From: an uncultured Verrucomicrobiae bacterium
GTDB lineage: Bacteria; Verrucomicrobiota; Verrucomicrobiia; Limisphaerales; Palsa-1400
DNA: 64,000 nt
Assembly (NCBI GenBank): GCA_963764165.1
Contig: CAVXRD010000002.1
Location: forward strand, 1,248,001-1,312,000
Direction of reading: 5' to 3'
Part shown: piece by piece, positions 1 through 64,000 of the stretch
Position numbering within the stretch: the stretch's first letter is position 1
How the letters are laid out: each line of letters opens with the position of its first letter
Notes under the pieces: generated by a model
Database searches by the model: none
The model's input: the letters and a program-made list of their open reading frames with translations, nothing else
Told to the model about the DNA's origin: nothing
Translations under genes and position numbers: made by a program

Positions 1-2
1 AA

Positions 3-182
3 GGCTCGACGATTGTGCAAACGCTGACGTCCGTGCAATACGACGAAAACGAATTGAAGCGCCAGATGAAAATGCAAATCGACGAAGCGATCAAATCCGA
101 CCGCTTGAAGCCATCCGAAGGCATGCGCCTGCTCGACGATTACGAACGCGGCCTGAGAGACTACACCTACCTGGCCATGTGA
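3..182 (+). CDS. speA: C-terminal end of biosynthetic arginine decarboxylase (partial)
   Basis: Manual translation GSTIVQTLTSVQYDENELKRQMKMQIDEAIKSDRLKPSEGMRLLDDYERGLRDYTYLAM* resembles the SpeA C-terminal helical domain (..GLxxYTYL). Confidence 0.75.
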   Translation, partial: GSTIVQTLTSVQYDENELKRQMKMQIDEAIKSDRLKPSEGMRLLDDYERGLRDYTYLAM

Positions 183-185
183 CGG

Positions 186-872
186 ATGGACGCCGCGAAA
201 GCCGATCTCATCCGCGCGCTGGGCCGGCTGGTGCGTGGATTGTCCACCCTTTTCTGGGGAATCCCGCTCGCGCTGGCCGCTGACGTCCAGACTGCCCGCA
301 CCAATTGGTTCGACGAGCTTGATCCTGTCAGTTTCGTGCCTGCGCTCGTTTTGACCGGAGCACTTTTGCACGGCTTGCGGCGGCTGCGCGGCTTTCGCCC
401 GGCGGAACGCGTGTGGCAGCAGGCCCTGAACACCGCCGAGAGCCTTGCCATGGTCGCGATCGGATTGGCCCCGTTTCTGGCGTGGTGGAGGCGCTTTCCC
501 GCCGTGTCGCTTTATTTCATCTGCGTCGTTTTTCTGGCGGTCATCGGATACTTGTTTCTCATGCAAGTAAACCAGGTCTTGCGCCGCCTGACCGCGATGC
601 TGCCAGACCAAACGCTGCGCCACGAAACCCGCGCTTTCACAACGCTCAACACATGGATGCTGGCCGGTGGATTGGCTGCGCTGGCAATTTATTTGAAGTT
701 AACCAATTTCCAAGGCGCCGTCCGCCCGATCCACCGGCAGCTCATCGATTTCTACGCCATCGGCGAATGGCTTATCCTCTTCTTGACGCTGATGCCCGTG
801 GCGGTAACGCTGGCGCTGCTGTGGAAAATCAAGGAAGCGATTTTCACCAGCTTCTTTGAAGTGGAACGGTAG
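186..872 (+). CDS. hypothetical integral membrane protein
   Basis: 228 aa with about 6 hydrophobic segments; starts 3 nt after the upstream stop. Confidence 0.75.
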   Translation: MDAAKADLIRALGRLVRGLSTLFWGIPLALAADVQTARTNWFDELDPVSFVPALVLTGALLHGLRRLRGFRPAERVWQQALNTAESLAMVAIGLAPFLAWWRRFPAVSLYFICVVFLAVIGYLFLMQVNQVLRRLTAMLPDQTLRHETRAFTTLNTWMLAGGLAALAIYLKLTNFQGAVRPIHRQLIDFYAIGEWLILFLTLMPVAVTLALLWKIKEAIFTSFFEVER

Positions 873-879
873 CATTTTA

Positions 880-949
880 AAGGTAGGGACGCCTCGCCGA
901 GGCGTCCGGGGTGAGGCTTGATTCGCGCGCAAACCCGGACGCCTCGGCG
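880..949. repeat. GTAG-type REP pair (REPIN-like); right arm interrupted by IS1182 and completed at 2634-2649
   Basis: AAGGTAGGGACGCCTCGCCGAGGCGTCCGG ... CCGGACGCCTCGGCG|IS|GCGAGGCGTCCCTACC; same family at 16211, 36052 and 55396. Confidence 0.9.
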
Positions 950-2633
950 GAGACTGTCTCAAAACGTTTTAGTCTGGCCGATCTGGTTATATGGGCACCA
1001 ATAGGGGCTGTGGAAACGGGTGTCAACTTTTAGTTGTCAGAGCGTGGCTGGCGTCAGCGATGACGCCAAGCTTCCCTTTCCCTCCTTTTTTAGGCCGCCA
1101 TCGCCAAATTTCCTTCAACCGCGGCGGTTTTGACTTCCATTTTCGGCGTCTGGACCCGGGCCTGCCACTTTTTATAGAGGATTCGCAGGTTCAAGGTGGC
1201 GCATAACAAGGCCCATTGGGCTTGCACGGCTTCCAGACCCCAAACTGTCCAACGCCGAAAGCCGTCGTGTTGCTTGAGCTGCCCAAACCGGCGTTCGATG
1301 ATCTCTTTGCGCTTTCCATAAAGCGCGGCGGGTCCTGGCTCTTGCAGCCGGGCCCGCATGGCTTGCACCAGCGTGGTGTGCGGCCACACTTCGACTTGCC
1401 GCCCTTTGGGATCGCGGCTGCAGAGGGCGCGCACGGGACAGTCTCGGTGATGGCAGCGGAAGCGCTCAACGGTCTGGCCTTTCTTGGTGGTCTGGCCTTC
1501 GTGGTCCAGAAGGCGCTCTTGCGGGCAGGTGACGGTGTGGGCCGCCTCGTCATAATGAAAATGCTGCGTCGCGTAGGCGTTGTCGTGGGCTGGCTTGCCC
1601 TCCGCCGGCGGGGCCAGCACATTCATCTGCTGTTCCACGGCCGCTTTCAAGTCGGCCCCGCCCCCATAGCCGGCGTCGGCGGCGGTGAGGGTTGGAATGG
1701 CCGCCGGACCGAGGTTTTGCCTCGCTTCTTCAATCATGGGGACCAGCTGGCCGGCGTCGGTTTCCTGGCGGGTGGCTTGACAGGCGACCATGATGCCCTC
1801 CTGGCTGTCGGCCACCGCCTGGGCGTTGTAGGCAAAGCGGTTGGTGTCGCCGACTTTCATCCGGCGCGCCTCCGGTTCGGCTGGATGGTAATGGTGGCGC
1901 CCGTCGGCCTGCAGCTGGGCCAGGCCTTTTTTGATTTCCTCGCGCAGGGCCTGGCGCTGGGCCAACCCGGCGGGCAGCCGGCAGCCCGGTGCGCTGGAAT
2001 CCTGGTTCTCCGCCACGACTTTGAGCTCGATTTCCTCCAAGGCGCCATCCAGCTGGGCCAGGAGCTTCTCCATGTAAACCTTGCTCCAGCCCTGCGGCCC
2101 GCTGCAGGCGGCTTGAATCTTGGTGCCGTCCAACGCTTGCAAGGCAAATCCCACCGCCCCGGTGCGGAGGGCCAGCTGCACGGTTTGCTTGAAAACCTGG
2201 CGCAGGGCCTTTTTGTTTCCGTCCCAGAACCGCCAGAGGCTGTTGTGGTCGGGGGCGTTGAGCCCCGTCAGCCACAGCAGCGAGACATGCTCCGTGCAGG
2301 CGGTTTCCAGCTTGCGGGTGGAGCGAATGCGGTGGAAATAACCGTAAAGCCAAATCTTGAGCAGGAGGCTGGGGGCATAGGGCGGACGGCCTTCGGCGGC
2401 GGCGGGAATGACAAACCCAAGCTGGGGCAGATCCAACTGGTCGACAAATTCGCGCAGGAAGCGGGCGGGATGGTCGGCGGACACCCAGTCCTCCAGGGCG
2501 GGCGGGAGGAGGAACTGCTGTCCGTAATCAGGGGCAATCGGTTGAGCCATATTTGTTGAACGGCATTGTCAACTAAAGGCTCACATATTGTCAAATACAT
2601 TCCTCAAAAAACAGAAGTTTTGAGACAATCTCT
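950..2633 (-). mobile_element. IS1182-family insertion sequence
   Basis: Terminal IRs GAGACTGTCTCAAAAC (950) and GTTTTGAGACAATCTC (ends 2632), 15/16 match; flanked by duplicated GCG; single transposase gene. Confidence 0.9.
1090..2550 (-). CDS. IS1182-family DDE transposase
   Basis: Motifs QFLLPPALEDWV..HPARF, GRPPYAP, ALDGTKIQA, ADAGY, RKEIIERRFGQLK. Confidence 0.92.
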   Translation of the reverse strand: MAQPIAPDYGQQFLLPPALEDWVSADHPARFLREFVDQLDLPQLGFVIPAAAEGRPPYAPSLLLKIWLYGYFHRIRSTRKLETACTEHVSLLWLTGLNAPDHNSLWRFWDGNKKALRQVFKQTVQLALRTGAVGFALQALDGTKIQAACSGPQGWSKVYMEKLLAQLDGALEEIELKVVAENQDSSAPGCRLPAGLAQRQALREEIKKGLAQLQADGRHHYHPAEPEARRMKVGDTNRFAYNAQAVADSQEGIMVACQATRQETDAGQLVPMIEEARQNLGPAAIPTLTAADAGYGGGADLKAAVEQQMNVLAPPAEGKPAHDNAYATQHFHYDEAAHTVTCPQERLLDHEGQTTKKGQTVERFRCHHRDCPVRALCSRDPKGRQVEVWPHTTLVQAMRARLQEPGPAALYGKRKEIIERRFGQLKQHDGFRRWTVWGLEAVQAQWALLCATLNLRILYKKWQARVQTPKMEVKTAAVEGNLAMAA

Positions 2634-2866
2634 GCGAGGCGTCCCTACCATGGGATTTCAGCAGGAAAAAGCCGGCGCGGCGCTGAATGCACATGATTCC
2701 CCGCATCAGCGCGCACGCCGGCAAGACCCACACGCAGTTCGGACTTTCGTCGCAAAAACGTGCGTCCCCATTCTTAAATGCGCAGTTTCCGGAGAAACCG
2801 GGTCAAATAAATGAAAATATCTGACCCAAGCTTCGTGGACCTCGCCCGAAGTCAATGGCCGCACGA

Positions 2867-3712
2867 TCATGAGGCATTGTCGATCAGCTTTATTCCCGGG
2901 CTTTGAAAACAGATGCGGCGCTCTTTATAGAGCTTCCCGAGCGCCTGCTTGAAGGCGTTTTTGCTGACGCCGAACTTCTGGCGGATTGAATCGGGACTGC
3001 TGTCGTCATCGAAGGCCAACTGGCCGCCGTTCGTTTCGAGGGCTTCGAGGATTTGATCGCGCAAAGGGGCCACGCGTTTGTAGCCCGAGGCGTCCAGGCG
3101 CAAGTCAATCTTGCCGTTGGGATGAACGGCGCGGACAAAGCCTCTCACTTTCAGGCCGGGAAGCAGCGGAGCGGAAAGATTATCGTGATAGAGCAATCCG
3201 CGGTGGGCATTTTCTATGATGGCATTGTAGCCAAGCGGAGTTCGCCCAATGATGAGCAAATTTACGGGTTGTCCAGAGCGATAAGCAGGCGTGTCCCGGC
3301 TCAGATGGCGATTCAAGCGGGTGCTGGCCACGATTCGATTGGTCTTTTCATCAATGAAAACGTGGACGATCACTCTGTCTTTGACCCGGACGGGAGAATC
3401 CTGTTCGCGGAATGGCAACAGCAAATCCTTTGACAAACCCCAATCCAAAAAAGCCCCGATGCTCCGATTCACACTGATGACTTGCAAATAGGCAAACTCG
3501 CCCACCGTCGCCAGCGGCGTCTCGGTGGTGGCCACCAGCCGATCCTCGGAGTCGCGATAGACAAACACCTCCAGTTTGTCCTTGGGTTTCAGGTTCGTGG
3601 GAATGTAGCGGCCCGGCAGCAGAATTTCCCCCAAGTCCCCGCCGTCAAGGTAGAGGCCGGGCGCCGAAGCCCGCACAATGGAAAGCGTATTGCATTTGCC
3701 GATGACTGCCAT
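2867..3712 (-). CDS. cvfB: CvfB/YitL S1 RNA-binding domain protein
   Basis: VFVYRDSEDRLVATT, GAFLDWGLSKDLLLP, and C-terminal winged helix FGVSKNAFKQALGKLYK. Confidence 0.9.
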   Translation of the reverse strand: MAVIGKCNTLSIVRASAPGLYLDGGDLGEILLPGRYIPTNLKPKDKLEVFVYRDSEDRLVATTETPLATVGEFAYLQVISVNRSIGAFLDWGLSKDLLLPFREQDSPVRVKDRVIVHVFIDEKTNRIVASTRLNRHLSRDTPAYRSGQPVNLLIIGRTPLGYNAIIENAHRGLLYHDNLSAPLLPGLKVRGFVRAVHPNGKIDLRLDASGYKRVAPLRDQILEALETNGGQLAFDDDSSPDSIRQKFGVSKNAFKQALGKLYKERRICFQSPGIKLIDNAS

Positions 3713-3844
3713 GCCCTCAAACATAGCCGCACATCACAATTCCGGAGAGGAAAATCGTGGCATCCAAACAACCCATGAGCCGACCTCCGGCATGCCGAGA
3801 TATTTGACTGACACGGGACTTCGTGATACGCTCCATGCGGCCAA

Positions 3845-6376
3845 ATGAATTTTCAAACCAAGGTGTCCCGCTCCGTTCTCCTCCTCTTTGCCCTCTCTGC
3901 GATGCTGGGCCTGTTTGCCGGATGCAACCGCTCAGAAAACCCATCGAACCCTTCTGCGCGCTCCGGCGCCCAGGGTTACTTCAAAACTCCGTTCCAGGAT
4001 GAATCGCAGTTCGTGGTGGAAGCAATCGCCACCGATATTGCGGAGATGCTTTATTTCGCCCACAACCACAAAGCGCCGGAACCAAAGACAGTCACCGTCG
4101 AGGCGCGGGAAAACGGCGGAACGCGAGACGCTCCAAGCTTTGACATCACAATCCAAGTCGGCAAAGCGCCCGCGATTCAAACCAAAGTTGCCATTACCGG
4201 GCCGATTTGGTCCGCGGCGGTTTATGCTGACCTGACTCGCGCTGTCGCGGCCTCTCTCCAATTCCCGTCGCCCTCCACCGCCGCAGGTGACGATCTATCG
4301 GTGCTGGACGATCTGACCGATGGCTCCGCGGAAACCATCGCGCGGGACGACGTCGTTGTCTCCGGAAACCTTGAGAAAGACTTCGCAAATCCAGCGTTGC
4401 ATGAGCAGGCTGCGGCGCTGCTGGGCGCGTTCGCGTTGCGGGAAAATGCCGGGGCTTTCTATGACATTCGCCTTCCCCTCAGCCGGATGACGGCGCATCT
4501 GGCCATGGCCCAGTTTTTGGCTGGCGAACATCCGCCAGGCGCGGTGGGGCAAGTCGCGGACTGCATGATTTTGACGCTCATGAATGACGAAGTCGCCGCC
4601 CTCACGCAGATCGAAAAGCTCGACGCGGCATCGGGGTCGGTCGCGACTTGGGCGCGAACCCTGCGAGCCTACAACACGCTCGATTTTCGGCCTCTGGACG
4701 CTTCGACAAATGTGCCGGGCATCGAGCAAGTCGCGTGGTTTGCCGCCTATTCCGGGGCCAACAGCCGCTCGGTGGCATGGAGAAAAATAGGCGAGGGCGT
4801 GGCAAAGAAGCCGGATTTCTGCCGCATCGGCGCGAGCTTGGGCTACAGCGTCGAAATGGGCAATGGGATGCTTCAAATCTGGCTGCCGCTGGAAATGAAG
4901 GAAATCGAGGATGTCTTCCAGCAACTCAATGGAGGGGCGCTGAAGCAGAGCGATTTGGTTGATTCGCTAAACAGCGATCCCGACCGGTGTTTTATCCAAC
5001 ACGCAAAGGGCGCTCATGTGCGCGTGATCGGCTGGGGGCTTTGGGCGCTGCAATTGCAGCATCACCTTTGCCTGGCAATCACCACCGATGTTAATTCTCT
5101 CTACCACAAACTCGGGCTGGGCGAAGACGGATGGGCTTTTGCCCAAAAATGCGAGGAATCGTTCGGTGGCTTGCGGTTCTATCCCTTCGTGCGCCGAATT
5201 TCCTGCACCAACGAAGCCGGCTACCGCAAGTCCATTGATCAAGGCTGGGCGTTTCAACAGGAATTCCCGCATTTGACGCCAATGTATTGCATGGACTATC
5301 TGGCCGGCACCGTCAGCTTTGCGCAGCCGTACCGGCCGCTGCCCAATCCGCATTGCAACGAGTGGACGTCGCACAACCCGCTTCCGGGAACAGCCTATGA
5401 CGCGCGCAATCGCCTCGATTTTCCAAGTTTCACAGGCGGCGGCGGGCAATCAGAACGGGTCCTGAAAGCGCATGAAATCGCTCCGTATGACATCGCCCTC
5501 TGCCGTTTCATTGGCCGATCCTACGGAAACAACTGGACCTACGAAAAAGCAGATGCCGTGTATGGGAAGCTGCTTCCGTATTCGGCCGTTGCGGCGGCGG
5601 CAATCGCCAACTCCCAGGCAGGCGATCCTGCCCAATATGAACAGACGATGGAAACCGCGGCGAAATGGGATCCATCTTATTATGGAAGCCTGGCCAACTA
5701 CCAGTTAAACCACGGCCAAACCAACGAGGCCATGAAGACTTACGAGAACGAAGAGCGGTCCAACCCGGATGCCATCGAAATGGCTGCCGTGGCCGTGGCG
5801 CGCGTTAAATATTATCTCGCCAAAGGCCAAAAGCGGAAGGCGAAGGAGGTTGCCGATTTTGGGGCCGCTGTCTATTCGTTCAACGGCTTGGAGTCCATGG
5901 GCGTTTACATGGAGGAAACAGGTGATTTGGCGCAGGCATTCGATTGGTTCGCCAAAACTGAAGAACGCTATCAAAACGCGGATGCATTGCTTTCTTTCTG
6001 CTGCCGTCATGCGGCCTCGAGCGGCGACGCCGAGCTCGACAAAAAAATTCATGATCGCCTCCAAGTCTGGTATAAGCAAAGGAAGCCCGCAAAATTGAGT
6101 GATTTTTCCGGCCCTCCGAAGCGTGGCGTCGCCCTCAACGACCCCGGCTCCTTGCTCGAAAATTACTCCCTCAAGCAGGGAGACGTCATCGTTGCGGCGC
6201 GTGGGGTCCGGGTCGAAAACATCACGCAGTTGACGTTTGCGCGCGACATGGATCCAGCTCCCAGTTTAACAATCATCTACTGGCAGGGCGACTCATACCG
6301 CGAGAAAACAATACCGTTGAATGACGAACACCGTTTCGGCGCCACGCTGCAAAACTATCCGCCAAGCACGCGGTGA
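3845..6376 (+). CDS. large lipoprotein with TPR-like helices and a C-terminal PDZ-like domain
   Basis: Lipobox LFAGC; helical repeats; LKQGDVIVAARGVRV PDZ-like segment. Confidence 0.7.
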   Translation: MNFQTKVSRSVLLLFALSAMLGLFAGCNRSENPSNPSARSGAQGYFKTPFQDESQFVVEAIATDIAEMLYFAHNHKAPEPKTVTVEARENGGTRDAPSFDITIQVGKAPAIQTKVAITGPIWSAAVYADLTRAVAASLQFPSPSTAAGDDLSVLDDLTDGSAETIARDDVVVSGNLEKDFANPALHEQAAALLGAFALRENAGAFYDIRLPLSRMTAHLAMAQFLAGEHPPGAVGQVADCMILTLMNDEVAALTQIEKLDAASGSVATWARTLRAYNTLDFRPLDASTNVPGIEQVAWFAAYSGANSRSVAWRKIGEGVAKKPDFCRIGASLGYSVEMGNGMLQIWLPLEMKEIEDVFQQLNGGALKQSDLVDSLNSDPDRCFIQHAKGAHVRVIGWGLWALQLQHHLCLAITTDVNSLYHKLGLGEDGWAFAQKCEESFGGLRFYPFVRRISCTNEAGYRKSIDQGWAFQQEFPHLTPMYCMDYLAGTVSFAQPYRPLPNPHCNEWTSHNPLPGTAYDARNRLDFPSFTGGGGQSERVLKAHEIAPYDIALCRFIGRSYGNNWTYEKADAVYGKLLPYSAVAAAAIANSQAGDPAQYEQTMETAAKWDPSYYGSLANYQLNHGQTNEAMKTYENEERSNPDAIEMAAVAVARVKYYLAKGQKRKAKEVADFGAAVYSFNGLESMGVYMEETGDLAQAFDWFAKTEERYQNADALLSFCCRHAASSGDAELDKKIHDRLQVWYKQRKPAKLSDFSGPPKRGVALNDPGSLLENYSLKQGDVIVAARGVRVENITQLTFARDMDPAPSLTIIYWQGDSYREKTIPLNDEHRFGATLQNYPPSTR

Positions 6377-6582
6377 ATCAAGGCGCGTTGCCAGGGTCAA
6401 ATTTTGAAGCGGCGGCCGGGCATCTGGAAAGAGGAGGTTCTCCCGGACGACGACAAAAGGGAAGAAAGGCAGATTTCCCGATGGCTGATGCCAATTCGGA
6501 GATTGAGATGCACCATCAAAAGGTTATGAGCAGCCCCTTGTACGATCGGAACGGAGCCGATCTGGATTTGACCGGCGACGCA

Positions 6583-7001
6583 AATTGATTCCGGACGGGC
6601 TGTAAGCCGAATTCTGTCTGGCTCGATTGCTCGAGCGAGAGAACCATTTGTCTTAGCAGCCGATACCCGAAACCCGTTCCGCTGCCGGAACTGGGAGCGG
6701 GCCGCTCCGGGGTTTCCTATTTGGCCTTGCACCCGATGGGGTTTTCCATGCCTTGCCAGTTGCCCGGCAAGCGGTGAGCTTTTACCTCGCCTTTTCACCC
6801 TTGCCCTGCCCTTGCGGGCTGGGCGGTTTATTTTCTGTGGCACTATCCGTCGAAAGGTTTTATCCCTTCTCCCGCGTGTATCCCGGCCCTGGCTGACGCC
6901 TGGCCAGGTTACGCGGCATCGCGCCCTCTGGTGTTCGGACTTTCCTCCCCCCACTCGCCGAAGCGAGCCGGGAGCGATTCTCCACCCGTCCGGAATCAAT
7001 T
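6583..7001 (-). ncRNA. rnpB: RNase P RNA
   Basis: Minus strand has GAGGAAAGUCC near the 5' end and ACAGAAUUCGGCUUA near the 3' end; 17-bp terminal P1 stem pairs 6583-6599 with 6985-7001. Confidence 0.95.
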
Positions 7002-7092
7002 GGATCGTAGCCGGGAAAACGGCTCAAGGCAAACTCGCAAATGGCTGGCGGCGCGGGTTTGGTGGCAGCATGATGCGTGCAGCGCTTCAGGC

Positions 7093-7208
7093 GGAGCGCG
7101 ACTGTGTCGCAGAGCAGTCGCAGCGCGTTGAACTGAAACGCGGGCCGGTTGATCCCAGCGCGCCGCGGCTGATTCTTAGCCGCTCCGCTGCGGCGAACAC
7201 CGCATTCC
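7093..7208. repeat. degenerate GGAGCGCG-type palindromic repeat (family of 49341-49459)
   Basis: GGAGCGCGACTGTGTC...CAGTCGCAGC...GCCGCGGCTG...AACACCGCATTCC resembles the intact copy at 49341. Confidence 0.55.
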
Positions 7209-7219
7209 CACTCAATGCA

Positions 7220-8989
7220 TTACGAAGGAGCCGCCACAGTTGCGTTCGAAAAAGCGCCTTGCACGCGGCGGCGGGACACCCGGATGAGTATCATGTTCAC
7301 CAAGAGCATGAAGAGGCTCGGCACCAACTGCGGCAGCGCCCGAAAAATCACGGCGGTTGCATTTGGAGACACGCCAGTCAAAGATCGAATCCCGATAAAA
7401 TTCATGAGAACCAAGAACGTCAGCCCAAAAGTGAACGATACCCCAATCCAAGGCAGAATTTTTGTGTAACAGATGGTTTTCAGGACCGCCATGGTCGTCT
7501 TGTTGGATGTCTGCCCCATCCAAATTGCCATCCAAGCGAGGCTAAATAGTCCGGTAATCCAGGTTACGTTCGTGAAAGCCAGGATGAAAAATTCCATTGT
7601 GGATGTGACGAGATTGCCGGCCCGCCAGGCTCCCGTGCCTGCTGGAATGGCCAGGATGGGAACGGCTCCAATGGCCAGCGCCAGCAGAACTTGGGCTGCC
7701 ACCGGCGCGAAAAACAATTTGCGCAATGCGATCCATTGGCCGCTCAGCACCTCCCGCATGGTAATCGGCGTGACGAGCAGCAATTCAAAGAAACCGGTCC
7801 GCCTGCCTTCAATATAGAAACGGACGATATGCATCACCAGCCACAACTCGAGCGCTATGGAAAGAGCCGACGCGCAGGAGCTGGCGAATTGGAAAAGAGT
7901 GTTGTTGCGCATCCCGATGGCCACCGAACTCCCGAAAGTCATGGTGGCCGAGGTGCTATTCGACGTGGTGGTAGTGGAAATGGCAGGCGAAGCGGCCCGC
8001 CTTGCGACGGACGCAAGCGCCGCCGCGGGTTGCTGCCAGGACGAGCACACGCTCAAAACCAACATTGCCAAAGCCAGCCCCAGCGCCACCCGCGCCAGGT
8101 TCGCCGCCCACCGGTCCCGCAGGACGATCCACGCGACGGGACTGCTATCCAGCAACTCTCTTTTGGGCACCGGTGCGAGCCATGGGCGGATTGGATTTCG
8201 CGCCTGCTGTCGGCTGCCTTTTTGCCGCGCGCCTTTGTCACGCCAGGACGCCGGGGCGAGCAAGCTGGCGATCAGCAGCCAAACCCAGCCAAGCACGTGA
8301 ATCGCGAGCGTGCTGGCCCAAAAATCGCGGGAGTGATAATTGTCCGTGTGGTTAACGCCGAACAATGGCGAAAGCAAACGGAGCACTGGCTGGTTGCTAT
8401 TCCTGCCCAGCACGCAGAGATCCAATTCAGGGATCAGAAACAGAAAGACGACCAGGGCCACCGCCGCCGCCGTCATGGCGCGGTGCGTTTCCCGGCTGGC
8501 AGCCGAAATCAGCATGCCCAACGCGAGCGAGAAGAAAAGCGTGTTGCAGATCGAGATGATCGAGCCTCGAAAATCGTCCGCCGCCACGCCGCCGAGAACG
8601 AACGAGAAAGCCATGATCGGAAAAATCGCCAGCAGGCTGTAAAAGCAGCGCAGCGACGTGGCGAAAAGCTTGCCGAGGACCACGTCGTAGCCGCGAAGAT
8701 TCGTCAAGAACAGCAACCCAAAAGTGCCCTCCCGTTTCTCTTCGCTGAGGCAATCAGACGTCAGGAAAATCCCTCCGGCGCAAGCGAAAATGAACGCGCT
8801 CCATTTGAGCGATTCAAAAATCATCACGCCAAGTTCCGACGAGAACGAACCCTTGCTGGCCAATGAAATCAAGCCAAGCGCTCCGGCAATGGCGACCGCG
8901 CCCAGCGCAAAGAAGATCCGCGAACGACGGACGGACTTCTTCCGGGCCGAGACCAGCAACTCCCGATGCGCAATGGGCAGAAGCGTCAT
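7220..8989 (-). CDS. ABC-2 type transporter permease-like membrane protein
   Basis: IAHRELL, DCLSEEKREGTFGLLFLTNL..VVLGKL, and a second repeat EGRRTGFFELLLVTPI. Confidence 0.8.
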   Translation of the reverse strand: MTLLPIAHRELLVSARKKSVRRSRIFFALGAVAIAGALGLISLASKGSFSSELGVMIFESLKWSAFIFACAGGIFLTSDCLSEEKREGTFGLLFLTNLRGYDVVLGKLFATSLRCFYSLLAIFPIMAFSFVLGGVAADDFRGSIISICNTLFFSLALGMLISAASRETHRAMTAAAVALVVFLFLIPELDLCVLGRNSNQPVLRLLSPLFGVNHTDNYHSRDFWASTLAIHVLGWVWLLIASLLAPASWRDKGARQKGSRQQARNPIRPWLAPVPKRELLDSSPVAWIVLRDRWAANLARVALGLALAMLVLSVCSSWQQPAAALASVARRAASPAISTTTTSNSTSATMTFGSSVAIGMRNNTLFQFASSCASALSIALELWLVMHIVRFYIEGRRTGFFELLLVTPITMREVLSGQWIALRKLFFAPVAAQVLLALAIGAVPILAIPAGTGAWRAGNLVTSTMEFFILAFTNVTWITGLFSLAWMAIWMGQTSNKTTMAVLKTICYTKILPWIGVSFTFGLTFLVLMNFIGIRSLTGVSPNATAVIFRALPQLVPSLFMLLVNMILIRVSRRRVQGAFSNATVAAPS

Positions 8990-9220
8990 TTGACAGCGGA
9001 GATTGCAGCGACCAAGGGCAAAATTACAAGCGTATTAGGACGGGCGCAGAGATCCCGAGGGAGGGGAACCCAAACTGTTCTGCTCAAATCAAAGGGCAAA
9101 CAGGCGAACTTTCAACCCCGCCACCATTACAGCCTTCGACTGCTCCTCATCAGAGGTTCCTCAACGATTTCAGTGGAATGCGATGATCCCTGTTGATGCT
9201 TGCTCTGAAATCCCGTCCGC

Positions 9221-9320
9221 AAATCCCGAAGGGATTTTATCATTCAGCCCAGCGTTGGCCCGATTCTGAAAGGGCCTTCGCTGGGTAATGGCGCCTAAAG
9301 TTCCAAACCCTGAAGGGGTT
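9221..9320. repeat. MITE-like palindromic element
   Basis: Hairpins AAATCCCGAAGGGATTT and AACCCTGAAGGGGTT bracket an inner IR CCCAGCG/CGCTGGG. Confidence 0.55.
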
Positions 9321-9363
9321 AAACAATATAAGGCCACTGAAAAAACTGCGAAGCGCCTTAAAT

Positions 9364-12033
9364 TCACTTTGCCGAAATTCCGTCAAGCCGTTTTTGGGCG
9401 GCCGCGATTTTTTTCTCCAGCGCGGGTTGCATTGCCGGAATGGCGTTGGTCACCCGTTTGTAAACGAAGATGGCTTCATTCCAATGCTGCTGCTTTTCGT
9501 AGATAACCCCCGCCGCCCTCCCCGCCACCTCCACCCAATATGGATCAAAGTGATCGGGATCCAATTCGGACACAACGTTGATGTAATGTGTCAACGCCAG
9601 CGGCAGATTATACTCCCGTTCGGCGATGACTCCCAATCCCACTTCCGCCTGGGCGCGGGTGGAAGGATTCACCGAGCCGGGGGGGAAATCGAGGATAGCC
9701 TTGTACATTTGCCGCGCCGCGGCGTAATTGGTCGAACTCCGATCGGCCCATTCCCGTTGATATTCTCCCAGCCGGCCAAGAGCCTCGACGGCGATCGAAT
9801 TCGATGGCGCGCCGTTCGTGCATTTGCTGGTGGCGTTGATGGCTTGGGTCAGAAAATCGTTATTATTCGATGTGGACTGGAATTGCTGGATGAACGCATC
9901 GCCCAGCGCAAGGTAACCGCGCAGGACGAGGGCGGAAGGCGCGTTGGTGAGATTGACAAGGTTCGTGAAATACCCGACGGCATCCGTCGATTCGTGGTTG
10001 GCCAGGGCGGACTTGCCGGCCGAGAACCTCGCTTCAAAGGTCAGTTCGCCCGCGTTCGGAAAACGTTGGAAGACTTCCTGGTAACGCTGCTCGGCGTGGC
10101 TCCAGTCGCCTTGGGCGTAATAGCAATCGGCGAGACTGTTCAGAGCCCACGGCGTGAACTCCGCGTTCGTCGGATATCGCTCCACGAAATTAGTCAGGCC
10201 AGCCAGCTCTTCGTTGGTCATCCCTGCTTTGCCCTCGGCCAGCGCGAGATGAAATTGGACGGCGGGCAGCAACGGATCGCCCGGATGATTCGTCTGCCAG
10301 ATCTTATACTGTGACACGGCCTCTTCCCAGCGGCCATCGTGGTCGAAGGTTTGCGCGATGGCGAAATCAACTTCCGCGCGAAGCGGCGAATTTGTGGAAC
10401 GATTCAGCAGCGCTTTGAACGTCTCGCGCGCCTTCGTGTAATTATATTTTCGGTTGGCATCCTCGCCGATCAGCAGCGAACCACGATCTCCGTAATTATT
10501 TTCCGGGAACCAACGGAGAATTTTCTCGACAGCCGCGCTCGCGCCGGCCGAATCACCGCGATTGATGTCTGCCTGCGCCAGTTGGTAAAGCGCAAGGTCG
10601 AAAAGGGAGTTGGTGATTTCAGGTTCCTTGTTGGTCAGAACCAGGCTGTAATTAGCCGCCGCGCCCGCGAAATCCTTGAGCTGGAATTGCGCATCCGCCA
10701 GCTTGAATCGGGCGACCGCTTCGTCCGGCGCATAAGCCAGCCCCGCGGCGGCAATCTCAAAATCCTCGCGCGCGGCGGGCAGGTTGGTCGAAATCCACTC
10801 GCACCAGCCGCGATCCAAGCGGGCTTTGGGAAGGAGCGGGCTGTGGGTGAAATTGCTGAGGACAAAATTAAAATTCGTCAGCGCCGCGCTGAGCAGATTC
10901 GTGGGCAGCCCCGGCGGCGCATTTGAGCCAGCCGCATTGGAATCCGCGCCGGAGCCAAGCTTCAGGTCCAGCTCGCCCAGACTGACACGAATCAAATCCT
11001 GGCCCGCCGCCAATGGCTGGCGCTGGCTGGCCAGCGCGTCGAGCGCCTGGATTGCCTGCGGCAGCGAATTCATGGCCACTGTCAATTCAATAGTGCGCGC
11101 CATCGCCTGCTGCTGCGCGTCCGCTGGCTGCGATTCGAGCAGGTTCGTGCCGTAAACCCGCAACGCGTCCGCGCCCCGGCCGAGTTTCTCGAGGATCTGG
11201 CCTTGCAGAAAAACGCTGGCAGCCTGATGGGCGGCGGCGATGTCCAGCGACAGCAAATTCGCGCTCGCGTTCAAGGCGGAAGCGGGATCCCCCTTGGCCA
11301 GCAGCACCCGGCACAAAAGATACTGGCGATGCCAGCGCAAATCATCGTGGGCCAGGTTGGCCGGATCCAAGGCAGTGACAACCTTTTCGGCTTCCGCATA
11401 CGACCCTTCCTGAAAGAGCGCTTCGGCCAGGAGCAGCCAGCCGCGGGCCGCAAATTCGCTCTTGGGATCCTGGAGGGCGGCAGTTTGAAACGGCCCCCCA
11501 TTCTGCCGCAAAATATTGATGACGCCCGGCCAATCCGCCGTTCGCGAATGCACTTCCGCTTCATCGTAGGCCGACTCGAGCCGCACCGGCGAGCCGGGGA
11601 ATTCGCGGGCCACGGTGGAATAGCCCTGCTCGGCTGGCACAAATTCGCCCGCGCCCAAATGAGCCTTGGCCATCCAGAAGAGAAATTCCGATTGGAGCGG
11701 GCCGACTGTGGCCGAGTGCTTTTGCAGCAAATCAATCGCGCCAGCATAATTCGATTGGCCCAGCCGCGAGCGCGCCTCGTAAAGGAAAGCATTCGGGCGA
11801 TGCGGGGAATTGGTGTATTTATCGAGAAATTCGGCGAAGCTGTGTTCCGCCTGCGGATAATGCTCATCGTGGAACATATTGAAAGCCGCCGCAAAGGCCT
11901 GGTCCTCCGGCGAGGGCGCGGCGGTGGCCCGCCAGCAAAAGCCGCCGCCAATGACAAACGCCATCAGCAGCGCCAGAGCGCCGGGAATTCTCACGCGAGG
12001 CCAGTTCAATGAGCGCAACCGCATTTTCACCAT
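9364..12033 (-). CDS. exported tetratricopeptide-repeat protein
   Basis: Signal peptide and many TPR pairs with 'xxyPxSp' turns across about 890 aa; start approximate. Confidence 0.85.
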   Translation of the reverse strand: MVKMRLRSLNWPRVRIPGALALLMAFVIGGGFCWRATAAPSPEDQAFAAAFNMFHDEHYPQAEHSFAEFLDKYTNSPHRPNAFLYEARSRLGQSNYAGAIDLLQKHSATVGPLQSEFLFWMAKAHLGAGEFVPAEQGYSTVAREFPGSPVRLESAYDEAEVHSRTADWPGVINILRQNGGPFQTAALQDPKSEFAARGWLLLAEALFQEGSYAEAEKVVTALDPANLAHDDLRWHRQYLLCRVLLAKGDPASALNASANLLSLDIAAAHQAASVFLQGQILEKLGRGADALRVYGTNLLESQPADAQQQAMARTIELTVAMNSLPQAIQALDALASQRQPLAAGQDLIRVSLGELDLKLGSGADSNAAGSNAPPGLPTNLLSAALTNFNFVLSNFTHSPLLPKARLDRGWCEWISTNLPAAREDFEIAAAGLAYAPDEAVARFKLADAQFQLKDFAGAAANYSLVLTNKEPEITNSLFDLALYQLAQADINRGDSAGASAAVEKILRWFPENNYGDRGSLLIGEDANRKYNYTKARETFKALLNRSTNSPLRAEVDFAIAQTFDHDGRWEEAVSQYKIWQTNHPGDPLLPAVQFHLALAEGKAGMTNEELAGLTNFVERYPTNAEFTPWALNSLADCYYAQGDWSHAEQRYQEVFQRFPNAGELTFEARFSAGKSALANHESTDAVGYFTNLVNLTNAPSALVLRGYLALGDAFIQQFQSTSNNNDFLTQAINATSKCTNGAPSNSIAVEALGRLGEYQREWADRSSTNYAAARQMYKAILDFPPGSVNPSTRAQAEVGLGVIAEREYNLPLALTHYINVVSELDPDHFDPYWVEVAGRAAGVIYEKQQHWNEAIFVYKRVTNAIPAMQPALEKKIAAAQKRLDGISAK

Positions 12034-12115
12034 TGTCCGACAAAGCAAAAGGCGAGGCGATTCAAAAATTTGGCAAAGGCAGATCTGGCGTGCGATTGAA
12101 GGAAGAAGAATATTT

Positions 12116-12173
12116 GGGCGGACACGCAGGTTCGCCCTACCAAATTATGGCAGGGCGGCGCTGCGCCGCCGCC
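12116..12173. repeat. GTAG/GCAG-type REP-like hairpins (second family)
   Basis: Minus strand GGTAGGGCGAACCTGCGTGTCCGCCC back-to-back with GGCAGGGCGGCGCTGCGCCGCCGCC. Confidence 0.6.
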
Positions 12174-12323
12174 GAAATATTATTGAGAGCCCGGGCACTT
12201 ATGGGGCTCGGTTTGGCGCGGACTCGTGGCAAGAGGTTTTTTAGTATGACCCTCAAAATTTTTGCGGATTTTGAACAAATTGCCGGAAAAGCGCTCTATA
12301 CTTTGTATTACAAAGTAAATTGC

Positions 12324-13193
12324 ATGGTCATTTTGATGTTCCTCATTTTTGTTTCGACGTTGCTGAATCTGGCTCTGCCTTTTCGCAAGCCAAACACATG
12401 CTGGGCGGGTTTCGCTCGGAGCGTGTATGTGTTGCTGGCGGGGATAGTTATTCCGGTGGGTGTGTTCCTTCTCAGTGCAATGATGGTGCCGGACTGGAAA
12501 GGGGCTTGCCCTCACGGCTGGATCGATTGCTTCCACAGGGGAAAACTCGCTCTTTTGCCGGTCGTCCTTTGGGCATCCGCGGCCCTGTTCTTGGCGGAAA
12601 ACCAAACCCACAATCCGCCTGAGCCATGGGTGGTCCGCGGATTGTTTCTCGGCTCCATTGTCGCTGGCATTTGTTTAATCGTCGGCTGCTCCAACGGGAT
12701 TGCAGCCGATCAGGTCGACCTATTCCTCCTGTGCCCGTTTTACGTTTGCGTATGGCACGGCGTGCGGATGTGGCAACTGCAGCGCGCCGCCAAGTGCGAG
12801 GCAAAGTCCTTCGCAGCCGCCCTGGCCAAGACGCTGCCTTTTTGGATTGCCAGCGTGATCTGGTCAAAACGGATTTATGCATCGCTGCCCGACAAGTCCC
12901 CCGACTGTTTTATTGTCACCGCCGCCTCGCGCGGCCACGCCAGCGTCGTAGGCCCTCTAATCGAAGTCAGGCGAGCCGGCAGAATCCGAAGCGCCAACCG
13001 GCAGCTATTGATTTTCTGGCAATTCGAAGCGCTATGGTCATCACGCGCCCCACGAACTCACGCCGCGTTCCGGCGCATCTACAACCGGCTCGGGCCGGCC
13101 ATTGCCCGGCGGATTACGTCCTCATGGCAGGCCGACGCCATCTATGTCGCCCTGAAGCCGATGGAATGGATGGCAGGGTTCGTCTGTTTGTAA
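12324..13193 (+). CDS. membrane protein, DUF6688-like
   Basis: Multiple TM helices followed by DCFIVTAASRGHxxVVG and NRQLLIFWQFE...RRIYNRLGP; start uncertain. Confidence 0.7.
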   Translation: MVILMFLIFVSTLLNLALPFRKPNTCWAGFARSVYVLLAGIVIPVGVFLLSAMMVPDWKGACPHGWIDCFHRGKLALLPVVLWASAALFLAENQTHNPPEPWVVRGLFLGSIVAGICLIVGCSNGIAADQVDLFLLCPFYVCVWHGVRMWQLQRAAKCEAKSFAAALAKTLPFWIASVIWSKRIYASLPDKSPDCFIVTAASRGHASVVGPLIEVRRAGRIRSANRQLLIFWQFEALWSSRAPRTHAAFRRIYNRLGPAIARRITSSWQADAIYVALKPMEWMAGFVCL

Positions 13194-13200
13194 CTAATAA

Positions 13201-13878
13201 CTAATCCCGCACTTCGGTTATGGCGTGATAGACTTTTCCCGTTTTGCCGTCGACAAGCATGGTGTGCTGCCACGGACAGCGGAAACACCGATAGCAGTGT
13301 TTCTCCTCAACAGCCTCCGGTGCCCAACCCGGCAGGTTGCGCTGGGGCCCTTTCGGATAGAGGAGCTGCGTCTTGCAGGCATCCCAGCTAACCCGCTGAC
13401 AGGTCGTGTCCGATGCCAAATGAACCGTATCGTTCGTCGGCGAATTGGCTACCGCGCTCAAGAGTGCCTTCTCATCAGTGGTATAAACGAAATAGCCATA
13501 TGACAGAAAGGTACCCGGAACCCAGGCCCCCTGAACGTCCGCACCGTCAAGGAACGCGGAGTTGGCAAGCAGCCCACTAAGTAATTCCTTGGCTTTCACT
13601 GGCTCAAGAAGTCGGACGTCCGTGTCGTCAAACGCCCGATTGACCAGAGCCTGCCAAGCGAGTTTACAGTTAGCGCCCTTTACTTTATTGAACAGCTTCG
13701 CTGAGGAGTAAGCGAAGCATGCAGTCAGGCCTAATACCGACGAAATAAGCAAGATGGCGCCGGCTCGCCTTGCCCGTTGTCTTCTGCTGAGGAATCCCAC
13801 AGCCAGGATGACAGCGCCAGCAAAGCCACACAAGAAAAGGGCGATCGCCAAAGAGGCGATCACGAACACCGTAGTCAT
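13201..13878 (-). CDS. hypothetical membrane-anchored protein
   Basis: 225 aa with two N-terminal TM helices; lower GC than neighbours. Confidence 0.65.
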   Translation of the reverse strand: MTTVFVIASLAIALFLCGFAGAVILAVGFLSRRQRARRAGAILLISSVLGLTACFAYSSAKLFNKVKGANCKLAWQALVNRAFDDTDVRLLEPVKAKELLSGLLANSAFLDGADVQGAWVPGTFLSYGYFVYTTDEKALLSAVANSPTNDTVHLASDTTCQRVSWDACKTQLLYPKGPQRNLPGWAPEAVEEKHCYRCFRCPWQHTMLVDGKTGKVYHAITEVRD

Positions 13879-13941
13879 GTCTCTAAGTTAAACACGCCGG
13901 CGTTAACCTGCGAGCCTTAGCTCACGGCGGTAAGATCACCC

Positions 13942-14155
13942 ATGAATTTTGCTGAAGTAATGGATCAATTGCCGAAAATGATCCCAAAGCAACGGCAGGC
14001 ATTGATCAAACGCGCCGTGGAGATCGACGAGCGGCCTCGCAGTAATTTTGAACTGCGCCTCGTTGAAGAACGCTTGCTGACTTTAAGAAGCAGCTGCCAA
14101 AACACCCTCAGAAATGAAATGGGCGCTGGACTAAGGGCAAAATTCTTCGAAATGC
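13942..14155 (+). pseudogene. degenerate addiction-module antitoxin-like small gene
   Basis: MNFAEVMDQLPKM..QRQALIKRAVE..LVEERL resembles small addiction-module components; the frame runs on into low-complexity sequence and no toxin follows. Confidence 0.4.
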
Positions 14156-14308
14156 TTTTTTTCTTCATTATCTTTGCGCGCTTCTGTTTAAGACCCTTTT
14201 CGTCTTCGGTTAGCCCCTCGAGCACTCAGAGATTTAACACCAAGGAAACAAAGAGAACGAACGGTTTTGTCTCAAACCCCAATGGCATAGGGCGGAACAA
14301 CAGACTGG

Positions 14309-14760
14309 GCAGCCGTCACATGCCGTCACAAAATGGGTGACGCCGCTCAAGCAGAGTTCCGTCGCGGCCTGTATGGAAGCTTGGGTTTTGTGACGGCTGC
14401 GTGTGACCCTTTGTGACGGTAATTGTGAGGTTCCTCAACGTTTTCGGTGGAATAGAATCCGGGCACTCGGCCACGAATTAAAACGAGCGACGGGGCGGCT
14501 GCGAGCCACAGCTCGCGCCCCGTCGCGGTCGGACAGCGAAACGCTCATTTACAACAACTTACCCATGAATGGCTTACAACTATTGGATGGCCCTGAGATG
14601 AGGCAGCGAGATTCCCCTGGATTACTGATGTCTGCACCTCCTCAGAGGTTTGGTTGCTCGCAACCGGGTTTACACGAACTTCTATTCCACTGAAAACGTG
14701 GAGGAACCAATTGTGACGGACTAAGTGGTTGATTGACAACAGTGTGACGGGTGTGACGGC
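14309..14760. repeat. cluster of TGTGACGG motifs (7 perfect copies, both orientations)
   Basis: CCGTCACA at 14313 and 14323; TGTGACGG at 14389, 14412, 14712, 14743 and 14752. Confidence 0.85.
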
Positions 14761-14867
14761 TTTTTAGGGGGGTGTGTATACATATGCAGCCCAAACGACC
14801 CATTTTAGCGACTCTGAATGAAACTGGTCAAAAAGGGACGAGGGGCCTCAGATTCCAACTTAGTCAG

Positions 14868-14917
14868 CAAATCTCACCAAATCTCACCAAATCTCACCAA
14901 ATCACACCTGTTTTTTG
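14868..14917 (+). repeat. 10-bp tandem array (CAAATCTCAC)x3 + CAAATCACAC-CTGTTTTTTG
   Basis: Read directly; a related inverted copy lies at 32684-32737. Confidence 0.9.
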
Positions 14918-15036
14918 TCTCATCGAAACAAAAGCCAAAGCGGTGCCTTGCGTGCAATTTTTCGATCACATTGTATTTTCCAACGTGAGATTAAAGGAGG
15001 GCGATCTCGCAGTCGCGAAGCGAGGTAGCAACGGTG

Positions 15037-15981
15037 TTAACTGGCAAGCTGGAAATTGGGATTTTTCAGCAATCGGTTCATAAGGAGGATAAGCTTTCGC
15101 ATGGCGGCGGTGAGGGCGACCTTTGGTTTTTTGCCGTTATTCCGCAATCGCAAATAGAACTCTTTGAGAATGCGGTCGCAGCGAACGGCGCTTAGGGCGG
15201 CCATGTAGAGGGCTCGGCGGATGCCGGCCCGGCCGCCGCCGATGTGGCGCTGGTCGGACTGTTGGCCGCTATCGCTGTTGTAAGGGGCCAGGCCAGCCAA
15301 GGCGGCGCAGGAGCCATCCTCGAGAGTGCCCAGTTCGGGCATTTCAGCCAGGACGCAAACGGCGGTGACGGAGCCGACGCCGGGGATGGTCTGCAGGCGC
15401 TGGGCTTTTTTCTTCAAGTCGGCGTCCTTGTCCATGAGCGAGGCAATTTCCCGCTCGCACTGGGCGATTTGTTTTTCCAGCAGAGCGATGATCTGGCGGG
15501 ACTGTTTTTGGGAAAAGCTGTCGGCATAATGTTCTGCGTGATTGCGTTCGACGACCAGCTGTTCAACCACTTGGCGGCGGCGCCTTGTCAGTTGAGTCAA
15601 TTGCTGCTGGGTGGGAGAGGCCTGGGGCGTGGGAGCGGGCTGGAGGGCGGCTCCGTAAGCGGAGAGCACGGCAGCATCGATGGGATCGGACTTGGCGCGC
15701 TTGCCTTTGGCTTTGGCGAAGTGACGGACCCGTCCGGCTTCGACCAGGCTCAGAGGGATGGCGGCTTCATGGAGAGCGGCCAGCACAGGCTGCTCGTAGC
15801 CGCCGGTGGCTTCGCAGACCACTTGGGCGCTTGGATGAGACTTTAAGAGGCCGATCAATTTTTGATGGCCTTTGGCGTCATTGGAGAGGGCATGGGATTG
15901 AGCGGCCAGGTGAAGCTGCAAAGAGGACTTGGCAACGTCGAGGCCGACGAAGAGAATGGAAGGCGAATTGGTCTGACTCAT
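15037..15981 (-). CDS. IS110 DEDD recombinase/transposase
   Basis: GLDVAK, CEATGGYE, KSDPIDA (DEDD), LQTIPGVG, GLAPYNSDSG (catalytic Ser region), ALTAAMRKL. Confidence 0.95.
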   Translation of the reverse strand: MSQTNSPSILFVGLDVAKSSLQLHLAAQSHALSNDAKGHQKLIGLLKSHPSAQVVCEATGGYEQPVLAALHEAAIPLSLVEAGRVRHFAKAKGKRAKSDPIDAAVLSAYGAALQPAPTPQASPTQQQLTQLTRRRRQVVEQLVVERNHAEHYADSFSQKQSRQIIALLEKQIAQCEREIASLMDKDADLKKKAQRLQTIPGVGSVTAVCVLAEMPELGTLEDGSCAALAGLAPYNSDSGQQSDQRHIGGGRAGIRRALYMAALSAVRCDRILKEFYLRLRNNGKKPKVALTAAMRKLILLMNRLLKNPNFQLAS

Positions 15982-16195
15982 ACTTGTAAAATTCGAGCCG
16001 CGTTGTTAGACGCGCTCAGGCAACGGTTCGAGTTTGGAACAATGGGCGGGAATGGAACACGCTACCTTACGGAGCTCGCTGCCGAGACAGCGACTTCAAG
16101 GGACGCACGTTCTCAAACCCGCCGCCGCCTCTGCGCCTGCAGGCGCAGAGGCGGCATCAACTTGGAGATCCGACATCGGATTACCAAGAAGAATA
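15975..16195 (-). ncRNA. predicted IS110 bridge RNA (ends approximate)
   Basis: Two 5' hairpins, then a target-binding loop (guides 16099-16106 and 16062-16068) and a donor-binding loop (guides 16020-16027 and 15983-15988) that match the target and donor. Confidence 0.85.
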
Positions 16196-16210
16196 AGAAG
16201 AAGATACAAG

Positions 16211-16286
16211 GGACGCCTCGCCGAGGCGTCCGGTTGCGCGTCAATGGCACCCCACGCCGGACGCCTCGGCGAGGCGTCCCTACCTT
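16211..16286. repeat. GTAG-type REP pair; the GGTAG foot of the left arm is displaced to 15024-15028 by IS110
   Basis: GGACGCCTCGCCGAGGCGTCCGG-spacer-CCGGACGCCTCGGCGAGGCGTCCCTACCTT. Confidence 0.92.
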
Positions 16287-16323
16287 GGAATTAAGATGCG
16301 TCTGCCCTGTGTTTCGTTTCCCC

Positions 16324-16351
16324 TTGCATTTCGCAGGCTTTGCGCTACAGT
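16324..16351 (+). promoter_or_regulatory. putative sigma70 promoter for rpsA
   Basis: TTGCAT-16-TACAGT about 210 nt upstream of the ATG. Confidence 0.4.
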
Positions 16352-16562
16352 CATCTTTGCCTGAACGCCGCGTGTGCGGCTGTTCGTTGAGGCTGAGAAA
16401 CGAAAGTTAACCGTGCAACCTAACCTTTAACCTCTGTTGCCACGCAACGCGGTTTGGTAAGGCAATGGAGTCTTCGCCGGCTGTTCGGCCGAGTCTCCCG
16501 CTCGTTTTCATTCAAGTCATCAAATGCGTTAATGTCCGTTAGTCCGTTTTTATAAAAGTATT

Positions 16563-18233
16563 ATGCTCACGATGGAAGAAGCCCTGAAGCAAAGCCCTGC
16601 CTCCTTTGCCACAGGTCAGATTGTCAAAGGCACTATCATTGAAGTCCGTCCCAAAGAAGTCCTCGTCGATATCGGTTACAAGAGCGAGGGCGTCATCCCC
16701 GGCAACGAGTTCGACGACATCAAAACCGTCAAAATCGGCGATGAAATCGATGTCCTCATCGAGAAACTCGAAGACAAAGAAGGCATGGTCATCCTCTCCA
16801 AGGAAAAGGCCGAATTTAAGAAAAACTGGGACAAAATCCTCACCATTTGCAACGAAGGCGGCACCATCATCGGCCGCGTCAAGGCTGCGGTCAAAGGCGG
16901 GTTGCTGGTCAACATCGGCGTGGAGGCGTTCCTGCCGGCCTCGCAGATTGACATCATTCCGCCGAAGAATCTGGCCCAATTCATCGGCAATACCTACGAT
17001 TTCAAAGTCGTCAAGATCAACCAGGAGCGCCAGAACATCGTTCTGTCCCGCCGCGAATTGATCGAGCAGCAGCGCAACGACAAGCGCGTCAAGCTCCTGA
17101 CGGAAATGACTCCGGGCGACATCCGCAAGGGCACCGTCAAGAACATTACCGATTTCGGCGCGTTCATCGATTTGAACGGCATCGACGGCTTGCTCCACAT
17201 CACCGATATGAGCTGGGGCCGCGTCGGGCATCCCTCGGAAATCCTCAAGGTTGGCCAGGACATCGACGTCGTTGTCCTCGACATCAACAAGGAAAAGGAA
17301 CGCGTCAGCCTCGGCCTCAAGCAAAAGTTGAGCAATCCGTGGGAAAACATCGACGCGAAATACCAGGTCGGCAACAAGGTCAAAGGCAAGGTTGTCAACC
17401 TCGTTCCTTACGGCGCGTTTGTGGAATTGGAACCGGGCGTCGAAGGTTTGGTGCACGTCACCGAATTGTCCTGGACCAAGCGCATCGCAAAGCCTTCGGA
17501 TGTGTTGAAGCCCGACCAGGAAATTGAAGCGGTGGTGCTGGGCATCAATCGCGACGAGCAGAAAATCTCTCTCGGCGTCCGCCAGCTCGAAGCCAATCCT
17601 TGGGATCGCGCCATCGAGAAATATCCGGCCGGCACCAAGGTCAAAGGCAAGATTCGCAATCTGACCAGCTACGGCGCCTTCATCGAATTGGAAGAAGGCC
17701 TCGACGGCATGATCCACGTCTCGGACATTTCCTGGACGCGCAAGATCAATCATCCTTCCGAGGTATTCAAGAAGGGCGACGACGTCGAAGCAGTGGTGCT
17801 CGAAGTCGACAAGACCAATCAGCGCATCTCGGTTGGTGTCAAGCAATTGACCATCGATCCGTGGAGCAACATCGATCAATTCTACAAGGTTGGCGACCTC
17901 GTCACCGGCAGCGTCACGAAGCTCGCGAGCTTCGGCGCGTTCGTCGGATTGCAGCACGACATCGACGGCCTGGTGCATATCTCGCAAGTCAGCGAAGAGC
18001 GCACCGACAAGATCAAGAACGTGCTCAAGGTCGGCCAGGAAGTGACCGCGCGCGTGATCAAGATCGACAAGGGCGAGCGCCGCATCGGCCTGTCCATCAA
18101 GGCCGCCGCCTACTCGCCGGAGCAGCTCAAGGCCGAGCAAGCCATCCTCGATTCGCTCAAGCCGGGCGAAGACCTGGTGGCGCTGCAGCACGCCTTCGAC
18201 GCCGCGGACGAAACCGCCCGCAAAGACAGCTAA
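16563..18233 (+). CDS. rpsA: 30S ribosomal protein S1
   Basis: Six S1 repeats; DIGYKSEG, FLPASQID, TDFGAFIDLNGIDGLLHITDMSW. Confidence 0.98.
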   Translation: MLTMEEALKQSPASFATGQIVKGTIIEVRPKEVLVDIGYKSEGVIPGNEFDDIKTVKIGDEIDVLIEKLEDKEGMVILSKEKAEFKKNWDKILTICNEGGTIIGRVKAAVKGGLLVNIGVEAFLPASQIDIIPPKNLAQFIGNTYDFKVVKINQERQNIVLSRRELIEQQRNDKRVKLLTEMTPGDIRKGTVKNITDFGAFIDLNGIDGLLHITDMSWGRVGHPSEILKVGQDIDVVVLDINKEKERVSLGLKQKLSNPWENIDAKYQVGNKVKGKVVNLVPYGAFVELEPGVEGLVHVTELSWTKRIAKPSDVLKPDQEIEAVVLGINRDEQKISLGVRQLEANPWDRAIEKYPAGTKVKGKIRNLTSYGAFIELEEGLDGMIHVSDISWTRKINHPSEVFKKGDDVEAVVLEVDKTNQRISVGVKQLTIDPWSNIDQFYKVGDLVTGSVTKLASFGAFVGLQHDIDGLVHISQVSEERTDKIKNVLKVGQEVTARVIKIDKGERRIGLSIKAAAYSPEQLKAEQAILDSLKPGEDLVALQHAFDAADETARKDS

Positions 18234-18299
18234 TTCATTATTGACAGGTTTGGCGCCGGCTTGCGCGTGTTCTTGCGCGCGAGCCGGCGTTTCTGGTTA

Positions 18300-19475
18300 A
18301 TGAAAACATTGCACCAATACCTGGCCCGCCAAATGTTGGCGACGCTGGGCATGACGGTGTTTGTGTTCACGCTTCTCCTGATTCTGGGGAACGTCATCAA
18401 AGAAATCCTGCAATTGCTCATTGATCACCGGGTCACGCCTTGGCTTGCATTCAAGCTCATCGGTCTTCTCATTCCCTGGGTTCTCGCTTTTTCGCTTCCG
18501 ATTGGAATGCTTACCGCGGCGCTGCTGGTGTTCGGAAGATTCAGCGCGGACCAGGAATTGACGGCTTCGAAAGCCAGCGGCATCAGCCTTGTCAGCCTGA
18601 TTACGCCTGTTCTTTTGTTGAGCGTGGCGGTGAGTGGACTTTGCGCGTGGTTGAACATGGACCTCGCGCCCGCCTGCCGGACGGCCTACAAGGAGCTTCT
18701 TTTTTCCGCCCAGACGAACCGGCCCGGGAATGTCCTGCGCAGCGGCGAAACGGTGCCGCTCGGCGACTACATGGTCTTCGTCAAAAAAGTGCTGCCCGAT
18801 GGCACGAATCTCGACACAATCCGGGCCACCCAATGGGGCAAGGACGGGGAATTAAAGCGCTGGGCCGCCGGCCCGACAGGGACGCTCGAACGCGATCCGG
18901 CCAATCACCAAATCACACTGACGATCAATAACTCAACCGCCTGGCGAAACACCACCGATGGCTTCGTGCCCGAGGCTGGCGGCGAACTGCCGCTTCCCAT
19001 TAGCATTGACGACCAGGCCAAGACCTTGCTGACCATTCCCGACAGCGATAAGACGTTCCTTCAATTGCTGGAGAAGAAGCGCCAATTTGAAAGTCCGCTG
19101 GCGAAACCGATTCCGCACGGAAAGAACGCCGAGGAAAACGCCAAGGGCCGCCGCGATTGGCAGCGCGAGATGCAGGAGGATATTTCGCCGGTGATGGTTT
19201 ACATGCACCGGGAAGTGGCCTTCTCGTTCGCCTGCATCGGTTTCACATTGATCGGCATCCCGCTTGGCATCCGATCGCACCGGCGGGAAACCAGCATCGG
19301 AGTCGCCATGGCCATGGTGTTGATGCTCGTCTATTATAGTTTCATCGTCTTAGGCCAAGCCTGGCAAAACCATCCCGAGCGCGGCCCATGCATCGTGGTG
19401 TGGCTGCCCAATATCATTTTCCAGAGCGTCGGCGCTGTGCTGCTCTGGCGGGCCAACCGAGGGGCGGGGCGGTAG
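18300..19475 (+). CDS. lptF: LptF/LptG family LPS export permease
   Basis: MKTLHQYLAR, GRFSADQELTASKASGISL, IGIPLG, WLPNI. Confidence 0.88.
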   Translation: MKTLHQYLARQMLATLGMTVFVFTLLLILGNVIKEILQLLIDHRVTPWLAFKLIGLLIPWVLAFSLPIGMLTAALLVFGRFSADQELTASKASGISLVSLITPVLLLSVAVSGLCAWLNMDLAPACRTAYKELLFSAQTNRPGNVLRSGETVPLGDYMVFVKKVLPDGTNLDTIRATQWGKDGELKRWAAGPTGTLERDPANHQITLTINNSTAWRNTTDGFVPEAGGELPLPISIDDQAKTLLTIPDSDKTFLQLLEKKRQFESPLAKPIPHGKNAEENAKGRRDWQREMQEDISPVMVYMHREVAFSFACIGFTLIGIPLGIRSHRRETSIGVAMAMVLMLVYYSFIVLGQAWQNHPERGPCIVVWLPNIIFQSVGAVLLWRANRGAGR

Positions 19476-19527
19476 CGGGACGAATTGAATTGCGAATCAA
19501 CGGCACCGCCGAATAATATCCTAAATT

Positions 19528-20802
19528 ATGTTGCGGGGCCTAATTTCTGACGATTTCCTTCCATTTGGGAAGTTGGACTTCGAAATTCCGCCGGTTGAGA
19601 ACAAGCCTGCCGATTTGGCTGAAGTCCATTTGATTACCGGCGTAAATGGCACAGGCAAGAGCAGACTTCTGTCCGTACTGGCTGCGGGCTTGGGAAATGT
19701 TACGCCTCTGCTTGACAGGACGAAAGGGGTGAACAATCGCTTGTTCGCGGTCACGGATAAATCTCCGTTTCCAGACCGCCCTGAATTACGTGGAAGTTTC
19801 CATTCATCGGGATGGGCGCGCTTTGGAGTAGACCCAAATCACAATGGTGTACAGTGGCACGACGGCAGGCCGGTTGCCGAGTGGTTTGGTTCAGTTCCAG
19901 CATTTGCTTACCGATGTACCGCTTATGTGGCCGATGCAGAAGTCAAGACCTTGGCTGATGTTCCGCGACCGCAGCGCTCACTCTGTCTTTCTTTTGATCG
20001 CGCCAATGAAGGCTCTTCTCGTCTCCTGCAGGCGATTATGAATTTGAAAGTCCAAGCCGCCGTCGACTCCATGGGGCCCAGCGGTGCGGGGGGCATTACG
20101 CGCTCCGTGAAACTGATCAGCACGCTAGAAGCTTCGGTAAGCAAAATCACCAAAACAAACTTCGTATTCGCGCCGGAAACGAAACCGAATGTCTCGCTCC
20201 GCGTCATCTGGGGCAACCGAAAATTGTCATTTTCCGTTCTGCCAGATGGCTTGCGGTCAATCATCGGATGGTTAGCTCACGCGCTTGTGATGATGGATTT
20301 ATACGTGCCGTCGGACCAGGACCCGACTGATTGTGAGGCTGTATTTTTGCTGGATGAAATCGAAGGTCATTTGCATCCAGCTTGGCAAAGACGGGTCTTG
20401 CCCGCTTTCCAGCACCTTTTCCCAAAGGCGCAAATGTTCGTGGCAACACATTCTCCTTTCGTGATTTCCTCGTTGACGCATGGATGGATTCATTGCCTGA
20501 CTGTCCAGCCGGACGCCACAGTTAAAATCGAGAAACCGAAGCCCGCGAGCGAAGGCTCAAGCTACATCGATGCCGTGGAAGAAATTATGGGGGTGAAGGA
20601 ATGGTACGATGACGACAGCGAAAAGCTTCTGGCGGACTTCCGAGCCAAGCGAGATGCGGCTTATCAGGGAAATATTGAGGCCGAGAAGCAGGCCCGTGCG
20701 ATCGCGGCGCAAATTAGCGAACGCAGCATGGAGTTGTCTTTCATAATGGGGCGTGAGTTAAAGCAGATGGATCGTCAGTTGGAAAAGCCTGCCGCAAAAT
20801 GA
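19528..20802 (+). CDS. AAA/ABC-type ATPase, Septu PtuA-like
   Basis: Walker A GVNGTGKS, signature LPDGLRS, Walker B LLDEIEGHLHPAWQ, H-loop ATHSPF. Confidence 0.85.
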   Translation: MLRGLISDDFLPFGKLDFEIPPVENKPADLAEVHLITGVNGTGKSRLLSVLAAGLGNVTPLLDRTKGVNNRLFAVTDKSPFPDRPELRGSFHSSGWARFGVDPNHNGVQWHDGRPVAEWFGSVPAFAYRCTAYVADAEVKTLADVPRPQRSLCLSFDRANEGSSRLLQAIMNLKVQAAVDSMGPSGAGGITRSVKLISTLEASVSKITKTNFVFAPETKPNVSLRVIWGNRKLSFSVLPDGLRSIIGWLAHALVMMDLYVPSDQDPTDCEAVFLLDEIEGHLHPAWQRRVLPAFQHLFPKAQMFVATHSPFVISSLTHGWIHCLTVQPDATVKIEKPKPASEGSSYIDAVEEIMGVKEWYDDDSEKLLADFRAKRDAAYQGNIEAEKQARAIAAQISERSMELSFIMGRELKQMDRQLEKPAAK

Positions 20803-21422
20803 GGAAATTCGTCCGAGGGGAAGTCCCGGAATGCCTCGTCAGTCAATGGGAGGAGTGGGGCTTGGCTTGGGAGAGACGGCGCATCGATAATTCCGGCGCG
20901 CCATTTTACTGGCCCACAGTTGGAGGCAGCCTGTTGAATCAATTGTTGTTGCCTCTGCTTAAGGCGCAAACACAAGACCATTGCTCGTTCTGCGACAACT
21001 TTCCGGTAAGTCCGCCTTCGATTGATACGATCGAGCATTTCCGACCCAAGTCACGCTTTCCAAGACACGCATTTGCGTGGGGCAATTTGTATTACTGCTG
21101 CATGTTTTGCCAGCAGAAGTCGGACGATTTTCACGAAGCTCTCCTCCAGCCTGATGCTCCCGAATATGACTTTTACAAATATTTCCGCTGGGACTTTACG
21201 CTAGGCACTTTAGAGGTCAACCAGCTTGCCACTCCCGAGAATCAAGAACGGGCTAGACAAACAATACTGATTTACGGGCTGAATACCCGACATCCATTCT
21301 TGCGAAGATTAGCGGCGAAGCGGCGGATGCAAGGCCCTAATGATCCAATCGACGAATTTGCTTATCGAGACTTTGTGGAGGGGCCAGCGGGCGGCGGTCT
21401 TGAGCATGAAAATCAAACGTGA
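20799..21422 (+). CDS. HNH endonuclease, PtuB/TIGR02646-like
   Basis: HCSFCD, TIEHFRPKS, WGNLYYCCMFCQ, TILIYGLN; ATGA overlap with the ATPase gene. Confidence 0.85.
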   Translation: MRKFVRGEVPECLVSQWEEWGLAWERRRIDNSGAPFYWPTVGGSLLNQLLLPLLKAQTQDHCSFCDNFPVSPPSIDTIEHFRPKSRFPRHAFAWGNLYYCCMFCQQKSDDFHEALLQPDAPEYDFYKYFRWDFTLGTLEVNQLATPENQERARQTILIYGLNTRHPFLRRLAAKRRMQGPNDPIDEFAYRDFVEGPAGGGLEHENQT

Positions 21423-21449
21423 GTCGTAACCTGCCGCGGCCTGCGTGTG

Positions 21450-22631
21450 CTATCCTGAGACTTTCCACTCATCGCCAACTCGCACAATTACAAGTTTGCC
21501 CGGAGGCAGCGGTTTCTTGTCCGGCCCTGTTTCAGGTTGGATCGTCAGGATGACGCGGCCTTCAGTGACGGTCTTTCTGTCAACAATTTTATAGCCCGTC
21601 AGCCCGTCAACCACCCGCCGGTTCGCCGCGACGACGTCGCTCTCCGATTTGCCTTGAGCTTCTGTCGCAAGCCCTCCACCGGGGGCCAACGTGGCCAAAT
21701 ATGTTTTGGCGTCACCCTGGCTCATTGCCCAAAACGAGGACTCAAAAGCTGATTCAGGATCGGCATGCCCGGCAAAATGCCATGACTCTTTGAGAACCTC
21801 GACCGGCGTGAAAGCGGGCGGCTGTGTCGTCGGTGATGATGGTTCTTTGTGAAGATTAATGATCGAAGTTGTTCCCGCCGCCAGAAGTATGACGACGCCT
21901 GCGACGGCGGCTGTTTTCATTTTTGTCCATGCCATAAGTTTTAATGCTCCTTTCACGTTGATTAAGATTGAACTGCCCGCCCCCGCTCCTCTTGCAATGG
22001 CCCCGGCGGCCACCGCCTTTACCAGCGCGGCTTGCGCGGTTTGAATGGAATTGGCGGAAATCGCCCCGGCAAGGGCTGTCGTGGTGGAATGGATGCCGCG
22101 GCTGGCGAAAAACCTCCGCAGCTTCTCCAATGCGCGGCTGACCCTTTTCTCCGCCGCGTCCTCGCTTGCGCCCAAAACCGTGCCGACTTCGCGCAAATTT
22201 CTTCCCTCGTAAAATCGAAGCAGGATGGCTTGGCGATCTTTCTCGCGGAGTTTTCCCACGGCGGTTTCCAGCAGCGGAGCGATCCTTGCCCAAAGCGCGC
22301 TCTCCGTTTCGTTCGAATTAGGTTGCACCTGCGATTCCTCCTCCCTGCGATGACGCCGGCATTCGCTCCTGATGAAATTATTCGCCGTCATCCGCGTTGC
22401 TTCGAACAGCCATCCGGAAAGCGTTTTGGCCAGGCGCAATTGCGCGGCTTTCTGGGCGAGAATGATAAAAACCGCCTGAGTGATGTCCTCGGCCTGATGC
22501 GGATTTCCTACCCGCCGCATCGCGACGGAATAAACCAGATTGGCGTGCCGCGTTACGAGCGTTGCGAATGCTTCGTGGGAACCATTGTCCGCATATTCCC
22601 GCAACAGTGCATTGTCATCCATTGCCTGCAT
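21450..22631 (-). CDS. ECF sigma-70 factor with C-terminal TM and extracytoplasmic extension
   Basis: DDNALLREY, AEDITQAVF, LLRFYEGRNLREVG, EDAAEKRVSRALEKLR, then a TM segment. Confidence 0.9.
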   Translation of the reverse strand: MQAMDDNALLREYADNGSHEAFATLVTRHANLVYSVAMRRVGNPHQAEDITQAVFIILAQKAAQLRLAKTLSGWLFEATRMTANNFIRSECRRHRREEESQVQPNSNETESALWARIAPLLETAVGKLREKDRQAILLRFYEGRNLREVGTVLGASEDAAEKRVSRALEKLRRFFASRGIHSTTTALAGAISANSIQTAQAALVKAVAAGAIARGAGAGSSILINVKGALKLMAWTKMKTAAVAGVVILLAAGTTSIINLHKEPSSPTTQPPAFTPVEVLKESWHFAGHADPESAFESSFWAMSQGDAKTYLATLAPGGGLATEAQGKSESDVVAANRRVVDGLTGYKIVDRKTVTEGRVILTIQPETGPDKKPLPPGKLVIVRVGDEWKVSG

Positions 22632-22684
22632 TTAACTATAAGTGTGCGCCGGTTGGCCAATACCGACAAATTTTTGTCGAAGCT

Positions 22685-22900
22685 CCCTTGGGAATCCGAT
22701 CGCACCGACGCGAGACGAGCATTGGAGTAGCCACGGACATGGTGTTGATGCTGGTCTATTACAGTTTCATCGTCCTAGGCCAAGCCTGGCAAAACCTTCC
22801 CGAGCGCGGCCCGTGCATCGTCGTATGGCTTCCCTATATCATTTTCCAAAGCGTCGGCGCCCTATTGCTCTGGCGCGCCAATCGTGGGGTCGGGCGTTGA
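22685..22900 (+). pseudogene. duplicated 3' end of lptF
   Basis: 216-nt colinear copy of 19260-19475; 65 of 71 codons encode the same residue. Confidence 0.92.
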
Positions 22901-22923
22901 TGGATCGGGATTGCTCTACACAG

Positions 22924-23844
22924 TCAGCTTTCTTGAAAACGGGCGCGTAATTCCCCGGTCTGTTGCGCAAATTTATTGGGATTCGATTTCTTTAGCCGGG
23001 CCAGATTTTGCGTCTTCCATTGAATCGCCGGCAATTGTGATAGATGACGGCATCTCATCAATCGCCAATCGGGTTCACCGGAGACCAAGCCCAGCAAGAA
23101 TTTTCGGTGATTGGCAGTCAAACGGATGGGCAATTCTCGTTTTAGAATTTTCCGTGTTTTTTCCAAATCGGCTAGCAAAACCGGCAGGCGCGCCATTCCT
23201 TGAAACTCATTTTCAAAGGGAACCGATAGATCAACGTCGTTGGAGAACAAAACCTCATGAACCGGGCGATTGTGTCCCGCCAGGTAACAAACGAAACATT
23301 CAACTATGTCCGGCGTCAGGCCTTCTCCTTCGAAAAGCCAATGAACGTCAAAAATGTCTCGCGGATGCTGGCGATCCATCGCGGCGACAAGTTTGCTGCC
23401 GTAAAGTTCCGCAGTCGAAAGTGTGGGGACTGATAGATCTGTCGTAAAGAGCGACCGCGGTTCGGAACTCAATTGGCGGAACTGTATAGCCTCAACGACG
23501 CCGCGAAAAACATGATTCACTTCAACCTTCACCAAGCTGCGTCCGCGCTCGATGAATAGTTTAAATTCCCCACCGCCAGCCACGCCTGGCAGAACTGCTT
23601 GGACCTTAATGCGGTTGAGAGACCGTTTCGCATTTGCAAGCGCATCGGCGATGAACTTCTTGGCTTCCGCCCGGGATGTTTGATGCTCTGTGTAAACCAC
23701 GTCAATATCGATGGACAGCCTGGGCATGTTTTGGACGAAGAGGTTGAGGGCTGTTCCTCCCTTCATCGCAAACTGCGGGGTTTCAAAAATAGCCGGAGCG
23801 GATTCGAGCAGCAGGCGAACTGTCTCAATGTAAGATTTGTCCAT
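22924..23844 (-). CDS. AbiEii/AbiGii nucleotidyltransferase toxin (type IV TA)
   Basis: KGGTALNLF..PRLSIDID, KLVAAMDRQHPRDIFD. Confidence 0.92.
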   Translation of the reverse strand: MDKSYIETVRLLLESAPAIFETPQFAMKGGTALNLFVQNMPRLSIDIDVVYTEHQTSRAEAKKFIADALANAKRSLNRIKVQAVLPGVAGGGEFKLFIERGRSLVKVEVNHVFRGVVEAIQFRQLSSEPRSLFTTDLSVPTLSTAELYGSKLVAAMDRQHPRDIFDVHWLFEGEGLTPDIVECFVCYLAGHNRPVHEVLFSNDVDLSVPFENEFQGMARLPVLLADLEKTRKILKRELPIRLTANHRKFLLGLVSGEPDWRLMRCRHLSQLPAIQWKTQNLARLKKSNPNKFAQQTGELRARFQES

Positions 23845-24656
23845 CACGGTTTTAGGATGAGCATCTGTCCGTCCTTCATGCTTTTGATCCACCGGCCTCT
23901 GCCGATTCTGCCGCCCGCCGCCTTTCTCGCGGCTGCGGCCCAGGGCAAGCTCAATTCCTCAGCCCATCGAACGCAGAGGCGCGTCGCTTTCACCCGCTCG
24001 CAGTGTTTAAGCAGTGTTGCGAGCACATCGGGACGCAACGTCCTCGCCCCTTCCATGATGTTGCGGCTCTCTTCAACGCCTCCGCGGATTCCCACTTCGC
24101 TCAACATTTCAAGCAAAGCGCGCTCCGGGGTTGAGACGAGAACCCCATCTGGCGTTTCTGGCAATGCCTGCAATGCGAACCCTTTGGGCAGACGCGAAGA
24201 AAACGGATTTCTCCGAGTGTAAAACGCCCTAAATCGCTCATGGAACCAGCGGGGCAAATCTGCCTTGTCCTGTCCCCATAATGAAAGAGGAGCATTGGCC
24301 GGAAGATTGTGCCGGATTCCCCGCCACGCCAAAGCAGTTTTTCCTCCGACATGAAAGCCCCTGTCCTGGCGGGCAAGAAACTTCAAGCAATCCTCTTGGC
24401 GCAACGTATCCCCCGGAAACATGAAAACACCGCGCCCGAGCCGCGACAGCCATCCGGATTTGACGTAGTGGTGAGCCAACGCCGATGACACGCCTATCTT
24501 TTGCAAGTCACCACTATCGAATGGCGAGCCTCGCGGCAGCACCTGCTGCAGATTCCTGATTAGATTTGGCCGAATAGTTAAAGCCACGTTTGAACTACTA
24601 TATATTAATGAAACATTGGAGCAAGCCACGAAATGCCTTTGGCCTGGTTCGGTCAT
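23844..24656 (-). CDS. AbiEi antitoxin (type IV TA)
   Basis: YVKSGWLSRLGRGVF, HVGGKTAL, STPERALLEML; stop overlaps the toxin start (TGATG); true start uncertain. Confidence 0.88.
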   Translation of the reverse strand: MTEPGQRHFVACSNVSLIYSSSNVALTIRPNLIRNLQQVLPRGSPFDSGDLQKIGVSSALAHHYVKSGWLSRLGRGVFMFPGDTLRQEDCLKFLARQDRGFHVGGKTALAWRGIRHNLPANAPLSLWGQDKADLPRWFHERFRAFYTRRNPFSSRLPKGFALQALPETPDGVLVSTPERALLEMLSEVGIRGGVEESRNIMEGARTLRPDVLATLLKHCERVKATRLCVRWAEELSLPWAAAARKAAGGRIGRGRWIKSMKDGQMLILKP

Positions 24657-24742
24657 TTGATATCAACTTTCGCAGCGGCGGCTGGATCGGTGTTTTTGAG
24701 AAACTGCCCGGCTGCGTTGCGGACGGGCTAAGATAGCGGTTT

Positions 24743-25075
24743 CTAAGCTAAGCGCAGATCCGCCCGTTTGCCGCGAGGTCGCAAAAAAATCAAGAGAAGG
24801 CCGATGGTGACGATCAACCAAATCGCAAAGAAGGCAACTTCGTATGCTATTCTTACCGCTTCAAGCCTTTCCCAAGTCTAACCCGCAGCGATGGTGTCCC
24901 CGGCCGCTTTGTGCGTATACATATCGACAAAGAAAAAGCCGAAACCAAAGTCCGTGCAGTGAAACGCTCGATTCTCAATCTGGGCATTCCAAGGAATCAC
25001 AGTGACGACGGACGAAAACAACAAGCCGGCAAAGGCTGAAATGCAGAAAAGGAAGATTTTCGGCAGTATCTTCAA
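24743..25075 (-). pseudogene. small membrane protein interrupted by an in-frame TAG
   Basis: The frame continues past the TAG at 24878-24880 into TWERLEAVRIAYEVAFFAIWLIVTIGLLLIFLRP, a TM helix. Confidence 0.5.
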
Positions 25076-25090
25076 GGCGTTTCGATCGGT

Positions 25091-25384
25091 CTAGATATTC
25101 TTGCGCACCATGCCAGTCACGAGCCGAAACACGGCTCGAAAAGCCAGCGCGGTGGCGTAGAGCCAATATAGTGCTGCACCGGCAGTGGCGGCAAACCACA
25201 CCGTATCGCAACTGATCTCAAATGGAGTGTCAGGTTGGGATGGCGGCAAATCGCTATCGCCGAAATTAAAGACGCCATACTCAAGCGACAAAATGACAAA
25301 GCTGCAAAACGTCAGGCCGATGGCAATGAGAAAAATTCTTGCGAATCCTGCGTCGTTCGGCGGCTTGCTGGAGGCGAATGTCAT
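25091..25384 (-). CDS. small hypothetical membrane protein
   Basis: MTFASSKPP... 97 aa with two TM segments. Confidence 0.55.
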   Translation of the reverse strand: MTFASSKPPNDAGFARIFLIAIGLTFCSFVILSLEYGVFNFGDSDLPPSQPDTPFEISCDTVWFAATAGAALYWLYATALAFRAVFRLVTGMVRKNI

Positions 25385-25590
25385 AATCACTGCATCTGCC
25401 CGCGGGCACATGAATCGTCCCACGTTTTCAAGAATCGTCAACCGCTGATCGCGAGAGCGTGGCGGCCTGTACTCACGCCTACTTGCGCGGCGCGCCGCCT
25501 GCATTGGCGGGCGCAGCACAAAATTTGGGTGGCGCCAAGCGCGCGAAACGAACTTGTGGAGGAACGGGTTTGGCCCCATTTTGGCGCTGC

Positions 25591-26385
25591 ATGAAATTTG
25601 CGTTCCAAGCAGTATTGCTCGCCGCCTCCGTTGCCGCCGCGGCCCTTGTCGGTTGCTCCACGGAGCCAAAGGTGCTTTACCACGCGGGTGATGAGAACCC
25701 GCCAGCCTTCGTCGCCGGGCCAATGGCGTTTGTTTGGACGAACGTGGACGGCTTTAGCGCGAAAATTACCGGCACGGTCACCGGCGGCGACGGCATCAAG
25801 CACACCGTCGCTGGCGATTTCCTGGGACGCGAAGGGTCCGTGATTTTTCAGCCTGCCAACAAGGTCAAGGGCCGGCGGGCGCGAAGCGAGGGCGGCACAT
25901 TCTTTATTTGGAGCGAGACGCGGCAGGAGGGTTATGTCTTGAGCGATCCGCTGCAGGCTTACGCCCCGGCCGCGACCAAAGCGCAGCCCACCAACGTCGT
26001 CCTCAAAACCTCCACCGGGGCCGAGGAATTTGTGAACAGCCACCGCTGCCGCCGCCAGGATGTGGTGGTGGAATCCTCCGACGGGTCGAAAACGCAGGGC
26101 ACCATTTGGGAAGCGGAAGACGCGCGCCATTTCCCGGTGCGCATTGTGGCAGGCGAAGGCCCGGGCGCGATGGAGATTGATTTGTCAAACATCCGCCTCG
26201 AATTGCCGCAGCCGCAATTGTTCGCCCCGCCGGATGGCTTCACCAAATACGGCTCGCCGGTGGCGCTGATGAACGAATTAATCACCCGCCAAAGCGTTTT
26301 CGCCAAGAAGGATTTCACGCCCGTCGAAAACGATGCTCCCGCTGGCGCGCAATTGAACAACTGGCGCCCAACCACCCCGCAGTAA
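25591..26385 (+). CDS. hypothetical lipoprotein (DUF4412-like C-terminus)
   Basis: Lipobox LVGC; GAEEFVNSHRC and LFAPPDGFTKY motifs. Confidence 0.75.
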   Translation: MKFAFQAVLLAASVAAAALVGCSTEPKVLYHAGDENPPAFVAGPMAFVWTNVDGFSAKITGTVTGGDGIKHTVAGDFLGREGSVIFQPANKVKGRRARSEGGTFFIWSETRQEGYVLSDPLQAYAPAATKAQPTNVVLKTSTGAEEFVNSHRCRRQDVVVESSDGSKTQGTIWEAEDARHFPVRIVAGEGPGAMEIDLSNIRLELPQPQLFAPPDGFTKYGSPVALMNELITRQSVFAKKDFTPVENDAPAGAQLNNWRPTTPQ

Positions 26386-26413
26386 GGCATCACTTGCAAA
26401 ACAAGTTGGGCCA

Positions 26414-27199
26414 CTACTTTTCAGGGTGGGTCTTGCTTGCCCGATCGTGCAAGTAATCGCTGAGAGTCTTTGATAATGTGACGAAATCCGATGGGATCAT
26501 AATCACTGTCGTGCTGTTGTTCTCCGCGCCTACTTCGGAAATCATTTGGAATCGGCGCAGCTCCAGGGCCGCGGGATTGCCCGCCATTTGCTCCGCCGCC
26601 ATCGACAGTTTTTGGGAGGCCTCCAACTCGGCTTCCGCTTTGATTATGCGCGCCCGCTTTTCGCGGATCGCTTCGGCCTGCATCGCCATGACTTGCTGCA
26701 TGGCTTCAGGCAGCTCCACGTCCTTCATTTCGAAACGCTCCACTTCCAGTCCCCAGCGAGTCGTGGAGCCGGCAATGCTCTCGCGCAATAAGCCATTGAT
26801 CTTGTTTCGCTCCTGCAAGACTTCGTCCAGGTCGTGCTGGCCGATGATATTGCGCAAGCTTGTCAGCGCCAGTTGATAGACCGCTCCCTGGGCGTCGGCC
26901 ACCTCAATGACCGCTTTGGCGGCATCGACGATGCGATACCACAGCACCGCGTTCACTTTGATCGTCACACTATCGCGAGTGATGGTTTCCTGCTGCTCGG
27001 CGGATATGGTGCGCGTGCGAATGTCGATGGTAATCGACCGCTCAATGCCAAGGGGCAAAATCCAATACAAGCCCGGGCCGCGCAGACCCATGTAACGCCC
27101 CAATCGAAACACCACCCCTCGCTGATACTCCTGCGCGATGCGAATCCCCGTAATGAAAACAACTGCGCCGACCACCAGAATGAGCAAAATCAACGGCAT
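26414..27199 (-). CDS. SPFH/stomatin (slipin) family protein
   Basis: YQRGVVFRLGR, QETITRDSV, QAEAIREKRARIIKAEAE. Confidence 0.93.
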   Translation of the reverse strand: MPLILLILVVGAVVFITGIRIAQEYQRGVVFRLGRYMGLRGPGLYWILPLGIERSITIDIRTRTISAEQQETITRDSVTIKVNAVLWYRIVDAAKAVIEVADAQGAVYQLALTSLRNIIGQHDLDEVLQERNKINGLLRESIAGSTTRWGLEVERFEMKDVELPEAMQQVMAMQAEAIREKRARIIKAEAELEASQKLSMAAEQMAGNPAALELRRFQMISEVGAENNSTTVIMIPSDFVTLSKTLSDYLHDRASKTHPEK

Positions 27200-27446
27200 A
27201 AGGCAAAGAGGCTAATTTTCGGGAAGCCGATTGGCAATGATGTTTTTGACACGCTTTGATTGCGAGCCGCGCTTATTTAAGCTCAATCAATTGTATTACT
27301 AGTAAAACCTTTTACTTGATCTAACACTATTTTTGCGGTACAAAAGCCAGAATATGATGAGAATTGGAAAACTTGCTCCACGGGCTGTCGCAACAAGCTG
27401 CAGGAATGACACGATCGATCCCCGGTTTGGCGAGGCGCCTGTTGGC

Positions 27447-29675
27447 ATGGCTCTTTGCTATTTGTTAATTGGTGGGATTTCGGCCTTCGCGTTCGACACG
27501 GAGCCGCCCGCTCCGCCGGTGGCCGCAACGAACACAACACCTGCCTCCGTTGGGACAAACAGCGCGGTTGGCGGGACAAATTCCCCGACACAGCTTGAAA
27601 CCGTGGTTGTAACCGCGGATTTGGACGCCGCCCGCGAGCAAATCGCCCCCAGCCTGGGCGCCGTCGCTTATACGATCAGCCCCGACCAGATTCTGACCAT
27701 GGGCCAGGGCGAAAGCTCGTCCTTTCAACAGGTGCTTTTGCAAGCGCCGGGCGTTGTCCAGGAAGAGTTCGGAGAAATCCATGTGCGCGGCGATCACGGC
27801 GACATTCAATACCGCGTCAATGGTGTATTGCTGCCCGAGAGCCTGAATGGGTTTGGGCAGGAAATCGACACTCACCTGATCCACTCGGTCACGCTGATCA
27901 CGGGAACGATGCCAGCCCAGTTTGGGGACCGCACCGCCGGGATTATTGATGTCACCACCAAAACGGGTTATCAACTCAACGGGACTGAGCTTTCGCTTTA
28001 CGGCGGCGGTTACGATACCTTCAATCCATCCTTCCAATGGGGCGGCACGACGAGCCATTGGGATTACTTTGTCACCGCTTCCTATTTGCACGACAACCAC
28101 GGCATCGACAACACGACGGCCAGCCCGACGCCCCTGCATGATGCGACGGACCAGGAGAAACTGTTTGGTTACTTCTCCCATCACTTCGATCAAACCAGCC
28201 GGCTGACCTTGCTCATGAGCAGTTCCGACGCGGGTTTTCAAATTCCCGACACGGCGGGGGTTCTGCCGATCTATCAATTGGCGAACAGTCCCGCCGCCAA
28301 TTCGTCCACGGCCAACAATTACCAAACAGAGCAGAATTATTACGCGGTGCTTTCCTATCAGAAATCAGCGGGCAATTTCTTGTCCCAAGTATCCATTCTG
28401 AGCCGATATGCGGACATCCGATTCACGCCTGACGAAACGCAAGGGCTTCTATTGGCCGGCAACGCGGCGCGAGTGGAAAATAGCGATTTGGCCAGCGGCC
28501 TCCAGGCGGACGCTTCTTGCCAGTTAGGCGATCATCACACGCTCCGCGCCGGGATGCTGGCCACGTATGACATCGAAAGACTTGACACAACTTCCGCTCT
28601 CTTTCCCTCCGCTTCACAATTCACGGCCAGCCCGACCACCGAGACCATACCCCTGCTCGGCGGCCCGGCCCCGCTTCCCGGCAACCCGCCGCAATCATCA
28701 CTCGCTCCATACACAATTACCGCCAACGGTGGAAACAGCGGGTTGACCGCCGGCCTTTACCTTCAGGACGAGTGGCGTTTGGCCGATCATTTCACGCTGA
28801 ATTACGGCGCGCGTTACGACATCTTTGATGTCTCCTTCGACAACGAGTGGCAAATCAGTCCACGGGTCAATCTCGTCTGGGAAATCAACAACGCCACCAC
28901 CGCCCACATCGGCTACGCGCGCTACTTCATGCCGCCCACGCTGCAGTATGTTCATCCGTCCACCGTCGAAGAATTTGAGCATACCACCGACGCTCCATTC
29001 AACTCCCGGGACGACCCGCAAAAAGTCGAGCGCGACAATTATTTTGACATGGGCCTCTCCCGGCAAATCACCCCGGCCTGGCAGATCACTGGAGACACGT
29101 TTTGCAAGCGGGCCAAAAACCTGCTCGACGACGGCCAGTTCGGCAGCGCGGTCATTCTCGACAATTTTAATTACACGTCCGGCACGGTATATGGCGGGGA
29201 GTTGGGCAGCGCTTACAAGAAAGGCCCCTTCACCGCCTACGGGAATTATTCCTACGTGCAAACCTGGGTGCGGGACATTGACTCGGTTGAAAACGAATTT
29301 CCGAACAACGAGTTGGGATACCTGACCACGAACCACATGCAACTGGACCACCAGGGGCGCTTCACCGGCTCCGGTGGTGTGTCTTATGATCTGCTCAAAA
29401 ACCTCCGGTTCCACGCGGACTTCCTCTACGGCTCCGGCCTGCGGGCGGGTTTTGCCAACACGGTCGAATTAAGCCCTTATTGCCCGGTCAACGTGGGCTT
29501 GGAATACACATGGAAAATGCGCGCCATTGGCATCAGCCAAATCAAGCTCCGTTTCGATTGCCTGAATATCATGGACGAACCTTACGAATTGCGCAACGGC
29601 ACCGGCGTTGGCATCGCCGCCCCCGCCTACGGCCCGCGCCGCGCCCTTTACGGTGGTATCACAGCGGCCTTCTGA
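27447..29675 (+). CDS. TonB-dependent receptor
   Basis: TonB box ETVVVTA, plug domain, YLQDEW..LNYGARYD, C-terminal Phe. Confidence 0.92.
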   Translation: MALCYLLIGGISAFAFDTEPPAPPVAATNTTPASVGTNSAVGGTNSPTQLETVVVTADLDAAREQIAPSLGAVAYTISPDQILTMGQGESSSFQQVLLQAPGVVQEEFGEIHVRGDHGDIQYRVNGVLLPESLNGFGQEIDTHLIHSVTLITGTMPAQFGDRTAGIIDVTTKTGYQLNGTELSLYGGGYDTFNPSFQWGGTTSHWDYFVTASYLHDNHGIDNTTASPTPLHDATDQEKLFGYFSHHFDQTSRLTLLMSSSDAGFQIPDTAGVLPIYQLANSPAANSSTANNYQTEQNYYAVLSYQKSAGNFLSQVSILSRYADIRFTPDETQGLLLAGNAARVENSDLASGLQADASCQLGDHHTLRAGMLATYDIERLDTTSALFPSASQFTASPTTETIPLLGGPAPLPGNPPQSSLAPYTITANGGNSGLTAGLYLQDEWRLADHFTLNYGARYDIFDVSFDNEWQISPRVNLVWEINNATTAHIGYARYFMPPTLQYVHPSTVEEFEHTTDAPFNSRDDPQKVERDNYFDMGLSRQITPAWQITGDTFCKRAKNLLDDGQFGSAVILDNFNYTSGTVYGGELGSAYKKGPFTAYGNYSYVQTWVRDIDSVENEFPNNELGYLTTNHMQLDHQGRFTGSGGVSYDLLKNLRFHADFLYGSGLRAGFANTVELSPYCPVNVGLEYTWKMRAIGISQIKLRFDCLNIMDEPYELRNGTGVGIAAPAYGPRRALYGGITAAF

Positions 29676-29868
29676 CGCTATGGCGGAAGGATGGGACGAG
29701 GGAACCTCTGTCGTGCATTTCTTGCGCGACCTCGCGCAACAGTTGCGCCTCCAAATTCTGACTGCAAGGACGTTGCCCGGCAAAACGGCTGCTTGTCTGG
29801 TTGGCATGCCAAATGCATCCACTTCGATTCGCTTTAACCAATCAAATAAATAAGGGAAAGGCCAAAAC

Positions 29869-30327
29869 ATGATAACAAAAATCAACAGAGCAAAAAAGGT
29901 TCGGAAGTATTCCTGGAGCCGGCGCGGTTTCACATTAGTGGAGTTGTTGCTAGTATTGACCATCTTGGCAATTCTCGCTGCCATCGTGCTACCGAACTTG
30001 ACACATCGCGCTTCGCAGGCCCGGCTGGCGGCCGCCAAATCGGATATTGCCGCTTTCGACACCGCGATTGACATGTTCGAGGTCGACAATGGTTATTTTC
30101 CCAAAGGCGCCGGCGCTTTGCAGTCGTTGATGATCAAGCCGCGCGACGCAAAGGCAACGTGGAAGGGCCCCTATTTGAAAAAGAATAAAATTCCACTCGA
30201 CCCATGGGGTCGGCCATATGTGTATGAAACCCCGGGCAAGCACAATCCCGCGAGTTACGATGTTTACTCCATGGGCGAAGACGGCGCTGGCGGCAATAGC
30301 GCCATCGGCAACTGGATCGCCGATTGA
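29869..30327 (+). CDS. gspG: type II secretion major pseudopilin
   Basis: GFTLVELL prepilin site, WKGPYL, DPWGRPYVY, YDVYSMGEDG. Confidence 0.92.
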   Translation: MITKINRAKKVRKYSWSRRGFTLVELLLVLTILAILAAIVLPNLTHRASQARLAAAKSDIAAFDTAIDMFEVDNGYFPKGAGALQSLMIKPRDAKATWKGPYLKKNKIPLDPWGRPYVYETPGKHNPASYDVYSMGEDGAGGNSAIGNWIAD

Positions 30328-30575
30328 TTGACTGATGACCTAAGAAAGGGAGCAGTAAAAAAAGAATTTGAACTGGAGACCGAGAGCCGGAGAAAAAAAT
30401 CGTTGCCTGGCAGCGAAATTTTTCTTCCGCGCTCTCGCTTTTTCTCCTGTTCAAATTTTTGTTTGCGAATGAGTGGGATGCTTTACAACGGCGTCCGTGG
30501 TCGTTACAATGGCGCGGCCTGCGGGGAAACTACTTATGCCACAGGTGAGTCAACGTGAAGAAGAAAGCAGAACTT

Positions 30576-30701
30576 ATGGGAGACAGATCACCAAAAGCCA
30601 ATCAGAAGAAATCCACGCAGAAACAATCCAAAGTCCAGAGCGCGGATCAAAAGAAGAAGCAGGCCGAATTTGCGAAGCAGTCTGCCAACAAAAAGAAGTA
30701 A
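30576..30701 (+). CDS. 41-aa Lys/Gln-rich small protein (not in the ORF track)
   Basis: MGDRSPKANQKKSTQKQSKVQSADQKKKQAEFAKQSANKKK*; purine-rich upstream GAAAG. Confidence 0.65.
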   Translation: MGDRSPKANQKKSTQKQSKVQSADQKKKQAEFAKQSANKKK

Positions 30702-30737
30702 TCATCAGGCAAACTGAGCGGTCAACCGGCTGGATCG

Positions 30738-32546
30738 CTATTTCTTTTCAGAGGCGCTGCGGTTCAACTCCTTTTGCGCCAGACTGGCGAGGTCTCCCAA
30801 TCGCTGCAACATCGGTTCCGAAAAGTCTCTAGGGCGCGTGTCGATCATGCACAGCGTGCCCAGGCAACTGCCGTCCTCATGGAAGACGGGAAAGCCGCAA
30901 TACGCGCGAATGCGCGGTCCGGAGGTCACCAGCGGATTGTCCGCGAACCGATGGTCGAGCAGTGTGTCCGAGACGACGATCGGTTTGCGCTCATGGACAA
31001 CGTGCGCGCAAAATGCCTGTTCGCGGGTGCCGTCCTTGTTTTCGCAGCCCACGGATGATTTGAACCACTGCCGGTCCTCGTCAATCAAAGTGAGCGTGGC
31101 GATGGGCACCTTTCCCAGCAGCATCGCGAGGCGTGTGATTTGATCAAATCTGTCCTCGGGCGGCGTGTCAAGAATCGCCAGGGAACGAAGCGCAGCCAGG
31201 CGGCGGGATTCGTCGGGAGGCACCGCCGCGCGAACCCATCGGCACCGCGAGCGCATCAGCCAGGCCTGCAAATGGGCGCGCGCGTATTGCTCCGAAAACG
31301 GCTTGATGAGCCAGCTCGAAACACCGGCCAGCCGGCCCTCATCCGGTTTTTCCTTGTCCGCAATGATCACCACCGGGATATCGTGAAGGCGCGCGCCAGG
31401 CTCCAGCCGGAGTCGTTTGCACAAATCAAAGCCGCCCAAACCCGGGAGGTTTTCCTCCGCCACAATGAGAGTCGGAGGCGCGTTTCGCGCCAATGCCAAA
31501 AGCGATTCCCCGTCGACGGCCTGGCAGAATCGCACATGATCCGCCTGCACCGCGCCGGCCACCAGTGAATCCAGTTTCTTGTCCGCAATCCCGGCCAGGA
31601 CGACGACGTCCTTCACCGCCGGAGCGGCTGCCGGCCACTGGATGCCCTTGCGCGGCCCGGAATTTTCCGCGCCGCGAAATTCAATCATCTGCTGTTCCGC
31701 GGCGGGGAAGACCGTCAATTCCGATTGGGCGGCGGCCAGGCGCTGGCGGATGCCCAGGGCAATCACATCCAGCTCATCGTCGGAGCGCATGGGGTCGTGG
31801 TGCGTGAAGGCCACTTGCTTGACACCGGCGAGCTGCGCGATTTCCACCACATACTCCATTGTGCTATGGCCCCAGCCGCGCTTTTTTTCGTATTCCGAAT
31901 CGACGAATTGGGCGTCGTGGATCAGCAAGTCCGCCCCCTTCAAAAACGAGGCATGACGCTGGTCCCCTTCGTCGGGGTCCGCCGTCACGCCGATCTTGCG
32001 CAAGAACGGCTCGTGGTCGCATGCGTAAACAACGCAAATGCCATCCATCTCGAAGCGATAGCCAAGCGTCAGCGCGGGATGGTTCAGAAACCATGTCGTG
32101 ATGCGGATGTCTTCGATCTCCAGGTTTCCTTCAACAAGGTCGTGGAAGCGGATGGCCGCTCCCATGTCATCAAGGCTGACGGGAAAATAGGAATATTGCA
32201 TTTGCCCCGCCAGTGTTTCGCGCAGCGATTGGCCCATGCCGGCCGGCCCGTAGACATCCCAGCGCCCGCCTTTGACGAAAAGCGGGGCAAAGAAGGGAAA
32301 ACCTTGAATGTGGTCCCAATGCGTGTGGCTGATGAGCAAGCTCCCCCGAAGCGGCCCCTTTGCATCCGCCAGCAACGATTGCCCGAGCCCATGGGCGCCC
32401 GTTCCGCAGTCAATGACGACCAATGCGCCCGACGGCGAGGTCAATTGGACACAGGCGGTATTGCCGCCATAGCGGAGCGTGCGCGGGCCGGGTTTGGCCA
32501 GCGATCCACGTGTTCCCCAAAATCGAATTTGCGCCGGATTACTCAT
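30738..32546 (-). CDS. MBL-fold metallohydrolase fused to receiver-like and GAF domains
   Basis: FWGTRGS, HTHWDHIQG, WGHS, HHDP; REC-like segment; GAF with AFCAH..DHRFADNPLV. Confidence 0.9.
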   Translation of the reverse strand: MSNPAQIRFWGTRGSLAKPGPRTLRYGGNTACVQLTSPSGALVVIDCGTGAHGLGQSLLADAKGPLRGSLLISHTHWDHIQGFPFFAPLFVKGGRWDVYGPAGMGQSLRETLAGQMQYSYFPVSLDDMGAAIRFHDLVEGNLEIEDIRITTWFLNHPALTLGYRFEMDGICVVYACDHEPFLRKIGVTADPDEGDQRHASFLKGADLLIHDAQFVDSEYEKKRGWGHSTMEYVVEIAQLAGVKQVAFTHHDPMRSDDELDVIALGIRQRLAAAQSELTVFPAAEQQMIEFRGAENSGPRKGIQWPAAAPAVKDVVVLAGIADKKLDSLVAGAVQADHVRFCQAVDGESLLALARNAPPTLIVAEENLPGLGGFDLCKRLRLEPGARLHDIPVVIIADKEKPDEGRLAGVSSWLIKPFSEQYARAHLQAWLMRSRCRWVRAAVPPDESRRLAALRSLAILDTPPEDRFDQITRLAMLLGKVPIATLTLIDEDRQWFKSSVGCENKDGTREQAFCAHVVHERKPIVVSDTLLDHRFADNPLVTSGPRIRAYCGFPVFHEDGSCLGTLCMIDTRPRDFSEPMLQRLGDLASLAQKELNRSASEKK

Positions 32547-32683
32547 AAGACAACGTGAAACGATTTCATTTATCATGGGTTCATGTCAACGACAGTCCAG
32601 TCCACGCGCAGGGCAGACGCATCCAAATTCCGAGGCGGGGACGCCCTCCCCAGTCTTTTTCTTCGGCTTGGTTGCGGATTTTT

Positions 32684-32737
32684 CAAAAAACAGGTGCGAT
32701 TTGGTGCGATTAGGTGCGACTAGCTGCGATTTGGTGA
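32684..32737 (-). repeat. 10-bp tandem array related to 14868-14917
   Basis: CAAAAAACAGGTGCGATTTGGTGCGATTAGGTGCGACTAGCTGCGATTTGGTGA. Confidence 0.85.
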
Positions 32738-32924
32738 TACTGGCTATGCTTGGGTTTAGGGGCGGATCCAAGGATTTTGGCGATTTAATGGATATTGAAA
32801 TAGTTCTGTGGTCAAATTTATATGGGGCGCAGAGCACGGGCAAAATGAACGTTACAAACCAGCCTCGGGATTGTAGCGCTCATGCGATTGCCAAATGCCC
32901 GGCATCTGCCATCCTAATGGCGTT

Positions 32925-33275
32925 ATGTTCAAATTCTGGAAACGAAAGTCAAAGAAGGCGGCAGACGATTCCAACCAGCATATCGGTTGGGCCGACTGGT
33001 TCACAAATGGTGACGTGTTTAACGTCAGCCAAACTGTGGATGCCAGTTCACAAAATGACCACCATTCAACCGGGTCTCCGCACCACGGGCATCATTCCCA
33101 CCATTCCGGCGCCGTTGATCCCGGGCTTCCCGCAGACGGCCATCACGGCGGCGGGACGGCGGACGCGGGCGGATTATCGCACTCGGCGAGCCATGGCGGC
33201 GCAGGCGACTCGGGAGGCGGGCACAGTTGCGGGGGGCATTCCTGTGGAGGCCACGGCTGCGGTGGAGGGCATTGA
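32925..33275 (+). CDS. small His/Gly-rich protein with GGHxC repeats
   Basis: MFKFWKRKSKK...HHGHHSHH...GGHSCGGHSCGGHGCGGGH. Confidence 0.6.
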   Translation: MFKFWKRKSKKAADDSNQHIGWADWFTNGDVFNVSQTVDASSQNDHHSTGSPHHGHHSHHSGAVDPGLPADGHHGGGTADAGGLSHSASHGGAGDSGGGHSCGGHSCGGHGCGGGH

Positions 33276-33291
33276 CACATGAACAAAGTGT

Positions 33292-33984
33292 TCAGTCAGG
33301 TCCTTGGCCGCGCTTTAGCAAAAGCTCGACGTAAGGCACGTCTGCCGGGACGGTCACTTTGGGATTCGGCGAAGGGATATGCACCAGGCGCACGCGCTGG
33401 CCGACATGCTCGCAAGCCGCCGTGTCGTCCGTCACCTGAATGCCCCGTTCGCGCACGACGCTCAACGCGCGGCGAATGACTTCCACCCGAAATGTCTGCG
33501 GCGTCTGGACCGACCACAATCTCGAGCGGTCCAAATGTTGTCCAACAAATTTTCCGTCGGCTGAAGATTTAATCGTGTCCACGACCGGTTGAGCGGCGAC
33601 GGCGGCCCCTTCCACGCGGGCGGCCTCGATGGTCGCTTCAATCAAGGCCTGGCTTGTGCATGGGCGGGCGGCATCCTGGATGGCGACCAATTCGGACGAA
33701 GGAGAAAGCGCCAGCAGGCCGTTCCAGACGGAATCCTGCCGCTCCCGGCCGCCGGCCACATACCGGCAGGTCTTGGTGAATTTGTATTGGACCGCAAGAT
33801 CGGCGTAGGTCTGCTGCATGCCGTCGCGCACCACCATGATGATTTCTTCGATGGACGGCGAGCGGTCAAACTGCGCCCAGGCATAAGTGAGCAAGGGGCG
33901 GCCGGCGACCGGCAGGAAAAGCTTGTCTACCTGCGGCCCCATGCGCGTGCCCCTTCCGGCGGCTACAATGATGGCGGATGTCAT
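33292..33984 (-). CDS. ispD: 2-C-methyl-D-erythritol 4-phosphate cytidylyltransferase
   Basis: AAGRGTRMG, GGRERQDSV, DAARP, QTPQ, VTDD, NPKVT. Confidence 0.96.
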   Translation of the reverse strand: MTSAIIVAAGRGTRMGPQVDKLFLPVAGRPLLTYAWAQFDRSPSIEEIIMVVRDGMQQTYADLAVQYKFTKTCRYVAGGRERQDSVWNGLLALSPSSELVAIQDAARPCTSQALIEATIEAARVEGAAVAAQPVVDTIKSSADGKFVGQHLDRSRLWSVQTPQTFRVEVIRRALSVVRERGIQVTDDTAACEHVGQRVRLVHIPSPNPKVTVPADVPYVELLLKRGQGPD

Positions 33985-34000
33985 TTTATTCGTGACAGCA

Positions 34001-35011
34001 CTAGGCTGGCAAAAGTGGTTTGACCGAATGGCTGGCCAGTTGCTTGGCCAGCCGGATGGCGGCTTGCATGCTTGACGGATTGGCGATGCTCAGGCCCGCA
34101 ATGTCGTAGGCTGTGCCGTGGTCTGGAGAAGTTCGGATGAACGGCAATCCGAGCGTCCAATTCACGCCGTTTTCAAACGCCACCATCTTCAGCGGCGCAA
34201 GCCCCTGGTCGTGATACATCGCGACCACGGCGTCATATTGCCCGCGGTAAGCCATATGGAACAATGTATCCGCCGGCAACGGCCCAACCACATCGATGCC
34301 CTTCTTTTTCAAGCCGTCCACGACAGGCCGGATCAAGTCGATTTCCTCGCGGCCGAATTGTCCGCCTTCACCCGCGTGCGGATTGAGTCCGCAAACGCCG
34401 ACGCGGCTGCGCAGCAGTCCGAGATCCGCGCAAGCCTGGGCGGCGCGTTCGATGGCCAGTTCAATTTTCGTGGCGTCAAGCTGTTCGGCGACCAGCTTGA
34501 GAGGAACGTGGGTGGTGGCCAGCGCGACACGGAGCCAGTTTCCCCGGCTGTCCTCGCCGAGCAGCATCATGACAGTTCGATCCGTGCCGGCGAGTTGCGA
34601 AAGAAATTCCGTTTGCCCAATAAACGGCTGCCCGCTGCGCACGACGGCTTCCTTGTTAAGCGGCGCAGTGACAAGGGCATCCGTCTCGTGGCACAAGCAG
34701 CGTTGCGCCCCGTCCGTCAGCCAGGCGATGGCGGCCTGGGCGGCGGCGGGCGACCCCGGCTCCAATCCCGGCGGCAGCGGCTCCTCCCGCGGATCGTGGA
34801 GGAAGAAACGGCCGGCGGCGGCAAACTCGGAGAAGGGCTGCAGCGGGAAATTCAGATCGAGCCGCTCGTAGGCGGCGGCGGCATAGGCGCTGTCGCCAAT
34901 CAACAAATACCGGGTCTCATCCCGCCCGGCCTCCGCCGCCAGCGCCTTGAGCGTGACCTCCGGCCCGATGCCCGTGACATCGCCGAGCGAAATGGCGATC
35001 CATCCTGTCAT
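34001..35011 (-). CDS. pdxA: 4-hydroxythreonine-4-phosphate dehydrogenase
   Basis: GDVTGIGPE, GLNPHAGE, AMYHDQGL, RTSPDHGTAYDIAG. Confidence 0.96.
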   Translation of the reverse strand: MTGWIAISLGDVTGIGPEVTLKALAAEAGRDETRYLLIGDSAYAAAAYERLDLNFPLQPFSEFAAAGRFFLHDPREEPLPPGLEPGSPAAAQAAIAWLTDGAQRCLCHETDALVTAPLNKEAVVRSGQPFIGQTEFLSQLAGTDRTVMMLLGEDSRGNWLRVALATTHVPLKLVAEQLDATKIELAIERAAQACADLGLLRSRVGVCGLNPHAGEGGQFGREEIDLIRPVVDGLKKKGIDVVGPLPADTLFHMAYRGQYDAVVAMYHDQGLAPLKMVAFENGVNWTLGLPFIRTSPDHGTAYDIAGLSIANPSSMQAAIRLAKQLASHSVKPLLPA

Positions 35012-35988
35012 TAATAAAATCGGTAAAACGATTTCCGCTTGAGCCGGTCAATCCACTGTTTTTTCAGGCGCAGGCTCTCTTCGTTCTTCAATGTGCGCTC
35101 AATATCCGCGCGGACTTCGTCCAGTTGCTTGATGTGGGCTGGCTTGGTGTCTTCGGCCTCGACGATGTAGCAGGCGTCGGGAGTTTCAATGACGCCGCTG
35201 TGCTGTCCCGGCTTGAGCGAGAACGCGACATCAGACACTTCCTTTCGGAACAGCTTGCGGTCCACCCATCCGCGATCGCCACCGTCGGTGCGGTGCGAAT
35301 CCGAGGAGTTCACGGCGGCCATTTCCGCGAATGGCACACCGGAATCAATCTCGGTCAGGATTTCCTGCCCCAATTCCTTGGCCGCGCCGGGATGCTCGGC
35401 GTTCTGCGGCAGCACGATCATGCGCACTTTCACCTGGTCCTCCACTTTGTAATCAGCCTGATGCTCGCCGTAATAAGTGGCAATCTTCAGGGGGGAAATG
35501 ATGATCTTGCGGACGTTGGAATCGTTTTGGTACTTCATGTACTCGACAATGAACCTATCCCGCTGTTCGCGGCGGAACATTTCGTAAGTCTTCCCCTCGG
35601 CCCGAAGCGTCTGAATGAGGCGCGAGCGATCACCGTAATAGTCGTGCTGGATCCGTTCCTGAATGCGGTCGTCGATGAATGCTTCCAGGACATTGGTCGC
35701 GTAACCGGAGGTGACAAAATCGTGGATGATCATCTTGTCCTCGATCTTCTCCTCGAAAATCTGGTCTGTGAGCTTGACACGCTCCTGCTGCAGAGCCGGG
35801 CGGTTGTTGCCGAATTTTTTAGACAAGTCACCGGAGTATTCCGCCAGCTTGGCCTCCACTTCGCCGGAGGTGATGACGGAATCGTTTACCACGACCGCCA
35901 CCTGCGTGACAGGAACGGGTTCGGCGCAGGCGGACGACACCGCGGAGAGCAGCGCTCCCGCGGCGGCACAGCTTAGAAACTTCTTCAC
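35011..35988 (-). CDS. surA: SurA-like parvulin peptidyl-prolyl isomerase
   Basis: Signal peptide, VAVVVNDSVIT, GGDRGW, rotamase domain; upstream of pdxA as in the usual operon. Confidence 0.85.
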   Translation of the reverse strand: MKKFLSCAAAGALLSAVSSACAEPVPVTQVAVVVNDSVITSGEVEAKLAEYSGDLSKKFGNNRPALQQERVKLTDQIFEEKIEDKMIIHDFVTSGYATNVLEAFIDDRIQERIQHDYYGDRSRLIQTLRAEGKTYEMFRREQRDRFIVEYMKYQNDSNVRKIIISPLKIATYYGEHQADYKVEDQVKVRMIVLPQNAEHPGAAKELGQEILTEIDSGVPFAEMAAVNSSDSHRTDGGDRGWVDRKLFRKEVSDVAFSLKPGQHSGVIETPDACYIVEAEDTKPAHIKQLDEVRADIERTLKNEESLRLKKQWIDRLKRKSFYRFY

Positions 35989-36051
35989 AAGCGCCGATGC
36001 TAGGCCACCGCCATTTTCACATCAAGTGGGAAAGAAGAACGGCATGTGTCA

Positions 36052-36133
36052 AAGGCAGGGACGCCTCGCCGAGGCGTCAGGGGTGAAGCTTTGTTCACGC
36101 CCAACCGGACGCCTCGCCGAGGCATCCCTGCCT
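36052..36133. repeat. REP pair, GCAG variant of the main family
   Basis: AAGGCAGGGACGCCTCGCCGAGGCGTC...GGACGCCTCGCCGAGGCATCCCTGCCT. Confidence 0.88.
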
Positions 36134-36161
36134 CACTTCGAGGCGCGCCACGAAACGTCAA

Positions 36162-36189
36162 TTGACGGGCGGGGGGGATTTGTTAACCT
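36162..36189 (+). promoter_or_regulatory. putative sigma70 promoter of aroF
   Basis: TTGACG-16-TAACCT with a TGn extension, 11 nt before the ATG. Confidence 0.45.
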
Positions 36190-36200
36190 GCACGACTTCT

Positions 36201-37214
36201 ATGATTGTAGTTCTCAAACCGAACATCACAAAGAAAGACGAATCCGCCGTGCTGAAGGAGATCAGGAAACTCGGCTACCGCCCGCATGTCATGCGGGGGA
36301 TCGAGCGCGTTGTCATCGGCGCCATTGGCGATGAGCGGACCCACCAATCGCTGGAGACGCTCGTATCGTGGCCGCAGGTCGAACGCGTCATGCCGGTGCA
36401 GAAGCGTTACAAGCTCGTCAGCCGCGAGGGGCAAAGCGGCAATTCTGTGGTGCCGGTGCGGAGTATTCCCATCGGCGGAAAAAAATTCCAGGTCATGGCC
36501 GGCCCTTGCTCCGTCGAGGACGAGAAGCAATTGATGGCCACCGCTCACGCGGTCAAGAAAGCGGGCGCGACGATTCTTCGCGGCGGCGCATTCAAGCCGC
36601 GCACTTCGCCCTACGAATTCCAGGGCCTTGGCAAGACCGGCCTCAAGCTGCTGGCCAAGGCGCGGCGGGAAACGGGCCTGGCGGTCATTACCGAGCTTCT
36701 TTCCGAGCAGCACGCCGAAATGGTGGCCGAATACACGGACATCATCCAGATCGGCGCGCGCAACTCGCAGAATTTCCAACTCCTGATCGCCGCCGCCAAG
36801 ACCGGCAAGCCGGTGCTGCTCAAGCGCGGGCTTTCCATGAAAATCGAGGAATGGCTGCTGGCGGGCGAATACGTGTTATCCAACAATAATCCGAATTTGA
36901 TTTTCTGCGAACGCGGCATCCGCACCTTCGAAACGTACACGCGCAACACGCTTGATCTTTCGACCATCCCGATCATCAAGAACGAATCGCATTGCCCGAT
37001 CATCATCGATCCCAGCCAGGGCGCGGGGCGGGCTGATCTGGTCGCGGCCATGTGCATCGGCGCGGCGGCGATGGGGGCGGACGGTCTCTTGATCGAAGTC
37101 CATCCCAACCCCGCCGAAGCATGGAGCGATGGCGCGCAGCAATTGACCTTGGAAGGCTTCGCCCAATTGATGGAAAAGCTCAAGCCATTCATTGCCGCGG
37201 CGGGCAGGGAATAG
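36201..37214 (+). CDS. aroF: DAHP synthase (type I-beta with N-terminal regulatory domain)
   Basis: AGPCSVE, RGGAFKPRTSPYEFQGLG, CERGIRTFETYTRNTLD. Confidence 0.96.
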   Translation: MIVVLKPNITKKDESAVLKEIRKLGYRPHVMRGIERVVIGAIGDERTHQSLETLVSWPQVERVMPVQKRYKLVSREGQSGNSVVPVRSIPIGGKKFQVMAGPCSVEDEKQLMATAHAVKKAGATILRGGAFKPRTSPYEFQGLGKTGLKLLAKARRETGLAVITELLSEQHAEMVAEYTDIIQIGARNSQNFQLLIAAAKTGKPVLLKRGLSMKIEEWLLAGEYVLSNNNPNLIFCERGIRTFETYTRNTLDLSTIPIIKNESHCPIIIDPSQGAGRADLVAAMCIGAAAMGADGLLIEVHPNPAEAWSDGAQQLTLEGFAQLMEKLKPFIAAAGRE

Positions 37215-37244
37215 CGGGAAATATTGCTGCGTGATCCGCAAATT

Positions 37245-38834
37245 ATGACCCCACAGCAACCGGGCAATCCTTCGGCGGATCCGAAAAACAATCTGTCTGA
37301 CACCGTCATCCGGCGGTGGCTGCTGGCGGCGGTGGCCGCGGGACTCGTTTGGCGCGTGGCGCGGATGGCGCTTCATTTCGAAATCACCGGCGACGAAGCT
37401 GGCATCCTGCGCAGCGTCATGGAGCGAAGCTATTCGCAATTGCTGGCGCCGCTCAGTTATTTCAACGTCTCGCCGCCCATGTTTCTGTGGATGACGAAAT
37501 TGGCCGACTCGGTTTTTCACAGCGATTGGGCCTCGCGGTGCATGCCGTTTCTCGCCGGAATTGCGGCGCTGGCGCTGTTCGGTTTGATGTGCCGCAAAGT
37601 GCTGACCGGAAATGGAGTCTGGATGGCGTGGGCGATCTTTAGCGTGGCCTACGTGCCAGTCGTCGAAGGTACTCGCGCGAAGGGATATACGATCGATCTG
37701 CTCGTCGCGATGCTGATGCTCTGGTGGATGCTGCGGTGGCTGCTGGACGGAACGAATGCGCGGTTTCTGGTCATCCTGTGCGCCGCCGCTCCGGTGTTTA
37801 TCTGGCTGTCCTATACCTCTGTGTTTGTCATCGGCGCGATTGGATTTGTTTTTCTTGTCTGGCTGGCCAAGCCGCAGTGGGTGGCACCCGTCAAAGTCGG
37901 CGGCAATGCCGTTCGCGATTGGCGGAATGTGACGGCGGGGTTGCTCTTCCTCGGGTTGTCCGCCGCCAGCGCAATTCTGCTTTTCAAAATAAACGTTCAC
38001 CCAGCACTTGCGGCAAGTGCCGAGAATGGATTGTCGGACGGTTGGAAGCGTGGCTACCCGCCGGACCGACTCTGGCAAATCCCTCAATGGCTGCTGGCGT
38101 CTCATACTGGGCGCGGCTTCGCCTGGCCGGTGGGAGAAAATCATTACGGCTCGGCTTTCACTTTCATCTTGTGGCTGGCAGGGCTGGCGTTTTACTGGCG
38201 CTCGGGGAACCGGTGGGTTTGGGCGCTGTTTCTGGCGCCTCAAGCGTTGTCGTTGTTCGCCGGCATTCTGCACAAGTATCCTTACCTTCAGAATCCTCGC
38301 ATCTGCATGTTCCTGGGGCCGGGCATTTGCATTTTCGCTGGGCATGGGGCGCAGCATCTGATTGATTTGCTGAGTCAAGTGAAACGGCAAACCACTTATC
38401 TGCTCGCGTCCATCGCCCTGATGGCCTGCGCGATTGGGGGATTGGCGCGCGACGGGGTCTTGCGATGGCGCGAAATAAAAGCGCATGGGATGCGGAGCAC
38501 GCTGTCGGAGGCAAGCCGCCGGGCGGGCGCGGAAACTCCGTTTGTGATGTTGAACGATGAGAACGCCTCAGGCGTGTTTGAATATTATCTTCACCACGTC
38601 GTTGAACAGCCGCTCCGAAGCGCAGACAAGCTGGCGGGAGACATTCCTCCCCATGGAAAAATGGCCCTCGTTGCGATTGGAGTGAAACCCGAGCCCGGGC
38701 ATGACGAGGCGCTTTTGGCCGACTTCGAACGACGCTGCGGAAGGCCGGTCAAAATCGCGTGGTCGCAAAAGGGTTCACAAGTCCTGATCGGCGGAAGCGA
38801 TACCATTTCCGTATGGCTGTGCGATTTCAATTAA
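37245..38834 (+). CDS. GT-C (family 39/ArnT-like) membrane glycosyltransferase
   Basis: DE motif after the first TM, PPMF, KGY, YP..R, many TMs. Confidence 0.75.
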   Translation: MTPQQPGNPSADPKNNLSDTVIRRWLLAAVAAGLVWRVARMALHFEITGDEAGILRSVMERSYSQLLAPLSYFNVSPPMFLWMTKLADSVFHSDWASRCMPFLAGIAALALFGLMCRKVLTGNGVWMAWAIFSVAYVPVVEGTRAKGYTIDLLVAMLMLWWMLRWLLDGTNARFLVILCAAAPVFIWLSYTSVFVIGAIGFVFLVWLAKPQWVAPVKVGGNAVRDWRNVTAGLLFLGLSAASAILLFKINVHPALAASAENGLSDGWKRGYPPDRLWQIPQWLLASHTGRGFAWPVGENHYGSAFTFILWLAGLAFYWRSGNRWVWALFLAPQALSLFAGILHKYPYLQNPRICMFLGPGICIFAGHGAQHLIDLLSQVKRQTTYLLASIALMACAIGGLARDGVLRWREIKAHGMRSTLSEASRRAGAETPFVMLNDENASGVFEYYLHHVVEQPLRSADKLAGDIPPHGKMALVAIGVKPEPGHDEALLADFERRCGRPVKIAWSQKGSQVLIGGSDTISVWLCDFN

Positions 38835-38871
38835 ACACGATCCGCATGATAATTGCCCCGAATCACACTCG

Positions 38872-40131
38872 ATGAACGTTCCCCTTCTTCAAAAAATTGA
38901 CAGATACGCGGGAGTGCCGATTTGCTTTTGCTTGACCGCACTGCGGCGGATTTTCGATTGGCGCACAACACCGGGTTCGTCCCCGGCCCGGAAAATTCTC
39001 TTCGTCAAGCTGGCCGAGCAAGGATCGACGGTCCTGGCCATTCCCGCGCTTCGCCAGGCGGTGCGCGCTGTCGGCAAGGAAAATGTCTATTTCGTGGCTT
39101 TCCAGGAAAACCGATTCATCCTGGATCTTCTCGAGCTTATTCCCAAAGAAAACGTCATCGCGATTCGCACCGACGGATTTTTTCGCATGGGACTCGGGAC
39201 GCTTAAAGCGTTTTTGCGCATGAACAGATTGAAGCTGGACTCCGCCATCGACATGGAGTTTTTCTCGCGCGGCTCCGCCATCGTGACTTACTTGAGCGGA
39301 GCGAAAGCGCGGGTGGGATTCCATGCGTTTTACGGCGGCGGGCCTTACCGTGGCAATTTGATGACACACCGCGTGCCTTATAATTCGCGACTCCACACGA
39401 CGACGACGTTTCAAATTCTCGTGGAAGCTCTCAACCACGATCCCGAAGACTTTCCCGTGCTCAATTTCCCGACGCCGCCATCGACTTTTGACGTCCCCAC
39501 CTTCGCGCCAAAAGCCGCCGAAATCGCGTCCGTGAAGGCCATGCTCCCTGCCAACAATGGCGAGCGGCTGTCTCTCGTCCTGCTGAATCCCAACGCCAGC
39601 GATTTGCTGCCGCTGCGCCAATGGCCGAGGGAAAGATACGTCGAGCTGGCAAACTTGGTTCTCGCCGAATTGCCGGACGTCCACGTCGTTTTTACCGGCG
39701 GGCCGAATGAGGCGGACGAAATCGAGGCGTTGACGCGCCAGGTTCGCAGCGACCGTTGCCTTTGCCTAGCGGGAAAAACCACGCTCCGCCAATTGATGGT
39801 GTTGTACACGCTGTCAGAAATTCTCGTCACCAACGACAGCGGCCCAGCCCACTTCGCGAGCCTGACTCCGATTCACGTGATCACGTTATTCGGGCCGGAA
39901 ACTCCCGCGTTGTTCTCCGCGCCGCCGCCGCGAAACTTGGCGTTGTGGGCCGGGCTTCCGTGCAGCCCGTGTGTGAACGCCTTCAACAACCGCCAATCCA
40001 CCTGCCGCGACAACCAGTGCATGAAATCCATTTCCGTCCGGCAGGTTATGGGGGAGGTTGTACGCATTTACTCGGAGAGGAAATCAGTTCAAATCAAAGT
40101 GCGCCGCGACTGTGCGCCAGCTTCTTTTTGA
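38872..40131 (+). CDS. glycosyltransferase family 9 (LPS heptosyltransferase-like)
   Basis: KLAEQGS, LAGKTTLRQL, TNDSGPAHFA, LFGP, CSPC..C..CM. Confidence 0.9.
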   Translation: MNVPLLQKIDRYAGVPICFCLTALRRIFDWRTTPGSSPARKILFVKLAEQGSTVLAIPALRQAVRAVGKENVYFVAFQENRFILDLLELIPKENVIAIRTDGFFRMGLGTLKAFLRMNRLKLDSAIDMEFFSRGSAIVTYLSGAKARVGFHAFYGGGPYRGNLMTHRVPYNSRLHTTTTFQILVEALNHDPEDFPVLNFPTPPSTFDVPTFAPKAAEIASVKAMLPANNGERLSLVLLNPNASDLLPLRQWPRERYVELANLVLAELPDVHVVFTGGPNEADEIEALTRQVRSDRCLCLAGKTTLRQLMVLYTLSEILVTNDSGPAHFASLTPIHVITLFGPETPALFSAPPPRNLALWAGLPCSPCVNAFNNRQSTCRDNQCMKSISVRQVMGEVVRIYSERKSVQIKVRRDCAPASF

Positions 40132-40216
40132 CTAACACCGGAATGCTGAAGCGACGGAGTGGCGGGAGCAGAACCAAAGCGCTTCCAATTTGGGGAAAAT
40201 GGGCTATTTTTCCATC

Positions 40217-40459
40217 GTGAAGCCTGTATTACAGACAGTGTCGATTGATCCGGAAAAGTTGAAGCCCGTGTTGCATGACAAGATCGAGCGCATGGATGGT
40301 TTGCATTTGTCCTTGCTGAACCGGGTTCTGTTGCAATTGGAGGCAGAAGAACTTGCTGGGCGCATTGGCGACGGGTTTGACAAAGATGGCGAAGAAGGCT
40401 TGCGGCGGCGCATTCCTGAGCTAGTGAAGGAATTTCGCGACGAACATCGTTACAAATGA
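40217..40459 (+). CDS. putative antitoxin
   Basis: Small acidic protein overlapping the PIN gene start (ATGA). Confidence 0.6.
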   Translation: MKPVLQTVSIDPEKLKPVLHDKIERMDGLHLSLLNRVLLQLEAEELAGRIGDGFDKDGEEGLRRRIPELVKEFRDEHRYK

Positions 40460-40881
40460 CGGTTTGTCTGGATACAAACGTCTTTCTACAAATGTTTGGC
40501 CGGAAACAGCCTTTCTATCCAATCCTGCGCGCCCTACTTAGCGGTCGATTGCACCTCGCGGTGTCAACTGAAATCCTGTTGGAATATGAGGAGGTAACGG
40601 TCAAACTGTCGGGCGTGGAACGCTGGCGCGATGTGGCGGCGTTCCTCGAATTGCTGACCCAACTTCACGGTAATATCCGGCAAGTTGAACCGAATTTCCG
40701 TTTCGGCGTGATTGGGGCTGATCCTGACGACAACAAATTTTGCGACTGCGCAATTGCGACCGAGGCCGATTTCATTATCACTGAAGACGGCCATTTTGAC
40801 GCTTTGAAGTCCGCTGGCTACAAACCGATACCCGTCACGCCCAGCGAGTTCATTCGACGCAATTTGCCTTCCGGGTCGTGA
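40456..40881 (+). CDS. PIN-domain putative toxin
   Basis: VCLDTNV, EYEEV, DPDDNKFCDCA, IITEDGHF. Confidence 0.9.
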   Translation: MTVCLDTNVFLQMFGRKQPFYPILRALLSGRLHLAVSTEILLEYEEVTVKLSGVERWRDVAAFLELLTQLHGNIRQVEPNFRFGVIGADPDDNKFCDCAIATEADFIITEDGHFDALKSAGYKPIPVTPSEFIRRNLPSGS

Positions 40882-40972
40882 GTGCGACTGCCGTCACCAT
40901 TGCGCGGTCAGAGTCGTGAACAAGATGCTTTGGGAACCGGTCACATTCTGGGACCGATCCACGCCTGCATAC

Positions 40973-43591
40973 TTACGCCCAAATTCCCTGCACGCCGGGA
41001 TGCACGGGGACGATGGGTTGCATCGGGCGGGGCGCTAATTTCCAGCCGGTGGCGGGCAGCGGCCACGGTGGCTTGGTGGGTTGCATGGCGTTCAGCAGGG
41101 ATTGCAAATAATCTCGGGCGCGCTGTTCAGTCTGGGCGTAGACGATCAGGTTTTTGTTCCGCAACGCCTCGGGCTGGGCGTTCCATGGCAGCCGCACCGC
41201 CCACGCTTTGCAGTCCGCCTCCAAGTCGTGAAGCATATAGAGGTGCTGCACGATGTTTTGAAAAATCTGGAACGTGCCCGCGCCATCCTTGCCCAGCGGG
41301 CGCTCCAGGTCCAACGCCTCGAACAAATGGCGGCGCGCTTCCTCCTTGTTTTTGCGCTCCAGTTCGATGCGTCCCAACCCCAGCCGCGCTTCTGGATAAT
41401 GTCCAACCCCCAGCACTTCCGAATAGAGAGCGGCGGCTTGATCGCGGCGGCGGGCCGTTTCGTTGAGCTGCGCCAATCGCAACAAGCGCTTTGCGGAATC
41501 TTCGGTCTGGCGGATATTTTCCGTGTGTTTGTCAGCCTCGTCAAAATTCCGCTTCAGCAAACTGGCTTGGGCGCGCAAGAAGCTGAGTTCGCCCGTCGTG
41601 TCCGTTTCGCCGTCGAAACGGGCGAGACTTTGGAATGCTTCGCGCGTGTATCCGTTCTCGACCAGCCGCGCGATCAGATACTTGAGGTGCTCCTTGGACT
41701 CGGGACGGACTTCACAAACGCGCCGGGCATTCATCAACGCGCTCTGCCGTTTTCCGCGATGATTCTGCACGATGGCAAGCAAGGCGAGCACGGTGGTTTG
41801 GCTGGAATCGAATTTCAGCACTCGCTCGAACATCGCCTCTGCGCGGATGGCATCACCTGTCAAGTAACCGGACCAGCCCGCGCTCCATGCCGTGGAAAAT
41901 GTGTTCAGCCCGGTTTGCCGTTGCGCGAAAAAGATGAGCTGATTCGATTCGGCCACCTGTCCGAATGCCGCGCAGGCCACCGCCGCCGCCAGCGCGCCAG
42001 GAACGGATTTTTTATCATGCTTCAAACACATCCGGGCGGCGACGTGCGCGCGGGCGAAGTCGCACGTCTCCAGCGCCTTGTAGCTCTCGGCAATCAAGAT
42101 TTCCATGCGGCGGGCGGATTTCCCCTCCTTGTTAACGCGGTCGGAAAGTTCGCGTTCGATTTCCTGCTGGCGGGCCTTGAATTCCTCCGGCGGAACCTTG
42201 GCGCGCGGACGCGTAAATTCTTCGTAAGTGGGAACCGGGAGCCGCACCTTGTCGCGATAGGCGCCGAGGCGGTTCGCTCCAAATCCGCCGGCAATGGCCA
42301 ATCCAGCCGCGGCAAAAGCCATTGCGACCTTGGCGCCGTGACGCGGCTGGCCAATCTCGATCATCGCGAACAGCGCCACGATGAATCCAGCCAGAATCAG
42401 CAGAAATCCCACGATCTGCAGTGGCCGCATGTGAATGTTCCGCCGGCTGCGTTTGGATAATTTCTCGAGACGGCGGCTGTCCCTTTCCTCCTGCTCGGCC
42501 ATGAGGCGTTGAATTTTTGCGATCAGCTTTCCCGCCATGTCATCCGGCTGGCGCAGGAGCCTCAAGCCGGGCGGCGAATCGGGCGGCAATGTGTTGTTGT
42601 CAGGAGGCAGGGCAAGAATTCGATCTTTGATGGAGGGATGCGTTGAATATTCGTTGAATCGAGCCGTTTCTGCATCCGGTCGAAATTGCGCGGTGCCGTG
42701 CGCAATCTCGCGCAGCAGCCAATCGCTGTAACCGCCAGCTTCCTGCATTTGCGCGACGCGCTCCGGCCACGGCAGCCGGGAGGTGATGTGCGTGAGCGCC
42801 TCCAATTTCGACAAAGCCGACTTCACAATGGTCGAACCACAGAGCTCTGCTGCGCCGTGGTCCGCCTCAAATTCGAGTTGACGTGTGTAGGCGGCGACGA
42901 ACCGGGTGCTCAGGCGCACCATGCGGCTGACCGGCCACATCAGCACGGGAGCGATGGTGACGTCTCTGTTCGCCCGCCGGTGAGCCTCAATGTTTCCCCA
43001 CAGCATCATGTCGAGCGTTCGCATCTGCCGCTGTCCGCTGGTCAGCCAGTTTTTGAATCCGCGCTTGATCAATTTCGCGTGCGCCATTTCATGCGCGAGA
43101 ACAGATTCGATTTCCGCGGCAGAAAGTCCCGCCATCAGATCATAGCCGATTCCCAATTTCGTCTTTCCGCCTCCCGCGCTCAGTCCGTGAAGGCGCACCC
43201 ACGCGTTGGTGCTCATTTCAAGGAACACTTCGCGCGGGATGCCGAGCTCCAATTGGCCGCAAAGGCGCGCAAGAATCGCGTGCAATTCCGGCGCGTCTTC
43301 AGGACTGAGCGCGACGCGCGAGTCGACTTCTTTTGCCGGGCGAAAAGAAAGGATGAGGGCTGTCAATAATTCGCCGTGCCGCCCGATGTAAGCCGCGACG
43401 AATCGGGCCAAACCAAAACGAGCGCCCACCAGCAGCATGAGAAACTCAAGGATCAACAGCGCGCACAAACCCAGCACGGCAGCGGCGGCGTAAAGATAAA
43501 ATGCCAGGGTCACCACCGCCGCTCCGAGGCCAGCCATGAACCTCGCGGCGGGGCTTAGCGGTTTCTCTGCTGATGTGTCGTTGGTTGGCAT
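40973..43591 (-). CDS. M48 family metalloprotease with TM segments and C-terminal TPRs
   Basis: VLAHEMAH, RQLEFEAD, STHPSIKDRI; TPR-rich C-terminal half. Confidence 0.88.
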   Translation of the reverse strand: MPTNDTSAEKPLSPAARFMAGLGAAVVTLAFYLYAAAAVLGLCALLILEFLMLLVGARFGLARFVAAYIGRHGELLTALILSFRPAKEVDSRVALSPEDAPELHAILARLCGQLELGIPREVFLEMSTNAWVRLHGLSAGGGKTKLGIGYDLMAGLSAAEIESVLAHEMAHAKLIKRGFKNWLTSGQRQMRTLDMMLWGNIEAHRRANRDVTIAPVLMWPVSRMVRLSTRFVAAYTRQLEFEADHGAAELCGSTIVKSALSKLEALTHITSRLPWPERVAQMQEAGGYSDWLLREIAHGTAQFRPDAETARFNEYSTHPSIKDRILALPPDNNTLPPDSPPGLRLLRQPDDMAGKLIAKIQRLMAEQEERDSRRLEKLSKRSRRNIHMRPLQIVGFLLILAGFIVALFAMIEIGQPRHGAKVAMAFAAAGLAIAGGFGANRLGAYRDKVRLPVPTYEEFTRPRAKVPPEEFKARQQEIERELSDRVNKEGKSARRMEILIAESYKALETCDFARAHVAARMCLKHDKKSVPGALAAAVACAAFGQVAESNQLIFFAQRQTGLNTFSTAWSAGWSGYLTGDAIRAEAMFERVLKFDSSQTTVLALLAIVQNHRGKRQSALMNARRVCEVRPESKEHLKYLIARLVENGYTREAFQSLARFDGETDTTGELSFLRAQASLLKRNFDEADKHTENIRQTEDSAKRLLRLAQLNETARRRDQAAALYSEVLGVGHYPEARLGLGRIELERKNKEEARRHLFEALDLERPLGKDGAGTFQIFQNIVQHLYMLHDLEADCKAWAVRLPWNAQPEALRNKNLIVYAQTEQRARDYLQSLLNAMQPTKPPWPLPATGWKLAPRPMQPIVPVHPGVQGIWA

Positions 43592-43597
43592 CGCGGT

Positions 43598-45301
43598 TCA
43601 GCTTGGCCGCCAGTCGAGCACTCTCAATTGCACGGTGCGGCGACCATTAAATTCGTTGACAGTCGGAGTGAAGGCGAGATCGAAACGCTCGCCGGGTAGC
43701 GGGGCGTTGCGGCAATTCCACCAGACGGCGTCCAAAACCAACTTTCCCGCCGCGACACGAAATTTCACATGTTGGCTTTCTTTGCCCATGCGCATTGGCG
43801 GGACGAAGTGCGTCACGCTGCGCAATGAGAATCGCACCATCGGATTGCCCTGGCCGACGGGCTCGAGGCGCGACAATTCCTCCACACGCTCGAGTGTCAA
43901 TTCGGACCACGCGATATCGGCATCGAGTTTAAGGCAGGGGCGGAGATGTTCTTCGCGCAACGCCGCGCGAGCCAGATCATTGAGGCGCTGGCGGAGCAGA
44001 TCAATTTTGTCGGCGTTCAAGCTCATCCCCGCCGCCATCGCGTGGCCGCCGTGGCGCAGCAGCAAGTCCGCGCATTCGCGCAGCGCGGCAGCCATGTCAA
44101 AACCTTCGATGCTCCGCGCCGAACCGCGCCAGCAAATGCCATCGCCGCCGAAGATCACCGTCGGCCGGTAAAATTCCTGCAACACGCGCGAGGCCACGAT
44201 GCCGACAACACCGATGTGCCAATCTTCCCTGCCCTCGACGATGACAAATTCCTTCGCCGGATCGAATCGCGGGCGAATTACTGCCGTTGCCTCGTCGCAG
44301 ATGCGGCGCTCGATTTCCTGGCGGCGGCGGTTGCGGTCGTCGAGCTGCCTGGCCAGCCATTCCGCTTCGACGGAATCGCGAGTCAATAACAGTTTGAGCG
44401 CATCGCAGGCATCTTCCAAGCGGCCGGCGGCGTTGAGGCGCGGGGCAAGCTGGAATGCGACTTCGTAACTTCCGGCAGGGCCACGCGTGAAAGCGGCCTC
44501 TTTCAACGCCATCAAGCCCGGACGATGCGTGGTGTTCAATCGCTCCAGTCCCGCGGTGACGAGAATGCGATTCTCGCCTGTCAACGGAACAAGATCGGCG
44601 ATGCTTCCGAGGGCCACGAGATCGAGTTGCGTGCGGATGTCATAGGCCGCGGCTTCGGCGTCGCCTTGGTCGCGAAGGCGCTTGAGGATGGCGTGAACGA
44701 GCTTGAAGGCGAGGCCAACCGAGCAGAGTTCGCGGAAATTCGCGCCGAGCTGCGGATTCACCAGCGCGACCGCCGCCGGGGCGGGCGACGACACTTGGTG
44801 GTGATCGAGCACCAATACATCGATGCCTTGCTCGCGCAGCCAAGCGATCACCTCGACAGCGGTTGAACCGCAATCAACGGCCAGCAGCAGGCGCACGGAA
44901 TGTTTTTGCAGGCAATGTTCGACGCCGTCGCGGCTCAACCCGTAACCCTCGTCCATCCGGTGCGGCAAATAACACTCCACCCGCCAGCCCAGCGCAGTCA
45001 GCGACTCCACCAGCAGCGCGGAGGAACTGACGCCATCGACATCGTAATCTCCGAAGACCACCAGCGGCTCGCCGCGGCTGCGCGCCGTTAGCAAACGATC
45101 CACGGCGGCGGCCATGTTCGGCAGGAGAAACGGGTCGGCCAGATTCTTCAATCGCGGTTCGAGAAATTGAGAGAGAATTTCCGGCTCGCCCAACTCGCGA
45201 TTGAGCAGGCATTGGGCGAGCAGGGGGGAGATTTGCAGCGCTTCGGCCAATTCCCGCGACCGCGCGTTCTGCTCCGGCGCCACCGTCCATGCATACTTCA
45301 T
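43598..45301 (-). CDS. recJ: ssDNA-specific exonuclease RecJ
   Basis: GDYDVDG, VDCG, LDHH, APRLNAAGR, GGHAMAAG. Confidence 0.97.
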   Translation of the reverse strand: MKYAWTVAPEQNARSRELAEALQISPLLAQCLLNRELGEPEILSQFLEPRLKNLADPFLLPNMAAAVDRLLTARSRGEPLVVFGDYDVDGVSSSALLVESLTALGWRVECYLPHRMDEGYGLSRDGVEHCLQKHSVRLLLAVDCGSTAVEVIAWLREQGIDVLVLDHHQVSSPAPAAVALVNPQLGANFRELCSVGLAFKLVHAILKRLRDQGDAEAAAYDIRTQLDLVALGSIADLVPLTGENRILVTAGLERLNTTHRPGLMALKEAAFTRGPAGSYEVAFQLAPRLNAAGRLEDACDALKLLLTRDSVEAEWLARQLDDRNRRRQEIERRICDEATAVIRPRFDPAKEFVIVEGREDWHIGVVGIVASRVLQEFYRPTVIFGGDGICWRGSARSIEGFDMAAALRECADLLLRHGGHAMAAGMSLNADKIDLLRQRLNDLARAALREEHLRPCLKLDADIAWSELTLERVEELSRLEPVGQGNPMVRFSLRSVTHFVPPMRMGKESQHVKFRVAAGKLVLDAVWWNCRNAPLPGERFDLAFTPTVNEFNGRRTVQLRVLDWRPS

Positions 45302-46245
45302 GACGCCGAATTTTGGCCCTTGTTGCGGCGCGCGTCCAACACGGAATAGAGAATCGCGGTGGCGACGATCAACGCGACCAAGCCCATCCAGACGACGGTC
45401 GGCCAGTGAATCCAATCCGAGGCCAGCATTTTCACACCAATCAAAATCAGCACCGCCGCCAGCCCCGCGCGCAAATAGCGAAACGAGCTCAACGCCCCTG
45501 TCAAAACGAAATACAAGGAGCGCAATCCGAGGACGGCAAACATATTCGAGGTGAACACGATGAAGGCGTCCTGCGTCACCGCGAAGACCGCCGGGACGGA
45601 ATCCACCGCGAAAATAATGTCCGCTGCCTCCACCGCGATCAGGACCAGAGCCAGCGGCGTCAGGGCAAATTTTCCTCCCGAGCGCATGATGAATTTGCCG
45701 CCCTCGAAGTTCGGCGTGATTGGAAATACCTTCCGGGCGAACTCAGCAATGCGATGCTTTTGCCCGGAGGCCGGAGATTGTTTGGAGAAAGCCCAGCGCG
45801 CTCCCGTGACGACCAGAAAAAGGCCCATGAGATAGAGCAGCCAGTGGAACGCTTGCAGCAAGACCGCGCCCGCCCCGATCATGACTCCGCGCATCACCAG
45901 CGCCCCGACGATGCCCCAGCCCAGCACCCAATGCTGATACTTCTCTTCCAGACGGAACGACGTGAAAATCACCGCGATGGCCAGAAGGTTGTCAAGAGAA
46001 AGAGAAAGCTCCACGAGGTAGCCGCCGAGGAATTGAAAGGACGCCTCCCGGCCCCGCCAGTGGGAAAGCGCCGAGCCAAATATCAGCGCGGCCAGAAACC
46101 AGACGCCGCTCCAGAGCAGCGCCTCGCGGGTTTTCATGGTGCGCGCGCCGCGATGGAAAACGCCAAGGTCAACCGCCACCGCCAGCAGGATGAAAATTAC
46201 GAATCCCGCCCAATACCAAGGCTGGATTGGGATTGGCGCCGCCAT
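45298..46245 (-). CDS. terC: TerC/Alx family membrane protein
   Basis: ELSLSLDN, DIIFAVDSVPAVFAVT, FTSNMFAVLGLRSLYF. Confidence 0.92.
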   Translation of the reverse strand: MAAPIPIQPWYWAGFVIFILLAVAVDLGVFHRGARTMKTREALLWSGVWFLAALIFGSALSHWRGREASFQFLGGYLVELSLSLDNLLAIAVIFTSFRLEEKYQHWVLGWGIVGALVMRGVMIGAGAVLLQAFHWLLYLMGLFLVVTGARWAFSKQSPASGQKHRIAEFARKVFPITPNFEGGKFIMRSGGKFALTPLALVLIAVEAADIIFAVDSVPAVFAVTQDAFIVFTSNMFAVLGLRSLYFVLTGALSSFRYLRAGLAAVLILIGVKMLASDWIHWPTVVWMGLVALIVATAILYSVLDARRNKGQNSAS

Positions 46246-46254
46246 GGACGCCGC

Positions 46255-48774
46255 TTAAGCGCGGGCCTTGACACCGTTCGGAATTTCCTCAGCCGCCACC
46301 GGTGCGGCAATCTTCGGGCGTTCGCCCTTGTGCCACCACAGCACCAGCGCGCTGGCAATGTAAATGCTGGAATACGTTCCCGTGAGGATGCCGACCAGGA
46401 AGGTGAAGGCGAAGTCATTAATCACGCCGCCGCCGAAGATGAACAACATCAACGTCGCGATAAACACCGTGCCGCTCGTGATCAAGGTTCGGCTCAAGGT
46501 CTGGTTGAGCGCGATATTCATCACGTCTTTGAATGATCCGCGGATGCCGAGTTTCAAATCCTCGCGAATACGGTCAAAGATCACGATGGTGTCGTTAATC
46601 GAGAAGCCGATGATGGTCAGGATTGCCGCCACGATGGGCGCGCTGAATTGCCTGCTTGTCAAACAAAAGACGCCAATCGTCATCAGCACGTCGTGAATGA
46701 CGGCCAGCACCGCGCCGACGGAGAACGAGAATTCGTAACGGAGCGCGACGTAGAACAAAATGAAGAACAGCGAGAGGAACGAAGCGGTGACCGCGGATTT
46801 CAAAATCTCGTCGCCAACCACTGCGCCGACGCGATCCTGCCCGACCTTTTCAAAACCGGCGCTGGCAAATTTCTCTTTCAAAATCTTCACCACTTCCTCG
46901 CCCTTGCCGAACGGAGCGACCACTTGCAAGACATCGAGAGTGGCGCCGCTTTGATATTGCGGTTGGATTTCGCCAACCGGCTTCAGCGCTTCACGGATTT
47001 GGCCCACATCCACTTTCTGCTTGTAGGCGAGCCGCACGGCATCGCCACCCATGAAATCGATGCCCAGCGCCTGCGAGCCGCGGCCAAAGATGCCGTAGCA
47101 CACGCCAACCAAAATGATCGTCCAGGAAGCGATGAAGGCCGGTTTGGCCCATTTCATGAAATCCCAATTCTTGTTCGTGATCATGTGCATCATGCCGATG
47201 CGATTGAGCCAGCCCTTGTTGAGAAGGAAGTCAAAAATCAACCGCGTCATCACGAGGCTGGTGAACAAGCTCAAGGCCACGCCGATGGTCAGCGTCACGC
47301 CGAAACCCTTGACTGAACCGGTGCCGAAATAAATCAAGACGATGGCCGAAATCAGCGTAGTCGTGTGCGAGTCAAAAATAACTTTGAAGGCGCGGCTGTA
47401 GGCGGCGGAAATCGCGCCCCGAATGGATTTGCCTGTCGCCATTTCTTCACGCAGACGCTCGTAAATAAGTACATTCGCGTCGACGGCCATGCCGACCGTC
47501 AGCACGATGCCCGCGATGCCGGGCAGCGTCAGCGTGGTGCCAATGGAGCACATGACGCCCAGCAAAATGATCAGGTTCAGAACCATCGCGATATCGGCAA
47601 TCATGCCGCAGCGGTGATAGTAAACAGCCATGAAGAGCGCGACCGCCAAAGTTCCATACAGCGCCGCCTGGATGCCGCTGGAGATGGAATCTTTGCCGAG
47701 TGTCGGGTCGACCTGGCTCATCTGGTCAATCCTGACCGGAGTTTCGAGGGGGTTTTCCAGAACATTCGCCACCATGACGGCTTCGTCAAAATCCATGTTG
47801 CCGCCGGAAATTTCGCCGTTGCCGTAAATGCGGTCGCGGATCACCGGGGCGCTGTAAAGGGAACCGTCCAAGACGATAGCCAGGCGTTCGTTTTTGTGGG
47901 TTTCGGTGTAATCGGCGAATTTCTGCGCGCCGACGGTATCAAATTCAAACTCAATCACCGGTTCGCCGGTGGTTGGATTGCGGTTCGGCATCGCCCGCTT
48001 GATGTATTTGCCGGTCAATCCATTGGCCAAGCGCTTCTCGACAAGGTTCGTTTCGACGGATTCGCTGCCATCCCGGTTCTTGATTTTGAGCGTCATCAAT
48101 TGATCGCCCGGCGGGATGATGCCGTCTTTGAGCAGTTGAGGAGTTTCTGGATCAACACCACGAAATTCCAAGTAGGCCGCCTTTTGAATGCTTCTCGTGG
48201 CGTCCTCGATCCCCGCCTGCGACAAGCCGGGCAATTGAATCAAAATGTGGCTCTCGCCTTCCGGCTGGATGAGAGGTTCGGCCACACCGAGGCGATCCAC
48301 ACGGCGGCGCAGCACTTCGACCGCTTGTGAAATGGCGCGCTGGCGCGTATCCGAAGCAGAAACGTTGGTGCCCACTTGAATGTGATTCGTGTCCAGGCTG
48401 ACGCGGAATTCCGTGCCGCCCTGCAAATCTAGGCCCAGCTTGATTTTGCCGGCCGCCTTGCGTTGAAGAAGGTTCAGAATGGCGCGGTTGGGCGCTTCTT
48501 CGCTATGGACGTCGAAATTGGGGAACAACGGGCGAAGGTCGTTCGTTCCGGTCGCGGCCATCAAATCCGCGAATTCGCGGTGCGCGTCCGGGCTTTTTTT
48601 CTGAGCATCGCGGGCAGACTGGACGATTTTCTGGAACGTCGCCTCCGATTTGCCGGGTGTGGCTTCGTCGTTGAATTCGGCGATCAGGTCACGGTTGGAA
48701 GGCGGGTTCATTTCCCAGAGAGACCACGCGACCAGGAACACAATTAACGCCCACCACAACTTCGGCTTTTTCAT
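46255..48774 (-). CDS. secDF: fused protein translocase SecDF
   Basis: LGLDLQGG, GMAVDANVLIYER, GIDFMGG, GFSINDTIVIFDRIRE. Confidence 0.97.
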   Translation of the reverse strand: MKKPKLWWALIVFLVAWSLWEMNPPSNRDLIAEFNDEATPGKSEATFQKIVQSARDAQKKSPDAHREFADLMAATGTNDLRPLFPNFDVHSEEAPNRAILNLLQRKAAGKIKLGLDLQGGTEFRVSLDTNHIQVGTNVSASDTRQRAISQAVEVLRRRVDRLGVAEPLIQPEGESHILIQLPGLSQAGIEDATRSIQKAAYLEFRGVDPETPQLLKDGIIPPGDQLMTLKIKNRDGSESVETNLVEKRLANGLTGKYIKRAMPNRNPTTGEPVIEFEFDTVGAQKFADYTETHKNERLAIVLDGSLYSAPVIRDRIYGNGEISGGNMDFDEAVMVANVLENPLETPVRIDQMSQVDPTLGKDSISSGIQAALYGTLAVALFMAVYYHRCGMIADIAMVLNLIILLGVMCSIGTTLTLPGIAGIVLTVGMAVDANVLIYERLREEMATGKSIRGAISAAYSRAFKVIFDSHTTTLISAIVLIYFGTGSVKGFGVTLTIGVALSLFTSLVMTRLIFDFLLNKGWLNRIGMMHMITNKNWDFMKWAKPAFIASWTIILVGVCYGIFGRGSQALGIDFMGGDAVRLAYKQKVDVGQIREALKPVGEIQPQYQSGATLDVLQVVAPFGKGEEVVKILKEKFASAGFEKVGQDRVGAVVGDEILKSAVTASFLSLFFILFYVALRYEFSFSVGAVLAVIHDVLMTIGVFCLTSRQFSAPIVAAILTIIGFSINDTIVIFDRIREDLKLGIRGSFKDVMNIALNQTLSRTLITSGTVFIATLMLFIFGGGVINDFAFTFLVGILTGTYSSIYIASALVLWWHKGERPKIAAPVAAEEIPNGVKARA

Positions 48775-48797
48775 GCGACTTGCTTAAATTACGTAAA

Positions 48798-49238
48798 TTA
48801 AATTTTCACCTGGCTCGGCTCAAGAGCCTTGTCGGCGATCTTCTTTGGATCGTTTGGCTCGCCGCTCCGTTCAATGACTTCAAGGACGGAGGATTTCAGG
48901 ATTTCCAGTTTAGTATCAGCGGACCGGATGGAAAGTGTTTTATCTTTGATGCTCAAGACGACCCCAAGGATGCCGCTGCTGGTGACGACTTTGTCGCCCG
49001 GCTTGAGAGCCTTGAGAGTGGCTTCCTGTTCCTTGGCCTTCTTGCGCTGCGGGGCGATGAGCAGGAAATACATGCCCAAGCCAAAGATGACCATGAGGAA
49101 AAGACTGCGGATGCCGTCGCCAGTCGGATTTGGCACGGTCTGAGTCTGGCCTGTGGCGCCGCCAGGGTCGGCCGAGCCTTGGGCCCACAGTGATGGCTGG
49201 GCCATGGCGACGAGCAGGGCATAAAGTCTCACTTTCAT
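48798..49238 (-). CDS. yajC: preprotein translocase subunit YajC
   Basis: YFLLIAPQRKK, LKPGDKVVTSSGILG; adjacent to secDF. Confidence 0.95.
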   Translation of the reverse strand: MKVRLYALLVAMAQPSLWAQGSADPGGATGQTQTVPNPTGDGIRSLFLMVIFGLGMYFLLIAPQRKKAKEQEATLKALKPGDKVVTSSGILGVVLSIKDKTLSIRSADTKLEILKSSVLEVIERSGEPNDPKKIADKALEPSQVKI

Positions 49239-49340
49239 AAGTCGAGCCGCTCAATTTATGGATTCTGCCCCCGATAGCAAGCAAAAGTTTGGCCGCGAAG
49301 AGGAGCCGGTGATAGTGGAAGTGGGTGATGCGCATTTAGA

Positions 49341-49459
49341 CGAGCGCGGCTGTGTTCGACGGAGCGAAGCGACAGAGAACCAGCCGCAGCAAGGCGCGAT
49401 CAACAGGCGCGTGTGTCGGTACGACGCGCTGCGGCTGGTCTTCAACACAGCCGCGCTCG
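49341..49459. repeat. palindromic REP/MITE-like element
   Basis: Perfect 16-bp IR CGAGCGCGGCTGTGTT/AACACAGCCGCGCTCG with an inner 12-bp IR ACCAGCCGCAGC. Confidence 0.85.
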
Positions 49460-49701
49460 CCAAAAGGGCTGCATCCCTCATCCACTTCTAATCACACCCA
49501 GAGGATCACCGCAGACACTACAGTGGCACCTACGACCATTAGCCCTACTTTCGCAACATCGATTGCGAAACAAAACCGACGGCTGCATTGACTGCCTGCT
49601 CACGCGTGATAACTTCCTGAATGCGCCGGACTCAAATGCCAAATTCGGTGGCAGTTCTGGACGTAGTTTGGTCTGCCTTGGTTTTCTCGCGTCCGTTCAC
49701 C

Positions 49702-51009
49702 ATGACCCGTTTGGCACCACTTATTCTGGCGCAGGCATTGTTTTGCCTCTCTGCTTTTGCCGGTGAAACACCGAACGACGGCGCATCCCCAAATCGCGCC
49801 ATCCAATATCTGGTTGCCACCAACCTTCAGGATCCCGTCGCTGTGCTGCAGCGCCAGATCGCTGCCGGCAAAACCCAATTGAAATTCGACTCCTCGCGTG
49901 GCTACCTCCCGGCTCTGCTCGAAGCGCTCGGCGTGCAGCGATCATCCCAATGCCTGGTTTTCTCGAAAACAAGCTGCCAGGCGCACGAAACAAGCCCGCA
50001 GACGCCGCGCGCCCTCTACTTCAACGACGAAGTCAGCCTTGGATGGGTTCCCAACGGCACGGACATCGATGTGATTGCCATCGATCCGCGTGTTGGCCCG
50101 GTTTTCTACACACTTGAACAGAAGCCAGCAGCCGCGCCCCATTTCGAAGTGCGCGACGAATGCATGCGCTGCCACTTTGGCGGGCGCACGACATTCCTTC
50201 CCGAATTGGTGGTCCGGTCATTTTACACGGCTCCCGATGGCAAGCCCCTGTCGGGCGCCGCCAATTATGTCAGCCATGAATCGCCGCTGAGCGACCGCTG
50301 GGGCGGATGGTATGTCACGGGCAAACATCCGAACGAGCTTCATCTCGGCAATCTCTTCGTCGCGGATCGTTCTCAGATCGATCAGGTCGACCGGAGGCGC
50401 GGCGCGAACGTAACTGACCTTGGGCCGTACTTCGACACCTCGCGCTACCTTTCGTCCGGCAGCGATATCGTCGCATTGCTCGTGCTCGAACATCAGGCGC
50501 GCATGCAAAACCTGCTCACCTTCGCTTACGACGAGACCCGCCTTGCGCTGGAGGAAATGAACACCCCGCGCCAACCCGGCGCCATTGGAAGTCCAGATTG
50601 GCCGCGGGAACGCATTGCCCTGGCTGGCGAAAAACTCCTTCAATACATGCTCTTCCGCGAGGAAGCTGCTCTGCGCGGTCCTATTGAAGGCACCTCGGAT
50701 TTTGCAAGGCAATTCGCTCAGACCGGCCCGCGGACGGCGGACGGGCGCTCGTTAAGGCAGTTCGACCTGAATTCCCGATTGTTCAAATATCCGTGCAGCT
50801 ATCTCATTTACTCGCCGGCGTTTGATGCGTTGCAGGACCCCATGAAGGACTTCCTCTGGAAGCGCCTTGAGCAGATTCTTGCCGGCGAGGATCATTCCGC
50901 CGCCTATGCGACATTTGCGGCGGCGGACCGGGAGGCGGTGCTCCAAATTCTGCGCGAGACCAAATCGGAATTCGCGGCGTGGCTGAAGAAAAAGATCGCG
51001 TCGCGATAA
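49702..51009 (+). CDS. exported protein with a single CxxCH motif (putative c-type cytochrome)
   Basis: Signal peptide; CMRCH; VFSKTS, PRALYFND and RWGGWYVTG blocks. Confidence 0.75.
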   Translation: MTRLAPLILAQALFCLSAFAGETPNDGASPNRAIQYLVATNLQDPVAVLQRQIAAGKTQLKFDSSRGYLPALLEALGVQRSSQCLVFSKTSCQAHETSPQTPRALYFNDEVSLGWVPNGTDIDVIAIDPRVGPVFYTLEQKPAAAPHFEVRDECMRCHFGGRTTFLPELVVRSFYTAPDGKPLSGAANYVSHESPLSDRWGGWYVTGKHPNELHLGNLFVADRSQIDQVDRRRGANVTDLGPYFDTSRYLSSGSDIVALLVLEHQARMQNLLTFAYDETRLALEEMNTPRQPGAIGSPDWPRERIALAGEKLLQYMLFREEAALRGPIEGTSDFARQFAQTGPRTADGRSLRQFDLNSRLFKYPCSYLIYSPAFDALQDPMKDFLWKRLEQILAGEDHSAAYATFAAADREAVLQILRETKSEFAAWLKKKIASR

Positions 51010-51163
51010 TCCGACCGGCGGAAGATAAGGTGGAAGACCCTGAGGTTAAAAACGTCCCTGGCCAATTTCATCCAGACGCCGGGTCCGGCCTAAAAAACGG
51101 CACTGACAAAAACCTTGCGGGCCGCGTGCCCCCGCGCGGCGCGTTATGCAATCCATGAATGTC

Positions 51164-51254
51164 AACAGAAGGACACAAAGCACACGAAGGAGGGCTGAGA
51201 ACTTGACCAAGGCATACCTTTTGTTCCCACTTCGTAACTTCGTGTCCTTCTGTT
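51164..51254. repeat. inverted-repeat element (AACAGAAGGACAC type)
   Basis: AACAGAAGGACACAAAG ... CTTCGTGTCCTTCTGTT. Confidence 0.75.
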
Positions 51255-51359
51255 AAAACCCCTCCCGTCCATCTTTTTAGCAAACGAAATTAGCCTTTTC
51301 CTCGAATAAAGAATGGCCTATACCGTCAGTACATGTCTCCCAATTGGAGCGAATTTTTT

Positions 51360-52748
51360 ATGAATCAAAACGAGACCAAGAGCCGGAACAGCGGGGCGAC
51401 GCGCCGCGAATTTATCAAGAAGTCGACACTCGCCGCGGCGGCGACGGCCGCCAGCGTCAATATGTTTAAGACGCCGGTCTACGGCCAGACCCAGGCTCCC
51501 GCTCCGAGCAGCGTGGTCGGGGCCAACAGCCGTTTGCGCGTCGGTTACATCGGGGTCGGCAACCAGGGCCAATTCCACGTCTCCAATCAAAAGGACAACG
51601 CCGGCGCCAACAACATCGAGCAAGTAGCCGTGTGCGATCTTTCCAAGACACGCGTGCAGCAAGCTGCCGCGCTGATCGGCGGCAACGTGAAGACGTTCGA
51701 GAATTACGAGGACTTGCTGGAGATGAAGGATCTGGATGCCGTCACCATCGCGACCTGCGACCATTGGCATTGCAAGACTTCAATCGCGGCCATGAATGCT
51801 GGCAAGCATGTTTATTGCGAAAAGCCAATGACCCGGTATTTGCCAGAGGCTTTTGAAGTTTACGACACTGTCAAGAAAACAGGAAAAGTTTATCAGGTTG
51901 GCTCGCAGGGTTGCTCGGCCAAGGCCTGGCACATGGCGGCGGATATGATCAAAAAGGGCGACATTGGCACCCCAGTCTGGGCCCAAGGTTACTACTGCCG
52001 CAACAGCAAGGACGGCGAATGGAATCTGCCCGTTCCCCCGTGGGTCAGCCAGCCAGGCGACCTCAATTGGGACAAGTGGCAGGCGCCGGTGAACGACAAG
52101 CTTAAGCTTGACCCGGAACGCTATATTCGCTGGCGCAAGTACTATTCGTATTGCGCCGGGTTGCTCGGCGATCTGGCGCCGCACCGTCTGCTGCCGCTCA
52201 TGCTGGCCACCAACAACACGGAATTCCCCAGCCGCGTCGTTAGCCTCGGCGCGAAAAATGTGAACGCGGATGCCGAAGAGCCCAATCCACGCCCGGTGCG
52301 CGATGTGCCGGAGCAGGTCGAAATCCTGGCCGAGTTCCCCAGCGGCATGACGCTGGTCATCGTCGTGAGCACCGTCAACGCCAAGTCGCCCGGCTTCGTC
52401 ATTTATGGCCACAAGGCTTCGCTGGAAATCGGCAGCCTCGGCGAGCGCATCCAGCTTATTCCCGAGAAGCCTTATTCCGATGATATCGATTTGGCCACCT
52501 TTGACGGGCTTTCTCCGACGGAAAACGTGCCGGATCACGAGAAAAATTGGTTTGACTGCATCCGCACCAACGGCGTGCCAAACGCCAACATCGACCTGGC
52601 CGTTCGCGCCCAAGTGGTCATCTCCCTCGCGGAAATGTCCAACCGCCTGAACATCATGTGCATGTGGGACGAGAAAACGCGCAAGGTCAAAAAGGCCGAT
52701 GGCTCGGAAATCGACCCCATCACGTATGGCACCCTTGAACCGTCCTGA
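51360..52748 (+). CDS. Tat-exported Gfo/Idh/MocA oxidoreductase
   Basis: TRREFIK twin-arginine motif, IGVGNQG, HVYCEKP. Confidence 0.93.
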   Translation: MNQNETKSRNSGATRREFIKKSTLAAAATAASVNMFKTPVYGQTQAPAPSSVVGANSRLRVGYIGVGNQGQFHVSNQKDNAGANNIEQVAVCDLSKTRVQQAAALIGGNVKTFENYEDLLEMKDLDAVTIATCDHWHCKTSIAAMNAGKHVYCEKPMTRYLPEAFEVYDTVKKTGKVYQVGSQGCSAKAWHMAADMIKKGDIGTPVWAQGYYCRNSKDGEWNLPVPPWVSQPGDLNWDKWQAPVNDKLKLDPERYIRWRKYYSYCAGLLGDLAPHRLLPLMLATNNTEFPSRVVSLGAKNVNADAEEPNPRPVRDVPEQVEILAEFPSGMTLVIVVSTVNAKSPGFVIYGHKASLEIGSLGERIQLIPEKPYSDDIDLATFDGLSPTENVPDHEKNWFDCIRTNGVPNANIDLAVRAQVVISLAEMSNRLNIMCMWDEKTRKVKKADGSEIDPITYGTLEPS

Positions 52749-52765
52749 TTTGGCGCAACGGCAAA

Positions 52766-52832
52766 GGTAGCGCAGGTTCCCAAACCTGCTGTATCGCCGG
52801 CTTCCAAGCGTGCATGCGCTGATTTGAAACTG
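52766..52832. repeat. GTAG-type REP-like hairpin (third family)
   Basis: GGTAGCGCAGGTTCCCAAACCTGCTGTATCGCCGG. Confidence 0.55.
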
Positions 52833-52880
52833 GCACACGAAACCGAAGCCGGCTAATCGCCGTCAATTACATCTTGCACG

Positions 52881-55370
52881 ATGAAGGTCACATATAACTG
52901 GCTCAGGCAATACGTCTCGTTCGATTGGACGCCCGAGGATTTATCGACGCGGCTGACGATGCTCGGCCTTGAGGTCGAGGGCGTCCAGAAACTTGGCGGC
53001 GAATTCGACGGGGTGGTGGTCGCCCAGGTCATCACCCGCGATAAGCACCCCAACGCGGACAAACTTTCCGTCTGCCGCGTCAATGATGGCAAAGGCGAGC
53101 GCACGATCGTGTGCGGCGCGCAGAATTTTCAGGCGGGCGACAAAGTCCCGCTGATTCTTCCAGGCCACACCCTGCCCCCGGTGCCAGGGGAGCCGCCCAT
53201 GACGATCAAGGTCGGGAAAATTCGCGGTGTCGAGTCGCAAGGGATGATGTGTTCGCCGGATGAATTGGGTCTCCCAGAAAAAATTGACGGGCTCCTCATT
53301 TTGCGTCCAGACGCGACCGTCGGCCAGCCGTTCGCGGAATATTTGGGACGCTCCGGCACGGATGTCATTTACGATTTGGAAATCACTCCGAATCGCCCGG
53401 ATTGGAACAGCGTCATCGGCATCGCGCGCGAAGTCAGCGCGTTGACCGGGCAGCCGCTCCGCCTGCCAGAAATAAAAATCAATCCGTCCCAACTGGCGGG
53501 TGAGGCGACGGAAAAAATGGTTTCGGTTCGCATCGAGGATTCTGAGTTGTGCCCGCGCTACACGGCGCGCCTCGTGCGCGGCGTGAAAATTGGCCCCAGC
53601 CCGGATTGGCTGCGCGCAACGCTGGAAAAATCCGGCATCCGCTCGATTAACAATGTTGTTGACGTCACGAACTTTGTGATGCTGGAAATCGGCCAGCCGC
53701 TGCATGCGTTTGATTTTCGTTTGTTGGGAGAGAATCCGGCTATCGTCGTTCGCCGCGCCACCGAGGGCGAAAAATTCGTCACGCTCGACGGCAAGGAACG
53801 CGTGTTAACGGACAAAATGCTTTTGATCGCTGACAACTCGAAGGGAATTGCCCTGGCCGGAATCATGGGCGGGCAGAACAGCGAAATTCGCCCGGAGACG
53901 ATGGACGTGTTGATCGAAAGCGCGTCTTTCAAACCGCAAAACATTCGCGCCACTTCGAAGAAATTGGAATTGCGCACCGATTCGTCCTACCGCTTCGAAC
54001 GCGGCTCTGATGTTGGCATTTGCGATTGGGCAAGCCGCCGCGCCGCCCAGCTTATTCTCGAAACCGCTGGCGGCATGTTGTTGGAACCCGCCATCGACGC
54101 CTTCCCCGCCCCGCCGGAGCCAAAACAAATCGCGCTCCGGATTTCCAAAACTGCGGAATTACTCGGTGTTGAAATTCCGGCCGAGACGCAAATTCAATTC
54201 CTGAAAAAGCTTGGTCTGGAATATGCCGGCGACGAGGTGACGCATGACGCGGATCCGCTTTTGTCTTCGGGTCTCCACCAAGAAACCGAGACGCCTCATT
54301 CGAAGCCATCCTTTCGCATCCCCACCTTCCGAGTAGACCTAAAACACGAGGCCGATCTAATCGAAGAAATCGGCCGCCTCTACGGAGTCGACAAAATTCC
54401 CGCCACTGCGCCACGCGGAGCCATCGGTTCCAACGCCTATGACTCGGTGCATGACCAGTTGGGCGAGGCGCGCCGCATTCTTTCCGCGCTCGGACTTTTC
54501 GAAGCGCAAGGGCAGACGCTCATTTCCAACACCGCGGCGGGGATGATCGCCACCCCGGCGCAAATCGCCGCGCTGCAATATCCGCTGAGCAGCGATATGA
54601 ACGTCCTTCGGCCCAGTTTGATGCCCGGTTTGCTTGACAGCTTGCGCCACAACGTCAGTCATAAAAACGCCGATGTGGCTTTGTTTGAAATCGGACGCGT
54701 CTTCATTCAGAACGAGGGAAAAATCAAGGAAGAGCGCCGCATGGCCATTGCTTTGACAGGGAAGCGCCAGCCACTGTTCTGGTCTGGCGATGAGCGTGAC
54801 GCCAAGTTCGACGTTTACGATTTGAAAGGCATCCTCGAGGAATTCTTGGAGCAGTTCGGCATGCGCGGATTTTCATGGAGCAAGCGCGATCCCGCCAATC
54901 CGTTCTTTTTGGAATCTGGCACGGCTCAACTTGGAAAATTGACCATCGGCGAATTTGGGATGCTCTCCCCGCTGTTGCAGAAGTGCTACGATCTGCGCGA
55001 CGGCACGTTCCTGGCCGAATTCAATCTGGATCTGATTCTCTCGAAACGCGTTCCTTCGAAATCATTCAAAGCGTTGCCGTCGTTCCCATCGATTCGCCGC
55101 GACATCGCGATGCTGGTGCCAGAAACGGTTTTGTTCGACGCCGTGCAGGCCGTTGTCAAACAAACGAAACCGGCCAACCTGGAGAAGACGGATTTGTTCG
55201 ATGTTTTCCGCGGTCAAAACATCCCGGCCGGGCAAAAGAGCCTGGCCTGCGCCTTCACCTATCGAAATGCCGAGCGCACCCTGACCGACGCCGAGGTCAA
55301 CACGGCCCACGCGCAACTGGTTGAGCAGTTGAAGCGCTCGCTCAATGCGACCATTCGCGATGCGGTTTAA
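52881..55370 (+). CDS. pheT: phenylalanine--tRNA ligase beta subunit
   Basis: [44 protein letters not shown]-terminal FDX-ACB domain. Confidence 0.98.
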
Positions 55371-55395
55371 ACCCATGGCCATCTCGCATTCAATA

Positions 55396-55744
55396 AAGGT
55401 AGGGACGCCTCGCCGAGGCGTCCGGGGTGAGGCGTTGTTTCTGCGCAAGCAGGCAGCTTGTGACACAAATTTCTCCACGGAGCATTATTTCTCGCGGCTT
55501 CCGAAGCGCCGTAGGCGCGGCTTTGTAGAAAAGTCCCTAATACATACTAAAGCTCCGTCAGGAGCGACACTGGAGGCAATCAATCACGCTGGGCATGTGC
55601 CGCTCCTAACGGAGCTTGAAAACGTTACCGTGATCGTTTCTACAAAGGTGCCGCGCCTACGGCGCTTGGAGCCAACGCGGGGCGAAGAGTTTTGTTTCAA
55701 GCCCAAGCCTCGACCCGGACGCCTCGGCGAGGCGTCCTTACCTT
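55396..55744. repeat. main-family REP pair with an enlarged spacer containing a nested element
   Basis: Left arm 55396-55425; right arm 55715-55744. Confidence 0.88.
55504..55667. repeat. nested MITE-like palindrome
   Basis: Outer IR AAGCGCCGTAGGCGCGGC..TTTGTAGAAA; inner IR AAGCTCCGTCAGGAGCG/CGCTCCTAACGGAGCTT. Confidence 0.85.
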
Positions 55745-55769
55745 AATTGGAGGAGCAACCCAAAACAAC

Positions 55770-56900
55770 ATGCGCATCCTGATTGCAACCATTACCGCCG
55801 GCGGAGGACACTTGCAAGCAGCCTCGGCCCTGCACGAAGCGTGGACGCAGGCGCACCCGAAGGATACCATTGAGAAAATCGATCTCCTGTCGCTGTTCTC
55901 TCCCCTGCACCGCAAAATTTACAGCGAAGGCTACGTGAAACTGATCGCCCACGCGCCGGAAGTTTGGGGCATGCTTTTCAACAAGATGGATAATCCGAAA
56001 GTGGTGGGCCGCGTGACCCGCTGGAAAACCGCCCTCGGCTCCAACAGCTCCCGCAAATTTATTCGCCTTGTCAAAAAGTTCGAGCCGGACGCGGTTCTCT
56101 GCACTCATTATCTGCCCGTTGAACTTCTCGGCGCAGCGCGCAAAAAATGGCCCGGCACGCCCCCGCTGACGGTCAGCATCGTGACCGATTTTGAAGCGCA
56201 CGCCTTATGGATGGAGCCGCATGTCGACTTATATTGCGTGGCAGCGGAAGAAACGAAAGCCCGCCTGGTCGCGCGCGGAGTCTCCGCCGGCAATGTTCTC
56301 GCCACAGGCATTCCGATTTCCGCAAAATTCTCCTCAGTCATCAACACGGCGGAAGTTCGCAAACGCTACGGACTGCGCGATGATCTTCCTGTTTTGCTCG
56401 TGTTGAGCGGCGGATTTGGAATGGGGCCGGTGGCGGAGATTCTATCCGCCCTGGATCGACTCGAGCGGCCCTTCCAAACCATCGTGGTGGCTGGCCGGAA
56501 TGAGGAATTGCGGCGCGACATAGCCTCGCAGGATCGCAAGCACCCGACGCATGTCATTGGCTTCGCGACCAACATGCACGAGCTGATGGCGATTTCCGAT
56601 TTATTATTGACCAAGCCGGGAGGGCTGACCAGCTCCGAAGCGCTGGCGATGGGCAAGCCGCTGTTCGTGCTCAATCCCATTCCGGGACAGGAAGCGGCCA
56701 ACAGCGATTTCCTGCTCCAGCGCGGCGCCGCGGTGAAGGTCAACCGCATCGACGATATTCCATTTCAATTGGACCAATTGCTTGGTTCAAAAAAACTGAT
56801 GACAATGGCGCGCTCAGCCAAAGAGCTGGGCCGCCCCAATGCCGCCGCCGATATTTGCCGCGCTGTTGCCGCAAAATTGAGCGCGCGCGCCGCCAAATAA
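55770..56900 (+). CDS. MGDG synthase/UgtP-like glycosyltransferase (GT28)
   Basis: AGGGHLQAA, CTHYLP, VTDF, TKPGGLTSSEA, PIPGQEAAN. Confidence 0.9.
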   Translation: MRILIATITAGGGHLQAASALHEAWTQAHPKDTIEKIDLLSLFSPLHRKIYSEGYVKLIAHAPEVWGMLFNKMDNPKVVGRVTRWKTALGSNSSRKFIRLVKKFEPDAVLCTHYLPVELLGAARKKWPGTPPLTVSIVTDFEAHALWMEPHVDLYCVAAEETKARLVARGVSAGNVLATGIPISAKFSSVINTAEVRKRYGLRDDLPVLLVLSGGFGMGPVAEILSALDRLERPFQTIVVAGRNEELRRDIASQDRKHPTHVIGFATNMHELMAISDLLLTKPGGLTSSEALAMGKPLFVLNPIPGQEAANSDFLLQRGAAVKVNRIDDIPFQLDQLLGSKKLMTMARSAKELGRPNAAADICRAVAAKLSARAAK

Positions 56901-56903
56901 TGT

Positions 56904-59195
56904 ATGAAAAAGCTTTTCCGCTGCCTTCCACTCATTGCCGTTCTGCTGCCTTTGAATTTGCGGGCAGAAAAGCCGCTTTGTGATTACATTCGCCCGTTCG
57001 TCGGCACCAAGGGACAAGGCAATACGTATCCCGGCCCGGCCGCGCCGTTCGGAATGGTGCAAGTGAGTCCCGACACCGCTGATGATCTTTGGGACAACGC
57101 GGCGGGCTACAAGTATTCCGACAACTCGATCATGGGTTTCAGCATGACGCACTTGTCTGGAACGGGCATTCCTGATCGCGGCGATTTTTTGTTCATCCCG
57201 CAAATCGGCGAGGCGAAGTTGATTCCCGGCCCGACCAACAATCCGGATGCCGGCTATCGCGCGCGCTTTTCGCACGACCAGGAATCCGCCTCGGCCGGTT
57301 ATTACAAGGTGACGCTGCTTAATAATAACGTCACGGTGGAACTCACCGCCGCCGAACGCGCCGGGATGATGCGCATGACATTTCCCGCCAGCGATCAGTC
57401 TTCGATTCTGACGGATTTGAGCCACTTCCTAAATGGCGCGATTGATGCACCCGGGCGGTTTAAGATGATCTGGTCGCATGTTCGCGTGGAGGACGATTCG
57501 ACCATCACGGGATTTCACCTGGTGAACGGATGGGGCAAGGAGCGCTATCTGTATTTTGCCGCGCGCTATTCACGCCCATTTGACAGCCATGTGATTTACA
57601 GCAGTGGAAAAGAGGTCAAGTATAATACTTACCGCTTCCGCAGCCGCAAAGAGGCCGCCGGGACCAATCTGCAATTCGTCGCCAATTACAAGACGCACGC
57701 GAATGAGGCGATTGAAATCAAGGTCGCCGTTTCCCCGGTCAGCGCGGAAAATGCGCTGGCGAATCTGGACAAGGAAATCCCGGATTGGGATTTCGACCGC
57801 GTCCACAAAGAGACGCGCGAGAAGTGGAATCACGAGCTGGCCCGCGTCGAGGTGGAAGGATCGGATTGGGACAAGGAGACGTTTTACACGGGCATGTATC
57901 ATTGCTTCCTCGCGCCGAGTTTATACGAGGACAACGACGGCGAGTACCGCGGGCTGGATTCGAATATTCACTTCGCCACCGGCTTCAATAATTACACCGC
58001 ATTTTCACTTTGGGACACGTACCGCGCGGCCCATCCGCTGTTCACGCTGATCGATTCGAAACGGGATTCGGACATGATCCAATCGATGCTGGCGCATTAC
58101 GACCAGAGCGTGGATCACCTGCTGCCAGTGTGGTCACTGGAGGGAAATGAAACGTGGTGCATGGTGGGCTACCACGCGGTGCCTATTATTGTGGACGGAT
58201 ATTTGAAGGGCGTGAAAGGTTTCACGGGCGAGCGCGCCTACGACGCCATCAAAACAACCGCCATGAATCCCGAATACGACAGCGTGATGACCTACGCGAA
58301 ACTCGGCTGGGTGCCGTGCGATTTGGAAAATGAATCGGTCTCGAAAACGCTGGAGTACGCTTACGACGATTATTGCGTGGCGCAAATGGCCAAGGCGCTG
58401 GGGAAAAAGGATGACTATAAATATTTCATGGGGCGCGCGGAGAGCTTCACCAATCTTTACGATCCGAGTTATGGGTTGATGCGCCCGAAGGATTCACACG
58501 GCCAGTGGCGCACGCCATTTAATCCGCATTTTTACAATGACGATTCGCGCACCAACGATTTCACCGAAGGCACTAGCTGGCAGTATTCGTGGTACGCCCC
58601 GCAGGACGTTCCATTGCTGATGCAATTGTCCGGGGGAAAGGAAAAGTTCGCGGCGAAATTGGACCAATTGTTCACCTTCAAGCCTGACGCGACTGTGAAA
58701 GGCTTGGACGATGTGCAAGGGCGCATCGGCGAATACTGGCATGGCAACGAGCCGAGTCACCACATTATTTATCTCTATTGCTACGCGGGCCAGCCGTGGA
58801 AGGCAGCCGAGCGCGTGCATGAAGTCATCCGCACACAATACGGCAACATGCCGGATTCGCTCAGCGGCAACGACGACTGCGGGCAAATGTCGGCCTGGTA
58901 CATTTTCTCCGCGTTCGGATTTTATCCGGTTTGCCCGGCGAGCGATTATTACGTCATCGGCAGCCCGTGCGTGCCGAAGGCCACCATGCGCCTTTCCAAT
59001 GGGAAAAAATTCGTCATGACGGCGGCGAATTTGTCTGACAAGAATATTTATATTCAATCCGCCAAATTGAATGGGAAGGCGCTCGACACTCCGTTTCTGT
59101 TGGATAGCGCGGTTCGCAAAGGCGGCACGCTGGAATTCCAAATGGGGCCGATGCCGAACAAGAGCTGGGGCGCGAATGCGACTGTTCCACAGTGA
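56904..59195 (+). CDS. GH92 family glycoside hydrolase (alpha-1,2-mannosidase-like)
   Basis: PFGMVQVSPDT, THLSGTG, SLWDTYRA, GNEPSHH, GNDDCGQMSAWY. Confidence 0.96.
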   Translation: MKKLFRCLPLIAVLLPLNLRAEKPLCDYIRPFVGTKGQGNTYPGPAAPFGMVQVSPDTADDLWDNAAGYKYSDNSIMGFSMTHLSGTGIPDRGDFLFIPQIGEAKLIPGPTNNPDAGYRARFSHDQESASAGYYKVTLLNNNVTVELTAAERAGMMRMTFPASDQSSILTDLSHFLNGAIDAPGRFKMIWSHVRVEDDSTITGFHLVNGWGKERYLYFAARYSRPFDSHVIYSSGKEVKYNTYRFRSRKEAAGTNLQFVANYKTHANEAIEIKVAVSPVSAENALANLDKEIPDWDFDRVHKETREKWNHELARVEVEGSDWDKETFYTGMYHCFLAPSLYEDNDGEYRGLDSNIHFATGFNNYTAFSLWDTYRAAHPLFTLIDSKRDSDMIQSMLAHYDQSVDHLLPVWSLEGNETWCMVGYHAVPIIVDGYLKGVKGFTGERAYDAIKTTAMNPEYDSVMTYAKLGWVPCDLENESVSKTLEYAYDDYCVAQMAKALGKKDDYKYFMGRAESFTNLYDPSYGLMRPKDSHGQWRTPFNPHFYNDDSRTNDFTEGTSWQYSWYAPQDVPLLMQLSGGKEKFAAKLDQLFTFKPDATVKGLDDVQGRIGEYWHGNEPSHHIIYLYCYAGQPWKAAERVHEVIRTQYGNMPDSLSGNDDCGQMSAWYIFSAFGFYPVCPASDYYVIGSPCVPKATMRLSNGKKFVMTAANLSDKNIYIQSAKLNGKALDTPFLLDSAVRKGGTLEFQMGPMPNKSWGANATVPQ

Positions 59196-59249
59196 AGGCG
59201 CGCGGGCTGGGCAGACGCATCTAACATCCGCACAGAGGGGAAGCCACAG

Positions 59250-59371
59250 ATGGCCGCAGATCAACACAGATAAGAATTAATGGGCCACGCAGGATGCGAT
59301 CAAAGCTGAGGGCGCGCGCCACCGTTCGGAACAGGAATTCATCTTCCAAATCTGTGTCGATCTGTGGCCAT
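59250..59371. repeat. inverted-repeat element (CACAGAT type)
   Basis: ATGGCCGCAGATCAACACAGAT ... ATCTGTGTCGATCTGTGGCCAT (20/22). Confidence 0.75.
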
Positions 59372-59513
59372 TTCCCGCTTGCCAGGCTCCATCTTTGCAT
59401 TTTTTCTTCCAAAATCGGCGCACAAACATCTGCCAGCGCCAGTCGCAGCCCGCGGCCGTTTTCCGAATCGGGTTGACTCCGCAGGGGCTTCTGCAAAATT
59501 TACCATTGCTGAT

Positions 59514-61100
59514 ATGGCCAAGATCCAACGCGCTCTGCTCTCCGTCTACGACAAAACCGGGCTGATTCCCTTTGCCCAGGCGCTGGCGTCTTCCGGCATC
59601 GAGATTCTTTCCACCGGCGGCACCGCCAAAATCCTGCGCGAGCACGGTGTGATGGTCAGCGATTTGAGCGCGTTCACGGAATTTCCGGAAATGCTGGACG
59701 GGCGCGTGAAGACGCTGCATCCGAAAATCCATGGCGGCTTGCTTTTCCTGCGCGGCAACAAGGAGCACGAGGCCGCGGCCAAAAAGCACGGCATCAAGCC
59801 AATTGATCTCGTCGTCGTCAATTTGTACCCGTTCGCGCAAACGGTCGCGCGGCCGAATGTCACACTCGATGAGGCGATCGAAAACATCGACATCGGCGGG
59901 CCGTCGATGCTGCGCAGCGGCGCGAAAAATCATTCCAGCGTGACTGTGGTGATGGACCCGCTCGATTACGCGGAAGTGGCGGAGCAAATTATCGCGAAAG
60001 GGAACACGACGGCGGAACTGCGGCGCCGCCTGGCGGTGAAAGTTTTTTGTCAAACATCCAGTTACGACGGGCAGATATTTGCCTATCTTTCCCGGACGTT
60101 TGGCGTGTCCGCAACCGCGGCTTCAACAACACCCATGGCGCCGGCGGCCGGAGGATCGTGGCCGCCGCAGTTGAAATTGGAGGCTCCTCTCGCGCGCGAG
60201 TTGCGTTATGGCGAAAACCCCCACCAGCGAGCGGCATTGTATGGGAAATTTGACGAGCAATTCCAGCCCCTCCACGGGAAGGAGCTTTCCTACAACAATA
60301 TCCTCGACTTGACAGCGGCGGCCGCGCTGGCGGCGGAGTTCGCAGGGGATCGCCCCACCCTCGCCATTTTCAAGCACATGAACCCGTGCGGCGCCGGGCA
60401 GGGAGATTCGCTGCTGGAGGCTTGGGAGAAGGCGTTCGCCACGGATCGCCAGGCGCCGTTCGGCGGCATTATCGCGATGAACAAACCGCTCGATCTGGAT
60501 TGCGCGAAGGCGATTGCTGAAATTTTTAGCGAAGTTATCGTCGCTCCTGATTTTTCGCCCGAAGCCCTGGCGCTTTTGCAAAAGAAAAAGAACCTTCGCC
60601 TCATTAAAGCGGCCAGCCTCGCGCCGGATTCCGGGCTTGTGCTGCGCAGCGCGGCGAACGGCGTTTGGCTGGCTCAGGAACCGGACGCGAGAGCAACGTC
60701 TCCGGCGGAGTGGAAAATCGCAACCAGGCGCGCGCCCACCGACGCCGAAAGACGGGCGCTGAGCTTTGGCTGGAAAATCGTCAAGCATGTCAAGTCGAAT
60801 GCTATTTTGTTCGCCGCGCCGGATCGGACATTGGGAGTTGGCGCCGGGCAAATGAGCCGTCTCGACTCATGCCGGCTCGCTGTGGAAAAAGCGCGCGAAG
60901 CGGGCCTCTCGCTGGCTGGCAGTGTGGTTTGCAGCGATGCCTTCTTTCCGTTTGCGGACGGATTGATTATCGCGGCGAAGGCTGGAGCGACCGCGGCGAT
61001 TCAGCCTGGCGGTTCCGTGCGCGATGCCGAGGTCATTGCCGCCGCCGACGAAGCTGGAATGGCGATGGCCTTCACCGGTGTGCGCCATTTTAGGCATTAG
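59514..61100 (+). CDS. purH: bifunctional AICAR formyltransferase/IMP cyclohydrolase
   Basis: RALLSVYDKTG, GRVKTLHP, RYGENPHQ, KHVKSNA, FTGVRHFRH. Confidence 0.98.
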   Translation: MAKIQRALLSVYDKTGLIPFAQALASSGIEILSTGGTAKILREHGVMVSDLSAFTEFPEMLDGRVKTLHPKIHGGLLFLRGNKEHEAAAKKHGIKPIDLVVVNLYPFAQTVARPNVTLDEAIENIDIGGPSMLRSGAKNHSSVTVVMDPLDYAEVAEQIIAKGNTTAELRRRLAVKVFCQTSSYDGQIFAYLSRTFGVSATAASTTPMAPAAGGSWPPQLKLEAPLARELRYGENPHQRAALYGKFDEQFQPLHGKELSYNNILDLTAAAALAAEFAGDRPTLAIFKHMNPCGAGQGDSLLEAWEKAFATDRQAPFGGIIAMNKPLDLDCAKAIAEIFSEVIVAPDFSPEALALLQKKKNLRLIKAASLAPDSGLVLRSAANGVWLAQEPDARATSPAEWKIATRRAPTDAERRALSFGWKIVKHVKSNAILFAAPDRTLGVGAGQMSRLDSCRLAVEKAREAGLSLAGSVVCSDAFFPFADGLIIAAKAGATAAIQPGGSVRDAEVIAAADEAGMAMAFTGVRHFRH

Positions 61101-61123
61101 CAACACTACTTATAAGTCTCATA

Positions 61124-61510
61124 CTAACTTATCATCCAATAGACAAGCGCAATTTGCCCCAGGCACAACAAGCCCATGGAAATCCAAGCCCCCCATTCTC
61201 TGACTGCCAGGGAAGCCTGCCGCACGGGGGCAAAATTGAAGCGAATCTTGAGCGCTCCAATGGTGATGACATCGCCGTTGCGAAGGATCGTATTTTTGAC
61301 AGGCGTGCCGTTGACGCTTACCAGGGCGTCCGGCTCCGCCTCAAGAACCATTCCTTCCCCGCGCCAGTCAATTAGAAAATGGCGCTGCCAAATGCCGGGA
61401 TCCTCAAGATTAATGTCCGCCGAGGCGTCCCGCCCAACTCGCGTGGGAAAGCGGCTTGCCCGAAAAACAGTCCCGCTTCGACTTCCATTAAGAAGTTGAA
61501 GCTGAATCAT
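61124..61510 (-). CDS. FHA domain protein with C-terminal TM
   Basis: VGRD, RH, VNG..LRNGDVITIG. Confidence 0.85.
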   Translation of the reverse strand: MIQLQLLNGSRSGTVFRASRFPTRVGRDASADINLEDPGIWQRHFLIDWRGEGMVLEAEPDALVSVNGTPVKNTILRNGDVITIGALKIRFNFAPVRQASLAVREWGAWISMGLLCLGQIALVYWMIS

Positions 61511-61512
61511 GA

Positions 61513-62139
61513 TTAGAACCCACGGCGGCCAACCCAAATCATGTCGTTCGGATAGACGGGAAGGTCTAATTTTGGATCCGAAAGAGCTTTGACACAGTTC
61601 TCGTAATATATTTTCTTCGTAACGGAGCGTGTGATCTGGACTTTCCGCTTGTTCGCGTAAGGAGTGAAGTCGCCAGCCGCCTGAATCGCGCGCAGGACTG
61701 TGGTAGGGCCGGTATAAAGGATGCGTTCTGTATTCCCAGCTCCGTTTACCTGGCCGCCGACATAGAAAAAGCGGGCCGCGACGGTGACGCTAATGCCAAT
61801 GTGAGGGAAAAAGGCGGGAACATAAGCCTTGGTGATGTCCTTTTCAAGCTCAGACGGCGTCTTGTTGACAGCAGAAACGAAACCCACGAACGGCAAGTTA
61901 ATGGTTCCATTTTCATGAATCTCAATCTCACCGCCAGTTTGAATCGGCTCCGGCGTTCCTGTAATATCCACGCGAATCTTATCACCAACGTGCAAGACGT
62001 CCATGTGCCCCGTCTCGTCCTCCTTTGGTTCGCTTTTTGGATCACCCGATCTGAATAAAGAGCACCCCGTCATCGCTGCGGCTATCAGAGCGCAAAGTAG
62101 ACACATCACTGGCAGGCTATTATTTCGTAACAGTCTCAT
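61513..62139 (-). CDS. polysaccharide export lipoprotein (Wza-like)
   Basis: Lipobox MTGC, LHVGDKIRV, GTINLPFVG, SLBB domain YVGGQV. Confidence 0.88.
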   Translation of the reverse strand: MRLLRNNSLPVMCLLCALIAAAMTGCSLFRSGDPKSEPKEDETGHMDVLHVGDKIRVDITGTPEPIQTGGEIEIHENGTINLPFVGFVSAVNKTPSELEKDITKAYVPAFFPHIGISVTVAARFFYVGGQVNGAGNTERILYTGPTTVLRAIQAAGDFTPYANKRKVQITRSVTKKIYYENCVKALSDPKLDLPVYPNDMIWVGRRGF

Positions 62140-62164
62140 AATCAAAGCCGTAGGTTGTCCGTAA

Positions 62165-64000
62165 TCAGTACTTGGGTTTAATTTCGACGTCGGCAGGTTT
62201 GTTTGCATCAGGTACTTGGACAACGCCCTCGTCTTTTTGTTGAGCCTGATATTGATATTCGTAATAACCGCTATAGTAATAATAATTCTCGTCCTGGCTC
62301 ATGTTAATGTTGTTCAACACGATGCCGATGAGATTGCCACCGACTTTCAACACCATTTGTTTGGCGCGCAAAGTCATTGGTTGAGGATACCGGCGATACT
62401 GGACAACTTGGAGCACCATGTCCATTTCGCTCGCCAGAATGGACGCATCGCTGACACCCAGCAGCGGCGGTGAATCAAAGAAGATAAACTCATAACGGCG
62501 TTTGAGTTCTTGAATCGTTTCCTTCATCTGGGCGGAACCCAGAATGCTCATGGAACTGCTTGGCAATTTGCCGCTGACCAGCACGTCCAGCGTCGGAATC
62601 TTGGTCTTCTGGATAACCTCGTCCAGCGTCCGCTGTTTGAGCAGGAAGTCGGTCAAGCCGATCGTGTTCGATTTGTGGATGATTTTGTGAATCGTCGGGC
62701 GCCGCAAGTCGGAGTCAACCACCAGTGTGCGCTGGCCATTCTGGGCGAAGACTGTCGCCAGGTTAAACAAAGTCGTCGACTTTCCTTCACCGGCGCCGCC
62801 GCTCAAAACGGAAAGCGTGCTCCAGCCTTCATTCTTTCGAGAAAACAGCAGATTCGTTCGCAATACGCGATATGCTTCCGCGTGCGGACTCTCTGGTCCT
62901 TCATCCATAATGATGCCGACGTTCTGCGGGATGACGCCCAGGACAGGAGCCTGCAGGGCGCGCTCAACATCGTCAATCGTCTTGACGCTCGTATCGAGGT
63001 ATTCAATGAAGAAGGCTAATCCCAAGCCAACGATCAGCCCGACAATGACCCCGGCCGGAATGATGACAGCGCTTTTCGGGCTCACGGGCCGCTGCGACGG
63101 GAGGGCCGGATTCAAAACAGTCACCACGTTGGCGTTGGGCTGGCCTTGTTCAACAATTTCGCGATCCAGCATGGCTACGAGCACTTCGTAATTCTTGCGC
63201 TTGGTCTCAACGTCTCTCTTGTCATCGTAATAAGGACGATTGAGCGTTGCCTGCTGGTTTTTTTCCTCTGTAATCTTTTCCACTTCCTTTTGAATGAGCA
63301 CAAGGAGACCGGCATCCTGCTTAACTCGCGTTTCGATGCCAATCATGACTCCCTTAATCTTGTTTTGATAGGCGGCTTCGGCGAGTTCCAGTTGCTTCTT
63401 CGCCGCCTTATACTGGGCATGCTCAGGCCCATACGTGTGTTCAGCCTCTGTTACATGGGCGGCTGCGGATTGGCGCCGATCAGCAAGATCAACCAGTTCC
63501 GGATCCAATTGATGGGCGTATGCGGTCGTCAGCGCACCAGGCAATTGGTCCTCCGGAATCTGTTTTAGGGAGTACAAAATATTGCTGTATTCCAAATAAT
63601 CGGTTTGCGCTCCGACACGGGTGTGCGCCCACTCTTCCAAGCCTTTGTCCATGATGGTCATTTCGGAATTCATTCCTTCCTCCAGCTCGGATATGTGCAA
63701 GCGATTCCGGTCTTTATCGAGCTTGCTTTGGGCTTCACTCAACTCGGCTGCATTGGTCGCCAGACGTGCTTCCAAAGCTTCAACGCCCCTCCCTTTGGTG
63801 CCTTTCCACTGGTCAATGCGAAAAGCCCTGTAAGAGTCAGCCATTTGATTCGCAATTTTTGCAGCCAGTTCTCGATCCGGGTTTCTCACGGTGATTTGGA
63901 TCAAACTGGTCATTCTTGTCTGGTCAACGGAGACCCGTTTCAGGAGATAATCAAACGTATCTTTAAGAGCCCACCGGGTTTCACCATTTTGCTGGGCAAG
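62165..64000 (-). CDS. polysaccharide biosynthesis tyrosine autokinase (Wzc-like), 5' end beyond the window
   Basis: AEAYRVLRTNL, GEGKST, VDSDLRRP, FDSPP, Tyr cluster YYYYSGYYEYQY; frame stays open to the window edge. Confidence 0.93.
   Translation of the reverse strand, partial: LAQQNGETRWALKDTFDYLLKRVSVDQTRMTSLIQITVRNPDRELAAKIANQMADSYRAFRIDQWKGTKGRGVEALEARLATNAAELSEAQSKLDKDRNRLHISELEEGMNSEMTIMDKGLEEWAHTRVGAQTDYLEYSNILYSLKQIPEDQLPGALTTAYAHQLDPELVDLADRRQSAAAHVTEAEHTYGPEHAQYKAAKKQLELAEAAYQNKIKGVMIGIETRVKQDAGLLVLIQKEVEKITEEKNQQATLNRPYYDDKRDVETKRKNYEVLVAMLDREIVEQGQPNANVVTVLNPALPSQRPVSPKSAVIIPAGVIVGLIVGLGLAFFIEYLDTSVKTIDDVERALQAPVLGVIPQNVGIIMDEGPESPHAEAYRVLRTNLLFSRKNEGWSTLSVLSGGAGEGKSTTLFNLATVFAQNGQRTLVVDSDLRRPTIHKIIHKSNTIGLTDFLLKQRTLDEVIQKTKIPTLDVLVSGKLPSSSMSILGSAQMKETIQELKRRYEFIFFDSPPLLGVSDASILASEMDMVLQVVQYRRYPQPMTLRAKQMVLKVGGNLIGIVLNNINMSQDENYYYYSGYYEYQYQAQQKDEGVVQVPDANKPADVEIKPKY

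What the first reader, a model, noticed from the sequence alone, without database searches (positions are those of the whole stretch)
15021..16230. IS110 boundaries: insertion in the GTAG foot of a REP with a duplicated CT core
Left junction GAGGT-AG-caacgg and right junction ataca-AG-GGACGCCTCG. Excision restores the GGTAGGGACGCCTCGCCGAGGCGTCC seen intact at 882 and 55398. The RTG matches the consensus AAGGTAG (7 nt) better than the occupied site (GAGGTAG, 6 nt). This suggests the element is tuned to the repeat family as a multi-copy, intergenic safe harbour. Unoccupied perfect guide matches lie at about 880-892, 16274-16286 and 55396-55408; copies at 36052 (GCAG) and 55732 (CCTTACC) are mismatched. 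REP targeting is known for IS621 in E. coli; a parallel in this lineage is inference.
Basis: partly seen in the sequence, partly recalled or inferred. Interest (0 to 1): 0.75.

Follow-up and report, generated by a model that had tools for sequence, protein, structure and literature searches.

The report
Bridge-RNA transposon scarring its repeat targets
An RNA-guided jumping gene of a known kind lands in a short repeat found hundreds of times in this genome, and dozens of empty repeat copies carry small marks exactly at its cut site, apparently left when it departed, although such elements are called scarless.

Summary
Confirmed. An IS621-type IS110 (15027-16210, CT core) with a four-guide bridge RNA sits in the GTAG foot of a REP. 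The genome's only other copy is identical and sits at the same REP position, at a full AAGGTAG match. REP targeting by IS110 is long known.

New: 38 of 315 GTAG-footed REP arms carry lesions beginning right after the core; 0 of 127 GCAG arms do. Twelve read GGTAG-CAACG(G), the element's own end; 26 are 2-5-nt deletions. GGTAG-CA-ACG is exactly what the published 2-nt-offset bottom-strand exchange would leave after excision. The lesions arose independently, favour full RTG matches (27 of 38), and are absent from relative G011, which has this REP but no such element.

Best reading: excision footprints, recording at least 38 past visits against 2 present copies, each destroying a target. This bears on the open cut-versus-copy question.

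Against: no excess in five IS621-bearing E. coli or other relatives (low power); a co-resident IS1182 also avoids GCAG copies; one genome, no reads. Two look-ups of this scan's notes showed no earlier report.

The parts
15027..16210 (-). IS110 element, 1184 bp including both CT cores; identical copy at G000:C1:326814-327997
15037..15981 (-). 314-aa DEDD/Tnp recombinase (D15, E57, D99, D102, S238 invariant in 8 aligned relatives)
15982..16208 (-). left non-coding end encoding the predicted bridge RNA
   Evidence: fold z -8.25; no Rfam match at gathering score
16124..16155 (.). perfect 32-nt palindrome, hairpin in the 5' part of the RNA
16099..16107 (-). left target guide UGCGUCCCU (8 of 9 match GGCGTCC-CT)
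16062..16068 (-). right target guide AAGGUAG, followed by handshake dinucleotide CG
16020..16027 (-). left donor guide ACCGUUGC
15983..15988 (-). right donor guide UACAAG, followed by handshake dinucleotide UA
15027..15035 (-). left donor half ACCGTTG plus CT core (reads AG-CAACGGT on +; source of the CA footprint)
16209..16210 (-). CT core at the LT-RD junction
15022..15026 (+). GAGGT, outer part of the split REP foot (right target)
16211..16231 (+). REP hairpin GGACGCCTCG-C-CGAGGCGTCC (left target and its stem-loop)
16260..16286 (-). partner REP of the doublet, empty, full guide match
880..902 (+). empty REP, full guide match
55396..55418 (+). empty REP, full guide match
950..2632 (-). IS1182 inserted at the hairpin centre of the same REP family (second tenant of the repeat)

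Best explanation
An active IS621-like bridge recombinase whose target loop is programmed to the GTAG foot of this genome's main REP, and which has cycled through many REP copies by true cut-out. Shown in sequence: ends, core, guides, two identical copies, and lesions in empty REPs. Inferred from IS621 work: excision exchanges the top strands at the core and the bottom strands 2 nt beyond it, so the rejoined chromosome holds a nick and a 2-nt mismatch carrying the donor letters CA. Copying the top strand restores the REP invisibly. Keeping the bottom strand fixes GGTAG-CA-ACG. Trimming the CA flap gives the 2-nt deletion. Realigning its C on the next G positions gives the 3-nt and 5-nt deletions. 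Marked REPs no longer match the left guide, so the element slowly uses up its landing sites.
For: 38 of 315 GTAG arms against 0 of 127 GCAG arms, p 2e-6. 11 of 12 double substitutions in GTAG linkers are the same GG>CA at target positions 6-7, the donor's letters; one further copy has 6 donor letters, CAACGG. The IS621 papers place the bottom-strand cut 2 nt 3' of the core with mismatches left for the host (PMC11208158 passages and sections 11, 13; PMC13626964 methods passage). 33 of 38 lesions begin with C; the 4-nt deletion, which cannot use the donor C, is absent. Lesions favour AAGGTAG (27 of 38 against 120 of 269, p 0.003); IS1182-occupied REPs do not (17 of 41 against 93 of 213). No clustering by flank or spacer: nearest neighbour of the same class 0 of 12 and 2 of 18. 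The mirror arm shows no recurrent indel in 198 GTAG copies. Three other GTAG-footed repeat families show 1 short linker in 102. G011 has 109 intact copies, 0 lesions and no homolog, against 231 and 25 here, p 1.5e-4. Insertion junctions are clean: donor half intact in 83 of 86 clade loci. The DBL handshake UA pairs with donor TG, not target CC, the arrangement that section 6 of PMC13626964 links to easier excision (my mapping).
Against: Not reproduced elsewhere. E. coli W and four strains with 16-24 IS621 places show no excess; one AT variant each in the four, and one in IS621-free BL21. In the CAACC-CT-GGGCT repeat, TG is 1 of 8 double substitutions in 401 genomes. G076 has 0 lesions in 6 empty copies. 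IS1182 also avoids GCAG copies (42 of 277 against 0 of 128; 3 GCAG ends by a looser count), so that contrast is not specific to IS110. The commonest class (3-nt deletion) is not enriched for AAGGTAG (9 of 18). CAACG could also come from a host deletion across the shared ACG. One assembly, no reads. A 2026 preprint finds IS621 excision mostly single-stranded copy-out in vitro. The TBL handshake CG is mixed.
Confidence: 0.72

Rival explanations
1. The lesions mark former IS110 sites, but the element was removed by host deletion or end-joining (microhomology AG..ACG between the two junctions, or Ku-type repair of a collapsed complex), not by completed recombinase excision.
For: The two junctions share AG-nn-ACG, so any crossover in ACG gives CAACG. 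The genome encodes Ku. Copy-out is reported dominant for IS621 in vitro. CAACGG is not the simple 2-nt product.
Against: No partial remnants or orphan ends of the element in the genome. Lesions are confined to 0-6 nt beyond the core and always keep the foot side. No ligD was looked for.
Confidence: 0.15
2. The variants belong to REP biology (RAYT cleavage, IS1182 activity, or subfamilies amplified from single events) and match the IS110 end by chance.
For: 10 Y1 transposase matches in the genome. IS1182 shares the GTAG preference. Three doublets have both arms marked, which may be arm conversion.
Against: No Y1 gene has this REP within 1.5 kb. IS1182 inserts about 10 nt away at the hairpin centre, and 0 of 39 marked REPs carry it. 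No subfamily clustering. None in G011. The donor end is clade-wide, not REP-derived.
Confidence: 0.08
3. Systematic sequencing or assembly error beside hairpins.
For: Single assembly of 5 contigs; platform unknown; no reads of this strain were available.
Against: The same hairpin with a GCAG foot, the mirror arm and other GTAG hairpins are free of lesions. GG>CA and loss of GGA are not homopolymer errors. The four 1-nt deletions in the G run were left out of the count for this reason.
Confidence: 0.05

Closest known systems
IS621 (E. coli) bridge recombinase
   Same: DEDD plus Tnp domains, best PDB match 8wt6, E 6.8e-36; CT core; bridge RNA in the left end with LTG, RTG, LDG, RDG; same right-donor start CTTGTAT; inserts in the GTAG foot of a REP.
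   Different: Different REP and left donor; 7-nt natural RTG; long hairpin inside the target loop; DBL handshake pairs with donor; empty REPs carry footprints here but not in the five IS621-bearing E. coli scanned.
ISPpu10 and ISPpu9 (Pseudomonas putida)
   Same: IS110s targeting REPs with a duplicated CT; left target is the 3' arm of a target stem-loop (10.64898/2026.03.19.712850 abstract and section 7).
   Different: Other lineage and repeat; no footprints mentioned in the passages read.
REP/REPIN families with a GTAG foot
   Same: GTAG foot, GC-rich hairpin, inverted doublets, hundreds of mostly intergenic copies.
   Different: No cognate RAYT found beside copies; the family hosts two IS families at two fixed positions.

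Membership tests
IS110 family, IS621-type bridge recombinase | N-terminal DEDD domain PF01548 and C-terminal PF02371 with conserved serine | tested here: met
   74.9 and 69.2 bits over cut-offs; NF033542 208.7 bits against 140; residues invariant
IS110 family, IS621-type bridge recombinase | Short core at both ends, no terminal inverted repeats | tested here: met
   CT core at both ends of both copies; ends differ
IS110 family, IS621-type bridge recombinase | Structured left-end RNA with target and donor guides | tested here: met
   fold z -8.25; four guides located
IS110 family, IS621-type bridge recombinase | Target guides covary with insertion sites | tested here: met
   82 distinct target loops: left match 4.8 nt against 2.7 shuffled (n=60), right 6.4 against 3.1 (n=76); no shuffle of 2000 reached either
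IS110 family, IS621-type bridge recombinase | Circular intermediate with junction promoter | tested here: inconclusive
   TTGCCA-17 nt-TATCTT forms across the predicted junction (by eye); no junction in the assembly; no reads
IS110 family, IS621-type bridge recombinase | RNA expressed and guiding recombination | not testable with these tools
   no runs of this strain
IS110 family, IS621-type bridge recombinase | Scarless excision, as usually stated | tested here: inconclusive
   38 footprints suggest leaky repair; clean excisions leave no trace to count
GTAG-type REP | GTAG foot plus hairpin, high copy, extragenic, inverted doublets | tested here: met
   442 footed arms; 73 of 268 targets inside crude long ORFs against 85% of the genome; 132 doublets
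GTAG-type REP | Cognate RAYT flanked by the REP | tested here: not met
   none of 10 Y1 loci has the REP within 1.5 kb at up to 3 mismatches

The most novel reading that the evidence does not exclude
Empty REP copies form a readable fossil record of bridge-recombinase excision. The 2-nt heteroduplex predicted by cryo-EM is sometimes fixed in the chromosome, showing double-strand cut-out in nature, converting REP bases to transposon bases and immunising the site. An element with an excision-leaning handshake has spent at least 12% of its GTAG targets while keeping two copies.
Probability: 0.62. Interest if true: 0.8.

Novelty: new variant of a known kind. Interest (0 to 1): 0.68.

Why it matters
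A September 2026 preprint calls cut-and-paste versus copy-and-paste an open question for IS110, and editing papers describe these enzymes as scarless. Footprints at positions 6-7 would be natural evidence that rejoined chromosomes occur and that the host's handling of the 2-nt mismatch can leave donor bases or small deletions. That gives a way to count past transposition from one genome, a mechanism for REP decay, and a specific error class to look for in bridge editing of hosts unlike E. coli.

Tried and rejected
Sister-strain empty sites: none of 4 same-genus genomes holds a close homolog and only one has the REP (3 copies), so no orthologous empty site was obtained. Public runs share at most 0.07 of the words; laying them gave no junction-spanning contig among the rows shown, only a 393-nt piece with 3 differences inside the transposase in X1. 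All-species scan for double substitutions in the CAACC repeat: 120 matches, none in repeat context, i.e. chance. G007: target repeat too rare. G005: 5 of 11 empty CAACC-type copies have an extra C after the core, but G008 and G029 show C, T or G there, so it may be natural variation. G370 has one exact CA variant in that repeat, but its five IS ends have another right target and its left ends were not found. G080: 16 matches, 13 intact, 2 with C at the first position, 1 shortened; the pattern also catches the other arm, so unread. Five more REP-bearing relatives: 150 of 212 rows seen, no CAACG or CG linker. E. coli: 6 of 12 fetched records were scanned, with two pattern sets. Arms that have lost GTAG (..AAG-GGACG) were not counted, since the foot type cannot be assigned. 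Rfam: hairpin noise only. Literature: five searches found no report of such footprints in natural genomes; subscription papers and bioRxiv supplements were not visible, and PMC supplements were not opened.

Full report
1. Observation. The junctions are as described. The element is 15027-16210 on the minus strand, with a 314-aa IS110 recombinase at 15981-15037 whose best solved relative is IS621. Removing it and one AG restores the REP, which matches 11 times in the window against 1.5 by chance. The genome (7.0 Mb, 5 contigs) has one more copy, 100% identical, at the same REP position after AAGGT. Two unrelated IS110 matches exist. No other ends, MITEs or circle junction of this element were found. 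The host lineage was not named by any search.

2. Anatomy. The left end folds far better than shuffles (z -8.25) and holds LTG UGCGUCCCU, RTG AAGGUAG, LDG ACCGUUGC and RDG UACAAG. The 11-nt target occurs 268 times, 263 continuing as the REP; 117 sites match the full 13-mer. In 89 related loci (80 metagenomic, 8 from relatives, the window) the donor half ACCGTTG-CT is kept in 83 of 86 readable cases, while 82 distinct target loops covary with their flanks. By eye many flanks are other palindromic repeats. 35 of 401 genomes of the order carry a member at E 1e-60 or better. So the clade keeps its donor and is re-aimed at local repeats.

3. The new observation. I classed the linker between foot and hairpin in all 442 footed arms. 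GTAG arms (315): 252 intact, 17 single changes, 11 CAACG, 1 CAACGG, deletions of 1 nt (4), 2 nt (5), 3 nt (18), 4 nt (0), 5 nt (3), 4 other. GCAG arms (127): none of the donor or 2-5-nt deletion classes, although they have more single changes (19). The four 1-nt deletions were left out as possible run slippage, leaving 38 (39 of 316 with a looser anchor). None lies inside the window.

4. Why these point to the IS110. CAACG(G) is the element's end as it reads after the core. PMC11208158 (passages, sections 11 and 13) places the IS621 bottom-strand cut 2 nt past the core and suggests host repair of the mismatches. PMC13626964 (methods passage) expects products with an unligated bottom strand whose two nucleotides 3' of the core are mismatched. 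Applied here, excision gives GGTAG-CA-nick-ACGCCTCG, the observed sequence. Losing CA gives the 2-nt deletion. Pairing the donor C with the next available G gives the 3-nt and 5-nt deletions but not the 4-nt one, as observed. These repair steps are my inference. Lesions favour the full RTG match (27 of 38 against 120 of 269; donor class 10 of 12; 3-nt class only 9 of 18). They are scattered among REP subtypes. Controls without them: the mirror arm, three other GTAG repeat families (1 of 102; seven GCAG-C matches in one family were not examined), and G011 (0 against 109 intact), which has no homolog. One REP in G364 reads GGTAG-CA-GACG; no strong homolog was scored there. Insertion junctions are clean, so the marks more likely arise on exit. 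The DBL handshake pairs with the donor letters, which by section 6 of PMC13626964 should ease excision; 24 of 53 relatives share this dinucleotide, so it is not unique. The host has MutS1 and Ku; which one acts is unknown.

5. Against. IS1182, a second tenant of this REP, also avoids GCAG copies, so the foot contrast alone proves little; position, donor letters and RTG bias carry the argument. Replication failed or lacked power. E. coli W (155 intact arms) and four IS621-rich strains show no excess over IS621-free BL21. The CAACC repeat gave TG in 1 of 8 double changes. G076 gave 0 of 6. Host deletion across the shared ACG gives the same CAACG. The preprint 10.64898/2026.08.31.748434 (abstract, introduction, passages) finds mostly single-strand copy-out for IS621 in vitro; rare cut-out over long times is compatible with it. 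No reads of this strain were available.

6. Verdict. The element is a new member of a known kind (about 0.97). That the lesions mark former IS110 sites: about 0.87. That they are recombinase excision products: about 0.72. Five literature searches and passages of three editing papers and the ISPpu9 paper showed no report of such footprints in natural genomes; supplements were not read and junction data there may bear on this. Interest 0.68, nearly all from the footprints.

Noticed in passing
window 950-2632 and 45 other places in G000: An IS1182 (25 copies of 1683 bp, one of 1876 bp) and a 140-bp MITE with the same ends (20 copies) insert at the hairpin centre; 42 of 46 in this REP family. They avoid GCAG copies and never sit in a marked REP (0 of 39), which suggests they read the intact foot and stem.
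   Followed up: partly
G000:C1:326662-327997: One REP is doubly occupied: IS110 in the foot, MITE in the loop.
   Followed up: partly
G000:C1:128203/128300, C1:1026006/1026097, C4:122604/122764: Three doublets have both arms marked, two with the same lesion; possible conversion between arms.
   Followed up: no
L036-L115, L315-L351: The clade has been re-aimed at many repeat families while keeping one donor; a natural library of 82 guide pairs.
   Followed up: partly
L043: An element inserted 5 nt beyond what looks like the right end of a sister IS110.
   Followed up: no
L236-L247 (G005): 5 of 11 empty copies of the targeted CAACC repeat have an extra C right after the core.
   Followed up: partly
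window 14871-14903: Three tandem copies of a 10-nt unit (AAATCTCACC) just left of the element.
   Followed up: no
G000:C1:193716-194150 and C2:1739912-1740355: Two further, unrelated IS110-family genes; ends not defined.
   Followed up: no
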